NCBI GenBank assembly: GCA_904063045.1
Contig: CAJFCJ010000023.1
Span: forward strand, 310,001-374,000
Direction of reading: 5' to 3'
DNA length: 64,000 bases
Source: Dimorphilus gyrociliatus
Taxonomy: Eukaryota; Animalia; Annelida
A program made the translations under genes and the position numbers. Shown one piece after another: positions 1 to 64,000 of the stretch (positions are counted from its first letter, which is position 1; each line of letters begins with the position of its first letter). Below the pieces are notes generated by a model, which was not told the origin of the DNA, did not search any database, and was given only the letters and a program-made list of their open reading frames with translations.

Positions 1-340
1 AATATGTAAAAGAATATCTATATATATTTCATTCACTTTCTTTTTCAATACAAAATATAAAGAAACAATAATACGTTCTCCAGTAGCCGATTTCAATTTT
101 CTTTGACTCTCTCTTATAAAAGTTCCTTCGTGGTCTCCAATAAAAAACCAACCCATAAATCTACTAATCATTAAACTGACTAAATGGCAAACTACCCTTA
201 ATACTTATTTCTATTTAATAAAGTCTGACCGATTTGACGAAAAAGTCAATTTTATTGATTCTGTTTTTTTTTTTTAAAAAAAAAGAATGAAAGATAAAAG
301 CAAGTTTTGTGATTGAAGAGAACACGAAAAAGGATAAATT

Positions 341-3300
341 TTAAGTTTTCCTTGATTTTATATTTGAAAGTAGTCTCGGAGAAGGAAAAATGTTCACTTT
401 TTTTCCCAAATCGCCCGACATTGAAACAACCGCGTGATGATTTAGAGCAGGCAAACTATGTCTTTGAACTTTCATTGACTTTTCAATATCATTGAGATTG
501 GACGAAGGTAGACTACTGAGTCTTGAAGAATAATTGAATTTGTCTTTCAGTTCTTCCGTTTCATTTAAATTAGAGGTGGTATTAGAATTAGAGGTCATCC
601 CGACGCTATGATTGAGAATTTCCCGATGATAGTCCTGTAGTTTTAGTTTCCTTTGTCTTTCGGCCGCTTTCACGAGCCTTTCAGCTTTAATTTGTTTTTG
701 TACGCTATTAATCATTTTCCTAGGAATTTATTAGAAATCATTACTCTCTTTGTCTTTGATTATTTGATTAGATAGAAGTTAGTCAAGAAGAAAAGCAAAA
801 GTCAGTTAAAGGTGTATGGAAATTAGGAAGAGAAAGAGCGAGAGAAGAAAGGATTTGATTGGAAACAGATTATTTTGCTGTTTATAGAGACTCACTTGTA
901 ATTTACACTTGTCGAATCTGCTTCTTCCGCAGTCGTAATTTGAATATGCTTCATTAATTCAGCAATTTCATGCTTGTACAATTTGATGCCACATTTCTGA
1001 GTTAGGAATGGAGCGAGAGAGAGAAGAAAAAGAAAAAGACACGGACAGATAGACAACGAAGTAGAAAGAGAAGACAAACCAAGATAGACAGACGAGTAGA
1101 TATACATACATACGTTGAAAGGGTTAGAGGGAAAAGATGTCATAGATAGAAAAAAAGAAGAAAAAAAGACATATAATATATATATATATAAATGATTAAA
1201 ACGTACTGAAAGGGATATTAAAAATAGATACAAACTTCGAGTCTTTCCATAAAATTTTCAAAAGAGAGTAACTTTGTAACCTTTTTATCGAAAGATCTAA
1301 AGAGTTCGGTTGGCCTCAACTGCTTCACTTTCATGTAATCGATCACTCTCTGCATGGGTTCTACTTTCCTCCCTGCAAACATAATGCACTCTGACCTAAC
1401 GAGCTCAATTTCACTTTGACTCGATTAATTACTACCACCAAAATACACACAGAATACAATACCCTACATCACAAGATATTTACCCTGCCTTTGACCCAAA
1501 ATATCGTGCGAGGGAACAACTCCTCCGTGTTTACACTCAAAATGGCGCTCTTTTTTTATCATCATAACTATTATCTCAAATTCGCCTGTAACCGACGTAT
1601 CCTGAAAAATAGTAATGTATTTACGGTAAATTAATATGAGAAAACGTAAAGAAGTATTGATGAAAATTTGTTAAATGAATAAAACTAATAGCAAGAACCG
1701 TTAATCGACTCGTCATCACCTGTAGTCGATTATCGTTAAGAGGGTAATAAAGGCTAAACTAACACCGAGATCGAGTTTCCTCAACTTCGATCGTCCAACA
1801 GCGTCGATAACATCAAGACATCCGGTTGTCGTTAGGGGATTTTTAGCAAGGCCTAAATATTTTAAATTAGTATTTTGTTTAAGACCTTGACTTATAAAAA
1901 TGGCTCCTTCCCAATTTATTCGATTATCATTCAAATGTAACTCCTCTAGATTGGAATTCTTTTTTAAGAATTCCCTTATCGCCAGGGAACCTTCATATCC
2001 AAGACCATTCCAAGAGACATCTATTCTTTTCAATGTTTTATTTAAATGTAAAAATTTAAATAGAACAACTGCACCCTTCCCCAATAATCTATTCCAACTA
2101 AGATCCAACTCTGTTAAACATCGATTCTCATCTGTTTCCCATAGAGATTGTATGGTGCGGATAAAAAAACGAAATATAACTTAACGAAATAGATGGGATA
2201 AAAAAAAAACAAACTTAGGCCTAGCGACAAGTGATAAGCTCCCACTTCGTCAATAAAATTCCTACTCAGGTTTAGAACACAAAGTGTTGAATTCATCTAC
2301 AGGATAATTATGTAAAAAATTTTTAAATCCACTCTAATTGAACAACATTGATATGAAAAAAGAAAAGAAGAGCGGGAAAGGAAGAAGAGAAAAGCAAAGA
2401 GAGAAATTAGTAGAAAAAAGAATAATCCAGATTTCACTTCTGTTAGTTTCTAAATAAATTTAAAACTACCTTTAGACCCTGACAGAGATGGGCGACAGCC
2501 GAGGCGTCAAAGTTATTAGCTGTTTGGTAATACATTTGTGCTAGAATAATGTTTGATAGGCTCTATGTATAATTTACACGACAAGTTCAATTCCTTCAAG
2601 CTTTCATTCACCATTAAGAGTTCGGCGACAAACGCCGAACCTTCTTTTCCTATAGAATTACCACCAATATTCTGTGGGAGGAAAAATGTTTTAATTTTTC
2701 ATAAAATATGGCTTCCAACTTTGAGTTACTTAGCGGATAAGGAGATTTCTTTAGGTTTATAAATAAAAAGGAAGGCGCGGAGTGAAAATAAATACGTACT
2801 AGAAGTTGAAGAGAGAGATTTTGCTTTAGAATGGAACATAGTTTAGCTATTCCTTTAGCAGTAGCGTTGTTGTCCTCCAAATTAAAATTAACGATGCTTG
2901 AGTTGTTCTTGTTTTCGACGAAATGAAAAAAAAAAAGCAAGACATATTCGATAAAGAGATAAAATCAATTGAAAACTAAGTCTACATGTAAAGCCTCTGC
3001 TATAGCAATCACTTGCAAGCATCCCAAATGCCGACTTTTCAAGTTGAGACAATTCTTGTTTAAACCTTCCATCACTCTCATTTGGGGAGTAATTGAAAGT
3101 TTACTGCAAATTTTCTCGTATCCTGTGGATTGAATAGTCATTTTGAACAGAAAAAAATGTATATATTATCAAAATAGTTATAACTAAATAGAGAAGAGAC
3201 TATTTTACTTTCTCCTTCGTTCATTGTTAGAAGCTGAGTTTAAATGTCTGAATAAATTAAAAGTGAAAAGGGGATTGCAAGCGAAAATCGTAAATGAAAA

Positions 3301-5465
3301 ATTCATTTGTTGAATAGCATCATCATTTCATTTATTCATTGTCACCTTTAAAATTGCACGCAGCCCAGCCAGTCAGGCAGTTAGTTACTTTAGCAGGCAA
3401 CCAAATAACAGCCTACGTAAAGTATCATTTAAAGTAAAAGGCCTATTGCAGATTTTAACGCCAGGCCTCGTTACAAAGGATGACGAACATGCTTGTCAAA
3501 TCGAGGAAAATCGTTTTTCTCTCAGTCAGAGCAGGCGTAGCTGAACGAAAATTATTACGACTGTTTTTTTATAGGGACGTCGTAATTCTTTTAGGGACAT
3601 TCCAATAGTCGAATATGGTAAGAATGGTGAAGAATGAGACCGATTATCGAATAGCGTCGTTTCTACGCTAGTTGAATTTAACCAGATGGATAAGAGGAAG
3701 GAAAATGAAGGATACAAAATGAAAAAACTAAAATTTCATTTCAGAAGACAAGAGAACAGATGAAAAGACTGAAACAGGGAGAGAGAGAGAGAGAGAAAGT
3801 TAAGAATGACAGAAGAGATAGAGTAGAAGCATAAAAATAGATAAATATCAAATATTCATTATTATTAGAATGCAAAATAATTTCTCTTTATTTGTTTTGG
3901 TTTTCAGAAAGAAGGAAAACTAAAAATTGAAAAAAAAATAGGAAAAATGCGAAAAATTCTTGTCAAGACAAAAAATAAATAAAAAAGAAAAGAAATATAA
4001 TTGAAAACTAGACATAAGTTCCCTCCATCTTTTCAACTTCGTTTAATAACAACATTCTTTCGTCTATTTGGCAAAGGGCGTCGTTTTTAGTCGTTTCATC
4101 AGCGTTCTCATTTTCTATTGTGACGGCGTCATCCTCACTTACGAATATGGGCGGAATATTTTCCGTTTCGGATTTGCATGAGCGATTGTCGTCCTCACTC
4201 TGTAATTTTGTTGACAATCAATCAATTAAAACAAATCAGCCTTTTTTTTCTCCAAAACTTTTTATTTTTTTTCAACCGGAAGTTCAATTAATTATTGAAA
4301 TAACTTGACTTTAAGAATGCAGGAAAACAATGATTAGCATGCATCGGTTGTGTTTTTTCTTTTGTAATTAGTATTATTGTTATGTAATATATTAAATAAT
4401 AACAATAAAGTAGTAAAAGAAAGGATTGGTTGTTTTTTCTTGTTTTTTAAAGTAAATGTTCATCTAGAGGACAAAAGTAAGAACAAAAGATAATACTAAG
4501 GCAGATAATAATAAATACAATATATCATACACAGGTGTTGAAAAGAAGATAAACTGTATACACTTGTATACGCATAATTATACAATACATTCATATACAG
4601 TTTATTCCAATATCTATATATTAATATATGCAAATATATAGATATATGAATATTTAAATATAATACATTCATGCATCTTGTATTTGTAATACATATATAC
4701 AGTATATATTAGTATATGCTAATACTGTATACTGCATATTCTATAAGTTTTATATGGAGAATGCAACAAATCAAATATACTTCTAAAGAAAAAGAAAAAA
4801 AAACAGAATATTAACTGAATTTGTTACTTCTTTTGTATACGTTGTACGCAAAAGACTTGCAGACAATTAATTAATTACAGTGATAAGGAAGGAGGAGGTC
4901 TTAATTACTAATTAACTGTAACGGTGTTTGCTCTTAATATTATATGGTAATATAATAAATTAATAAACATTTTTTTAACGTCGTATTAAGGTAATGTTGC
5001 ATTTTATACACATTAGCTTGTCGTCTGTTTGTTTGTTTCAAGGTTAAGGTTAAGATTAAGTGCTTTGAATAAAATTGTTTTCTTGATGAAAGCCTTTTCT
5101 TATATCTTATATAATGCATATGTTTTACTCCTCTCTTTTTTTGTTATAGTTTGTATGCCTATATAAATCTAATATGTTTTATATTCTCTAATCATTTTTT
5201 TACTAACTGACCACATTCGACTCGCCGGCATCGGCTATAAACTGTACCGTTGTAGGTCGGGCTTGAGGTGAAGACTGTGCGGAAACTGTTAATTGCTGCA
5301 TTTCCGCGTTAGAGGGCGCATCTTCTGGCTTTACACTCCCACTCCTAGATGGCGCCAGACTTTGCTTAGGAGAATTATTCGATTGTCTACTAGAGGGCTT
5401 TATAGATAAATTCATTAATGAATTATTCATTAGCACTTAATTAAGTCCTTCCTCACCCTTTTCAT
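341..5465 (-). CDS. LRRC74: LRRC74-like leucine-rich-repeat protein with C-terminal EF-hand-like pair (about 659 aa, 14 coding exons)
   Basis: Exons (-): 5457-5465, 5212-5397, 4014-4199, 3209-3233, 2986-3122, 2800-2907, 2578-2671, 2470-2519, 2215-2296, 1764-2131, 1484-1601, 1236-1372, 896-996, 341-719. All introns are GT-AG and phase-compatible; total 1980 nt. RI-type LRRs: LNLSRNFIDEVGA, LDLSWNRLLGKGA, IDVSWNGLGYEGS, LHLNDNRINWEGA. The N-terminal YEKICSKLSITP..LNLKSRHLG and the HGG motif resemble LRRC74. The four 5' exons are less certain than the LRR exons, and A versus B paralogue is unresolved. Confidence 0.8.
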
Positions 5466-6600
5466 TTCGTTTTGCCTGAGAGTCACGCTACAACTGCGAA
5501 AGGGAGCTCGCCTTGTTTCGTCGAGTCTTTCCCGGTGTTTCTTGACAAAACTTCTGCAAGATTAAAAATACGATTAGTACGGAAGAGAGGAAAGGAAAAC
5601 ATTTACGAAAAAAAAAAGAGTAGCTTTTTAATGTTTCTATTAATGAAAATATTTTTCTGCGGAGATAGTCAATAAAGTAGAAATAACAAGAATTAAATCT
5701 CGTTTTCTCTACTTGCCAGTCTTTCTACATTTTATTTCGTTTATTCGCCCCCCACCCCTCTCCTCTATAGTCTCCTTCGTCCTTTCCCCCCCTCTCTCTA
5801 TCCATTAAATACTCTTAAATTTTTGTCAATTTTCATCATTGAACGCGTTCGAAATTTTTGAACAGTTGTCAATAAAAAGGCAATTAGTCACAGCTTATAA
5901 TTTGCTATAATAAGTTAATTGATCAAGGGCTCATAGATGAGTTGAAAAAAACGCTAAAAGGTTTTTATGCCTTTTTTCATTCTCCTCTATTTTTTCCTTC
6001 GTACTCTCTTTTACTATTAATTTCTTCTTTATGAAATTCAAACACAACTGTAAATCTACTACATCTCCCTTTACTCTCAAAACAAAAAATATTTTCAATC
6101 GTTCATCAAAAATGCTATTCAAGTTTAGCTTGAACATTTCAAAACGTAATCTCGTTAATTTTATTAGCCAAAGAGTGAAAACTAAATGAAAAAAATAGAG
6201 ACAGAGAGCGGGAGATAGAAAAAGTAAATATGCAAACAATATCTGGGAGAGAGAGGAATATTTCAAGGTGTTGAATACATAAGCAAATAGACTTCGTGTT
6301 GGCGAATAAGTGTAAGGGTATAGGCATTTGCGGTGAGGGTATGATAGGAGGAGGGGGATGAGGGGAGGGGGGCGTGTCTGAGGGAGTGGAAAGAATAATA
6401 CGGAAAGGGGGGAAGGGGGAACATGGATGAATAGAAATGCGAAGGGAAATATTAAGTTTACAGAACAGATAAAAAGAAAGAAAAGGGATAACTAACCTGA
6501 TTCTCAATGCGAAAGCAGCAATAGAAAATCCTCCCAAGACTATCGAACAACTAACAATAACGGTGATCTGAGTTCGGTTTAGACTAGCGCCTGTGTATAA

Positions 6601-6650
6601 ATATGGCGGATTTATTAATTAAACCAATTTTCGTCGCCGTGGTCGGAAGT
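6601..6650. promoter_or_regulatory. Candidate promoter upstream of the LRR gene
   Basis: YY1-like ATGGCGG (6603-6609), CCAAT (6624-6628) and ETS CGGAAGT (6644-6650) within 50 bp of locally CpG-richer sequence. Motif match only. Confidence 0.35.
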
Positions 6651-7363
6651 CCGTAGAAAATGTCAAGAACTGGTGGTGATTAGGCTTAGTTTTTTCCCAA
6701 TGCGCAATTATACTAAAAGCTTTCTAACCCAAAGCTTTCCATGTATTTCTCAAAGTGGTGTTTAGTAGATTAAACCAGATAACTAGAGAAAATAATTTCT
6801 GTTAATTGCGCATGATTTATTGATTAATTCCATCAACAACAATTTAACATATTTTTTCTTTTTTTTTCTTTTTCTCTTTTGTTTTATGACCGCTTTTTTC
6901 TTCTTTCTATCTGTTTTTTTTCTCTCTCTTGTTTTTATAATCTTTATGGGGAAAATTCTTTCGGAAATACTCTACACCGTTCGTTTTATTTGTACTCTAT
7001 GTGCTGTATTCTTAATACTTGTATGCTAAATATTAATGACGATTTATATTAATGTCATTATTTTCTACTTAGGCTTTTTTCTTTAGGCTAACAATAGTAG
7101 GCATTTTCATACACCTTAACATTTATCAAGATAATATCATTATTTTTGTCTTTTTTAACTACAATCTAAATATTCATATACGAATATACATTTAATCTTT
7201 ATATACAGTATCCCATACCAAGATGTCTACAGTATTCCTTCTCGTCCATATATAGTACATTATAGTATATATTTTACTATATAATATATACAGTAAAGTA
7301 CTGTATACTATAATACATACGTTTAGATAACATATGCATTTACGTTAATATACTCTTCCATAA

Positions 7364-7398
<35 letters not shown>

Positions 7399-7726
7399 AA
7401 AACATCATTTTCTCTCACAGTATTCTTTACGTACAAAATACTGCATATAAAGATAAATATATATGAATATTTTTGGGCAACTAAGCGCTTTTATCATTTT
7501 AATCATCTCTTTCGCCGTCGATTTGAATGGTGCTAAGCCGAACGTAGAGTAGATAGAGATGAAAAAGAAGCAGAAAGTCGCACAGCAAATTGATGCTTGT
7601 CATAATCGGATGTGAAAGGTGCCAGAGATGAAGTATCGATGAAGGTTGCGATGAGGGAGAATAGAGCACAAGACATATAAACAAATAAATAGATAGATAG
7701 ATAGATATACAGAAAGTGAGAGTGTA

Positions 7727-7757
<31 letters not shown>

Positions 7758-8609
7758 GACACACACACACACGAATGAGAGAGAGAGAGTGAGAGAAGAG
7801 GAGACGAGTGAGTTTTCCATAAATGGTACTGTTAGGAAGCAGCAGGAGAGATGGTGCAGCTATTATGACGACGGTAGAAGATGACAGAGTTGAAGAATTT
7901 CTACCCTATTTTATTCTTTGGATTTTGAGGCAAAATTTTAGTAAGAGAAAACGATGATTAAGATGATAAGCGCGATTGAAAGTGATTGAGTTAGCGTTAC
8001 AGTTACATTTACAGTAATAATAATACATTAAAGATTAAAGTAACAGTAAATAGCTGAAATGGTAAACTTGATCTGAAGGAATGTAATTGAAAATCTTTCA
8101 TCAATTTTTATAGGGGAAAAGTTAGAAAATGGATAGAGATAGGAAAAGAAAGAAAAATTCTGATATCCAAGAAGGAAAAGAGTTCAAAAGAAGAAAAAGG
8201 ATAGGAAAAACAGAAAGAAAATGATGAATAGCAGAAATAATTCTATAAATAATCACAATAGTAATAAGACCAATAATTAAAAAAATAATAAAAGTAGAAA
8301 ACTAATAAGATAAAACAAAACTACTTAGGAGAAGAGAAAAACGGAAAAAGGTGAGGGTAAGGAAAAGGGGTTTGGATACGAAAGTAACGAAAAGGAAGAA
8401 AAAAAGAGAGCTAAGAAAAAGAGTTGCATGTAATTAGATGTCAGGTTTCTCTTTGTTTTCCAAACGAATTTGATAATATATTAATTGCTTGCGTAAAGAA
8501 AGAGCGAGCCAGTTTCGTCTAGTTAGACGAGTATACAATTACTTGATAGATTCTACTACAGCTATTAGTTGAGATAGTAATAGTATTTCGAAAATAGTAC
8601 ATGACTTAC

Positions 8610-9630
8610 AGAATGGGTGGAATTTAAGATGATATGTCTCCTACGTGATTTATTCAATAAACGCCTATCAATCAATATGGAATCGCTGATGCTAAAAGCG
8701 TTTTTAAATACGCAGCCTAAAATAACGGGAATAGATGATGTTGAAAAGAAAAGGAACTGTTGGATAAGAAGAATATCAGGAAACTATTTACGGATTATTC
8801 GGAAAAGTATCACTTTTACAAAAAGAGACTAGAGAGAGTGTTCCTTTTCTGTTTTTCTATTTTATTTGTTCGTTCGTTTATTTTCATTTCTTAGTTCCTT
8901 AATCATTTTAGAAGTGAAGAAGAAGAAGGATGAAGAAAAATTGTCAATGAACAAAATGAGTGTAGTTTTATTAAACGCACATCTAATTATCTGTTATTAT
9001 TTATAGAGTACTCACATCTATTTCTACTAATATTTATTAAGTACTCAAGAAAGGTCGAACTTGCTGCATATATCCATTATTTCTAAATTGATTACTCTTG
9101 AGCTTAGATATTGCTATAAGATTTGCAAGTAAATCTTTCTCTTCCTCTTTTGTTTTCTTTTTTATAGAATGACAAAAAAACACCTTCCAGTCTTAGTAAT
9201 TTTCCTTTGTTTTTATATTATTAACGGGAGGCGAAATGGACCGATTGTAAGGGAATTTGTTCTTTTATTTTCATAAATATAAACAATTGTACTAACCTTG
9301 ACTTTCGTCTTTACTCTTTCTCTCTAAAGTCATATTTCCATCGAGAAACTTTGATTGGTTATCTTGTTTAGGGCACATATTCTCCAAATTATTTTCTACT
9401 TCTTCAAATTCCCTCCTACCTTCGTGTTGGATGAAAAGCATGCTTACCATTATCTGAACGTCTCCGTTAGTTTGATTTCTAGACGTCGTTTTGACTGACG
9501 GATGTTTGCCTATAGTATAGCAACGATCATCTGCCAAAACCTGTAATTCCTCCATTATTTCGACAATTTGTTTAACCAGTTGTAAATTTCTTTCCTTCTT
9601 CAAATCAATTGTATATTCTCTCAATTCAAC
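8610..9630 (-). CDS. Two in-frame coding exons of an unidentified protein (partial gene)
   Basis: Exon 9297-9630 (tatcag acceptor, caag|gttagt donor) and exon 8610-8716 (ttttag acceptor, tct|gtaagt donor) join in phase 1: VELREYTIDLKKERNLQLVKQIVEIMEELQ...KDESQGCVFKNAF...NSTHS. The minus strand is purine-rich, as in the other coding exons here. No family recognised. Confidence 0.5.
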
Positions 9631-10096
9631 CTGATAATCATGGACGAATGAAATTTTTTACGCTTCTAATCACTTTTGTTTACTTTGCCTAGTCTATTTC
9701 TTTTTTGTTAGTTTTCTGTTTTATTACTCTCTATCCATCTATCTATATATATCTATCTATCATTCTGTTCCCTCCTTCTCTTTCTCCTCTCTCCTCCCCT
9801 CCTCGTCATTTACATTTGACATAATCTGTTTTATACGAAAGAAATAATAGTATGTAAAAAATTTAGCTTTAATCTACCACCTTCTACACCCCCTTCCACT
9901 ATGTCCTTGGAGCTTTGAATAATTGATTGTCTAAAGTACAGTAGATTGTCGACTTTTTTTGTTTGCATTAGAAGTATAAAAATGGAAAAGAGACGAATAA
10001 AGAAATTGAATTTTAAATTTAAATAGGAGCGTCTAATAAACGAAATATACGAAAATATGAATATATAAATAGTAAATATTGAATATCCAGGATATA

Positions 10097-10139
<43 letters not shown>

Positions 10140-13100
10140 TGTATCATCAATGTTCTATATTTATTTATTTATATATTTATGTGTTTGTATGAGATATGTG
10201 ATGGGAAAAATAAGCCCTTGTAGTCGGTTTGACGATAATGCGAAGAATATTGATAGAAGCATCGAAATAATCTAAAGATATGATTCCATTTCGATAAAAG
10301 AGGATTGGAGAATTAAATTAAAAATAAAATCATTCGTCCATGAACTTGACCTCTCTTTCGCTGTTTTTATCGGCCGGACGAGAAAGAGCAAAATTTAATA
10401 AAACGACAGAGAAGAAGAAGTGAGCAATTAGCATGACCTCTTTTTTTCCTTCTCTTCTTTTATCTTCTAGTTTTTTCTTCTTAGTTCTTCTCTATTTATT
10501 TTTACTTGCCGTAAAAAATCGAAGCAAGTCAAACAAACCAGTTAGGAAGAACGCGAGTCGCGCATTGATGGAATCCCAGAAAACAGTAAGTCGGGTGGTG
10601 GCCTGTAAATTGTAGACAATATGCAAATCAGTTGTTTGTAGGCGTCACATTTTTCTACTATTGGTTTCGTTTGGATTATACATCTGTTTCTTCGCTCAAT
10701 TTCACGGTCACCATTATCGAATCTATCACCGCTCCATACCCCTTTATTGATTTTGATAGGCCTAGTGAAGTATAGTACTCAAGGGGTGCATGAATTTCTC
10801 TCTAATCTTTTCTTTTTCTCTTTTTCTCTGTCTAGTCTACACTATGGTACGGATACTGAGCCGCCCCAAAAGAATTCTCAACCCCTCCTTCCAGCGCTCT
10901 TTCGTCATGCATGTTCCCTCGATATTATTCTCTTTCCTACTCTCTGCTTGTCCCTGCCGTCTCTTTCGTTTCATTTCTAGAGTCTTTTAACCTAACGCCT
11001 TCCCTCCTTTTATTTTTCCCCAGCTAGTTTAACACTATCTTTTTCGCCCTCTCCCAACACAACTCCCTCCATCGCTAAACGCTCTTTTATGTCTTTTCTT
11101 TTTATGTTTATCTATCGTTTCGCTTTTTTCCTTCTCTTTAAAGATTCTCTCACCCGAAAAGAATTTCTTGATTTGACGCTTCCCAACAAACGTACAACCG
11201 CCGCGTTTTTATAATTCAGCTCTGGGAAAAACGTGCCTAAGTCAACGTTGTAACCGATAGCGAATCGAGGGAATGAATTAATGACCGAATTAGTGCACTC
11301 GAAGCGGCCGTATAGACGGCTTTTTTTTATGCGAGGAGACGCCTATTTCTCAGTTGGTGATAAACAAAATTCCTTTCGTTAGGCAAAAGGAATATTCATA
11401 GTAGAATAAGAAAATTGTACGTCTTACTCACGCTAGATAAAGAGCTTCATTTGACGATCAAGGATATTTGTTCTTGTTTTATATTCCAGTTCGTATTTTC
11501 ATTAAAGATGCTTAATATTCAAGATAACAAAAAACAAAACACAGCAGAAGAGAGAGAGAGAGAGGAAAATTACTCGCAGAATAAAAGCCTTACAACGAGG
11601 ACTATGGTTAATCCTGAGCTTTGTTTTTTCTTTTCTATTCCTATTTATTCGTTGTAGATAAGGAACTGGCAACAGTAGTAGTGACGATACGGCGACAATG
11701 ATGATGGTGATGAGGTATCTGAGAGAAAAACGCAAGGTGTAGTTGATAAGAAGATGGAGAAGTAAGTAAATAAGTCAGGCAGTCAGGCAGCCAAGCAATC
11801 AACAACAGCGATACTATAAATGTGGTTGTTGACGATTTGTAAGCTGAAATCGCTATCGGAATAAAACAAGGCAGACTAGATTTGCCGTAGGAGTGGAATT
11901 AGCGACTGTCGTTGATTTATGAATAATAATATAGATGAAACAGGCGAATAGGCGAATGAAGAAAGTAAAGAGGAAGAAAAGGGAACTTTTCCTCTTTCTC
12001 TCCCTTTTATTATGTCCACTTCTCAGTAAACCAGGCAATGTGTCTGCCCGTCCGTCCGTCCGTCGTCCGGCTTATTTGTTCTTTCGGCCAACTACCCTTG
12101 GAACGAGGGGTAAAATGAAAACTGACTTGGCACAGCAGCGAAAGCAGCGACATCAGGCGGTGTAAGGACGCTTTGAAGAGGCCTATTATATAGAACTTTT
12201 CCTCAAGAAAAATATCCCTACTTAACGAGAGTGTATATAGAGAGAGGAAATTGAAGGAAAAAGAGCAGAAGTACACAGTTTATACTTTATTCACAAACGA
12301 GGACAATTAAACAGTAATCAATAGATAGATGGACGAATAGATGGGATAGCGAGAGAGCGAGAGAGAGACATACTCGTCTGAATTAGCCGGACAAGAGAGA
12401 AAGAATAATTAATGAAGAGAGTAAGAGAAAAATAAAAACTATAAATTAGCAACGTGTAAAACAAACAGAAGAGAATATTGAGACGCGGGTATTGACTGTT
12501 TTGAGATGTTGAATGGCATATAGAGTAATAGAAGGCATGTAGCATCTGCGTGTATTTAAAGATAACATCGGATAAGACTGGACTTACAAGAAACACGTGC
12601 CAGTATTCTTTATAAATAGTATAAATAGAATAAATTAAATAAAAGAGGTAAGAAGAGAAAAAAAATCAAAGAATAAAGGAATGAAAAGAATAAAAGAATG
12701 TTTTAAATGTTTATTGAGGCTGGCAATCTAAACAAGAATCTATTTACAAATAGGAATATTATGAAATCTCTCCAGTCATGCAGACTGCTAAGCAGGCAGA
12801 CAAGCAAGAAAGCTAAAAAATAAGGAAGTGAGCAAATTGTAGAACAGACGGAAAACTAGAAAACACCGGCAATTTTAAGGATAAGGGGGAGGGAAACGGA
12901 GGAAACTAGCGAAAGGTCTGACTGTATTCGATTAGTTCTAGCCCCTTATTCATTTCAACTTATCGTAATCACCGTCTTTGATTCAACGTAATTTTAATGT
13001 GTCTCCCCAAGACAAAATGGCTGCTAGTCACGAGAAATGATTTCCACTTGACTCATTTATATTCGACGAAAATCAATAGAAAGACGACCAACAGAAAGAA

Positions 13101-13498
13101 AAAACTCAATCTCTCCCAAGCTAACACTGAATTTTCTCATATATTTCTTTTTTAACGCTAACATTCGATAAAAGGCGAAAAAAGACTATAATTAGGCGGG
13201 AAATTCTCTAAAGAATTGCGCACCCCCTAATCAACTGTCTCTAACGTATATATAAGCCGCTATATATACTTTTTCCCTTAATAAATGTGGAGAAAAACCG
13301 CAAATCTGTAAATCTGTAAAAGGGGAGGGGTGGTTTGTGGGAGGGGGAGGTTATAGGAAGTAAACTGGGTAGCAAGGAAACAAATGAACATTTTTATGTG
13401 CGGTATGCGAAAGTTAGTCGATTAAATCTATGCAATGTATACATAGCATATAGATAGAGAGATGGATAGATAGATGGATATATATACAGTATATATGT

Positions 13499-13500
<2 letters not shown>

Positions 13501-13530
<30 letters not shown>
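13501..13530. repeat. (AG)15 microsatellite
   Basis: Perfect dinucleotide run; many similar GA/CT runs occur across the window. Confidence 0.95.
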
Positions 13531-13535
<5 letters not shown>

Positions 13536-14441
13536 GTATATGGAATTATATGTACGGCAGATAAATATATGTACAGTATATATGAAGCGAACGAACTAGC
13601 TCACAGACGTATAAATAAAGACAAATATAATGTGGTGTGTTTTTTTAATGTTTTTATTGTAAATATATAGAGAGTAATGTGGAAATTGTACATGAGTATA
13701 TAAACTCTTTTTATAAACTCCTTTATTCTTCTATTTATTAATTTACTACTGTTGATTTTATACATTTATTATTCATAAAAAATATCTCCTTACTGTTTCT
13801 TAGCTTATAACGTACTTTAGTCTCTCTCTCTCTCTCTCTCTCTCTCTTGGTACTTTCTTTTCACTTCAATATGTCGCTGTCCTAAGGATAGACATTCAAG
13901 AGAGAAATGTATGATATGCCATTTCCTCTCTTCACCGTACAGGTGGTAAACCTGTATAGAATTTGGCAGAGTGCCTAACCGCCTGTTTACGCTTTGAGGT
14001 CAAAATAAATCTAAAAGAGAAAAGGAAGCTTTTCTGTTTAATATCTAAAAAGTTCTATCTCTATCCCATCTATATCTTTACTTGTACCCCATCTTCTTCT
14101 CTTTTCCCCCTCGTTTCCCCTATCAGTCATATGCTCTCCCTTAATATTGTCGTTTAACATTTCCTTCGTTTTCTACTTTCCCTCTCTCTTTTTGTTTCCC
14201 CTTTACCACTTCTTTTACTCAATCCATCTCCAATATTCCCCCTAACCGGCCTCTTCTTAAAAAATAAATCAGACACATTTTTTACAGTTAACAACCTGCA
14301 AAATAAGATTGTTGATGAAAATCTAATATCGGCTTGCAGCAGGCGGCCAAACTTGTCATGCTGCCGTAATTGAATAGGCTTTACTGTGTGAGACTCTGTA
14401 AATGTAAAATAATGACAGGTGCGCTTTATAGCCTTATTATT

Positions 14442-14454
14442 TGCCATCTGGCGG
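14442..14454 (-). promoter_or_regulatory. CTCF-like motif
   Basis: Minus strand CCGCCAGATGGCA matches the CCDSYAGRKGGCR core. Confidence 0.45.
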
Positions 14455-17400
14455 ATATAACAAATATTAAAAATATTAATAATTTGATTTAAAAAAAAAT
14501 TCTAAATATAGCTAATCTCTAAGTATAAGAATGCTGCAAAAATAACATATTGTTCAAAAGCAAATTCATCACATTTTTAACAGAGAAATAAACGCTCTGA
14601 TCCGCATTCTCCCCCTCTATTTTATGCTATTCTTTGCTTCTTTACACTATTTACTCTGCCGACTTTAATAATAATAACTATACTATTAATAAAACAACGA
14701 TGCTAATGATAACGTTTACCGTTTTCTTTTTACTTCTTCTATTTAAAAGTTCTTACAGTATTTTTTTGTTATTTGTCCCTAAATAAGCGACACGATGGCC
14801 ATTGAACTTTTAGTGGATATAAAATTTAATATAATAGATATAGGACAATATTTAACATTTCAATGATATTAACTGATAATAGAGACTTCCTAGTGTTGAA
14901 TATGATACTGATATCGGTTCGTTTCCGTGGAGAGTAGAAAATCAAGCTAATTGTTGGTTGGAATGTTTACGAAACGAACCTCGAGTTACTTTTACATGTT
15001 GGAGAGGAGAAAAAGATTTATTTATGTCTAAGTGAACGATGAGAGTGATGGCTGAGATGGAAATGACAATAAGATGAAATCGAAAGGAGGAAAGAAGGGA
15101 AGGAGAAAAAACAGGAGAGCAGTAGAGTGTGTTTGGTAGATAGGCGTTCCATTTAGATGTATAGAGGAGTGGAAGGTGGTAAGATTGAATGCAAGAGAAA
15201 ATAAAGGAAAACGAGAAAGGAAGAGAAACAGTTTTAATGATTGATAGAAAGTAATAGGTAAATGAAAGACAAAACGGAAAAAAGGCGTTGGGATATTGAA
15301 AAATATAATAAAGTGTCACAGTAATCAAATGAAAGTTGTAATAATTAAGAATAATAAAGAGATAAATTCACTTTTAAATGCATCTCAGCGTCATCTGACG
15401 GTTTTAATAAAAAGAAGAAACAAAATTTCTTTCTCCCTGTAGAATTTTCGATGTCGCCGTCGTCTCCTCAGGCCGCGTATGAAGTTTTAAGACTAATATA
15501 GAATTAATTCTAATCAGCACGTTTGTACTCATTGACTCCACTGTTTATACTTTTATTTATTGGAATCACGATTATGTTCACGTAGAGAAAGACTGTTTAT
15601 CAATTAGTTTTCCACGAACAGAATATACCGACCCAAAATGGGGACAGTCTACTCTTTTTCCCTACTTTAACGCGTATGATTTACACTTGACATTACTTCT
15701 TACAACTTATTTAACCATCGTATTAAAATAAAACGAGAATAAAAGGAGGAAGAGAGGGAAAAAAGAGAGAAAAATGTGGCAAAAGAAAACGAATATGTTT
15801 ATATATGTACCGTATATACTGTATAATGTATATCAATAGACATCATATACGAATTATAAACATCCGCCTTTGAGGTATCAATGCTTAATTTATCCGTAAC
15901 AAATCATAATTAATATCTATAATGAAATCTATATTTAAAATTTTATAACAAACTCTATAACTCATAGAAATTATTTTAATATACCAAACCAATTAAGTAA
16001 AATTTATATATAAATATATATATATACATATAGAACGTTAAAATATGATTTATTCTCTTCTTTTCTTCCTGGAATCAATCAATCATTCTTTCTTCCTTTC
16101 CTCATTTTTTTCTTTTACTTTTTTCTTTAAAAAGGTCAAGGATATTAGTGAACATATGGCCTACGGATAATTAATATTTTTCAGTATATAATATTTCAAT
16201 GATCCTTCTCTTTACCTTAACTCTTTTTCTTCTTCCCTCTCCGCCCCCTCTCCTCCCTCTCCTCCTCCTTTTCCTTCTCTTCTTCTTCTTATTCTTCTTT
16301 CCTTTTTCTTCTTTCTTTGTCTATTTTTAGTCTTGTATCTGTAAAAAAGAAACGTTTTAAAATTCTTAGAAATATATTACTATTCGCATAAGTCTTTTAG
16401 CTTTGTCTTCACTCGTTTATCCTTGTTGTCCTAAAACATCTCCTCCTTTTTCTTGGCCTTTTCCTACCAGAAGTGTATCAGGTATTAATCATGAATTGAA
16501 GATGAACTAAGCGTTTATGTTACCCAATTACACGATACGCTATCAAGGTGACTACGAAGCAACATTACATCCATATATTTACTTCCTGGAAGCTTTGTCT
16601 AGTTCGATTGAGTAAACTCAGGTTTTTACTTTGGTCACTAATGAAGTCTTTTCGTGTGCTACTTTTTTATGAAATTAAAGATTTTAAATGAGTCACAAGA
16701 ATGTATTATTATAGCATCTTCAATACTCCTAGCGGATTTCAGCTTGAGGCGAAATATAAGAGTGGGGAGGTGAGAGTCGAATTAACGAAAAGATAAAGAT
16801 GATAAGTTTAAAAGCTACTTTTCTCGTTCAAATGATCTATATACTGGAAATATTTGTCCTTTTTATAGTTCTGATTTCCCTCTCACGAAACAATACTTAA
16901 TTACATTATCAAAGTGTCTATTAAAGTAAAAGCTACACATTGCAAGAGGAATATTTACCAGTTCTTTTACAAAAGTCGCACAATAATGGTTCCAGACAGA
17001 TTCTGTTTAGTAGAACTAGTCGTTACCGTCGTGGAAGTAGGTCATAATTGACAAATTGCAAAAATTATACAAAACAGAGAACACAAAAAATGTTCAACGC
17101 CGTATTAAAACAGTTGAGTGTTAGGATAAAGGGAAGCAAGATGAAGAAAGGAATGGGAGAAAAGAGAGAGAGAGAGCGAGAGGGAAAGTACGCAAATAGA
17201 AAAGAAGATGAGAGAAAACGAGAATAATCTAGCCCCGTATTTAACCAGAAAACTGGAAAATTATTTTGATCAGCAATTTTCCAGGTTATTCTGAGAAATG
17301 AATAATTAAAACACTCTTCGCCATTTCATGACAGGAATAAATATTTAATAATATTTTTCAAACAAAATTAAAAAATATCTTGGTTTTAGAATATTCATCA

Positions 17401-17981
17401 TATATAATTTTATAGCTTCTATTTTATACAGTATTTATTCAGATTATAATATAAATAAATACTATAAAACAATTAAGTCATCTTTACTTTTATGTCTTCT
17501 TCCTTCTTTCCTGTTTTCTGTTTCTTCCGTTAAAAATAATAAAGAGAAAATTTCAAGGATTCTGTCCAGAAATACAGAATTGGTACACTGGGTGCAAGTG
17601 ACGGATTAGCGACGGGAGGAAGGAGGGAGGGCCACATGAGGAAGATAATAGGATTAAATCAAACATTTTAATAAGTATATTTCGCAAAGGTAACGAGGAA
17701 AAGGAACAAAAGAGTAACGGTGGAGAAGGGGCGAGGCCGAAAATTGGGATAGAGAGGAGGAAGAGGAGAGGGGTAATGTAACAATCATATGAGGAAAGAA
17801 AAGCGAATTTCAACATATCAAGCATATATATGGATAAGGATTAGACTATTAATAAGAAATGTTGTTATAGTAACAATGATAGTATGAATGAGACGAAGAA
17901 TAAGAACATTAAAGGCGGAGGTTAATTAATTAGAATAGGCAAAGCTTGCGAAAAATAAAACAGATTTGATTGTTATTTTGT

Positions 17982-19340
17982 CTATAGAGCTGTATCAACA
18001 ACCGTGCTCCAGGTGTAGCTGTATTTATTACCGGAAGCTTTTTTAACTGTCAGAATTTTCATTTTGACGTTGGAACTTCCACTAAGACTTTCACTCCTAT
18101 TTGAATGGCAAGAATCAATACATTTTGAGAGGCTTCTCCGAAAACTCGAATTAACTGACACATAGAGTAGAAATGTACAACTAAAATTGATAGTCTGAAG
18201 TAAATTCAATAATAAGGAGAGCGTTTGAGACACTTGAAGATTCGAAATACCTGAGTCTATACAAAAATGAAAAATTTCTGATGGAGAAACTAAAAATATA
18301 TACATAACTACGAGGAAGATTAGAGTAAGATTTAAAGCATTTTTCTTTTCCTCTCCATTTCTTCCATTTCTGGAGGGCGCCGTGTGTACTCGTCTAAAAA
18401 TTTCGCTTTTCCTTATTGCTCTTATTAATTTCATATTGAAGAAAATCAGCAAGGACACAGGCAAAAAATAGCCTATAATAGCCCAGATGATTGTGCAAGC
18501 GAAGAGAATTTTTGAGTTTTCTTCCATGTTATGACATACGACTATAGGCAATAAAAGCATACTCCATATAATCGGTATAAGAACAACAGTAATTGACACT
18601 TTACGTCTTGTCACCCAATACGGTGATCTGATCCCGAAAAGAAGTTTTTTTTAAAGTATCAACGGATAAAGCATTACTTTTAATTATCTATTAATTTTCC
18701 CCCTTCTTTCTCCTCCCACAGGGTATCTTACACGTTTTAAAATTGTTTCCTACTTCTTTCATCCATCTTTCCCTCTACTAGATCATCATTCAAAAGAACT
18801 ATCGATGTTTTCGATTTCTAATCTTTGAGTTTGAGTGCTAAAAAGTTAATATTTAATTTAAACTAAACTTTATTCTCTCTTTGCCAATTTGCATTAGCTT
18901 ACCTAAATTCCTATTTATATTTAATAAAGTTAAGTCAGTCTAGGCATTAGCCATGTAAATACTATCCGTTCATACTTTAGAGGATGGCAAATTGCCAGAT
19001 ATCTCATGAATGATATAAGAAATGTATACCAAGTCGACGTCTTTATCCAAACTTCTAAATAGAAAGTTTGATATGTCGATAGTGCTAGTGAAAAATCTTG
19101 TAGATAAAACATTGGCAGAGTACCAATCGAAAACATTATATCACTAATAGCCAGGGCCGACATACCGAAAATCGAGCACCTTTCGCTGTAGCGATGCTGT
19201 TTTGAATCTAGTCTCATAATTCGAAGATTAACCAAGTTTCCAATGATTCCAAAAACTCCCAAAGAAGGTATTATAATATTTTTTAACAAGTTGTTAATTT
19301 CATCATATCTTGTATCGGAAAAAGGCGACGTTTTATTCAT
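17982..19340 (-). CDS. Rhodopsin-class GPCR, FMRFamide/sex-peptide/myosuppressin-receptor-like orphan (336 aa)
   Basis: Exons 18976-19340 and 17982-18627, with a 348-nt intron (aa|gtatga...atcag|a) giving CHPLK-SPYW. Seven hydrophobic segments; TM1 GIIGN, TM2 LAISD, TM3 STWYTFLISFMRYLAICHP, TM5 YFLP, TM7 NFSCTFLLY..NSSFR. Confidence 0.9.
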
Positions 19341-21997
19341 AACTGTCTGTATCTACGACAATTTCTAAACTGTGTCTGCTCAACGCACCAATCGCCAAAC
19401 AGCGCTCCTGCTGGTTCTAAAGTTTCCTACAAGAGGGCTAGAATATCTCGAAATGTCTATTCTCCTTCTTCCTAACTATACAACAAGCTATTCCGGTACT
19501 ATGCCTTTCTTTGTTAATTTGACCTTTCTCGTAGAACGGTTACAGTGTCTAGCTTTCCTCTACTCTTTCCTCCATTTTTACAGGTTGTTTTTTTTCCTTA
19601 GATCCAAAAAAAAATCATCTAAACCTCTCCTGTCGGCATTTCCGATAGGAGAAAAATTACACTAAACTCTCTATTTATCATTAATGTTTTTAGGAGATGG
19701 GAAAATATAACATCATCAGCCGAAAAACAAAAATGTCTTTACTTGCGTCGTTTCCCGTTACTCTTACTGTCGTTGTTGATTCTCTTTCCATACGCTTCGT
19801 AGCATAAACCGTACGGGCAATACCAGTGCAAAAACTCGATAATTACCAGGATTTTAGGTTATTGGCAGTAGTAATGTAAGTATTTGGGTGATGGTTACGG
19901 CTGTGATGATGGTGGTAGCGGAGATAGACGGGATAGAAGATATTTTTTTCTAGTTTTGAGATTGTACTTATTCTGCAATTAAGAGATATTTTTCGCTTTT
20001 GTAATCTTTAAAAAAAGACAATGGAGGAGGAATACACGCGGAAAGAAAAGGAAGAGAGAATGGGGCAAAGCGAAAGACAAGAGGGAGAGAACTACAATTT
20101 ATACGACTGGATAATCAGCAGCAAGAGTAGAATGAAGCTCTCGTGTATATATATGTAGCAAGTGCAATATACTATTGCGGTTGATAAATGAAACAATGAA
20201 AATTATTCATGACAAAGATTTAGAACGAAAGACAAAGGAAAAGAAGAATAAATAAAAGACTAAAAAAAAAAAAACACCATTTTTGCTCGATGGTCTTCAT
20301 ATGGTGAAATGTCAAATAATGAAAGGTTTCAAATCCTTTCTACATTAATCTAAACTTCCTTCTTTCTTTTTTATACAGTTTAAAGAGTGTTGTCATTTTT
20401 CTGGTACTTTTTTTTTTCGTATTTTCCCAACTAATTCCCTTTCTTTCAATTAATGAAAGACTCAACAAGTGTTATGTATATATATAAGTGAATGCTAGTT
20501 ATTTGTCTGTTCAGTTTATAGCTCTTTAGAAATTAGGGAAGTAATTGGATGGACTCTTTTTCCACTTATGACAAACGTTAAGCTCTTTTTATGGCTTTTT
20601 CCCTTCTCTTTTCTTTTTAAGTAAAAAACTAAGCGTCATAAGTGCAAGGAAAGATATTTTATAGGAAATGAAAGACTAGATATAGCGCATAAACTTGAAT
20701 AGAATGGAGTGACGTAAAAGAGAGAGAAAGAGAGAGAGATAGCTATACAATGATCTAAAGGAGAGTTTTTAAATGTAAATTTTGCTTGTATAAATAAATA
20801 GATTAATACTTTGGATATGAGTTATTAAGTTAGGCTATATCAATTAAACGCTCTTTGATTTCATATATAAAAGATAAGATCTGTGGCTATATAACAAATT
20901 AAAATGCTATTTTATTTCTTCTTTCGTTTCCCTCTCTCTTGTTACAACCTATTAACAATTCTATAAACAACTACTCGAAGAAATACCTGACCCAGTTGTT
21001 ACACTCTATTATAGATAAAAGTGATGAGCACTGAAAAATCATTCAAACATATATATAACATAAAGAAGTAATTATAGTATGTCTCTAATCTGTCTTTCCA
21101 AAGAAGACGACAAACGTTTAAATCAAACTCATCCGGTGTTTGTCAACGATTTTTAATGAAAATGTATACTCCATAAATATAAAGGATGTAAATTCTGCAT
21201 TTGGTCGTCGTCTTTCCCCTTCTAAGAGTTCATCAAGAAAATTTGATATGGCGTCTTTTATAGAGGTCGTGGACTTTTGTTTATTGCACAATTTAATGAC
21301 TTTTGCCATAAAGCAATTGTGAATGAAAACAATGATTATATCTATTTACGTAGGAAAATCACCGAAATACTATTTCTTGTAGTATCCTGACGGATTAATA
21401 TCTGTTCTTCTTATTTTTTTATTACATTTATTGTTAAACCTCTTTCTCATCTCATTCTCCTCTCTAAAAGAAAGTATATGTTGAACAATAACTAATCTAT
21501 ACCATACACTAACATATATTCGTAGATACCACCCACCACCCGTCGTCTCTCTCTGCGTTCTTTTTTACTCTCTTGATTTTAATCTTTCTCATTCCTTTCT
21601 TCCTACTCTTTCTATCCTCTCTATTCGCTTAATTAACTCTCATCTACCACTCATTGTTTGTTGATTAAAACAATTCGTAAGAACAAGAAGATTTTTGAAG
21701 ATTAATTGTAGATGAAATTTAGCTGAAACTCAAGCAAGCTTAATTAATTCGAAACGTCTAAAGATTAATTAATACTAGATAGGCTCGAATAAGTCAATGA
21801 TAAATGATTGGTTAGACGTAAAGAACGTTTTATCATTTATTATTTATCGATTGTTTAGTTGTTAATTATGATTAAAACTCTCATTGATAAATTACACTAA
21901 ATATCAACTTTATAGTGCTAGCCGCTCTTTTAGTTTCTGGTTCACAGGTCTTTTAAGTCCCTTTTCATACCTTTTTCTATCTTCACCGACCTTAAAG

Positions 21998-22320
21998 ATA
22001 AATGAGGAAAGCATTATTGCATTGAAAAAGGAACTTAGCGAAGGTTTAGGGAAGAAAAGTGAGAATAAATAATAAATTAATAATTTACTGGAGTTTTTTA
22101 CCTACAATCAGCCAAAATGAGCAAACTTGAATCAATTAATAACATCTTATCAAGGGAGAATATTTGGGTTAAATTGAGAAAGATAGAGTCTTCGTATTTA
22201 TATATAACAAACAGTATAAAGAGACGAAGAGAGGGAGAAAGATCATATATTCATATTTATTTTAATCGTCAATGCTTTATGTCATTTTTTGACAAAAAAA
22301 GAAGAAAAGTACAGTATTAA
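21998..22320 (+). CDS. Possible small plus-strand gene fragment with coiled-coil-like exons
   Basis: Exon 21998-22043 (INEESIIALKKELSE) joins in phase 1 across a 68-nt GT-AG intron to 22112 onward (AKMSKLESINNILSRENIW...). No start exon or homology identified. Confidence 0.25.
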
Positions 22321-22577
22321 AACACAAACGAAACGAAAAAAGTATTTATTTGTACATATATATCAATAATTTAAAAAAAGACGCCTATGATGCTTCTCAT
22401 TCTGGTAGCGTCTATATATCGACGCTTTAAATCATCATATGTATTGTAGAAAAGGAGAGAGATTAAATGATTATTTTGTTTATGAATTTAGAAAGAAATT
22501 CCTCATATTCTTCTTGTATAACATTTTTAATTTATGTACAAAAATTGAAGTCCAGTTTGTTTGTTTGTTTATTTTTA

Positions 22578-24276
22578 TTATATTCTTTCGCCCAAAGTGC
22601 CATCGTCCTTTTTCAAGCCCGAATGCAATTGGAAGTAATGCTGAGGGCAATAAGGTTGTTGATTTGGATGTTGAGGATGAATATTGCAGTCTGAGATATC
22701 TGAATATGTATGCTCCTCTTTACGTAAAGTTGGAATTGGAGGTAATGTATGCTGTTTGCATTTGGATTCTGAAGATATCCACGCTAAAGCTTCTTTTTTC
22801 AACCTTTTACCCTTTTGCCTAATAATTTGATCGTAATTTAGTTATTAATAGTAAGAGTTCATGACCCTCTTTCTAATTAACTTACCACTCTAAATAGACT
22901 AGACCAACAACTAGAATTATCACACCCAAAATAAGAGACGCCGCTATTATTAAAGCTATTAAAACACCTGAAAAAGTAAATGTGGTATCTTAATCAAATG
23001 GACTCTCTTTAAATTTACATAAATTAGCATTTCAATTATTACTCTTGTCAGTTTTGTAGTATTATTAATATAAATATTCCTATTTTCTCTTTTCCAACTG
23101 ACTATATCTTTTGTGCAATCTGTTTTTTATCTCTCTCTCTCTCTTTCCTTCTCATTTAAACGTTTTTACAACAACTACAAACCATGTGGGATCCCTCCTA
23201 ATTCACTTTTTGACCCAGCAGTTTCAGGGCAAGCTCTCTCTTCCGCTTTTGGTCCTACCCATATGCTGTTTTCGCATCTTAAGCTCCATCTAGCTTCTGT
23301 TGAATCATTACAACCTAACGCTAAATTTGTAGACAATTTTTTTAACCAGCCACCAGATGGAGCTTTTACTTCTGGACATGATCGGCGAGCTGGAAATGGA
23401 AGAATTCTGTACTACGGTGTTAACGGTTCAGAGTCACAGTTAAACAAAATAAAATAGACAAGAGATGGCGCTGCCTAAAAGCCGGTTGTACGGGAACGGA
23501 GGAAGGGAAGAGAACTAAAAAACTTACGCTCGTAGTAGATGAGGAATCGGCTGTTTTGTTTGCTAGGAGGAGTTATTTGATCAGCGATAAGTATATCAAC
23601 TGTATTCCACCGACTTCTCCAAAGTTCGGACGTCCTATTGGAACCTCCGCAAATTTCCTTTTCGAGGGAACCGTCTCGGACATGAGCATATCTAATGCAA
23701 TTTTTGGAGCGCGTATAATTGAATTTATCGGTCGCCAGATCAATCAAGCGCAAATGTAGATTATAACCCTCACGAGTTTTCAGCCGAAATGTGCAAGGGT
23801 ACCGGAAACCGTGGGTAAGGGAGGCGAGAATATAACCAGGACTGGAAACCTGCAACAACTGAGTTTCGCCGTTGAAAGAGCAAGTCGCGGCTGTAATGAT
23901 TTGTAATAGTTTTAAAGGCTGATTAGCGATCGATAAATGCGGCAACCGCCCTCCTACTGACCGCTTATGCATTCGTAATCCACTCCTAAAGCCATCCTTA
24001 ACCTCATATTGGTGCACGGCTTAGAAGAGTCGAGGCTCTCATCGGGAACGTTCACTTGGCACGTTTCCTGACCGGAGCAAAGCAAATCGAGTTTTGGTAG
24101 GACATTGGCAGTGCAGACGTCGTCTATTTCAATGTCGTCCATCTGAGGACATTCCGAGTTGTATAGCTGACCATATATAGCTGATCTAATTAACACGTAT
24201 TCCTTGTTAGCCGAATCACTCCGGGTGGAGGATTTACATTTCGGAGAGAATTCCTTTCCGGGACAAACGTATTCAG
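22578..24276 (-). CDS. Single-pass membrane protein: SUEL/rhamnose-binding lectin + CUB + sushi-like + TM + Tyr-motif tail (5' end unresolved)
   Basis: Exons 23962-24276 (lectin: C..A.YG...C...L...CSGQETC.V.V...PC...YEC), 23528-23890 (CUB: SSPGY, CTFRL, LRLID, ICG, FLIYY), 23183-23389 (CP...P.GGW...GC...W.L.C...W.G...C), 22886-22967 (TM VLIALIIAASLILGVIILVVGLVYL) and 22578-22818. All joins are phase-compatible. A candidate upstream exon lies at 25397-25467; no signal-peptide exon was found. Confidence 0.85.
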
Positions 24277-27188
24277 CTGTTAAAGAGACCGAAATATTAT
24301 AGAAATAATATACGACAAACTAAAATAAGAAAAAAAAGGTTCGAAGAATAGAATGGATGAGAAACAAAAGGGGAAGAAGAGCGAAACAGAGTGAGAGAGA
24401 GAAAAAAAGAGGAAAAAAAAGTGCAAACGAATCTTTGAGCCGGCTGCTAGGGATTTGTTTATTTAGACAGCTATCGGTATCTATTGGGAGGAAAAAGGGG
24501 TGCTGCGGTCGAATTAATGCTCTTTTGTTCGACTTCTCTTTAAATAGAAACGATTTTCGTGTCGCGAATCGGTCAGTTCTAATTTACATATTCGATAATC
24601 GTCCTGAGAACGAAGCATCTGTCTCCAGCTGGGGAATTGCTTAATGGGTGGACTGAGCAAATTCATGCAAGTCTCAAATCAGTTCTAATCATAGAGACGG
24701 GTGTTTTCTTTCAATTAAAAATGGGCGTGTTAGTATAGAAGTAGATACAAAATGTTTTTGTACACGTAAAATAATTTGTCACTAATCTTTTAATTAATCC
24801 ATAATTACTACGAAGTCAGGTTATATTTATATCGCATCAAATACTTTCTATATATTCTGGCTTAGCAATTCGCTATACATTAAATATTACTAACAAATTT
24901 CCCTTTGTCGTGTGAATCATAATCAACTTATACTTTTTATAAACGTCCGTACACGTATGATTTTATTCTATTTTCTTGCATTCTCTCTCTATCTCTCTCT
25001 CTCTCTCGCTATCACTCTCTTATTCTGTCTCTCTCTCCCGCTGCCATTCCCTTTCGCAATCAGACCACATTCCCTCTATATACATTAGTCTTTCCTCTAT
25101 TTTACTCCTGTTAGCTTTACTTAATTCTATAAATGAAGCCAACTCTTTATTATTTCTCCAAAATTTTTCCTTCCTCTCTTTTCTCTCTTTTCCTCTCAGC
25201 ACATCCCTATTTCTCTTTGTCTCTTTCCTTATTCTACGCTATCTCCTTATGTCAATAAAACTCTTAAACATTCCCCAGCTTCTTTTCTTAGCAATCAACT
25301 GAGTCTTTATTTGTTAATTACTTGCTGCATTCTCATCGCCTCTAATAGGCAAACAAAATTCACGAAGCGTGCTTTACGGAAAATGCTCTTCTTTACCCGA
25401 TATCAACCATCTGATGGATTCATTTTGATGATATTTTGCAAAGGCATTTCTTACGTTGGCAAATTGGCTAAAGGTAGATAATTAGAGGGGAAAAAGGGGA
25501 AGATAGCTGCATCATAATCAAGTAGAAATTGTAGAGTTCTTTCTTGACTCGAAGAAATAGAAGCAGGGATGCATTAAATTTCAAATGGAAAAGAAGGAGA
25601 GGAAAACAAATAGAGCTTACATTAAGAGAGGATGGAAGGGAGAAGGAATTAATGGTTGAATGAATGGATAAATGAATGAATTTAAGAACGAATGAATGAT
25701 TCTGTATATCTACCCAAAACAAAAATACGAGATGTACGTAAAGAAGATAGATAAGTTTAGAGTGAAAGATATACTGTATACTCAGTATACTTTATATAGA
25801 TATAAACAAGTAGGGTAGATAGATCCTTTAGTATTGCAGACAGTAAAGAAAGAAGTGGCGGATAAATAGCTTACATAATTGCGTATATTCAATGCATATA
25901 TCATACTCTTTACACTTGAAAACAGTACATTCTGCAGCACAGGATATAGCTAAAGATTCCTACAGAGAATAGATAACTATGAGAGAGACGTAGACAAAAA
26001 GACAGAGGGAGAGAGAGAGAGAGAGAGCGAACTCGCTTATGCCGGTTTTGTTCTATAGAATTTCTAATGCTAAAGTATAATGTATATAGTATTTTCGTTG
26101 TAATTAAATTTATTAAAATGTAGGTCGAGGATCTTATAACGACAAAGTCTAAAATTGGAAAGGATGTCATAAAAGGTACTCGACACGAAAAAATTCTCAA
26201 CAGCGTTCATTTTGAATGTCTTGTCATAAGCCCCATTCTAGATATAGGTTAGACTCATCAAATTAATCCCTATTATCTACAAAAAGACTTTATCCACTGT
26301 TCTTTCTATAGTTTTTTTTTAAAAAAAAAAAAGAGAGAAAAAGGAAAAAAATAAAAAGCAAAAAGTTGAAATGAATGAAAAGAAAAAAAACTCAACAAAA
26401 AAAAGAAAAAAACAAGAGAGAAATCAATAAAAAATTTTTGAAACAAAAATATTTCGTACCCTCATTTAAGCTTACAAATAGAACAAAGGATTCGATAGAA
26501 TATATAGTGAAAAAATCGGAATATTATCCTCATATGCGATTTTATCAAATAGGTTTATTTAAATTAAATATATACAGCTTATAAATTGTACATATAGAAT
26601 ATACGTTAAATATAAATTACATATATAATGTACTTTATATCATAGGCCATTAAATATAAATATTTCATATTCCGTGCTAATAATTATTTATATATTATCA
26701 ACCGTCACGATTTAACTTTATTAACAATATTACCTTATTAAATAACCCTTTTCTTTTTATTAATAATATCCTTCAGACGCCGCTTTAGACACTTTATTTT
26801 ATCAAGATCTTACTAAGTAGTGAATAAGCTTGCTACGCATGTATCGGCGCCTCTATGTGTATATATTTTAATGAATTAGAATATCTTACACAGATAATCA
26901 TATCCTATTTTAGTAATTTTTTATCATTCTCCTCTATTCCTTTTCATTTTATGAATTCTGAATGGTCAGGGATTTTGCAATGAAAACTGATTAAATTTAC
27001 TATCCGTCAAACTTGGCCTTTGCGCCACGCGTTCTCTTTCACTTCCGTTACTCACCATTTTCCATCTCTAACGGGCCTCTATGTTTTACTTCTACGAACG
27101 AATTACATACATACACAGAAGATGTTGGAGAGTATGAAGAGTTCATTTATTCCATTGTTTTCTTCAGTTGACATATAGAACGGTTTGT

Positions 27189-27197
<9 letters not shown>

Positions 27198-27231
<34 letters not shown>
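27198..27231. repeat. (GA)17 microsatellite preceded by a short (TG)n
   Basis: Direct reading. Confidence 0.95.
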
Positions 27232-27235
<4 letters not shown>

Positions 27236-27543
27236 AACAGAGACGTAAACAGAGAAAGGGTAGAAGAAACAAACTAATGTTAATCATGCTAAAAAAATAT
27301 ATTTGTTAAAGAAGGGAATAGGAAGTAGAGGAGAGGGAGCGAGGCAGGGAACGGAGAAGAAAATTGAATAAAGTTGTAGATTTAGGAAATCGCTAAATAG
27401 AAAAGCAAGGAAAATTTATGAAATTACCTAATGTTTTATCTGTGGTACTTGAGAAAAAAATGAATTGAAGAGAAGCCGTAAAGGCGTAGAATTGATATTT
27501 CATCTTCGAACGCCGGCAGACGTTTGAAAGAGCTTCAGTTAGG

Positions 27544-28482
27544 GCGCATGCGCACAAATATCAGAATTTCTTCCAATTGGCGCCTGCCGTTCGAATTGGC
27601 AATTAAATAGCGTATGAAATGTAGCCTTTTATCTTTGTCAAAGTAAAAATCTGTATGGCAGCTAAACTGTCTGCGTTCGAAGCGCAAGTTATTCTCTCTT
27701 CAATCTTTAATCATCAAGTACCAATAAGATTTTTATTGTTTCCTCTTTCTCTAAGCTTTCTTCTGGCGTCTTATTCTAACTGTTCTAAATGTTTTATCTT
27801 ATATAGTTTTTATAGTTTGTTTTTTTTTTCTATTCTCTTATCTGATTGGCCATTCCAATGTATTTTCCTTTGTATAATTTTTCAGTAATTAACTAATTCA
27901 TTCATTCAGTCAGTCAGTCAGTCACTCTGTCTCTCTTTCTTGTCCTCCTCCTCACTCTCTCTCTCTTTCTTCCTCCCTCCCTCCCTGTCGTCCTTTCTCA
28001 AAAGTGAATCACTAGAGGTCCGCCCACCACCAACGTAACTAGGCCTAGATGAACCTCTATTAGCTTGTTCATCATTTCCTTTTTACTCATACACGATACC
28101 CTTATCTCTAATAACTCACTTCCCATACACGCATGCGCGAGCCTAGTTTCGCGCACTTTTTTGAATTACTTAATTAGGAGAGGCTAAGAATCAAAGCTAT
28201 GCGCGTGACGACATTGAATTTTAGGCAATTAGAGCACAAAGCTGCTTAACGACGCTGGCTTTTTTTTTCTGTTTATTACACGCAATTGGCAGCCTTGGGG
28301 CCGATAAGGGTAACATTTTTTTTCTTCATTTCTCCTCCCACTTACACCTCTAAACTCCCCTCCACCCATATCCATAGCTTTCAATTTTTCGCTGGATTTT
28401 CTAGAAGCGGCAGAGCGGTAACTTGTCATTGCAACATACTTCTTGAATGTTACGTATGCCGCAGACATTTGGGCGCCATTTT
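27544..28482. promoter_or_regulatory. CpG-richer promoter-like region with NRF1- and YY1-type motifs
   Basis: GCGCATGCGC (27544-27553), ACGCATGCGC (28129-28138) and CGCCATTTT (28474-28482). Splice donor-like sites point outward on both strands. Confidence 0.5.
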
Positions 28483-30507
28483 ATTGCGCCTGTGGTAATA
28501 TTCTGCATCAGTGATCAAAATATCAGTATGTATCATTGATTTCCTCCCGCCAATTCTAGTAACGCTTGCTTGATTTTTTCATTATCTTTTATAATTAGAA
28601 GAAAGCCGAAAGGTGATCGAGACTAGCGGAATTGGAAGAGGAAGAAAAGTAAGAGAGAGAGAGAGAGAGAATCTGTCTTATAAAAACTGCATATATAGTT
28701 ATATAGTTTGTATACAAGTGTTGTATAAAAACATCGAGTGAATGGCCTCGATCTAATAGCCTTTGTTTTTATTTTTTTACATTTTCATTAATACGTAATG
28801 AACCCTTGCGAATTCTTCCATTGATAAATTGATCAATTATCAAAAATAATTGCAAATGTAAAATACGTGAGCTGTCATAATTTCTCCCTCATTTTTTTCC
28901 ATTTTTCTTTCATTTTTGTTTTTATCTCTTTACCAGTCCCCTACCTTCACTTTTCTCCCTTCCTTTCCTTCCCTTCTTCTCATCAATGTTCCCCTTCAAC
29001 TTTTCCTTCTCTCTTCCACCCTTTCCCTCTTCTCCCAGTGCCTAGTTGTTGCCTATACCACCGTTAGTATTTTTTCCCCCTCGATATTGTTCATTTATTC
29101 ACTGTCGTCCCATTTCTTTTTAATTATTTAAAATATCCACCTGTCTTTTTCAATCTTCTTATTGATTGTTTTCTTTATTTTCTCTCATTTTATTCTTTCT
29201 TCTTAATTTATAATTTGGGTTAATGGAAAATGATTCTTTTAGATAAACATTCCTTTCTACTCGATTTACTCGACGCTACAACGGATAATCAATTGAATTG
29301 AAAGACTTGACGACAAAGTCACGGGCTGCATAGGTCAAAAAGAGGAGGAGAGCAAAGAAAGGAGTTGGGAAAAAAAAAGAAATGGAATTCGACAAGAGCT
29401 GGGTGTTGGTCAGTGAAAAGCAAGGCGATAAATAAAGGAAAAAGAAGAAGAAGAAGAGCAATGGTCGTTATGCATGGCTATATAAGAGAGAAAGGAAGAT
29501 CATTTCTCATTCTTACTGACATTTACACAGACGTCCAATCTGACATTTATCATTATCCTCAAGACACGAACTGCGTTTAGGACGTTGTAGAAACTACTGA
29601 TTCCGTTTCGCGGGAGCAGATGTTACCTTTCTCGAATAGAATTTACAGGTAATTGATAGGGAAACAGACGAGATTTTCAACTTTTTATTCCTTTTCTTTC
29701 ACAATTAATGAGGAAAATCGGATGTATACGAAATAGTAGTGATTAGTTTATTCCGGATAATTGATTGTTTTTTTACCTGAATCAAGCGCTAGTCTTGACA
29801 AATGAATAAAACAAACAGCCTAATAAAAGCACGTAGCTCTTTTATCCTTTATCGTACAATCAGGAGTCTCTCTCTCTCCCCATCTTTTCCCTATCTCCTC
29901 TCTTACACAATATTCACCTCTTTACCTATTTCCGTTGAAGATGCCTCTTAAAAAATGAACAGATGGTTGATTTTGTCTAATATTTTATCAGCTGTCTTTT
30001 TTTCTCGGTTATAAAAGCGATTGATTAAGACGTCTAATCGTTTGAAATTACATAATTACTCTCCTCTCTAAATGAGTAATGTGGTGATTTTTCTCTTTTT
30101 TTTTATTGTATAATAAAAACTATAGAAAAATCTGTTCATTCAATTGAAAAATGAAAGTCTTTGTTAAAATAAGCTATGAGTTATCATTGGTATATTATAC
30201 AAAGCAAATATATATATATATATATAGATAGATTAGAGAGAGAGAGAGGGAGAGGCGAAAAAGTTCTATAGAATATGTTGAAAATATACACGCACCCCGG
30301 CGCCTTTTCCCAAATATTTTATTATTTTGCCTAAAAAAAAAATCCCATTAGCAATCTATAAAAGTAGACCGAAAAAAATTACATATACAGTATACTGTGT
30401 ATACAGAACAACTTGAAACGTTTCGATCAGGTCTAAACGGATTCTTTATTTAAAGAATATAGGCACTCGATCCTTGAGGAAAGCAGATTTATTCCTTATA
30501 GATTGTT

Positions 30508-30522
30508 CCGATAGGTGGCAGC
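30508..30522 (+). promoter_or_regulatory. CTCF-like motif
   Basis: CCGATAGGTGGCAGC, one mismatch to CCDSYAGRKGGCRSY. Confidence 0.4.
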
Positions 30523-33500
30523 ACTAACAAAGGTAGGTAATTGTATTTTTCAATCGCATTAACGCAGGCAAATAATGCAATCCAAAAAAGAGATTATGGG
30601 TATTAAAATACGGTAAAAGGAACACGGAAGAGCAATATAAATCACCAACTTGAATGATGAGGTTTTATTAGAAAAACCTTTTATTCAATTACTTTTAAAT
30701 AGACGACGAAGAAAAAGATTGGAATGATTACGAGAAAGAGCGAAAAGAAAAAGAAACGAAAAACAACTACCTTACGACTTAATAGATTAATAAGTTAATT
30801 AATTAGTTAATTAATTGACTAATTAACTCAAGTTTGATAAATTTAACGCTGGCAATATTCGTTTTTCTCTTCCAATCTTTCTAGTAAACTAATTATCCAA
30901 AGTTTTTATGAGAACGGTATAGTATATAAGATCTTTCCAACTAGCAGAGATCTTGTTCTATCCTTTACCATTAGCAAGAATTGATGCTTATGAAGGTGAT
31001 GTTGATGGTGACGGTCGTGAGATGTCTAGGGGGACGTTTATGAATGAAAAAGCGTTTTTTTGATTGACAAGTAAACTGAAAATCTTTAAAAGCATTTTCC
31101 ACCGAAGGAAAACGAGCAAAGAGTATCGTTTTAAAAAGTGCAATATGCGAAATCAAATATTTTTTATGCAGCAAGCCGTAAAAAATTTGCAGGTGTTTGC
31201 TGCAAGAGATCCGATACTACTACTGGAACAGCATCTACACAGAATAAAAGCATCGGTGTAAAGAAGAGTAGATGAAAAAAGCTGTATCTAAATATAAAAC
31301 TATGTACTTAATATACAATATACAATCGCAGACTCTGTACTGCAATTTATATAAAGGGATCTGCTAATATATGGATGTGTCCGCAATGAACATATTGCGG
31401 TGCGAAAAAGAAAGCGTTTTAGCAAGATTTTTTACGGTTGTCGTTTTTATGAAAGAAAAGTGTGAGAGTGAAGAAAAACGGGGAAGAAGAAGAGAAGGAA
31501 AACGAAAATTGGGGAAAGGAGAAAAAAATTAAAAATATCCTATCAAAGATTAAAAGTATTGTAATTTATCTTTTAATCTATTCTTCTCCCTTCAACCTAT
31601 TCATAAATGAACAATTAATAAATGGATTTTGCAAAGAGATATACTTCAAGTACTTCTTTCAATTGAACACAAAGAAACGCTCTTTAATAATCAGTCATTT
31701 ATAATTTTCTTCCTCTTTTGTTTATATTATATCTAAACAAATAAGATTTGCGTTTCTAGCAAATTGACACTATTTCATGTTTCTTTTTTTACCACTTATA
31801 AAACTCATTCTCTTCTATTTTCCATCTACTAGTGGTTATCTTCCCTACTCGGCTCTCTTCAAATGGTTCTTTTCACTGCCCCTTCCCCTACCTACTACCT
31901 AACCCAACCGATATCCTCAGGGAGTAAGAGAGCCGTTTTCGATTTAATAAGCCCATAATATATAAGGGGAAATGAGAGTAAAATAGCTAAGCTAGAGAGA
32001 CCTATAATTCTTTAAGGGAATCTATTTTTTAACCCGTTTTTTATAGCCCCGCTTATTTTCCTTTCAATCCTTCTTCACTAACACCATTTCATTTTAACAT
32101 TGATGAGGAAAGTGGCACTCGCGTTTGCTAAAGAGAAAAGTACAGTATATATGGAGACTACAAGTAGCAGAAGAATAAGAAATAATAATAAATTAATTGC
32201 AATAATAATTTATTAATAAAATGAATAAAAAAGCTGATTGGTTCAAGAAAAGAAATAGAGAAAAACAAACAAATAAACAAACAAGAAAAGCTTGTTAACA
32301 AAAATTTTATCTTAACTTTGAAAAAAAAAATGACAAAATATGTTTCTGTTATCATTATTACTTTCTAAGTTTCGTTTCTGTTCTCACTGTTCTTCTCTTC
32401 TTTTCCAATGGAAAGAGAGAGACAGGGAGAGAGAAAGTTAACAGTGTATAAACAGATATATACAAGTATATATATATGTTGCTATATGCTGTAAATGAAA
32501 ACGTTAGCAAGTATCAATATACACTGTATGGTACAGTGGAATTATTTTTTACTCTATAATGCATATACTGTATATAATAAACCGGAAGGAAAAAAATTAT
32601 CATTATGAACTTGCACACACATCACAGCCGATTGCAAATGAGCTTTTTCATTTTGTTTTTACTTTTATCATCTATTAACATCCAGGTAAAACACAATAGA
32701 AACTATAAAAAGTATCGACAGCAGTAATAAGGAAGAAAAACTGGAATTGTTTGCATAGCATCAGAAAAAATATGGAGATAGATAGAATGAAATGCATCAC
32801 AGCAAAGCATTTGATCCACAAAAGAGAGAGACGCCGTATTTATTACATCAAACAAATATAAACAAAAATTTTCTCTTAATTGTTTTGTTCCAAAAGTCCA
32901 AAAAACAAACAAACAAATAGAATATAAATTGAATGTATATATAAATGTACTAAATACATGCATAGAATATATTTAGTATACAGTAAACAGAAGAAAAAGT
33001 ATTGCATTAACTGCAATTTATATAGTGATTATCAAATGGTCATTCTTGAGAAAGTATTTACTCACAGACTCAACAACTTGACTGGAACTGACGTTGTTTG
33101 AATATTTTAAACGAATTTCATTTCTTTCATTTTACTTTAATAGAAACAAAGTTGTAAATGATATAGAGTGAAAAAAAAAAGCATTTCCAATAAATAAGGC
33201 GCCAACACAGTATATACTGCATATATATTACATGCAAAATACACATTGTATATGATAAATACTGTATATACATGAATTTCACAATTTTCTTTATATATAT
33301 ATAAAGAATAGACTGTTTAAGCACACTTGAATAATTGAATTCTTTTTATCTTTTTTATAATTTCTTCTTTGTTTTTTAAGTGCTTTATTTTTTTTACTTT
33401 TCTCTTGTTTCATTTATCGTACAACATAAGATATATTAGTATATATACGAACATATATACATATATATATATTGCAAAACATTTACATCATATATACTGC

Positions 33501-34038
33501 ATATATACTTTTTATGTTATAGAAAGTATATATTCTAATTTTGTACGTTTATAAAAGAACAGGTACGCTTACGATTTTTTAACTAATTACCCTTATATTC
33601 CCTTGGAAAAATTTTTTATATTCCTTTTTTTACAATTAAACCAAGCAAAAATTTCTATTTCAAATCAATTTTTTTTTCTCTTCTTTTATCTTTTCTAATA
33701 GGAAAACATTAAATTTTTATTACTTCTACCCTTTTCCTCGTCCTTATGGAGACATTATGTTTATAATATTAAAAATTGGCTAAAAAAAGGAATACTCTCT
33801 ATGCTTTCTTAGACTGACAAATGAACACTTTTTGGATGGATGGAAGAAGAAGATACATGAAGAAGTGGAACAGTCAGAGTACGGATGAGTGGAGGAGGAG
33901 GAGGAATAAGAGAAGGAAGAAAGAGAAAAACGAACAGTAAATGAGAATATACGAGATACAAAATTACCCAATAACTTAAAACTTGTGGAAATAAATGATA
34001 TAGAATATCATTCAAGAGAAAGGAACCGATGGAAAATG

Positions 34039-37000
34039 CTAATGGTTACTTTTGTCCAAGTGTTGACGAATTTGCGTACTATTCAATGTTATAAATGTAC
34101 ATTTTAAACAATGAAAATGAATACATTTACCGCTATATGTACATTTGATTATTTCTTTTACGTGTTCGTCGCATGGATCTCCTGCTTTAACTTTTACGAA
34201 ACCCGCGTCTTGAAATCCATCAACTGCTTTATGAATATTTCTATGAGCAACAACTTTACCTCTGTCCGTACAACTAAAATTGCAACGTATACAATGATAA
34301 TGAGCTTGAGATATGTTACAATCATCGTCTGGACAGCTTTGATGAGATCGTATGAGCTTAAAGTCGGAGCCAATAACTTCATCAATTTTCTTGTGCCTGA
34401 GCAAGTGTTGTTCCCCCTTTCCCTTGTCGGTGAACGAGTAAAGGCAATCGGGTTTTGAACAGTGATAATGCGATCCCGAGAGACGATAGCTGCATTTCTC
34501 AACACTGCAGTCGTCCGAGAATTTAAATTTAATAAAACCGCCTTCGGATACTTCTTGATCCTTTTCTACTTTTAAATTTGACCTTTCGGCTAATTTTTCT
34601 ATAAGGGGGTTTTGACTAGGAGGCAACTCTAACTTAGGTCTTTTAGAGGCAATAGATAAATCCAAAGCCTCTTCGCTAATCTCTTCTTTAATGAACTTCA
34701 AAGTCTTATTTTCGTTATGGCTGGTGTTGTTGTTGTTATTATTATTGTTGCTACTGTTGGTGTTGTGATTGTTATAGCTATTATTATTGTTATTATTATT
34801 ACTACTATTCGCCTTTCTCTTAGTAGCAATGCCCACTTTAGCAGCTGCATCATTACTATTACTAAAATTATTAACATGGCTGTTGTTGTTGTAAGCGTTC
34901 TTATCGTTGTTGTTTGTATGATAATTGTTATTGTTATTGTTTTTAACCATAGTTGTTTGTGTATTATCGTTGATTGGCACGTTGTGTTTATCAACCACAT
35001 GAACTTTTAATTTCTCTTCTTCACTATACGTCTGAGAACAGTATGAACAATGAAAGTGTAGTTTTCTCTTCATTTTACAAAATGGTTTACCGCAACCTCT
35101 ATCGCTTGTATATTGCATAGAAACTTTTAAAGATTCCCAAGAATGCTTAGCTGGTGTTTCACTGGCCAATTTATTATCTTTATCGACGTTAATAACAGCC
35201 GATTGCAATTGTTCGCAAATCACAGCTTTCTTAGCCTCTATTGCCTCGTGAATTTCATGCTTTTGACTATGATGACTCATTGTAGCCGGTCTAATAAAAC
35301 TATAATCGCACTTTGATCTGGTACAATGAAAGTGCTTATTGTTCTTATTATTGGGGCAATGGGCTCTTCGACAATCAACTGATCTATCAAAATACTCGAA
35401 TCCTTCTTGAATAATGACCTGACCGTGGAAAGTCTTTGCATGTAAATCTAAAACGTCAAATCTATCGACAGCCGTAAAGCATCTCTCTCTGACGCAATGG
35501 TAATGTTCTATATTGTGATAGGGACATTTATAGTCGGGACACGATGATCCCCCTTTCACGAATTTCTCAAAGCCAGATCGAATCCAAGGAGCCACACCAG
35601 GATTTCTAGCGTCATTCAGCCACTGAAGATCGGATTTGGTGGGAACTCTGGGAACTTGGGGTATTTCGCTCTTTGGATATTTTGGGGGTCTACCCCTTCT
35701 ACGGGAATTGGAAGATTCTTTTAGTGTATTCCTACGGCCTGAACGAGATGAAGAAGCATCGTGCATCCTATAATGATCCAATCGGGCAAAAACATCGCCG
35801 GCTGACTTGACTATTTCATTACACCGATTCTAAATTAATACAAGTACATTAGTAGGGAAAGGAAAAATAGGATGAGGAAAAAAAGGTCTCTTACGTGTTG
35901 ACAATGATAATGCTCCTCGTTAACTTGACAGTCTTCAAAAGAACAAGGAGAACCAGGAAGAATATGTTGAAAAATCATACTAGTAATAACATCTTGATTT
36001 TCATGCAGCCTAGCATGTTCCCTAACGCCATCTTTACTTCTAAAAATTTGACCACAAGAAGGAGTTAAACAATGATAATGGTCTTTATATAAATATTCGC
36101 ATCTTGATGTACATTTATCATTTGCCGTATATCTTGCTAAATACTTTTTCCAATTTTCATTCTTCTCCTTCTTTTCATTTATAGAGGGTATTGTCTTTAT
36201 ATTAGGAATAACTGCTTTAATTGATAAATCTGAGTCGCCTTTGCTGTCTTTTAACGTATCAATTGGCAAGGTTAGCGAATCATTTAAACCGGCATTGGAA
36301 GAGATAAGCTTTTTCGATATTTTTGTCATTTGTTCTCCCGATATTCCCTTAATCCCGGCTGTATTATTTGGATGCTGTTGTTGTTGAAAATGGCTTGGGC
36401 TAATGCTATTGAGATTGGGAATTTGAACAGGAAGCGTTAAGTTTGCTAAGAGGTTTGGTTTTTTATCGCTATTATCGATATTGAGCATAGGAAATAGTCC
36501 CATTTGAAGGGTTGAAAGGAGAGATTGAGATGGTTGATGAGCTGGAGGCTGTAGTGGTGGTGGTGAAGTAGTTTCATTATTCTGTTTGGACGAAGGATTA
36601 TTGGTAGATTGTTCTTCTTCGTCAGTTTTTTCTTCATTTCGTTCGTGTTTACGTTTGTGAGAGTATAGCTGGCCAGTCGAGTGAAGAATGTAATCGCAAC
36701 CCGGACGGATACAATGAATGTGGTTTATTACTTTTGAATATTTACACTCGGAGAATCCACAATTTTCGTACTTCATAAATTTCTTGAATCCATCTCTCGA
36801 AAGAATTTCATCCTTTTGATGGTAAACCTTATGCTTTTCTGTAGTTTGTAAAGATGACGACGATGTCGATGGTGATAATGGTGGGGTAAAAAAATTATAA
36901 TTAATTAATTAACAAATCAACCAATCAATTAATGAACTAATTAACAAAATCTAACTCAATTAAAATAAATCAATTATATGGAATGGTAATTTAGGAAGTT

Positions 37001-40000
37001 CTATTAAAAGTCTCCTAATAGATATAAACGTAAGAGTATATATACATTATATATGTATATATTTGTACATTACGACTGCAATATGCAGTATATACAGTAT
37101 ATACTGAATATTGTTGGGAAACTTAGAAAAAGATACAGTTAAGTTTATTCGCTATAGCTTTGTTTTTATTTCAACATCTCTCTCTACTCATCTACCTATC
37201 TTACTACCTCATCATCTCTTACCTCTCTCCTGTCTTTCTCTTAATCTCTTTTTCTCTAGGTTAGGATTACATATTATACAAGCGGAAATTTGTATTTCCC
37301 TTTTTTCTTTCTATATTATACATTTTTCATTATTGACCACATACGAATAGTAATTATTCTCTCGCATACTAAATAATAGCACGTTATAAGATTTTTCATA
37401 GCACTTACCCATATCGGCCTTGTTTTTAAATGTGAACCCGCAGCCTTCTCGGAGACAATGGAAATGAGTTGTTCTATGACCTTTAAAGGCGCAAGAGGGC
37501 ATTCCACAATCTTCTGTAGCACGAAATCTTTGAAAGCCCTCTTGTAGAATAGCCGAATCTTTTCTATGAAAGTTTGAATGCATCTGAACGTCACTTGTCG
37601 AAATGTAAACTTTAGTACAAGAGGGATGAAGGCAATGATAGTGAGTTTGTCGACCTTTATGAATGCAAGGTTGCAATTTTTCAAATCGTCTTGTACAATC
37701 GTCGACTGGAGAATAACGAAGGAAACCAAAGTTGAGAATTTCATCTCTCTTCTTATGCCATTTAAAATGACGTATCATTTCTTCCTTCTTCAAAAATATT
37801 CGATCAGCAGAGTCGCCACTCTCGATACCATCGTTAAATTCATTAGCATCCTCTTCTTTGCAGGAATTACAATGAAAATGTTCTTTAAGTGGAATACACT
37901 CGGTACGACCGCATAATTTTCCCGATTCGTATCTTGTAACGTATCGACTATAATCTGGCATTAAACTATTTTTCTGTTCAATTTCCTCAGGCCTATAAAT
38001 TGTCTTGAAATAATTATCAAGATCTCTCGAACTGTTAGGAGACTTGGATCGTTCAGAACCGGAATTTTCCGTATCGTCGTCCTTTTGCCATTCTACAAAA
38101 GGAGGAAAGAGAGAAACGATTAGGATGATATCTAGTTTAAGGATCAATAGGAATAAAGACTGTTAGAATAAAAGGAAACAAGTAAACAATTCAAGGCCAT
38201 TGAACACCGTTTCATGACAACGTTTTGAACATTTGAATAAATTAAATTGAAAAAGTACGCAGATAAATACATAGCTATAAGATATTTTATATATATATAT
38301 ATATATATACTGTACATAAACTGTATGTATGTTTAAGTACAAGTCCAATTGCATATATTAATATATGCCAAGATGAAAATTTTTATTAGATAATATCTAC
38401 TAAACATTTTCCCGTTGCCAAGACGAACAACTGAATATTCAGGCTATTGAACAATCGACAAATAAATGTTTGAGAACATAGCAACCATTTAATTCCTTCA
38501 CTCCCGACTTTTTTAATATTTCATAAGCACAAATGATCAATAAATGAAATCTTAAAAATGTATTATATATAGATACGCCACAGTTTTTTACTCTTTCGGA
38601 TATATTTCAATAGAATATCATATCATTTTGTTTATATTTATTATTGAAGAAATATCTTCTTATTATACCATAAGCAGATCTATACGGTGCATATATATTT
38701 ATCAATGTTCCTCATAGAGACGTATTCCTTTTTTTTGTTAATTTTTTTTCCTTCTTTCACATAATTAATTAACGGTTAACCGTACTTAAAGAGAGACGGT
38801 TCATCCGTTTTTATTATTAATACTGAAATGGCTAAACTCTTGTTCTAACTAGAAAAGAAAAAAGGAAAAGAGAAAACAAAAAAAAAAGAGAAAAAAGAAT
38901 ACTTCTCTGTGCTCGAATATTGAAATATGCATGCACCGCATACACAGCTATAGTATACAAAATCATAGTAGAAATAATCACCCAAAGAAGCAAGACAATA
39001 GGAGAGCAACTCGTTCAAGAAGAGTCTGATGATATACTAATTAGATGAAAGCTTTCAAAAATTATTTTTATACATATATAATAGTTAAATCTAATAGAAT
39101 TAGAGAGTTATATGGTGTATTTGTAGAGCTTTGTCGGAATAAAACTAGCTCTTTTCCAGCCGACTAAATAACCGCCTTGTGTACATGGTAACCATGGAAA
39201 CAGATTGGCGGCCGTTTGTCGTTAGCCGTTCATTGATCCATTCATAATCGCTTATTACTATATTTCCGCGCCGTGCTTTTATAGGTAGAATCAATAAAAA
39301 ATTTCCAAATTGTAACTCGAATCAAAAATGGTAAACAGCTGCATAAAGATTAAAACTCGACTATAAACATTTCTCTTTGAAACGAATATATACCAGTTAA
39401 ATAAAATAATACGCAACTTTGCTCGACTATTTGATATACAGCGTATATTCAGTATATATATATATTGGTGAGTGTGCACGCATTCATGCATGTGTAAGAT
39501 ATTGCACATAAACATTTCGTGCACTGTATACTAAATCCTGTTGGAGATTTATTACACGTTCAATTTATACTGAAAGAAAAAAGAGAGAGAACTGCGTCGC
39601 TCTATGCATTTCCCCTATTTTTTAATATATCAACCTGATAGGTAGGCGAAGGGAGTGAAAAATTATTATATTTTCGTATTTATATTCCCTATGCATCTTA
39701 TATCCGTATACTGTATACTATTTATCATATATTTTCCACTTTTTAAAGCATAATACTCTATTAATTCGAAATACAATAGACAATAGAATAATAGTACTGC
39801 ATTCAGCTTACGTAAGTGTTTATCATTTTTTTCCCCTATAAAGAAGAGCAATATGTACAGTGCATTGTCTAACGTTTATACACTCTTTTTATAATATCAT
39901 ACCAATGTGTAGTCAAATAATTTTAAGTATATTTATAAATATTATTTACAAAGATGGCTGGGAATTAGTAGCCTATCTAATACACTATATTGCAGCTGCT

Positions 40001-40752
40001 AGTAGCATCCTCTGATAGATACATACAGAAACGGCATTTCGTAATTTTGAAAATCCTACCAAATTGTATCTCGCATGCAGCTGTCACAATGACAAGTTGT
40101 TTCCATGGCAACTGATTGTTCACGTGGGATATCGAGGCAACCTTTTATAAATATTGGCAAAATCGATCGAAACGAACTTGGGAGAGTTTCCCTCTGAGCT
40201 ATTACGTAATACATGAAAAGCGTTTGGCGCTTTAAATTTCTTATTAATTAGTCAGAATTAATAAATGAATGAATGAATAAGTTACGTATAAGTTAGATAG
40301 GGAGAAAAGAAAGGAAGAGAGGATAGGAATGATGAAAGCAGGAGAAAGTGTATTTTCATATATAAATATATATGTCAGTCTGTGTGCATGTGTGTGTGTG
40401 TGTGATTGAGTGATTTAGAGATTATATGAGAGAATGAACGAACGAACGAATGAACTAAATTATTTTCACTAAATAGATTCATGCTGCAAAGAGTAAAACA
40501 AAAAAAGTAAAATAATAATTTTTCAAAGCATTGTTCAGGTTATAAATAAATAAAAAAAGTATGATTTTACTGAGAGAAAAAAGATTAGAATTTAATAAAA
40601 ATTATCTGCAGTAAAGGAGCCATTATTATTAGAATGTTGGTAAACAAATAGAATAAGTGATAAACAAAGATATTTTAAAAAAGAAAACAAAAAAGGGAAT
40701 TTTGTCATTTTTACATTTATTCCGTATATATAAGAGATAATGAGTAAATTAG

Positions 40753-40807
<55 letters not shown>

Positions 40808-41981
40808 GTATGTGTGCGTGTGTGTCAGCGTATTTCATACGATTTTAACAAGCTAATACTGTTTTTTTGTTAGACAAAGTATAGAGAGTGAATATGAAAT
40901 ATAAAAACCGTTCCAAATATAGATACTATATACACTATATATATATATTTATATCTATTATCTTTAATCAGATGCTAACTTGTTCCTACTTATTTATTCA
41001 TAGAGAATGAAATATGTACAGAGCAACATTGAATTCGAAATTCAAGTGTTACATAAACAGTACAGATCAATAGATGGCTTTCCATTATTTTTATACAATA
41101 TACCAACAAATCAATTAATTATCGAATTTCAATTAAAAGACCTAGACCATAAAATGTATGATATTATACAATGTATACAGTATACAGTATATACAGTATA
41201 TATATATATATCATGGAACTTTTCTAATGAAATAGCTATATAGTAAGACATTTTCTAAACCCCTATAAACAATAAACTTCGATTTTTTTTTCTTGTACAA
41301 TAATAATAATAATATAATGAATTTTCAATGTAATTTGCCGTATTTCATTTGTTTCTTAAAAACAGAACTGAATAGTTTAAATGTTCCCTTTTTTTACGCG
41401 AAATTTTAATTTTAAAGCTAATTTATATTTCCGTATAAAAATATAATTCACCTACCTTGGTCATCTATTTCCATTTTCATAATTGGCTGCTTAATTGTCT
41501 TTTGATCTTCTATCCTATTTAAATTCATAGCTGCTGCTGCTGAACTAGACGAGTCTACAGCAAATCCATACTTTTTAAGGAATTCAGAAACAGTAAACTC
41601 GGCCATTTCCTTAAAATCTTGTCCAGCTGCTCCAAAACGTAGTTCATTATCGTTTTCGTCCTGAGATGAAGCACCTTCAGACATCTTTTCACCTGACGAA
41701 ACTTCAAGGTCATTTATGGAATCCTTGACAGAATTTACTCCGAATTCACTTAAACTCTCCGAATCGTCATAATCAGTATTTTCATTATGTTGGAATCGAT
41801 AGTTATCATCCTGAGAAGGTATTAAACACCTAGGAACAGTAGTTTTTCTTCTATTCTTTTTCTTGTCGGATTTTTCCTGTTTAGTAGGCGCTTCGTTAAA
41901 ATTATAATCCCTTTCAACTTCCTTCTTAACAGCGTTCTTTTGCAATTTGGCACAAATAGCATCTAGACCGTTTTTTGACAT
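34039..41981 (-). CDS. CASZ1: Castor / CASZ1 zinc-finger transcription factor (about 1314 aa, 4 coding exons)
   Basis: Exons 41456-41981, 37409-38092, 35895-36838 and 34039-35829; total 3945 nt with phases 1, 1, 0. N-terminal GLDAICAKL (human CASZ1 has LNAICAKL). Hallmark segments [39 protein letters not shown]...[12 protein letters not shown] and [24 protein letters not shown]. Confidence 0.96.
39188..39201 (+). promoter_or_regulatory. RFX X-box in castor intron
   Basis: GTAACCATGGAAAC is a perfect match to GTHNYYATRRNAAC, followed by ATTGG (inverted CCAAT). Confidence 0.6.
40099..40112 (+). promoter_or_regulatory. RFX X-box in castor intron
   Basis: GTTTCCATGGCAAC is a perfect match; a CACGTG E-box lies just downstream. 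Confidence 0.6.
40755..40794. repeat. (TG)20 microsatellite
   Basis: Direct reading. Confidence 0.95.
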
Positions 41982-43687
41982 ATTTTGCAATGTTTCTTTT
42001 TGTCAAATTCTTTCTCTCAGTCCGTGTTTTTTTTTTTTAAATCAAACAAACAAAACAAAAAAAGTTGTAAATGTAACACTTTATTCAATGTTTTTCTTAT
42101 ATCCAATGTTTATAATTTGAAAGTTGTACGTGGTTAATGTTTTAACAGCCGAATTATCCAAAATATTACGTCATTTTCTGTAAAAACAAAAAACAAAAAT
42201 AAAATGATACAAAGTTAAAAAGAATTCATTCGTTTTTAAAATTCAAGAGCGAATAGGTAATTTTCTTCTTTTTTCTTTACTGTAATAACAATAGTCTTAG
42301 GCTTATATCTTTCTAAATGAATAAGATGATCGATTTCCGATTAATTTAGAAATCTTTTTTATAAAAGAACGCTAAAAATATTATCAAGACATTATAGAGC
42401 GTACAATAAGAATAAATATATTGTATGGTCAAGTTTCCCTTAAGTATATAACTTTAACTTAAAAAAGATTATATTAGTATGCATTACAAAGGGAAGAATC
42501 ATAATGAAATAACTCATTTAATAGTTAATAAAACCTTTAAGACTTTTAATTTTGGTTAATTTTTTACCTTTACATTTTTTATAATTGTTTGATAAAAGCC
42601 TATAGTTTTTTACATAATAAATGTTAATAAAAGAAACTAATTCGTTTTTTATTATGAATTATAACCAAATAATAAATTTTAAACATTTTAGTATTAAGGC
42701 GCTAGCCGCCCAAAAATATCAGGTGGAAAAATAAGTATTAACAAAAAACCCATACAATAGGGGTCCACAGCATGATGAAAGGGGAATAGCGCAAACATTC
42801 GTTTATAACGCTTAGCCTCATTCGATTCAAGCGTTCCCGCCTTACTTGCCCTGTTCCCCTCCCCAATCCCTCTTAAACATTACCACCCTCCTTTTCGCAT
42901 TCATACGCGTTCAAAGACAAACACATGTACATATACATGTTCAAATATATATGCCCTATATATATATATATATGTTGTATTAGTATATTTCCTAGTGTAT
43001 ATATAATTATACTCCCTCTCTATCTATCTCTTTGCCTCTTTTCTTTCTCTCTCTCTCTCACCCACCCACCTACCTTGTCTATCTTTGTCCCTGTCCTTTT
43101 TCCTATGCCAATAATTTGTTTAAGGCCAACTAATTAATAAATTATCAACGAAATTCTTACATTTCCACATGTACTTTATCTTTATATGACATTTGGATAA
43201 ATAATTATCTTACCTTTTGAGGTGCATCAACCGATTCAAAACAACATTAGAAAATGGCTTAGAGAACGAACAACGAAAAAAATATTAATTTAGTCAGCCT
43301 ATGCGTTAATATTGATGAAATTTAGTAGCTTTAGCAAAAATTTGCTATCAGAGTTTTTTTTCCCGAAACAACGTTATTATCGTGTTTATTACGTAGGCGG
43401 TTCGATACTGTTAATTTTACCAATTAAAGATAATCTTTATAAAATTTATTAAATGAATAAACAATAACGACAATAACAAATTACAAAAACATTCAAAAGA
43501 TGAAATCAAATTGGAAAAAAGGTAGGGAAAGAGGGCGGAAAAGGGTGGCGCACAGGTTGTGTTTTTTCTTTCGCATTTATTTTTATCTCTTCTAATTTAA
43601 TACATATTGTAAATAAATATTAATACATATACTGTACATATATAAACTTCATTCTCTTACGTACCAATATTCTATATATTCATACAG

Positions 43688-43719
<32 letters not shown>

Positions 43720-43847
43720 CTATATATTACATGAACTGATCCACTTGGCATTGAAAAATAAAGTAAGATTCCTATACTCTTACGCTTTCTTACAGTTGGT
43801 CATCAGTTTAATGATGGAGAGCTAAAAACTTACAGCAAAACGCCTAC

Positions 43848-44300
43848 CTTTTTTTGATAATCCATGTGCAAGAGTGTACAGGCGGCGGCTCTCTCGGTCC
43901 TGGTATGTATTGTGTGAAAAAAGCCTGTTTGAATTGCACGGTCGCTATGGAAACGTCGCTATGGTCACGTGACGTATTTGGAATGTACGGTTTTTGACAG
44001 CACCAACGATAAGAGAGTTAAAAAACTCTAGCGATAACGATGGAGGTCATAGTCCAAATTGGTATATGCAAAAATGACATATACACGCAAAACTTTTTTT
44101 TTGGCAATACGCCAATAAGTTATATACTCTAATGAGCAACCAAGTTAGGCTTAAGAAAAAACGAGAAATAGCTTACCGAAATACTGAAAAATTGAACAGA
44201 TTGAACAGCGGCTTGGCAACGGGCATAAAAGCTAGCGAAATTCAATAAAAACCTTCCCGAACAAAGTCTGGCCTCCTTTACAACTTGTATATTACCATAG
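43848..44300 (-). other. Candidate non-coding 5'UTR exons of castor
   Basis: Minus-strand donor cg|gtaagc at 44177/44176, exon about 43848-43899 (ccag acceptor, aag|gtaggc donor) and a strong acceptor ttttacag near 42178 upstream of the ATG. No expression evidence. Confidence 0.35.
43941..43973 (+). promoter_or_regulatory. Tandem X-boxes overlapping a GTCACGTGAC palindromic E-box
   Basis: GTCGCTATGGAAAC (perfect), then GTCGCTATGGTCAC (one mismatch), then GTCACGTGAC at 43964-43973. Confidence 0.6.
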
Positions 44301-46251
44301 CAACCAACAAGCTTGAACTAGATTGAATGCTAGAATAAACTATTGAACAATTGTTCAAGAAATGTTTTTAGACCGCTATTGACCATACGGTCAGCTCGAG
44401 TGTGTATATATTTGTTTTATATGAACATTTTATATATCATACCGTTTCTACCAATATCAAAACCATATGATTTTCATAAATAAAATCGGAAAAACTTCTC
44501 CAACTTTGTTGAAAGCATAAATAAAAAAGACAAAAAAAAAGAGACGGATAAACGTTCCACCGACAGTATTGGCTCATTTCATTCTACATCTATTATCCTA
44601 CTCAAGCTTCTATAAACATATACAGACATAGACACAGGCACACAAACTTACATTTTGCATACTCTCCCTTTCTATCTATCCATCCGCCTATCTATCTATC
44701 TGTTGTTCTATCTATCTATCTTCTTAAACTCGTATTTCTTTTCAATCTATTCTAAAATAGATGCAAAGTAAAAAAGACAAGATGATAAAACTGTTCAATA
44801 TAAAAAATAGAACTGGTCACCTTCACTGACAAACTCTCACCCAGAACTTTCCGTTTCAAAAAGGTTCGTGAAATGTCATGGCGTCACTTTTTAATAATTA
44901 ACGAACTACACTCTCCCCACCTCTCTCTCTCTCATTCTATTCTGATTCATAACAGTAAAAACTTCTATTGTTATCGGAAAAAGGAATTTAATTTTTTTCC
45001 TTTAGTTTCTCTTTACTTGAAATATATTTAGTATCGTTTCAAATGTCGATTAGAAAATCGCCCCTTATGGCACTTGTCATCTCTCAGCCTATAAATGCGA
45101 ATGTTTAAACGCGCCTTTTTTTTCTCTGAACAAAGACTGAACAATTCAAGTAGGTTAACGCCATGAAGATAAATTACAAAAAGATAATAACAAAGAAAAA
45201 AGTATATATAAAAGCAATACTCTTTTAGAAAAAGTAAAAAAAAATACAATGAAATTGAATTTCTTGAAAAAAAAAACAAAAAATTTAAGAGGATGTATTA
45301 TTAATGTCTAATCTTATCTTATCACTTTATTAATACCAATACGAAGAGAAAAAACAATAGAAATAAAAGTACTTTTTTTCTGGTTTTTACTAGAATATAT
45401 TTTTATCATTTATATAAAAATTTATAATAATAATAATAATAAAGTTTATACTTATTTAAATATCGTTAAGAGCACTAAAATATTCCGAAATAAAGCACTT
45501 TAAAATATTTAAAGCAAAAGATGTAATACATAAAACCATTTACCAGGAATAGAATATAAACCAAATATTCAATTCTCTCTTTTTCACTATAGATCTATAG
45601 CAATAAAACTTAAAATTTTCCACTTATTTTTTTTATATAAATAATCTACCTGTTTTACTATTTTTAAAATACCGATGAGAATAGATTTTTGTCTAATTGT
45701 ATACAATTTATCTTTTTTTACAGATTAAAACTATTGTAGTCTTTATAAATGTTAATTATAGATAAAAAATATATATTCAATTATTAAAAATAGATTATTT
45801 TTTCACAGTTACAAGATTTTTATTTTAAAAAAATAAAAGTAATATTCAAGTTATAAATTGGTTGATCTTTGCTTTATTTATATAAACGATAGCAAGCTTG
45901 ACTGAAAATAATAGGAAATAGGACTTTTATCCAATTGATTACTGTTTTAAGCGTATTTGTCGAATAAAAGAATTTTTTAAGAATCAAGTCTATTCTTTCG
46001 AGTTCAAAAAAGTAAGCAAAATGACCTAATTCGAAGACCTAGACAACGAGCAAGAACATGTAGAGTTTTACTCGTTAACTTGTAAATGTATACATATATA
46101 CAGTATGTGTATGTACGCGTATGCGTGTGTATGAATACACTTTTCTATTATTTAATTCGAGTGGCTATGTGTTTAAATCAAATTATATTAGCTAAATGAA
46201 TAGAAAGTATTACGAAACAAGTTGATTGACTTAATTACGAATTATATAAAA

Positions 46252-46254
<3 letters not shown>

Positions 46255-46296
<42 letters not shown>
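46255..46296. repeat. (AT)21 microsatellite
   Basis: Direct reading. Confidence 0.95.
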
Positions 46297-46301
<5 letters not shown>

Positions 46302-47008
46302 TATTATATACATAAATATACAACTATTTATAAATAGCTAATCATATATATAGCATATATGGATATACTGTATATATTGTATATATAGTATTGTGTGTAC
46401 TGTATGTACCTACAAATATTACATTTATATAGAGATACAGGCTGATATATTGTATAGGTATATAAATTTACTTTTACGACACAAAGTCACATGAATATTT
46501 ATACAACATATATTTTTATATTGTCTATGAATCGAATTTATATCTTGTAGAATATCACTTTTAAGCGATAATATAAGTCTTATACAATGCATTCTAAATC
46601 TTGATCAAATAAATCATTACTAAAATCTATTTTGAAATAAGAAAATAAACAAATGGGGAAGGCAACTCACTTTTCTAAGCCGTATATATATCCATGACGA
46701 TAACGAGACAAAAGTAAAGAATACAATTTTTGTAGATGGCGTTGTTGTTTATTTTCAATTGTTTTCTTAAATTTTACAAAAGAAAACTATAACCATTTTT
46801 GAGAAAAGATATATTTATATTCAGCAGAAAAAAAATTCCATAACATTTTCTTTGCTACGTTTTATTTCTATTCAATATTCTTGCGAGTTATTTATAATGA
46901 ATAAATAGTATATTACTTATGATTTTACACGCCAATATAATAAACGAGTTTCTAAACATTCACTTAGAACTGGATATACTTCACTTGATGTCTTCTTCTT
47001 GCTAACAA

Positions 47009-47687
47009 TTATATGTTATTGTATAGCATATCGTAATGGTTGGCTGTAGATCTGTCTAAAGGACTAGTTAAGTTCATTTTCCCTTTCATAGCACCCCTGA
47101 AAACTGTTTCAACGACATCAATCACTTCTTGTTTACTTGATAAACTTCCTATTAACTTTGTCTGATCCGGTGTGCTGTAAAAAAAAACAAAATAAAAAGA
47201 AAGCATGGAAAAAAACAAAGAAAACGTTGTTTTCAAAGTTTTATTACTTAAAAAGCTTACAAACCCCCAATCAATTCGTATATGTTGAGCATTAAAAAAA
47301 AAGATTGTAGCAGGAATGTAGCTAATATCAAAGTAATTATTGTATACTTCTGACGATTTAACGTCAATCTGATAAATTCTTGCCATGTTTGTCAACAAAG
47401 GGGCGGCTTTCGAAAGCTGTTAGATAAGGAAAAAAGAATATAAAAAATAAGAAGGAGAATAATGATATAAATATATAAACATGTTTTACTAGTGTGGTAT
47501 TTAAACACTTTCAACATTATACGCTGGGTTAAAAGAAAAATATTATTTATACCACGTGGTCTAATTTCATACATTCTCCGTCGTCTTCTTTACCAAATCT
47601 TAATACTAAAACCAAATCTTTTGTATTCATAATAGCTTCATCTATTTCACTTTTGCTCTTTAAACTTGGTAATTCGCTGAATGCCAT
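47009..47687 (-). CDS. TXNL4B: Thioredoxin-like protein 4B (Dim1-like/Dim2, spliceosome-associated), 150 aa
   Basis: Exons 47553-47687, 47265-47416 and 47009-47174. MAFSELPSLKSKSEIDEAI...LVLRFG...[30 protein letters not shown]...RGAMKGK...YDMLYNNI. The YFDISYIP and C-terminal YD.LY..I signatures match TXNL4B rather than TXNL4A. Confidence 0.95.
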
Positions 47688-49122
47688 ATTATCGCTCAAA
47701 GAAGTGCACCTTGACTTATCCACAAATAGTTATCTTGTTCAATCGTCAAATGTTATGACATTATAATATTATTTTAAGGAGATGCTTCTTTGCTCAGAAT
47801 TCTGATATTATCCTGTAAAACAAATGATAGAAATGAAGTTGTTAAATTTCAAATTTTCGATAGATTGATATTGTTTTATTAAAATATCTGCACTCCATAA
47901 TCAAAGAATATGTAATAGTCTAAATATTTTAATATCTTACAACAAAATCAATCTGATTTTACCTATAAATTTTCTTTACGTAATAAATTTGGGAATATTT
48001 TCTAGCATTCAATGTAACATTTATGATTACAAACGTTCGCAAGTAATGTTTTACCAGGTAATAAAAACTGGTATAAATCGTTCTTTTGATTCTGTTCTTT
48101 TACAAAATAAAAGTACAAAAGAAAAAACTTGTTGAGTTACATAAGATAAATAAAAATAATAGAGAAAAGTAAAGAAAGAAAATGTTATGATTTTTGAAGA
48201 AAAAAGATTTTTTTATCAATATTTTTTTCAGATGGTAAATAAATATTCCTGTATTCTTATTCAATCAAATAAAAAGTATAGACTTACTGTCAGAAATAAT
48301 AGACCGAACATCTTACTATTCATATTTACTGAGGTTAAAGAATGTATGTTTAGACGGAGGAAAGAGAAGAGGGTAAGAAGTAAATTAACGTAGTTGTAGA
48401 AAGTTTTCTATTTCCTTCTATCTCCTTTTCTTTATTCAGTAATTGTTTCTTTATACAGTGTTTTTTTAAACAAATTTCTATAGTTTGCTTTAAAGGACGA
48501 CATATTTGTTATTTCTGCAAAGTGAATTGGTATTTATGTAAACATTTCCATGTGGTTTTCGCAGTTGTCGATTTTGTAGTTTCCTCGACGCTAGTAGAAT
48601 TATTTGAATAACACATTAAAAACTGGTATTACCGTTCCCAATCCTAAAATCATATAGTTAATTTAATATTGTTTAATTATTGACCAGGTAACCCAACAAT
48701 ATTTAAATTAAACCTAGTAGAATATCTACTTAGCCTAAAGTGGTGCGTGGTTATGTTTATAATAGTTACACAATCAAGATTTTCACCAAATTTTTAATAA
48801 TAAAGAATTTATAATATTTATCTCTTTCTTAAAATCTAAAATTAAAACAAAAACTTGTAACTTAAAGTACAAAATTTCAGTTTTTATCGTTTTTTCTAAT
48901 TAGAATTGCTATTTTTTATTATCCGGCTAGAAAAATCTTAGTCGTGACACCTAAACCTTATCAATGTTTCGTAGTACGAAATTAGAATCAGATTAGGCCT
49001 ATACTCATCTCTCCGGACGTAGTTTACGCCCTGCGATAGATATTGCAGATGTTGGCAAGTGTCCAGGAATTTCCTGCAGTAAAAATACACCGGCAGACTG
49101 CAAAAGTCTAGCCGCCGCCAAT

Positions 49123-52100
49123 ATGGAGCGGGGAGGCAAAAAGGAGGTAGCGGCTTGCTCTGCTTTTGTAGCCCAATTATTTAGGAAAGAATATTGCCGC
49201 AATTGTTTTCGTAGCGAGCTTGAGCACTGTAACGCGGCCACTAACAATGTTTCAGATTTAAGAGAGACGCACCTAGACGATTCCAGTCTACTATCGCAGT
49301 CAGCAGATAGTCTCGAGGCTAAACCAGAATGTGAACAAGTTCTAAAAGACAAAGATGAAGAGAAGGTTAATAGGAGAAGAATTGAGAGAGCCGAAGCGAT
49401 GGCCGAAGGAGTTAGGATGCTTGCTGATAGTTTAAAAGAAAAGTGCGAGAATTTGGAAAAAGAGAAAATAGAAATGAAAAAATGCCATGAAACAGAACTC
49501 TCTACTGTCAGGCAACAGGTATCTTTTTTTTCTCTCTCTCTCTCTCTCTGTCTAACTGTGTTTCTGGGTTGAGTTAGGTGCATTAGGTTAGTGGGTGAAA
49601 AAAAAAAGTTTTTTTATAGAAAACCAAGATGAAAGGAATGATGATCGCTATCATTTATTTTTTTTTAATAAGAAGAAGATGAACTTAAAAAACTGAAGTA
49701 AAACTTGAAGAAGTAGAAGACATTATAAAAAGTAGTTCGCGTACCTTTCAGCTTAATAACAGATTTATTTTGTCTGGTAAAAATGAATGCTGCATACTAA
49801 ATAAACCCTTATCACCTGCCAAAGATCTCCTAATCCTTTTAACTCTATTCTATGTCATCTTTTTCTTCTTTGTTATTATCATCGTCACAGTTACTATCGG
49901 CTATAGCTATAATATATTTTTCTATATGTAAAACACAACACTAAAACGATATACTAGCACACCTGCTGTTGTCGGATTTTTTGTTTTCTTGACATACTGA
50001 ATATATACAGAAAAATATATATAAAATTCTAATATGATCGACCCTATTATCCTAAAAAGGTTTTAGGAATAGTTCTCATTTAAAAGTCTATTGTCGACAA
50101 GATTTTAATGAACTTTGTCCGTTAGGTTTACACTTTTATATAGCTAAAGCTTTTAATGAAAGTATATCCATATAACATATTTGAAACGGTTCACCTTTCG
50201 TTTCACAGATAGAGAGGCTGGGTGAACAGAATAGCAAACTCGCAGAAAGATTGTCAATGCCAGAAAGTGAAAGGTTTCCAGACGAACAAATGAAAGCGAT
50301 TATTGATGAGAATCATGAACTGCGAAGAGAACTACGGGAATTACAATTAGAGATGGATGAACTTCACGACCAATTTCGGGACGATGATGATGAAACTGTT
50401 ATGGAAATTAGGGCATTAAGAAGAGAATTAGATGCAGCTGCTAAGCATTCAAGAGTCTTACAATTTAAACTTCGAAAAGCCGAACGAAAGGTCTATTTCT
50501 CTTTTATAAATTTATAATTACAAAATATATTATTACAATATAGAAAACAATAGGCTATTTAAATTTTATGAATATTTTATCTTAATTGAAGAATAGTTTA
50601 CAGTATTTGTTGTGAAGGTGAAATATGATGATGATGAACTGCAAATGAAAAACAGGTAGAACAACTGGAAAGTGAAAAGGCCACAGAGAGCTATTCTCTG
50701 AGTTCAGATGAAAGAAGTGAAAGATTAAAGGAAGAATTAACAGTTGCTAAAGAAGTTTCTGTTCGATTACACGATGAATTAGAATGCGTTGAGGAGAAAC
50801 GAATGAGAAGTGAACAAATCATCTCTGAATTAAAATTCGAATTAGAAGAATCTGGAGCGCAAAGAGACGCCCTTCACCAAGAATTGGAAAGAGTTGAAAG
50901 AGAGTTGGATTACGTGCGAAGTCTTGTACAAGGAGATACAAACGTTAGTAATTTAAGACGAGAACTGACAGCTAGTCAAGAAAGAGAGCAAGATTTAAGA
51001 GAGCAATTTTCCTACGTACAAGAAGAAGTAAGAACTCTAAAAGAGAAGCTGGCAGAAGCTGAAAGAGAAATTCAGTCATTAACAAATCAATTACAAGGTT
51101 GTACAAATTTTTAATTAAATACCGTAAATATTATTGATAAGAATTAAATAATGAAAATTAAACCTCCCCTCTTTTCCCCAAATTCCATTCCTCTCCCCTT
51201 TCTCACTCTATAATGATTAGGTTTGGGATCGGATATAAATAAATCAAATAAACCGGAACCATCGGATTTACAAGAAATGCTAACAGAGCTAAAATTGGAA
51301 AATGCCAACCTAAAAACTCAAATAGGACGGTTACAGGAAGATAGAGATGAAATTACAAACCACCGTCGGCCCCTATTATTAAAGAGTCAGTCCCTGGACG
51401 AAGTATCAACGGGTAAGGGAGAAAAAGTGGACCAAATTCAAGTTTTAAGAAACGTAATAGGTGAAAGAGAAGACGAGATAAATCGTTTAGAGAAAGAATT
51501 GAATGACTTTAGACAAGATCTAGAGCATGTTAGAGATAATTTTGCGGCCCGAGAAATTGAGATGAAACGAGATGTTGAAAACATGACAAATAAATGCGCT
51601 CTTCTTAGCAACTTATTACAATTAGCCAATGAACGAACTGGTAGTCTAGAAGGCCAAACTAACGGTTTAGACTCTTCTATGAACAATCAACTTTTGCAGA
51701 GGATTGAGTGTCTGGAGCGTTTATTAGCACACGAGAGATTGAAAAAGAAGTATGTTGACGCTGAAAAGAGTTCGGCAATAGATGGCGCTGATTCACGAGG
51801 TGTTGAACACGATGTATTGAAGAAAGAGGTAAATTATATATAATAAATAAATAAAAAGATAATTAAAGAAAACAAATAAGATAATTTTATCTGAATTTTC
51901 ATACAATATATTTTTCTTTGAATTCTTCAAATATAGTTAAATATCGCTCAAAAGGAGTTGAAACAATCTAGAGACGAAATATATATTTTAAAAGGACGAT
52001 TGGATCAAATTTCTGCAAAGCAAACAGAGCCTGACAATAAGCGATCGGCACCATCAACTTGGAGATGGGAAAAGGCTGAATTAGAACGTCAGCTTGTTGA

Positions 52101-54748
52101 ACAAAAGAAAAAAGGTGAACAATTAAACAGACATCTTCAAAGACAACTTGTCAAATGGCAATCGGCCGGAGGCGATTCGAATCAATCAACACAAAATCGT
52201 CTCGCGGTTCATGCTCAAGCTCTAAAGGAAGAATTAGGAGAATTACAGCAAAAATTCGATAATGAATGCCAACTAAGACTGAAATTGGAACACGATAACA
52301 AAGCCAAAGAACAAAAGATGGAAACGGATATTGAAATATTGAGAAAGGATCTGGAAGAAATGAATAGACAAAACGTCGAATTGCATTCGACCGTTAATGA
52401 TAAGGATTGTGTTCTTATTGAAAAGCAAAAATTAGTAGACGAAAAGGAAAAAGGACTAGAAGAATTATGGCAACGCTACAGTCAAGTTCTTGAACAGTTG
52501 GATCTTGTTAAAGCCGAATTAAATGTTCAAAAGAAATTATCTCAACAGCAAGAACTTCAAAGAGTCGACTTAAAAGAGCAATTAGCAGAGATAACATCAC
52601 AAAACCAGAGTCTAATTTCGAAACTTGAGGAAAAGGAGGATGATATACAGAGTAAAGATATCTCTATAAAGGATTTATATAAAAACGTTGCTGAACTAGA
52701 ACAAAAGATAAGAGAACTGGAAAAGGTTATAGATGATCTTCAAAGGAGTCTAAAATGTGAAAAGGATAAAACTACAGCAACCGAAGGTGAGCTACAAAAG
52801 CAAAAGAATTTGGACGCTTTTCGGGTAAGTTTTCTCGGTTTCCTTTATCAAAAAAAAAGATTAAGGTTTACAGAGGTCAATTTAACTATTGAAAATAAAG
52901 TAATGCTAAACACTAACAAAATAATAATGATAACAACAGATTGCCAGAGATTCGAAAATGATGCAATTAACTAGTGAGTTAATAGAAGCTAGAAGAAAAT
53001 TGAATTGTGAAAGAAAGGAACGATTCGAATTTGAGTGCCAGACTCGTCGAGAGATGGAAACTCAAAAAAAGAAAACTATTGAATTAGAAGACAAATTTAA
53101 AAAATTACAAAGCGAAAAGTCGACAGGAAAGTTTAATTATACGTCAGTTCTGAAATCTCATAAGAACGATACCGAAAAGAAGGCTAAGGAGAGGATAGAT
53201 CAACTAGAAAAAGAATTAGCAGTTATTAAGGAAGAACACGAAAAAGAGAGGAAAGACCAATTTAGACTGCAAATGGAAGCGTTGAAATACGAAAGGCAAA
53301 TAACAGATGATAGCAGGAAACAATTGGCGGCTTTCGTTAAGGTTTGTTTATTCCTTTATTTAATTTATATTTATACTCCTCCTCCTTGATAATTGATATA
53401 TTTACATATCTTTATATGATTATTTATTTTCACTAATTAATTACTTAATTATTTAATTACTTAATTAATAATTTACTTATTCAATTGTTTATAGGCATTA
53501 ACAATATCGTTAGTTTTGTTTGAGCACTTTACTCTTTCTTTTGTTGAGCATTCTGAGTTCTCTGTTATCATTCACTCCTCTCTCTCTTTTTTACTTACTT
53601 GCTCGTTTACTCACTTATTTACTTATACATTGACACACTTAGTCGTTCGCTCTTCCTTTCTTTAAAATCAAAAATGTAACATAAATAAAACAGAATTTCG
53701 GAAAAGCGGAATCGACTGAATTTATATCATCGACTCCGGAAAGACCCACGAAGCAACACGTTTCGTTTTCGTCATTAAAATCGCTTCGTCAACATTCTGT
53801 TGTTGAAAAAGGGTCAGCTAAGATTTACGACAATAATATTCGTAAAGTATACGTTTCGGCCGAAAATATTTCAAAGAGACCGCCACCACCCGAACCGCAA
53901 CCTCCCAGGGAAACTCGATCCAGAGATCGACAGCCGAGAAGATTAAACACGGCCGCTCCAGACCTAGGTCAAAACGTTCCTTTCTCGCAGAGAAGACCTC
54001 CATTGACAAGGTAAGAAAAGCCTCTTTTTGTTAAACAGCTAGTTCAATGAAGCTTGAACGGTCCACTTTATCTTTTTTACCATGGTCCTCATTAGATCAT
54101 CTGTTCATCAAACGGGAACGAGATCGGCTATATCGTCGAGGGATCCTTCGCCGTGTTCCCACCTGCCCAGACCGCCGCCAAATATGATCATTACTCCTTC
54201 TCAAACTCCTCAGAGAGCTCCCAGTATAGAGCATATCGGACAGCCATTGACTGATAATGACATGCGTGACCTATACGCCAGATTAAGAAAAGTTAGCATG
54301 CGAAGGAGGAATGACAGCGAAAGCACCAACGACGAAGTATTCGAAGAGCCTAAACGACTTGTAAATCCACTTCCACCACCCTCGGCAGAAACTAAGAAGA
54401 GAGCAATGAGAGCATCTAGCGAATCTAGGTTACCTTTCGTTCAAGTAAAAAGTACGTCGACAACAGGAAAAGAGGACGGAATTGTGGTAAGTAATTGATT
54501 AATTGATTTATGGTGTTCAATCACGTTCTCGTTATTTTTCTTCTTTTATTGTCATCGTGAGAAAATAAGCAAAGAAAGAATATAATATATTGAAATATTT
54601 AGTAAAATATGTTTGTTTTGTTTATTTCTTATGACAGAGAAGAAGTTTGCAAGCTCTACGAAGAAAATTCAGCGTAGGAGATAAATGACGAAAAATATTT
54701 TAAACAAATCAAATTTTCTACAGAATATACTTTTATTTTTTCTAGAAT

Positions 54749-54785
<37 letters not shown>

Positions 54786-55448
54786 AGAGTTAAATTTTCT
54801 CTCTACTTTTTATTACTTTTCTTTTAGAAAGAAAAAGAAATTAACTAAAGGAAAAAAAAACATAAAAAATTCAGAGTGAATCTTTTGTTTCTTGAGATTT
54901 ATTTTAATTTTATTAATCGATGTTTATTTATTTCTTTTATTGGAGTTTGTTAATAAACAAATTATATTGTTTAGCCATCATTACTTCTTTCTCTTTCCAT
55001 TCCTTCTTTTTACATTTCAATTAACATAAAAATTCTGGTTAAACATCTGCTTTTCTCATTTCCCATGCACGCAGACATGCACATACGCACAAACTCAATC
55101 ACCCTCTCAACTACTTACTCACTCACTCACTCATCCATTTATATATATCTTTTATCGCTTTTCTTTATCTCAGTTATTTTTATTCATTTAGTGTTTCACT
55201 TGTTTGTAAATTTATTTATTTATTTATTAATAATTAATTTGTCTAATTTTCTCCTTAGTTTATTCTTTTTTAAGAATAACTTAAAGAAAATACTAAAAAT
55301 ATCTAACATTATTGTTTTTTTATTATTTGAATTCGTACAGATTCTAAAGCTTCCCGACAGAAAAAGTTATAAGTTAATTTCGGCGTCTCGCCAGGAACGT
55401 CCAAAGAGCGCCTGGATTAAATCCGATTTTATGATTGCTGAAGTTTGA
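49123..55448 (+). CDS. SOGA: SOGA/MTCL-family long coiled-coil protein (about 1290 aa, 10 exons)
   Basis: Exons 49123-49518, 50209-50490, 50656-51097, 51221-51828, 51937-52824, 52940-53341, 53694-54010, 54096-54486, 54638-54673 and 55341-55448, all phase-compatible. SOGA signatures: EMDELHDQF...LRRELDAAAKHSRVLQFKLRKAE and EELTVAKEVSVRLHDELECVEEKR. The last two exons are less certain. Confidence 0.88.
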
Positions 55449-55602
55449 TGTTTGAGCGAAAAACACGAATGTACTTTCTATTTGTTTGTTTGTTTGTTTG
55501 TTTTTTACTGAAATAACCCAACTTTTCTATAAACAAAGATTGATTTCCTTTACCTTTTTTAGTTGATTTTATCTTTCAATATTAATGGAGGTAATAAATG
55601 TG

Positions 55603-55617
55603 TTGATAGATGGCGCC
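55603..55617 (+). promoter_or_regulatory. CTCF-like core between convergent genes
   Basis: TAGATGGCGCC matches the 3' core; the 5' bases are mismatched. Confidence 0.25.
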
Positions 55618-56331
55618 TCTGCCCCATCAACTCGTGTGAAAAGATAAGCATAGTTTAGAGTCACGAAATCATAGATAGAAAAAATAAACATATTCATTAC
55701 TAATCAATTGATTGATTCTTATTCATAGCCATTACGACATTCGTACGATCTTTAAAGAAATGGAGGAGAAAACACTATCTTTACTAGATAAACAGTGAAT
55801 AATTCTTGATAGAATTGTTACAAAACCTAAAAGTAATAAATACAATATACAAGCCTATATTTAGGCCTATAATGCAAATAATAATAAAATTATTGTATTG
55901 ATTAACAGGTTAATCAATTACGAAATATTTGAAAAAATTAGCAAAAATAACTTATATATTCATATTTTAATTGAAAATGATGAATGTAATAAATAGTAAG
56001 AGTGTAAAGCTTAAACTATTTCCTGGTACTTGAACTTTTCAGGTCACGTACTAGTTTTGAGAAAGAATGCATGAGTAAGATAAGGATAAAAATATACGAT
56101 GACACTAGCCATATTTTCTTAAAATACATAGTATTATTGCTTGTTTTTCAAAGAAATTTGTATATATTTCACCAATGTCAGTAATGACACACAAGTTTAA
56201 CTCTTTAGAATGATGCTATCTGAAGTAAGAGTCTAGGAGAGAGTAAAGAGTACTTGAACAGAGACGATGGTAGAGCTGGAGATACAAAATAGTAACGATA
56301 AAAAAAAAGATAGAAGAATAGATGAGTTTTG

Positions 56332-57012
56332 TTAGTCTCTTGCTTTTCTGAATAGAATCACCATCAATATTGTTCCAAATAGAGATAAGATGGCTGAAAT
56401 ACAGACAAAGGCGAATGACCAATTGTGATTTTTCTCTTTTACGCCAAAAATAATGAGGCCAATGAGACAGAAAAGACCTGAATGAATAAACAAATTTATT
56501 TATATCAATTATTGATCAATTATCTACCGAATGAGATATAGTTGGTTACAATGAAACAATACTTACATCCTAAAGCGGCTGATACAATACCCGCAGTTAG
56601 GCAGACATTTTTGTTAAAAATATGCACGAAGACGTAGAATACTGAGGCGAGTAGCGCGAGTATGAGAAATATTAATCCAATTGTGGTCATGGCTTGAGTT
56701 GCCTTAAACCAAGCTGTTACGTATTTTAAACTTATAATATTCCTATTAAAATTCAATTGTAAAAATTTGCTCACATTTCGATGCGGAGCCACCATAGTCC
56801 TGATTACTTCCACAAACACATTGCTCCCAAAGACCAATGTGATAGGATCCAGAAGACAGCTTTCGAACAGACCATCCACTCGTAGCGAATCCAATGACGT
56901 TAAAAACGCATGCAAGAAGAGATACTAAAAGCATACCTCCGGCCATACCTCGAATATCAATTTTATGAGTAAAACTTGAACCATTCCTTTGTTGTGTTAC
57001 TTGAACAGGCAT
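56332..57012 (-). CDS. PMP22/EMP/claudin-superfamily tetraspan protein, paralogue A (176 aa)
   Basis: Exons 56775-57012, 56567-56713 and 56332-56477. FATSGW...GLWEQCVC...WFKATQAM; four hydrophobic segments. Confidence 0.9.
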
Positions 57013-57568
57013 TTTCGAATTGTTATTTATAGAAGACTGTTAATGATTAAATGATTCTCTCCAACGCTGTAACCTTTATGCTGATCCACACGCGATCGAA
57101 AAGTGATAAGAAAAAAAATGTTAAATCGTATGGCCACTATCTAAACGATATTTGCTCTCTTGATAAGAAATTTTTTCAGTTTTTGCTTGTCCAACGCATG
57201 TTTTATCTATGTTCTTATTAATCATATGGTCATATTTGTGTATGAATTCTCTTCATTTGTGTAAAGAAAGGAAGGAAGTGCGCTCTTGTTTAAAAATATG
57301 CGAATTTAAGGATTACTTAAAAAATTTCCCCATTGTTAGTAATATTCTCTATTGAAACTCTGATAGACATCTATACAGCTGTATTTACATTACTAATAGG
57401 TAGAAACGTAGATTATCCTTCTTTTTAAGGTTACTTCCATAAACTATTGCTGCGTTCTCGCCAGCCAACAAATTTTATTGTTTAATTGCTTCCCTCTAGA
57501 GAAGGAAATCTTTTGAAACGAAGGACTTGTTTGAAACAAATTCTACTGCGAGAAGATTCGAATAGACA

Positions 57569-57599
<31 letters not shown>

Positions 57600-57665
57600 C
57601 GTGGGCGGGAGGAAGAATAAAGTCTATTAATTTATATTTACTTGAATGTATAAATGCAAAAAATT

Positions 57666-58309
57666 TCATTGTTTCTTTAACGTTAGCACAGATAGAATAA
57701 GTACTGGTATGGCTCCAATGAGTGACACACAAACAAATCCAAATGAAAAGTTGGGATCAAATGCCCTATATGTACCATCTTTAGTATTCTCACCAAGAAT
57801 TACGATACTAATCATAGCAAATATACCTATTATTTTCAAATAATTCACATCAAATTTCATTAGTTTTTCAAAGAGTAAAATCAACTGAACGAGCATACTT
57901 ACTAGCTAAGGAAATTGAAATAATAATTGCGAAAATAAGGTATCGTTCGTACGACAGGATCACCAATAGCAAAGAGGAAACCAGGCATATTATATAGATA
58001 ATAAGGGCCATAGTAGCCATTGCTTGAGTCGCTTTGAACCATCCTGTTCAAATTGTGATCAGTCAAGTAATAGAAATAATCATATCACAAACCTTCGTCT
58101 CTTATTTTCATATCCGGAAAATCTCCGCAAAGGCATTGGCTCCATAGACCAATATGAAGAGAACTTTCTATATCGTAAACCTTATAGTTTATACTTACCC
58201 ATCCATTCGTCGCAAATCCTAATACGAATATTAAAACAGCTCCAAATACACTTATCGGAATTAGCCTTTTATTTGAAATAAAGTTAGTTAAATTATTGCT
58301 ATTCGGCAT
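57666..58309 (-). CDS. PMP22/EMP/claudin-superfamily tetraspan protein, paralogue B (172 aa)
   Basis: Exons 58093-58309, 57903-58043 and 57666-57826. FATNGW...GLWSQCLC...WFKATQAM...FSFGFVC. Confidence 0.9.
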
Positions 58310-58566
58310 GACTGAACAGTACACTTTGTTAAATGCGCTATTTTTTTTTGGCTACTCAATTAGACTGCTGTAGGTAACTAAATATTTAGAGTTTTGAATT
58401 ATCGAAAGAGTTCCGGCCAAAAGAGTCTTACTGCATTCATAAAAAAGGCACTCAAAACTATTTTTTAACTTGAAATAAAAATACGAAACTATATTATTAC
58501 AAAATTTCTTCCATTAAGTATGAAAAGCAAGAAAGAAGAATGTTCGTATAAGTATATGTAGCTGAT

Positions 58567-59415
58567 TTATTTATTCTTCTTTAACATGAAAGCAAGAATA
58601 ACGATTGGTAAGGCAAAAAATATCGTCATACAAACTAATCCGAAGGAGAAGTGAGGTCTAAATTGGCTGTAAGTACCATTAGAAACATTCTTACCAATAA
58701 GAATTAGACTTATAAGGGAGAAGATGGCTGATAATTAAAACGTATCGTAAATAATTGTACATACTCTTTATACAGTATAAATATAGTTACAATACTTTTG
58801 GTGACGGTTAACAGGAATAGCGTCATCATTACTAACTGTCAAAGTAAGAAACGCTTTTCGGGAAATGTTTAAAATGCCAATGAAAAATATCATAGCTATT
58901 CACACCAGATCATTGAAAGTTGTGTTTGGCTTTATCCCGAAGAAAAGCATTATATAACAAGTTTTGACAATAAAGTACTGTAACTATATACTGCATTTTT
59001 TGATAGTATGCTTACTTACAAGCTACTAAAATTGAACCAATTAACGCATATGTTATATACCATTCTTGAGGTAATACAACTTGTAGTACTACAATTAGAA
59101 AGGCAGCGATATATCCAACAAGCGCTAATGTGGCCATTGCCTGAGATGTTTTAAACCAATCTATTTTTAAGTGTTTACAGTTAGTAAAATATCATTAATA
59201 ATGAAGAACAAACCTTCGCTTCTCAGTCCAAAATTATTAAATTGTGTACAAATGCATTCATTCCATAAGCCAATGTATAGAATTGCTTCGTCTTTATCGA
59301 GTTTATAACTTTTAGACAACCAAGAATTAGTCGCAAAGGCAATAACAAAAGCGGAACAACTAATGAAAACTATTAATAGTAATGTTCTTCTATGCATTAA
59401 AACTTCTAACATCAT
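58567..59415 (-). CDS. PMP22/EMP/claudin-superfamily tetraspan protein, paralogue C (167 aa)
   Basis: Exons 59214-59415, 59020-59160 and 58567-58727. FATNSW...GLWNECIC...WFKTSQAM...FSFGLVC. Exons 2 and 3 have the same lengths (141 and 161 nt) as in paralogue B. Confidence 0.88.
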
Positions 59416-60555
59416 TTCGTTACAATCTTAAGCTAACTATTTAAGTTTCCAACTTATCAAATCTATAAATATATTAAAGGTATAGTGGCGCTGTTGTCGT
59501 TCATATAATAAATGAAGTTAACCTAGAATTATTATCAGCCCTTCCCTATAGAAAAGGTAGTTTTGTTCAAACAAATTGAATAGGTTTGAAAAGTATATTT
59601 TTAAGTGATTTTAAAACATTTATAATGGATATATCACGCATAAACTTGATAATGATAACGATTCTTCAAAACAAAATGAAAAGAAGGTAAACGACATGAT
59701 AACATCATATAATTTTTTTTAAAAAAAAACAAGAAAAAACAAAAAATTTCACCAAAATATCATGACGCTCAAGAATTCAAGAATAAAAGAGGAATTTACA
59801 ACTCTGTTTAATAGAAAATATTACTTTGTTTTTTCCTATTCTTTCTTCTTATATATCCATATTGTCATAAGAAGAAAAATCAGTAAAAGCAAGTGTGAAT
59901 ATGTGTGTGTGGTGTGTGTTTGTTTGTCATGTTTTCTAAAACGCATACCGTTAGTTTCCATTAGTTTTTGTGCTCTCTTATGATTGGTGATGTGCATTCC
60001 CTGCAATAGTAATTTTTTGCTTTTCCTTATAAGGGAGACAGCTAGTTTTAGGCTTTTACCTCGATCGTCATCGGATGACTTAGGTAAGAATGTAAATTAG
60101 AAACAATGATTGAAAATGTGAAAATGAAGGTAGAGAAAAAGACATTCGAATGGTATGGAAGATAGAGAACATTGTAATAATATTGCTTAGAGCCGTTAAT
60201 CTTTAGTTGATAGACTTGAAATGGCATAGGTTAATCATTTGATTAAGCAGGATTCATCGAATACAAGTACAAATAGCAGTTATAATAAAGTGTAGCAAGA
60301 ATACTTCATTTTTTTCATAGTGTAGAAGAGACTGAAATAAACATACTAAAGAATTAAGGATAAGCAAAAAATAAAAATCCCAAAGTTTTAAAAAAATCTT
60401 AGTTTGCTGCTTTGCAAATGTCTGAGAGAAACAGAGACAACGAAAAAAGGAGATATAAATTTTTTAGTCTGATCACAAATATTCCAACAATGAAAGTCTT
60501 GTTTTTTCTCAGTATATAATTATATCTGTTTCTCTTTCAATTCTCTTTCTTTCTA

Positions 60556-63500
60556 TCAATTTAACATCATCTCCCAACTGAACAGTCGACAATGAAAGAG
60601 AAGATAGTACAACGAACTGATGGAAAGCGAAAGTACTATATTCGGTAATAGTCCATCTTGGCCTCCTGCTGCGGCTGTAAAATAAAACAGTATAATATTT
60701 TGATAGCTTTGTGAAGTTATTCGAAAGAGAGCGCCACCAGATTATATATGATATAAACTCTTTCGACTAGCGGATATTGCGATAAAAGCGCAAAAGAGTT
60801 AATAAAACAGTTGGAATGAAAATTTTCACCTTTAAATAAACTTGGAAAATTCAAAATGTAAATGAAGAAAATGACAAACCTTCGGAGATAACTAATCTTC
60901 TAGATGCATATCCTATTGTGCTATTGGCCATAACGTAAAAGATTTTTGCAACATTTTCAGGAGTAACTCTAGCAGTCAACGTTCCCTGGACGGAATACCT
61001 ATTAGACGCCTGCAAAGTAAAAAAAAAGTAATATTATTATATTAGCCTCTTGGAGTGGAAAGGTTAATCTAAATGATAGACCTATAATCAATAACTACGC
61101 CTGGTAATTGCTCAATAGTGTATTCTGCTGTTCAGAAAAGATCAATTAGCAATTATCTTAACAGCAGTGGAATAGGCTTTTAGGCTTAAAGCTTGGGGAG
61201 AGGGAAAAAAAATACATATAAATATATACAGATATATATTTATCCCCACACATGCACAGATGAAACGAGAGCGAGAGAGAAACAGATAAAAAAAAACGAA
61301 TATACAGTATAAAAGTATCAATTAAATCCATTTTATGTACATGCGCACACACACACAAAATATGAAAGAGATTGTGCACTTGCAGATAGTTTGTTGCTAA
61401 AGTTACAAACTGTATATACATACGCTTATGTAGTTATAATTGCCCTAATCGTTAATTGTTTTGTGCTTGGTAAAAAAACATTTGCAACTATTACATTCAT
61501 TACTCAGCTAACAGTGTTAAGATAGTTCTGCAAGCGCGATAAATTAATTAAGAGGTAACAACTAAAGTTGAAATTATTAATCAAATCGTTACTCTTTGTT
61601 GTTACGAAGCCTAATACGGAAATAGAATAGACAAGACAAATTTCACATGAGACTAGACCTGTATGAATAATATAAAACATTCATATAAACCCACGCTACA
61701 ATATTACTATTATACAATAATTAATAATTAACAAGTAATAACATATTAGTATAATACGATTGGTTAGTTTTAAAAAAAGTATGTCAAGTTATCAGTTTTC
61801 TTCTTTCAAAGAAACAGAAATAAATAAAATATAGATAATAATAATTATAGAATCGAAAAGTGAAAAAAAATTAAAACTTCTAGTTTGTATAAAGTAATAT
61901 TCGAGTAAATATTATACTATGTCGATTGGTTCAAGTCGATAAATCTTTATTATACAATAACTGTCCGTGATTATTCTCCCCTTTTTTTTCACTCACTCGC
62001 ACGTACATTCTCTGTCTCACTCTCTCTCTCTCTCTCTCTCTCTCGTTCACAACACTTAAGTGTTAACAAAAAAAAAGAAATGAAAAATCCTTTTCTATTT
62101 TAAAAAGTTGGACTTTTTTTTTCTACTCCATTGTTAATTTAACCTACTAAAACTAACTTACAATATCGTGAGGTTTTTATTGCTAAATATGTTACATGGT
62201 ATATTTTATTCAAGATGAATATATTGCTAACCGATTTATATATCATCATCATATGGCATTACAATTCAAATAGAAATCGATTGATTTTGTTTTTTTTTAT
62301 TAACAACAATATCTAAAGTTTAGAAACAGGTTTTTTAACGGGGAGGGTTTTTTTAAGTAATTTAGAGGTTAAGCTGGAGTAAGTGTTTTTTTTTTGCTCT
62401 ATCTCTCTCTCTCTCTCTCTCTTGGAGAGCTCTTTTAAATGCATAGCCTATTTAATCATTCAATTAATAGTCTATGAGAAAAATTTCACTTACGATTAGT
62501 TCGGATTTTAATCCATTCTTCTCGTCTGTATCGTCGAGTATTTCTTCTTGTCCAACTACTCCTCTTGTCCAATACAATTTCGGTTTTGGATTTCCGCTTG
62601 CTGTGCAATTGAATGTAACCATCTTATTAGCTTCCAGAGACACTCTGCTCCTCTCACACGTTAAGACGGGCTTATATATCACATTAACTTGGGCAGAAGC
62701 TTCTAGTTTATTCTTTCCCAATTCGGCAACACATCGTAAATCTTTACCGTGAAAATGACGAAAAGTCTTGGTGACCTGTCTGAGCAATGTTACATAGACA
62801 TTGGCAGTTCTAGCGCAGCTTGTTTCAAACCATTCAAAAGCTTCATCTTGAGTTTTTGAATCATCTACTATAAAAAAGCTAGTCACATCCTCATTTTCTG
62901 AGAAAATACGTACGGATGGCATAACTAGCGTTTTCTCTGCAAAGACACGACATCCAATACTAATACCCTGATCGCTTTCATTAACTTTAACAGCAGTTAA
63001 TGTATTATACGTAGCATTACTATCCTGCTGCAGTTGGATTCTTTCAACAATTTCAGCCGATACCAATTTACCAGGTACAGTATAATTACGAAATTCGGTT
63101 TTAATGCCACCTTTTTGCCACGAACAATAATAATTGCCACTATCTTCCGGTTGAGCATTAGTTATTTGCAATGAGAAATAGGCAACATCTTGAGATACTT
63201 CAAAAGAGGTTTTAAAACGTTGGCAATCCTTTTTCAGACCTACTTGACCTTTCATAAGAATATCTTCTTTATCTCTAGTCAGTTTACGTATGGAAATACT
63301 AGCATCGGCGCCTTTCGCTTCGCAGAATATATTTATTTCATCGCCAACGTTCAGCTCGGAAGATGGAGTAGACTTTTCATTCAGCAGTAGAGATGCTGCT
63401 TCGTTAAGGCCTAAAGTAGTAATTAGGGAAAAAACAAAGTCAATTATATAAATAGATTAAAAACGCATTTGTTTTATTCATTTTCCAAAAGACAATTAGT

Positions 63501-63866
63501 CAATTTATTAAGACGCCTTATAAATAAGATATCGAGTTTAAGAGACGTCGCTCTCTTACCTCACCTTGTATTATTTACAGGTTTTTTTCCAATAAACATT
63601 TCATAATCAGTGTCACAACTAAACTAAACTATATTATGTTGAATAATATGATAAAAATGAAACTACTATCGCTATTAAACATCATATTTATGGAATTAAT
63701 TCAAACATTCTATTCAAAAAACCGATAGTTAACAGAAGGAAAAGATGACTGTTTTGCCTCTAAAATTGATTTATTCCTATTTAAAACATATGAAAAAATT
63801 CGTCAGATTCTTACCTGAATCTTTTAAAATTACTGCTAAAACTATAAAAATCCTATAGGAAACCAT
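60556..63866 (-). CDS. Three-Ig-domain cell-surface protein with signal peptide and C-terminal hydrophobic (GPI-signal-like or TM) tail (405 aa)
   Basis: Exons 63815-63866 (MVSYRIFIVLAVILKDS), 62494-63410, 60880-61009 and 60556-60674; total 1218 nt. Ig1 FCEAKG...LQITNAQPEDSGNYYC, Ig2 GCRV...LRCVA, Ig3 FNCTASGNPKPKLYW. Tail AAAGG...IVLSLSISSLYYLLF. Confidence 0.85.
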
Positions 63867-63875
63867 GTTTAAAGG

Positions 63876-63918
63876 CTTCCGTTACGATGATAATATTATT
63901 TTCCCCTTCAAAATGGCG
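63876..63918. promoter_or_regulatory. Candidate (bidirectional) promoter at the window end
   Basis: ETS CGGAAG on the minus strand (63876-63881) just upstream of the Ig-gene ATG, plus YY1-type CAAAATGGCG on the plus strand (63909-63918) in CpG-rich sequence. Confidence 0.4.
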
Positions 63919-64000
63919 CGTCGGCGGTTATGGCGCTTTAAGCGGGGAAAATAGAAATAGTATGGTTCGACATTCATTGAGTTGACAGATGGCTAAAAAT

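Follow-up and report, generated by a model that had tools for sequence, protein, structure and literature searches.

The X-box, a 14-bp palindrome, is the textbook site for RFX dimers, and the X-boxes of ciliary genes are usually single and promoter-proximal, being located within approximately 250 bp to a few hundred bp of the transcription start site (TSS) or the ATG. RFX factors also have neural roles beyond cilia. Among the closest described systems for the locus reported here is the DAF-19/dRFX ciliary regulon of C. elegans and Drosophila, with which it shares the same 14-bp imperfect palindrome (GTHNYYATRRNAAC or GYTRYY N1-3 RRHRAC), the presence of encoded RFX factors, and the over-representation of the motif. 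In that regulon, a single X-box is found at a structural ciliary gene, whereas the present locus, castor of the annelid Dimorphilus, has five sites over 5 kb, upstream and in intron 1, and its putative target encodes a zinc-finger transcription factor. X-box function has been predicted from conservation at orthologous loci (PMC2375033), and the same predictor is applied here to castor.

The locus also resembles the homotypic clusters of transcription factor sites in developmental enhancers, in which a developmental regulator has, within a few kb, several sites for a single factor, in introns as well as upstream, and in which the cluster is kept between distant species without alignable flanks. 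A further likeness is with the modules of C. elegans cilia genes that combine an X-box with a forkhead site (PMC10393296), where the X-box likewise lies near a second defined motif, an arrangement that by analogy suggests cooperative input. The castor composites differ from these modules in that the partner is CACGTG or GTCACGTGAC, a site of the bHLH or bHLH-ZIP type, and not a forkhead site. Castor/CASZ1 is a key temporal-identity factor in neural progenitors, and we know of no described case of an RFX cluster at this gene, in which respect the locus departs from the known homotypic clusters. A full-text literature search found no paper that brings CASZ1, RFX, and the X-box together, and the 15 best-ranked of the 59 papers mentioning CASZ1 and RFX had no such link in their titles or abstracts. 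The Drosophila screen for X-boxes (PMC2375033) does not name castor in its main text, and the Dimorphilus genome paper, supplements included, makes no mention of RFX.

Results

The window, which is the whole stretch of 64 kb that was analysed, includes the features listed in Table 1. The gene around the X-box cluster is, as judged from its exons, castor/CASZ1 on the minus strand. The exons were searched individually, by reference, and in this exon-by-exon search they matched zf-C2H2_CASZ1; the relatives of exon 2 all carried PF26743 (zf-C2H2_CASZ1), the best named relative being that of Capitella, and exon 2 was 92% identical to that of a close relative. Exon 1 was 52% identical to exon 1 of the close relative (P0001), and this N-terminal exon is also homologous to Capitella teleta L067:6101-6640. 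The gene thus combines CASZ1-type C2H2 zinc-finger units with a conserved N-terminal exon. The non-coding block that is conserved upstream of the ATG contains no X-box and is possibly a 5'UTR exon or promoter.

Table 1. Positions of castor, its X-boxes, and adjoining features in the window
Feature	Position	Strand	Remarks
Castor exons 2-4	34039..38092	-	CASZ1-type zinc fingers
Open frames of castor exons 2-4	37311-38147, 35835-36776, 34039-35781	-	Exon 2 start near 38092
Castor intron 1	38093-41455	-	Between coding exons 1 and 2
X-box 1, GTAACCATGGAAAC	39188..39201	+	Intron 1, ~1.1 kb upstream of exon 2; perfect match
X-box 2, GTTGCCATGGAAAC (minus strand)	40099..40112	.	Intron 1; consensus match on both strands
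CACGTG E-box	40121..40126	.	9 bp from X-box 2
Castor coding exon 1	41456..41981	-	ATG at 41981; donor CAAG/GTAGGT after 41456
Conserved non-coding block	42740..42837	-	~0.8 kb upstream of ATG; ~78% identity to close relative L005:131-258
X-box 3, GTCGCTATGGAAAC	43941..43954	+	1.96 kb upstream of ATG; first unit of head-to-tail pair; perfect match
X-box 4, GTCGCTATGGTCAC	43955..43968	+	One mismatch; directly abuts X-box 3
Palindrome GTCACGTGAC	43964..43973	.	Overlaps X-box 4
X-box 5, GTTGCTATGGTAAT	44291..44304	-	Last base mismatched; 2.3 kb upstream of ATG
DIM1/TXNL4-like gene, last exon	47012-47398		3' end facing the X-boxes

The original prediction had placed three perfect matches to GTHNYYATRRNAAC and two one-mismatch copies at this gene, two of the five being intronic, and our scan confirmed each site at its position (X-boxes 1 to 3 and X-boxes 4 and 5, respectively) as well as the location of X-boxes 1 and 2 inside intron 1, the other three being found 2.0-2.3 kb upstream of the ATG. 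The sites have the half-sites of an RFX X-box (GTNRCC ... RGYAAC with a spacer of 1-3 nt), X-boxes 4 and 5 being one base off. Two of the three perfect sites, X-boxes 1 and 3, conform to the C. elegans consensus with a weak half-site on one side, the other half-site of X-box 1 being strong. X-box 2 is the best site and agrees as well with the restricted consensus of Drosophila, GYTRYY N1-3 RRHRAC, X-box 4 repeats the first 10 bases of X-box 3, and X-box 5 also fits RTNRCC N1-3 RGYAAC on the plus strand. Repeat copies as a source of the five sites were ruled out, their flanks being unrelated, and no repeat, RNA-gene, or tRNA explanation for the sites was found.

No further sites had been noticed by eye in the window, and this held true when the CYATGG core was required; with the consensus as written, there were extra perfect matches at 17861 and 30902, which are AT-rich variants lacking that core. 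One-mismatch matches to the loose consensus GTHNYYATRRNAAC were near chance in the window (26, compared with 17 ± 5.5), and the loose consensus was not enriched in the genome (1103 strand hits compared with 994 for the reversed control). The strong-core motif GTHNCYATGGNAAC, on the other hand, was over-represented, giving four strand hits in the window with zero mismatches against 0.02 expected and seven with up to one mismatch against 0.69 in shuffles, all of them within 39188-44304, and 190 strand hits in the genome against 34 for the reversed control, which is an enrichment of 5.6 times. The enrichment signal is carried by the shared CYATGG core, to which the original prediction had pointed. 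Approximately 161 strong-core sites were listed genome-wide, and 13 pairs within 5 kb were found among them, compared with 1.65 expected. Castor, with three of the listed sites within 4.8 kb, is one of only two triples within 5 kb in the genome, and a triple anywhere in the genome arose in 0.8% of the trials in which 161 sites were placed randomly (P of approximately 0.008). The strong-core X-box is above background in both the window and the genome, and the cluster is non-random.

CACGTG occurs only four times in the 64 kb, and for two of the four an X-box is no more than 10 bp away. Genome-wide, approximately eight places combine an X-box with CACGTG at a distance of up to 30 bp, and castor accounts for two of them. 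The palindrome GTCACGTGAC, an E-box of the USF/MITF-TFE type, was found at 376 sites genome-wide compared with 12 for the control, an enrichment of 31 times.

The conservation of the X-boxes in related species, which had been proposed as a check, was borne out at the level of the cluster by castor of Capitella teleta, at KB298496.1:25492-37000, where 14 strand hits representing 10 perfect sites were found against 0.13-0.18 expected. Seven of these sites are upstream of exon 1, two are in intron 1, and one is after exon 2, and no X-box is present in the 10 kb downstream. In intron 1, both X-boxes precede a CACGTG by no more than 20-30 bp. The 16-mer comprising X-box 1 and 2 additional nt recurs upstream of Capitella castor (L067:2965), keeping its orientation with respect to the gene. 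The flanks of the Capitella sites are unique except for one 24-bp tandem pair, indicating that the sites are not repeat copies, and no alignment of flanks was obtained between the two annelids, so that the conservation is that of motif and cluster only. The contigs of the close relative (L005 and L008) stop 1.76 kb from the ATG on the upstream side and cover the first 0.55 kb of intron 1, in both cases short of the positions orthologous to the X-boxes; all three of its exon-1 contigs are genomic. Among the other castor loci compared, those of a hemipteran and of a small invertebrate have no X-box, that of a bivalve has one, and that of a limpet has three loose ones, L075, L076, and L077 being too short to count. 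Because these loci have only zero to three sites, the X-box cluster at castor is not pan-bilaterian.

Four loci in the Dimorphilus genome encode the RFX DNA-binding domain (PF02257), one of these domains being divergent, and three of them also encode the BCD dimerisation domain (PF25340). Both the DNA-binding and the dimerisation domains expected of a cognate RFX factor are, thus, encoded. Taken together, the identity of castor, the non-random cluster, the encoded RFX factors, and the Capitella cluster make it a well-founded prediction that castor would be a direct target of RFX, and the original proposal to this effect is supported as such a prediction.

Discussion

We consider that the five sites probably represent a homotypic cluster of RFX X-boxes in the cis-regulatory DNA of castor, through which dimeric RFX factors would set its transcription jointly with a bHLH or bHLH-ZIP factor that binds CACGTG, and we give this reading a probability of roughly 0.6. 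The upstream module, approximately 2 kb from the ATG, consists of the head-to-tail pair of X-boxes fused to the palindromic GTCACGTGAC and of another X-box at a distance of 340 bp, and two more modules are in intron 1, one of which again adjoins CACGTG. The binding of these X-boxes by dimeric RFX factors is the most likely mechanism, and the lineages in which RFX and the CACGTG-binding factor would jointly act on castor may be certain neural ones, possibly sensory. The occupancy of the sites by RFX, whether castor is activated or repressed, the identity of the partner, the cell type, and any tie to cilia are matters of inference. In a bolder and quite tentative form of the proposal, RFX and a CACGTG-binding bHLH factor could directly drive castor through an old link, at least annelid-wide, so that the RFX programme of ciliated or sensory neuron differentiation would be wired into neural temporal patterning, and this might perhaps extend to the expression of Casz1 in the hair cells and multiciliated cells of vertebrates.

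It could also be that the cluster ties castor specifically to the ciliogenic RFX programme, castor being switched on in the making of ciliated sensory neurons, which we regard as unlikely. RFX is established as a conserved ciliogenic regulator (PMC2375033), and some observations are in line with such a role: among 40 strong X-box sites surveyed through their open reading frames, a survey only partly interpretable without annotation, a perfect palindrome lies 160 bp upstream of a gene with a DUF4532 domain, which was taken as CFAP90-like, and another is just upstream of an EF-hand gene that is calcyphosine-like by eye. FOXJ1-GFP+ airway cells of the mouse show a more than 3-fold enrichment of Casz1, although in situ hybridisation revealed airway enrichment only and no ciliated-cell pattern (PMC5936064), and Casz1 rises in nascent hair cells, for which RFX is cited in the same study as essential (PMC8378666). 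The step from RFX to a ciliated sensory-cell programme, as originally proposed, was nevertheless not upheld in this genome. Seven core ciliary genes (two B9D, one MKS1-like, IFT57, two IFT46, and BBS5) have no strong-core X-box nearby, and in six of these seven IFT/BBS/B9 genes a consensus X-box is absent within approximately 2 kb, unlike in the DAF-19/dRFX regulon, the sole exception being IFT57 with a variant in which the spacer is absent; the reading in terms of cilia is weakened because of this. The remaining X-box pairs and clusters are located at or close to the best-scoring RFX gene and four non-ciliary regulators, namely, an elav-like gene, groucho/TLE, a gene with multiple zinc fingers, and a Rhodanese-domain gene (cdc25-like by eye). 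Castor itself is a zinc-finger transcription factor and, on the present evidence, not a component or regulator of cilia, and its five sites are spread over 5 kb with none closer than 1.9 kb to the ATG, in contrast to the single promoter-proximal X-boxes of ciliary genes, although this distance is measured to the ATG and an untranslated first exon beside 43941-43973 is possible.

The sites could be real RFX sites that do not regulate castor, serving instead the DIM1/TXNL4-like neighbour or forming a boundary or silencer element, and this is an improbable account of the locus. The upstream X-boxes are inside the 4.8-kb gap between castor and this DIM1-family gene, and RFX1-type factors are known to be able to repress; against the neighbour as the target, however, two of the sites are within castor intron 1, the cluster surrounds castor exon 1 in Capitella as well, and the DIM1-like gene turns its 3' end to the sites and is read away from them. 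Least probable of all is that the cluster is a chance accident of a scan that took in many types of motif over more than 1300 windows, or the mark of a non-RFX protein recognising CYATGG-containing sequence, for although the loose consensus lacks genome-wide enrichment and the presence of an X-box alone was no predictor of RFX dependence in the work of Laurencon et al. (PMC2375033), the rarity of such triples, the independent enrichment at the Capitella orthologue, the enrichment of the strong-core motif over its control, and the match of the palindrome to the RFX dimer site all stand against it.

The reading as an RFX cluster acting on castor makes this gene a credible new target of RFX, as far as can be judged from the DNA. 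Little is known of the regulators upstream of castor/CASZ1 beyond the neuroblast cascade of the fly, and RFX sites that are clustered, conserved, and paired with E-boxes provide a concrete hypothesis for what may switch castor on or off in spiralians. Testing it would cost little, since ATAC-seq, CAGE, and RNA-seq data have been published for Dimorphilus, as have ATAC-seq and RNA-seq data for Capitella. More generally, it is at or close to neural and developmental regulators that the strong X-boxes of this compact genome cluster, and not at the core intraflagellar-transport genes that were tested, which bears on how far the rule that an X-box denotes a cilia gene reaches beyond nematodes and flies.

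Results

The castor/CASZ1 orthologue is located on the minus strand of the window, and its identity was confirmed by the relatives of its exon 2, all of which carry PF26743 (zf-C2H2_CASZ1), the best named relative being that of Capitella. The position of the last exon of its upstream neighbor, a DIM1-family gene, leaves about 4.8 kb of intergenic DNA 5' of castor. Coiled-coil exons of a long plus-strand gene (49123-54498) were also observed past the DIM1-like gene, and one 338-aa exon of this gene gave no Pfam match.

Coordinates of castor features in the window and in Capitella teleta
Feature	Position	Strand	Remark
Castor coding exon 1	41456-41981	minus	ATG at 41981, donor CAAG|GTAGGT
Castor further exons (open frames)	37311-38147, 35835-36776, 34039-35781	minus	
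Castor intron 1	38093-41455		
Palindrome GTCACGTGAC	43964-43973		overlapped by X-box 43955
DIM1-family gene, last exon	47012-47398	minus	upstream neighbor of castor
Capitella castor (L067), exon 1	~6101-6640		
Capitella castor (L067), zinc-finger exon	from near 10000		

All five X-boxes (predicted RFX binding motifs) of the original prediction were found in place, three as perfect matches starting at 39188, 40099, and 43941 and two with one mismatch at 43955 and 44291, and the first two lie within castor intron 1, as had been proposed. The best site is 40099, at which the consensus is matched on both strands and the Drosophila restricted consensus is matched as well; 43941 and 43955 form a head-to-tail pair with the first ten bases in common, and 44291 lies 340 bp further upstream. 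No repeat, tRNA, or Rfam feature was found at the five sites, and their flanks were mutually unrelated. The impression by eye that no other X-box occurs in the window held for the form with the CYATGG core, which is confined to 39188-44304, but not for the consensus as written, which is also matched perfectly at 17861 and 30902, both AT-rich and without the core. Two minus-strand open frames at 17982-19340 have the look of a rhodopsin-type GPCR; the match at 17861, just 3' of them, is probably due to chance.

Scanning of the assembly (77.9 Mb, 349 contigs, about 32% G+C) with the loose consensus, in which the core is not required, gave 1103 strand hits compared with 994 for the reversed control, and its one-mismatch matches in the window (26 versus 17 expected) were near chance; the loose consensus carries little information. 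The strong-core form, GTHNCYATGGNAAC, gave 190 strand hits genome-wide compared with 34 for the reversed control and, in the window, 4 hits with zero mismatches (0.02 expected) and 7 with up to one mismatch (0.69 expected), all in the same interval. The clustering statistics were computed on the 161 strong-core sites listed genome-wide, among which there were 13 pairs within 5 kb (1.65 expected) and only two triples within that distance, one of them at castor; random placement of the 161 sites produced any triple within 5 kb in 0.8% of trials. By the window counts and these trials, the X-box density at castor is above both the shuffled and the genome-wide expectation, and the cluster is real and non-random.

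The motif CACGTG occurs four times in the 64-kb window, two of the copies (40121 and 43966) being at most 10 bp from X-boxes, and its occurrence within 30 bp of an X-box was found at about eight places genome-wide, two of them at castor. The palindrome GTCACGTGAC occurs at 376 sites genome-wide compared with 12 for the reversed control (a 31-fold excess), is strongly selected in this genome, and appears to be a major motif of its promoters or enhancers. Four copies were observed within about 1 kb at C2:2695946-2696974.

In the Logan contigs of a close relative, castor exon 1 was 52% and exon 2 was 92% identical, and a non-coding block without an X-box (42740-42837) was conserved; these contigs stop short of the positions orthologous to the X-boxes and, hence, have no bearing either way on site conservation. 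The castor locus of Capitella teleta (L067) was found to have ten perfect X-boxes within its initial 11.3 kb, followed by 10 kb without any (14 strand hits versus 0.18 expected); seven precede exon 1, two are intronic (intron 1), and a single one lies past exon 2, so that the split between upstream region and intron 1 is common to the two annelids. The flanks of the Capitella sites are unique except for a 24-bp tandem duplicate containing two sites, CACGTG follows both intron-1 sites within 20-30 bp, and one site is the same as 39188 in its 16-mer and orientation. Because the flanks are unalignable between Capitella and the window, the conservation of X-boxes at castor concerns motif and architecture. 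The castor locus of Lottia has 3 loose X-boxes (0.27 expected) and that of Tegillarca has one, and none was found at those of a hemipteran and one further organism. On the present data, the cluster looks annelid-wide at most.

Discussion

The original prediction tied the cluster specifically to a ciliated sensory-cell program, a possible reading that we consider unlikely and that the tests do not favor. On its side, strong X-boxes are present just upstream of two cilia-type genes, namely, a DUF4532 gene (the site being a perfect palindrome), which we take to be CFAP90-like, and an EF-hand gene that by eye looks calcyphosine-like. However, none of the seven core ciliary genes located (two B9D, MKS1-like, IFT57, two IFT46, and BBS5) has a strong-core X-box nearby or a loose 14-mer within about 2 kb upstream; IFT57 alone has a variant, GTTGCTAGTAAC, about 400 bp upstream, consisting of two half-sites without a spacer. 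Furthermore, other pairs and clusters are at or near regulators. The densest among the sites listed (C2:1246041-1254752; L009 and L010) has five consensus sites in 8.7 kb and GTCACGTGAC at C2:1250691, in a gene-poor stretch upstream of a minus-strand multi-C2H2 zinc-finger gene (L073:7565-9889; first-exon-like frame at L009:1-579), and about 16 kb from it a strong X-box (C2:1270913; L011:6913) immediately precedes the first coding exons of an elav/Hu-like gene (RRM_1 in the exon scanned). Upstream of the exon for a Groucho/TLE N-terminal Q domain there are two strong X-boxes (C20:502721 and 506343; L014), at distances of 1.6 and 5.2 kb. Another site (C29:223271; L018:2271) precedes the ATG of a Rhodanese-domain gene, cdc25-like by eye, by about 45 bp, and a second one, 6 kb away, is upstream of a bHLH exon of ARNT-like appearance. 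Strong X-boxes are therefore not a cilia-only mark in D. gyrociliatus.

In the full-text literature, no paper joining CASZ1, RFX, and X-box was found, and among the 59 papers naming both CASZ1 and RFX, the 15 ranked highest address a regulatory link in no title or abstract. According to the main text of a Drosophila X-box screen, from which castor is absent, it is conservation, and not the bare presence of an X-box, that predicts RFX control (PMC2375033). In the mouse, FOXJ1-GFP+ airway cells show enrichment of Casz1, the in-situ pattern of which is only airway-wide (PMC5936064), and Casz1 is increased in nascent hair cells (PMC8378666), a circumstantial overlap with RFX-dependent cell types.

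Three RFX genes of the D. gyrociliatus genome combine the DNA-binding domain with the BCD dimerisation domain, and one further RFX gene is divergent. Upstream of the best-scoring one (L001, with both domains), about 5 kb from its DNA-binding-domain exon, there is a strong X-box (C16:818816; L019:4816), which could represent autoregulation. Taken together, the non-random cluster, the likeness to Capitella, and the presence of RFX genes suggest, with a probability of about 0.6, that castor would be controlled directly by RFX, probably together with a partner that binds CACGTG, which is a good prediction and a conserved one.
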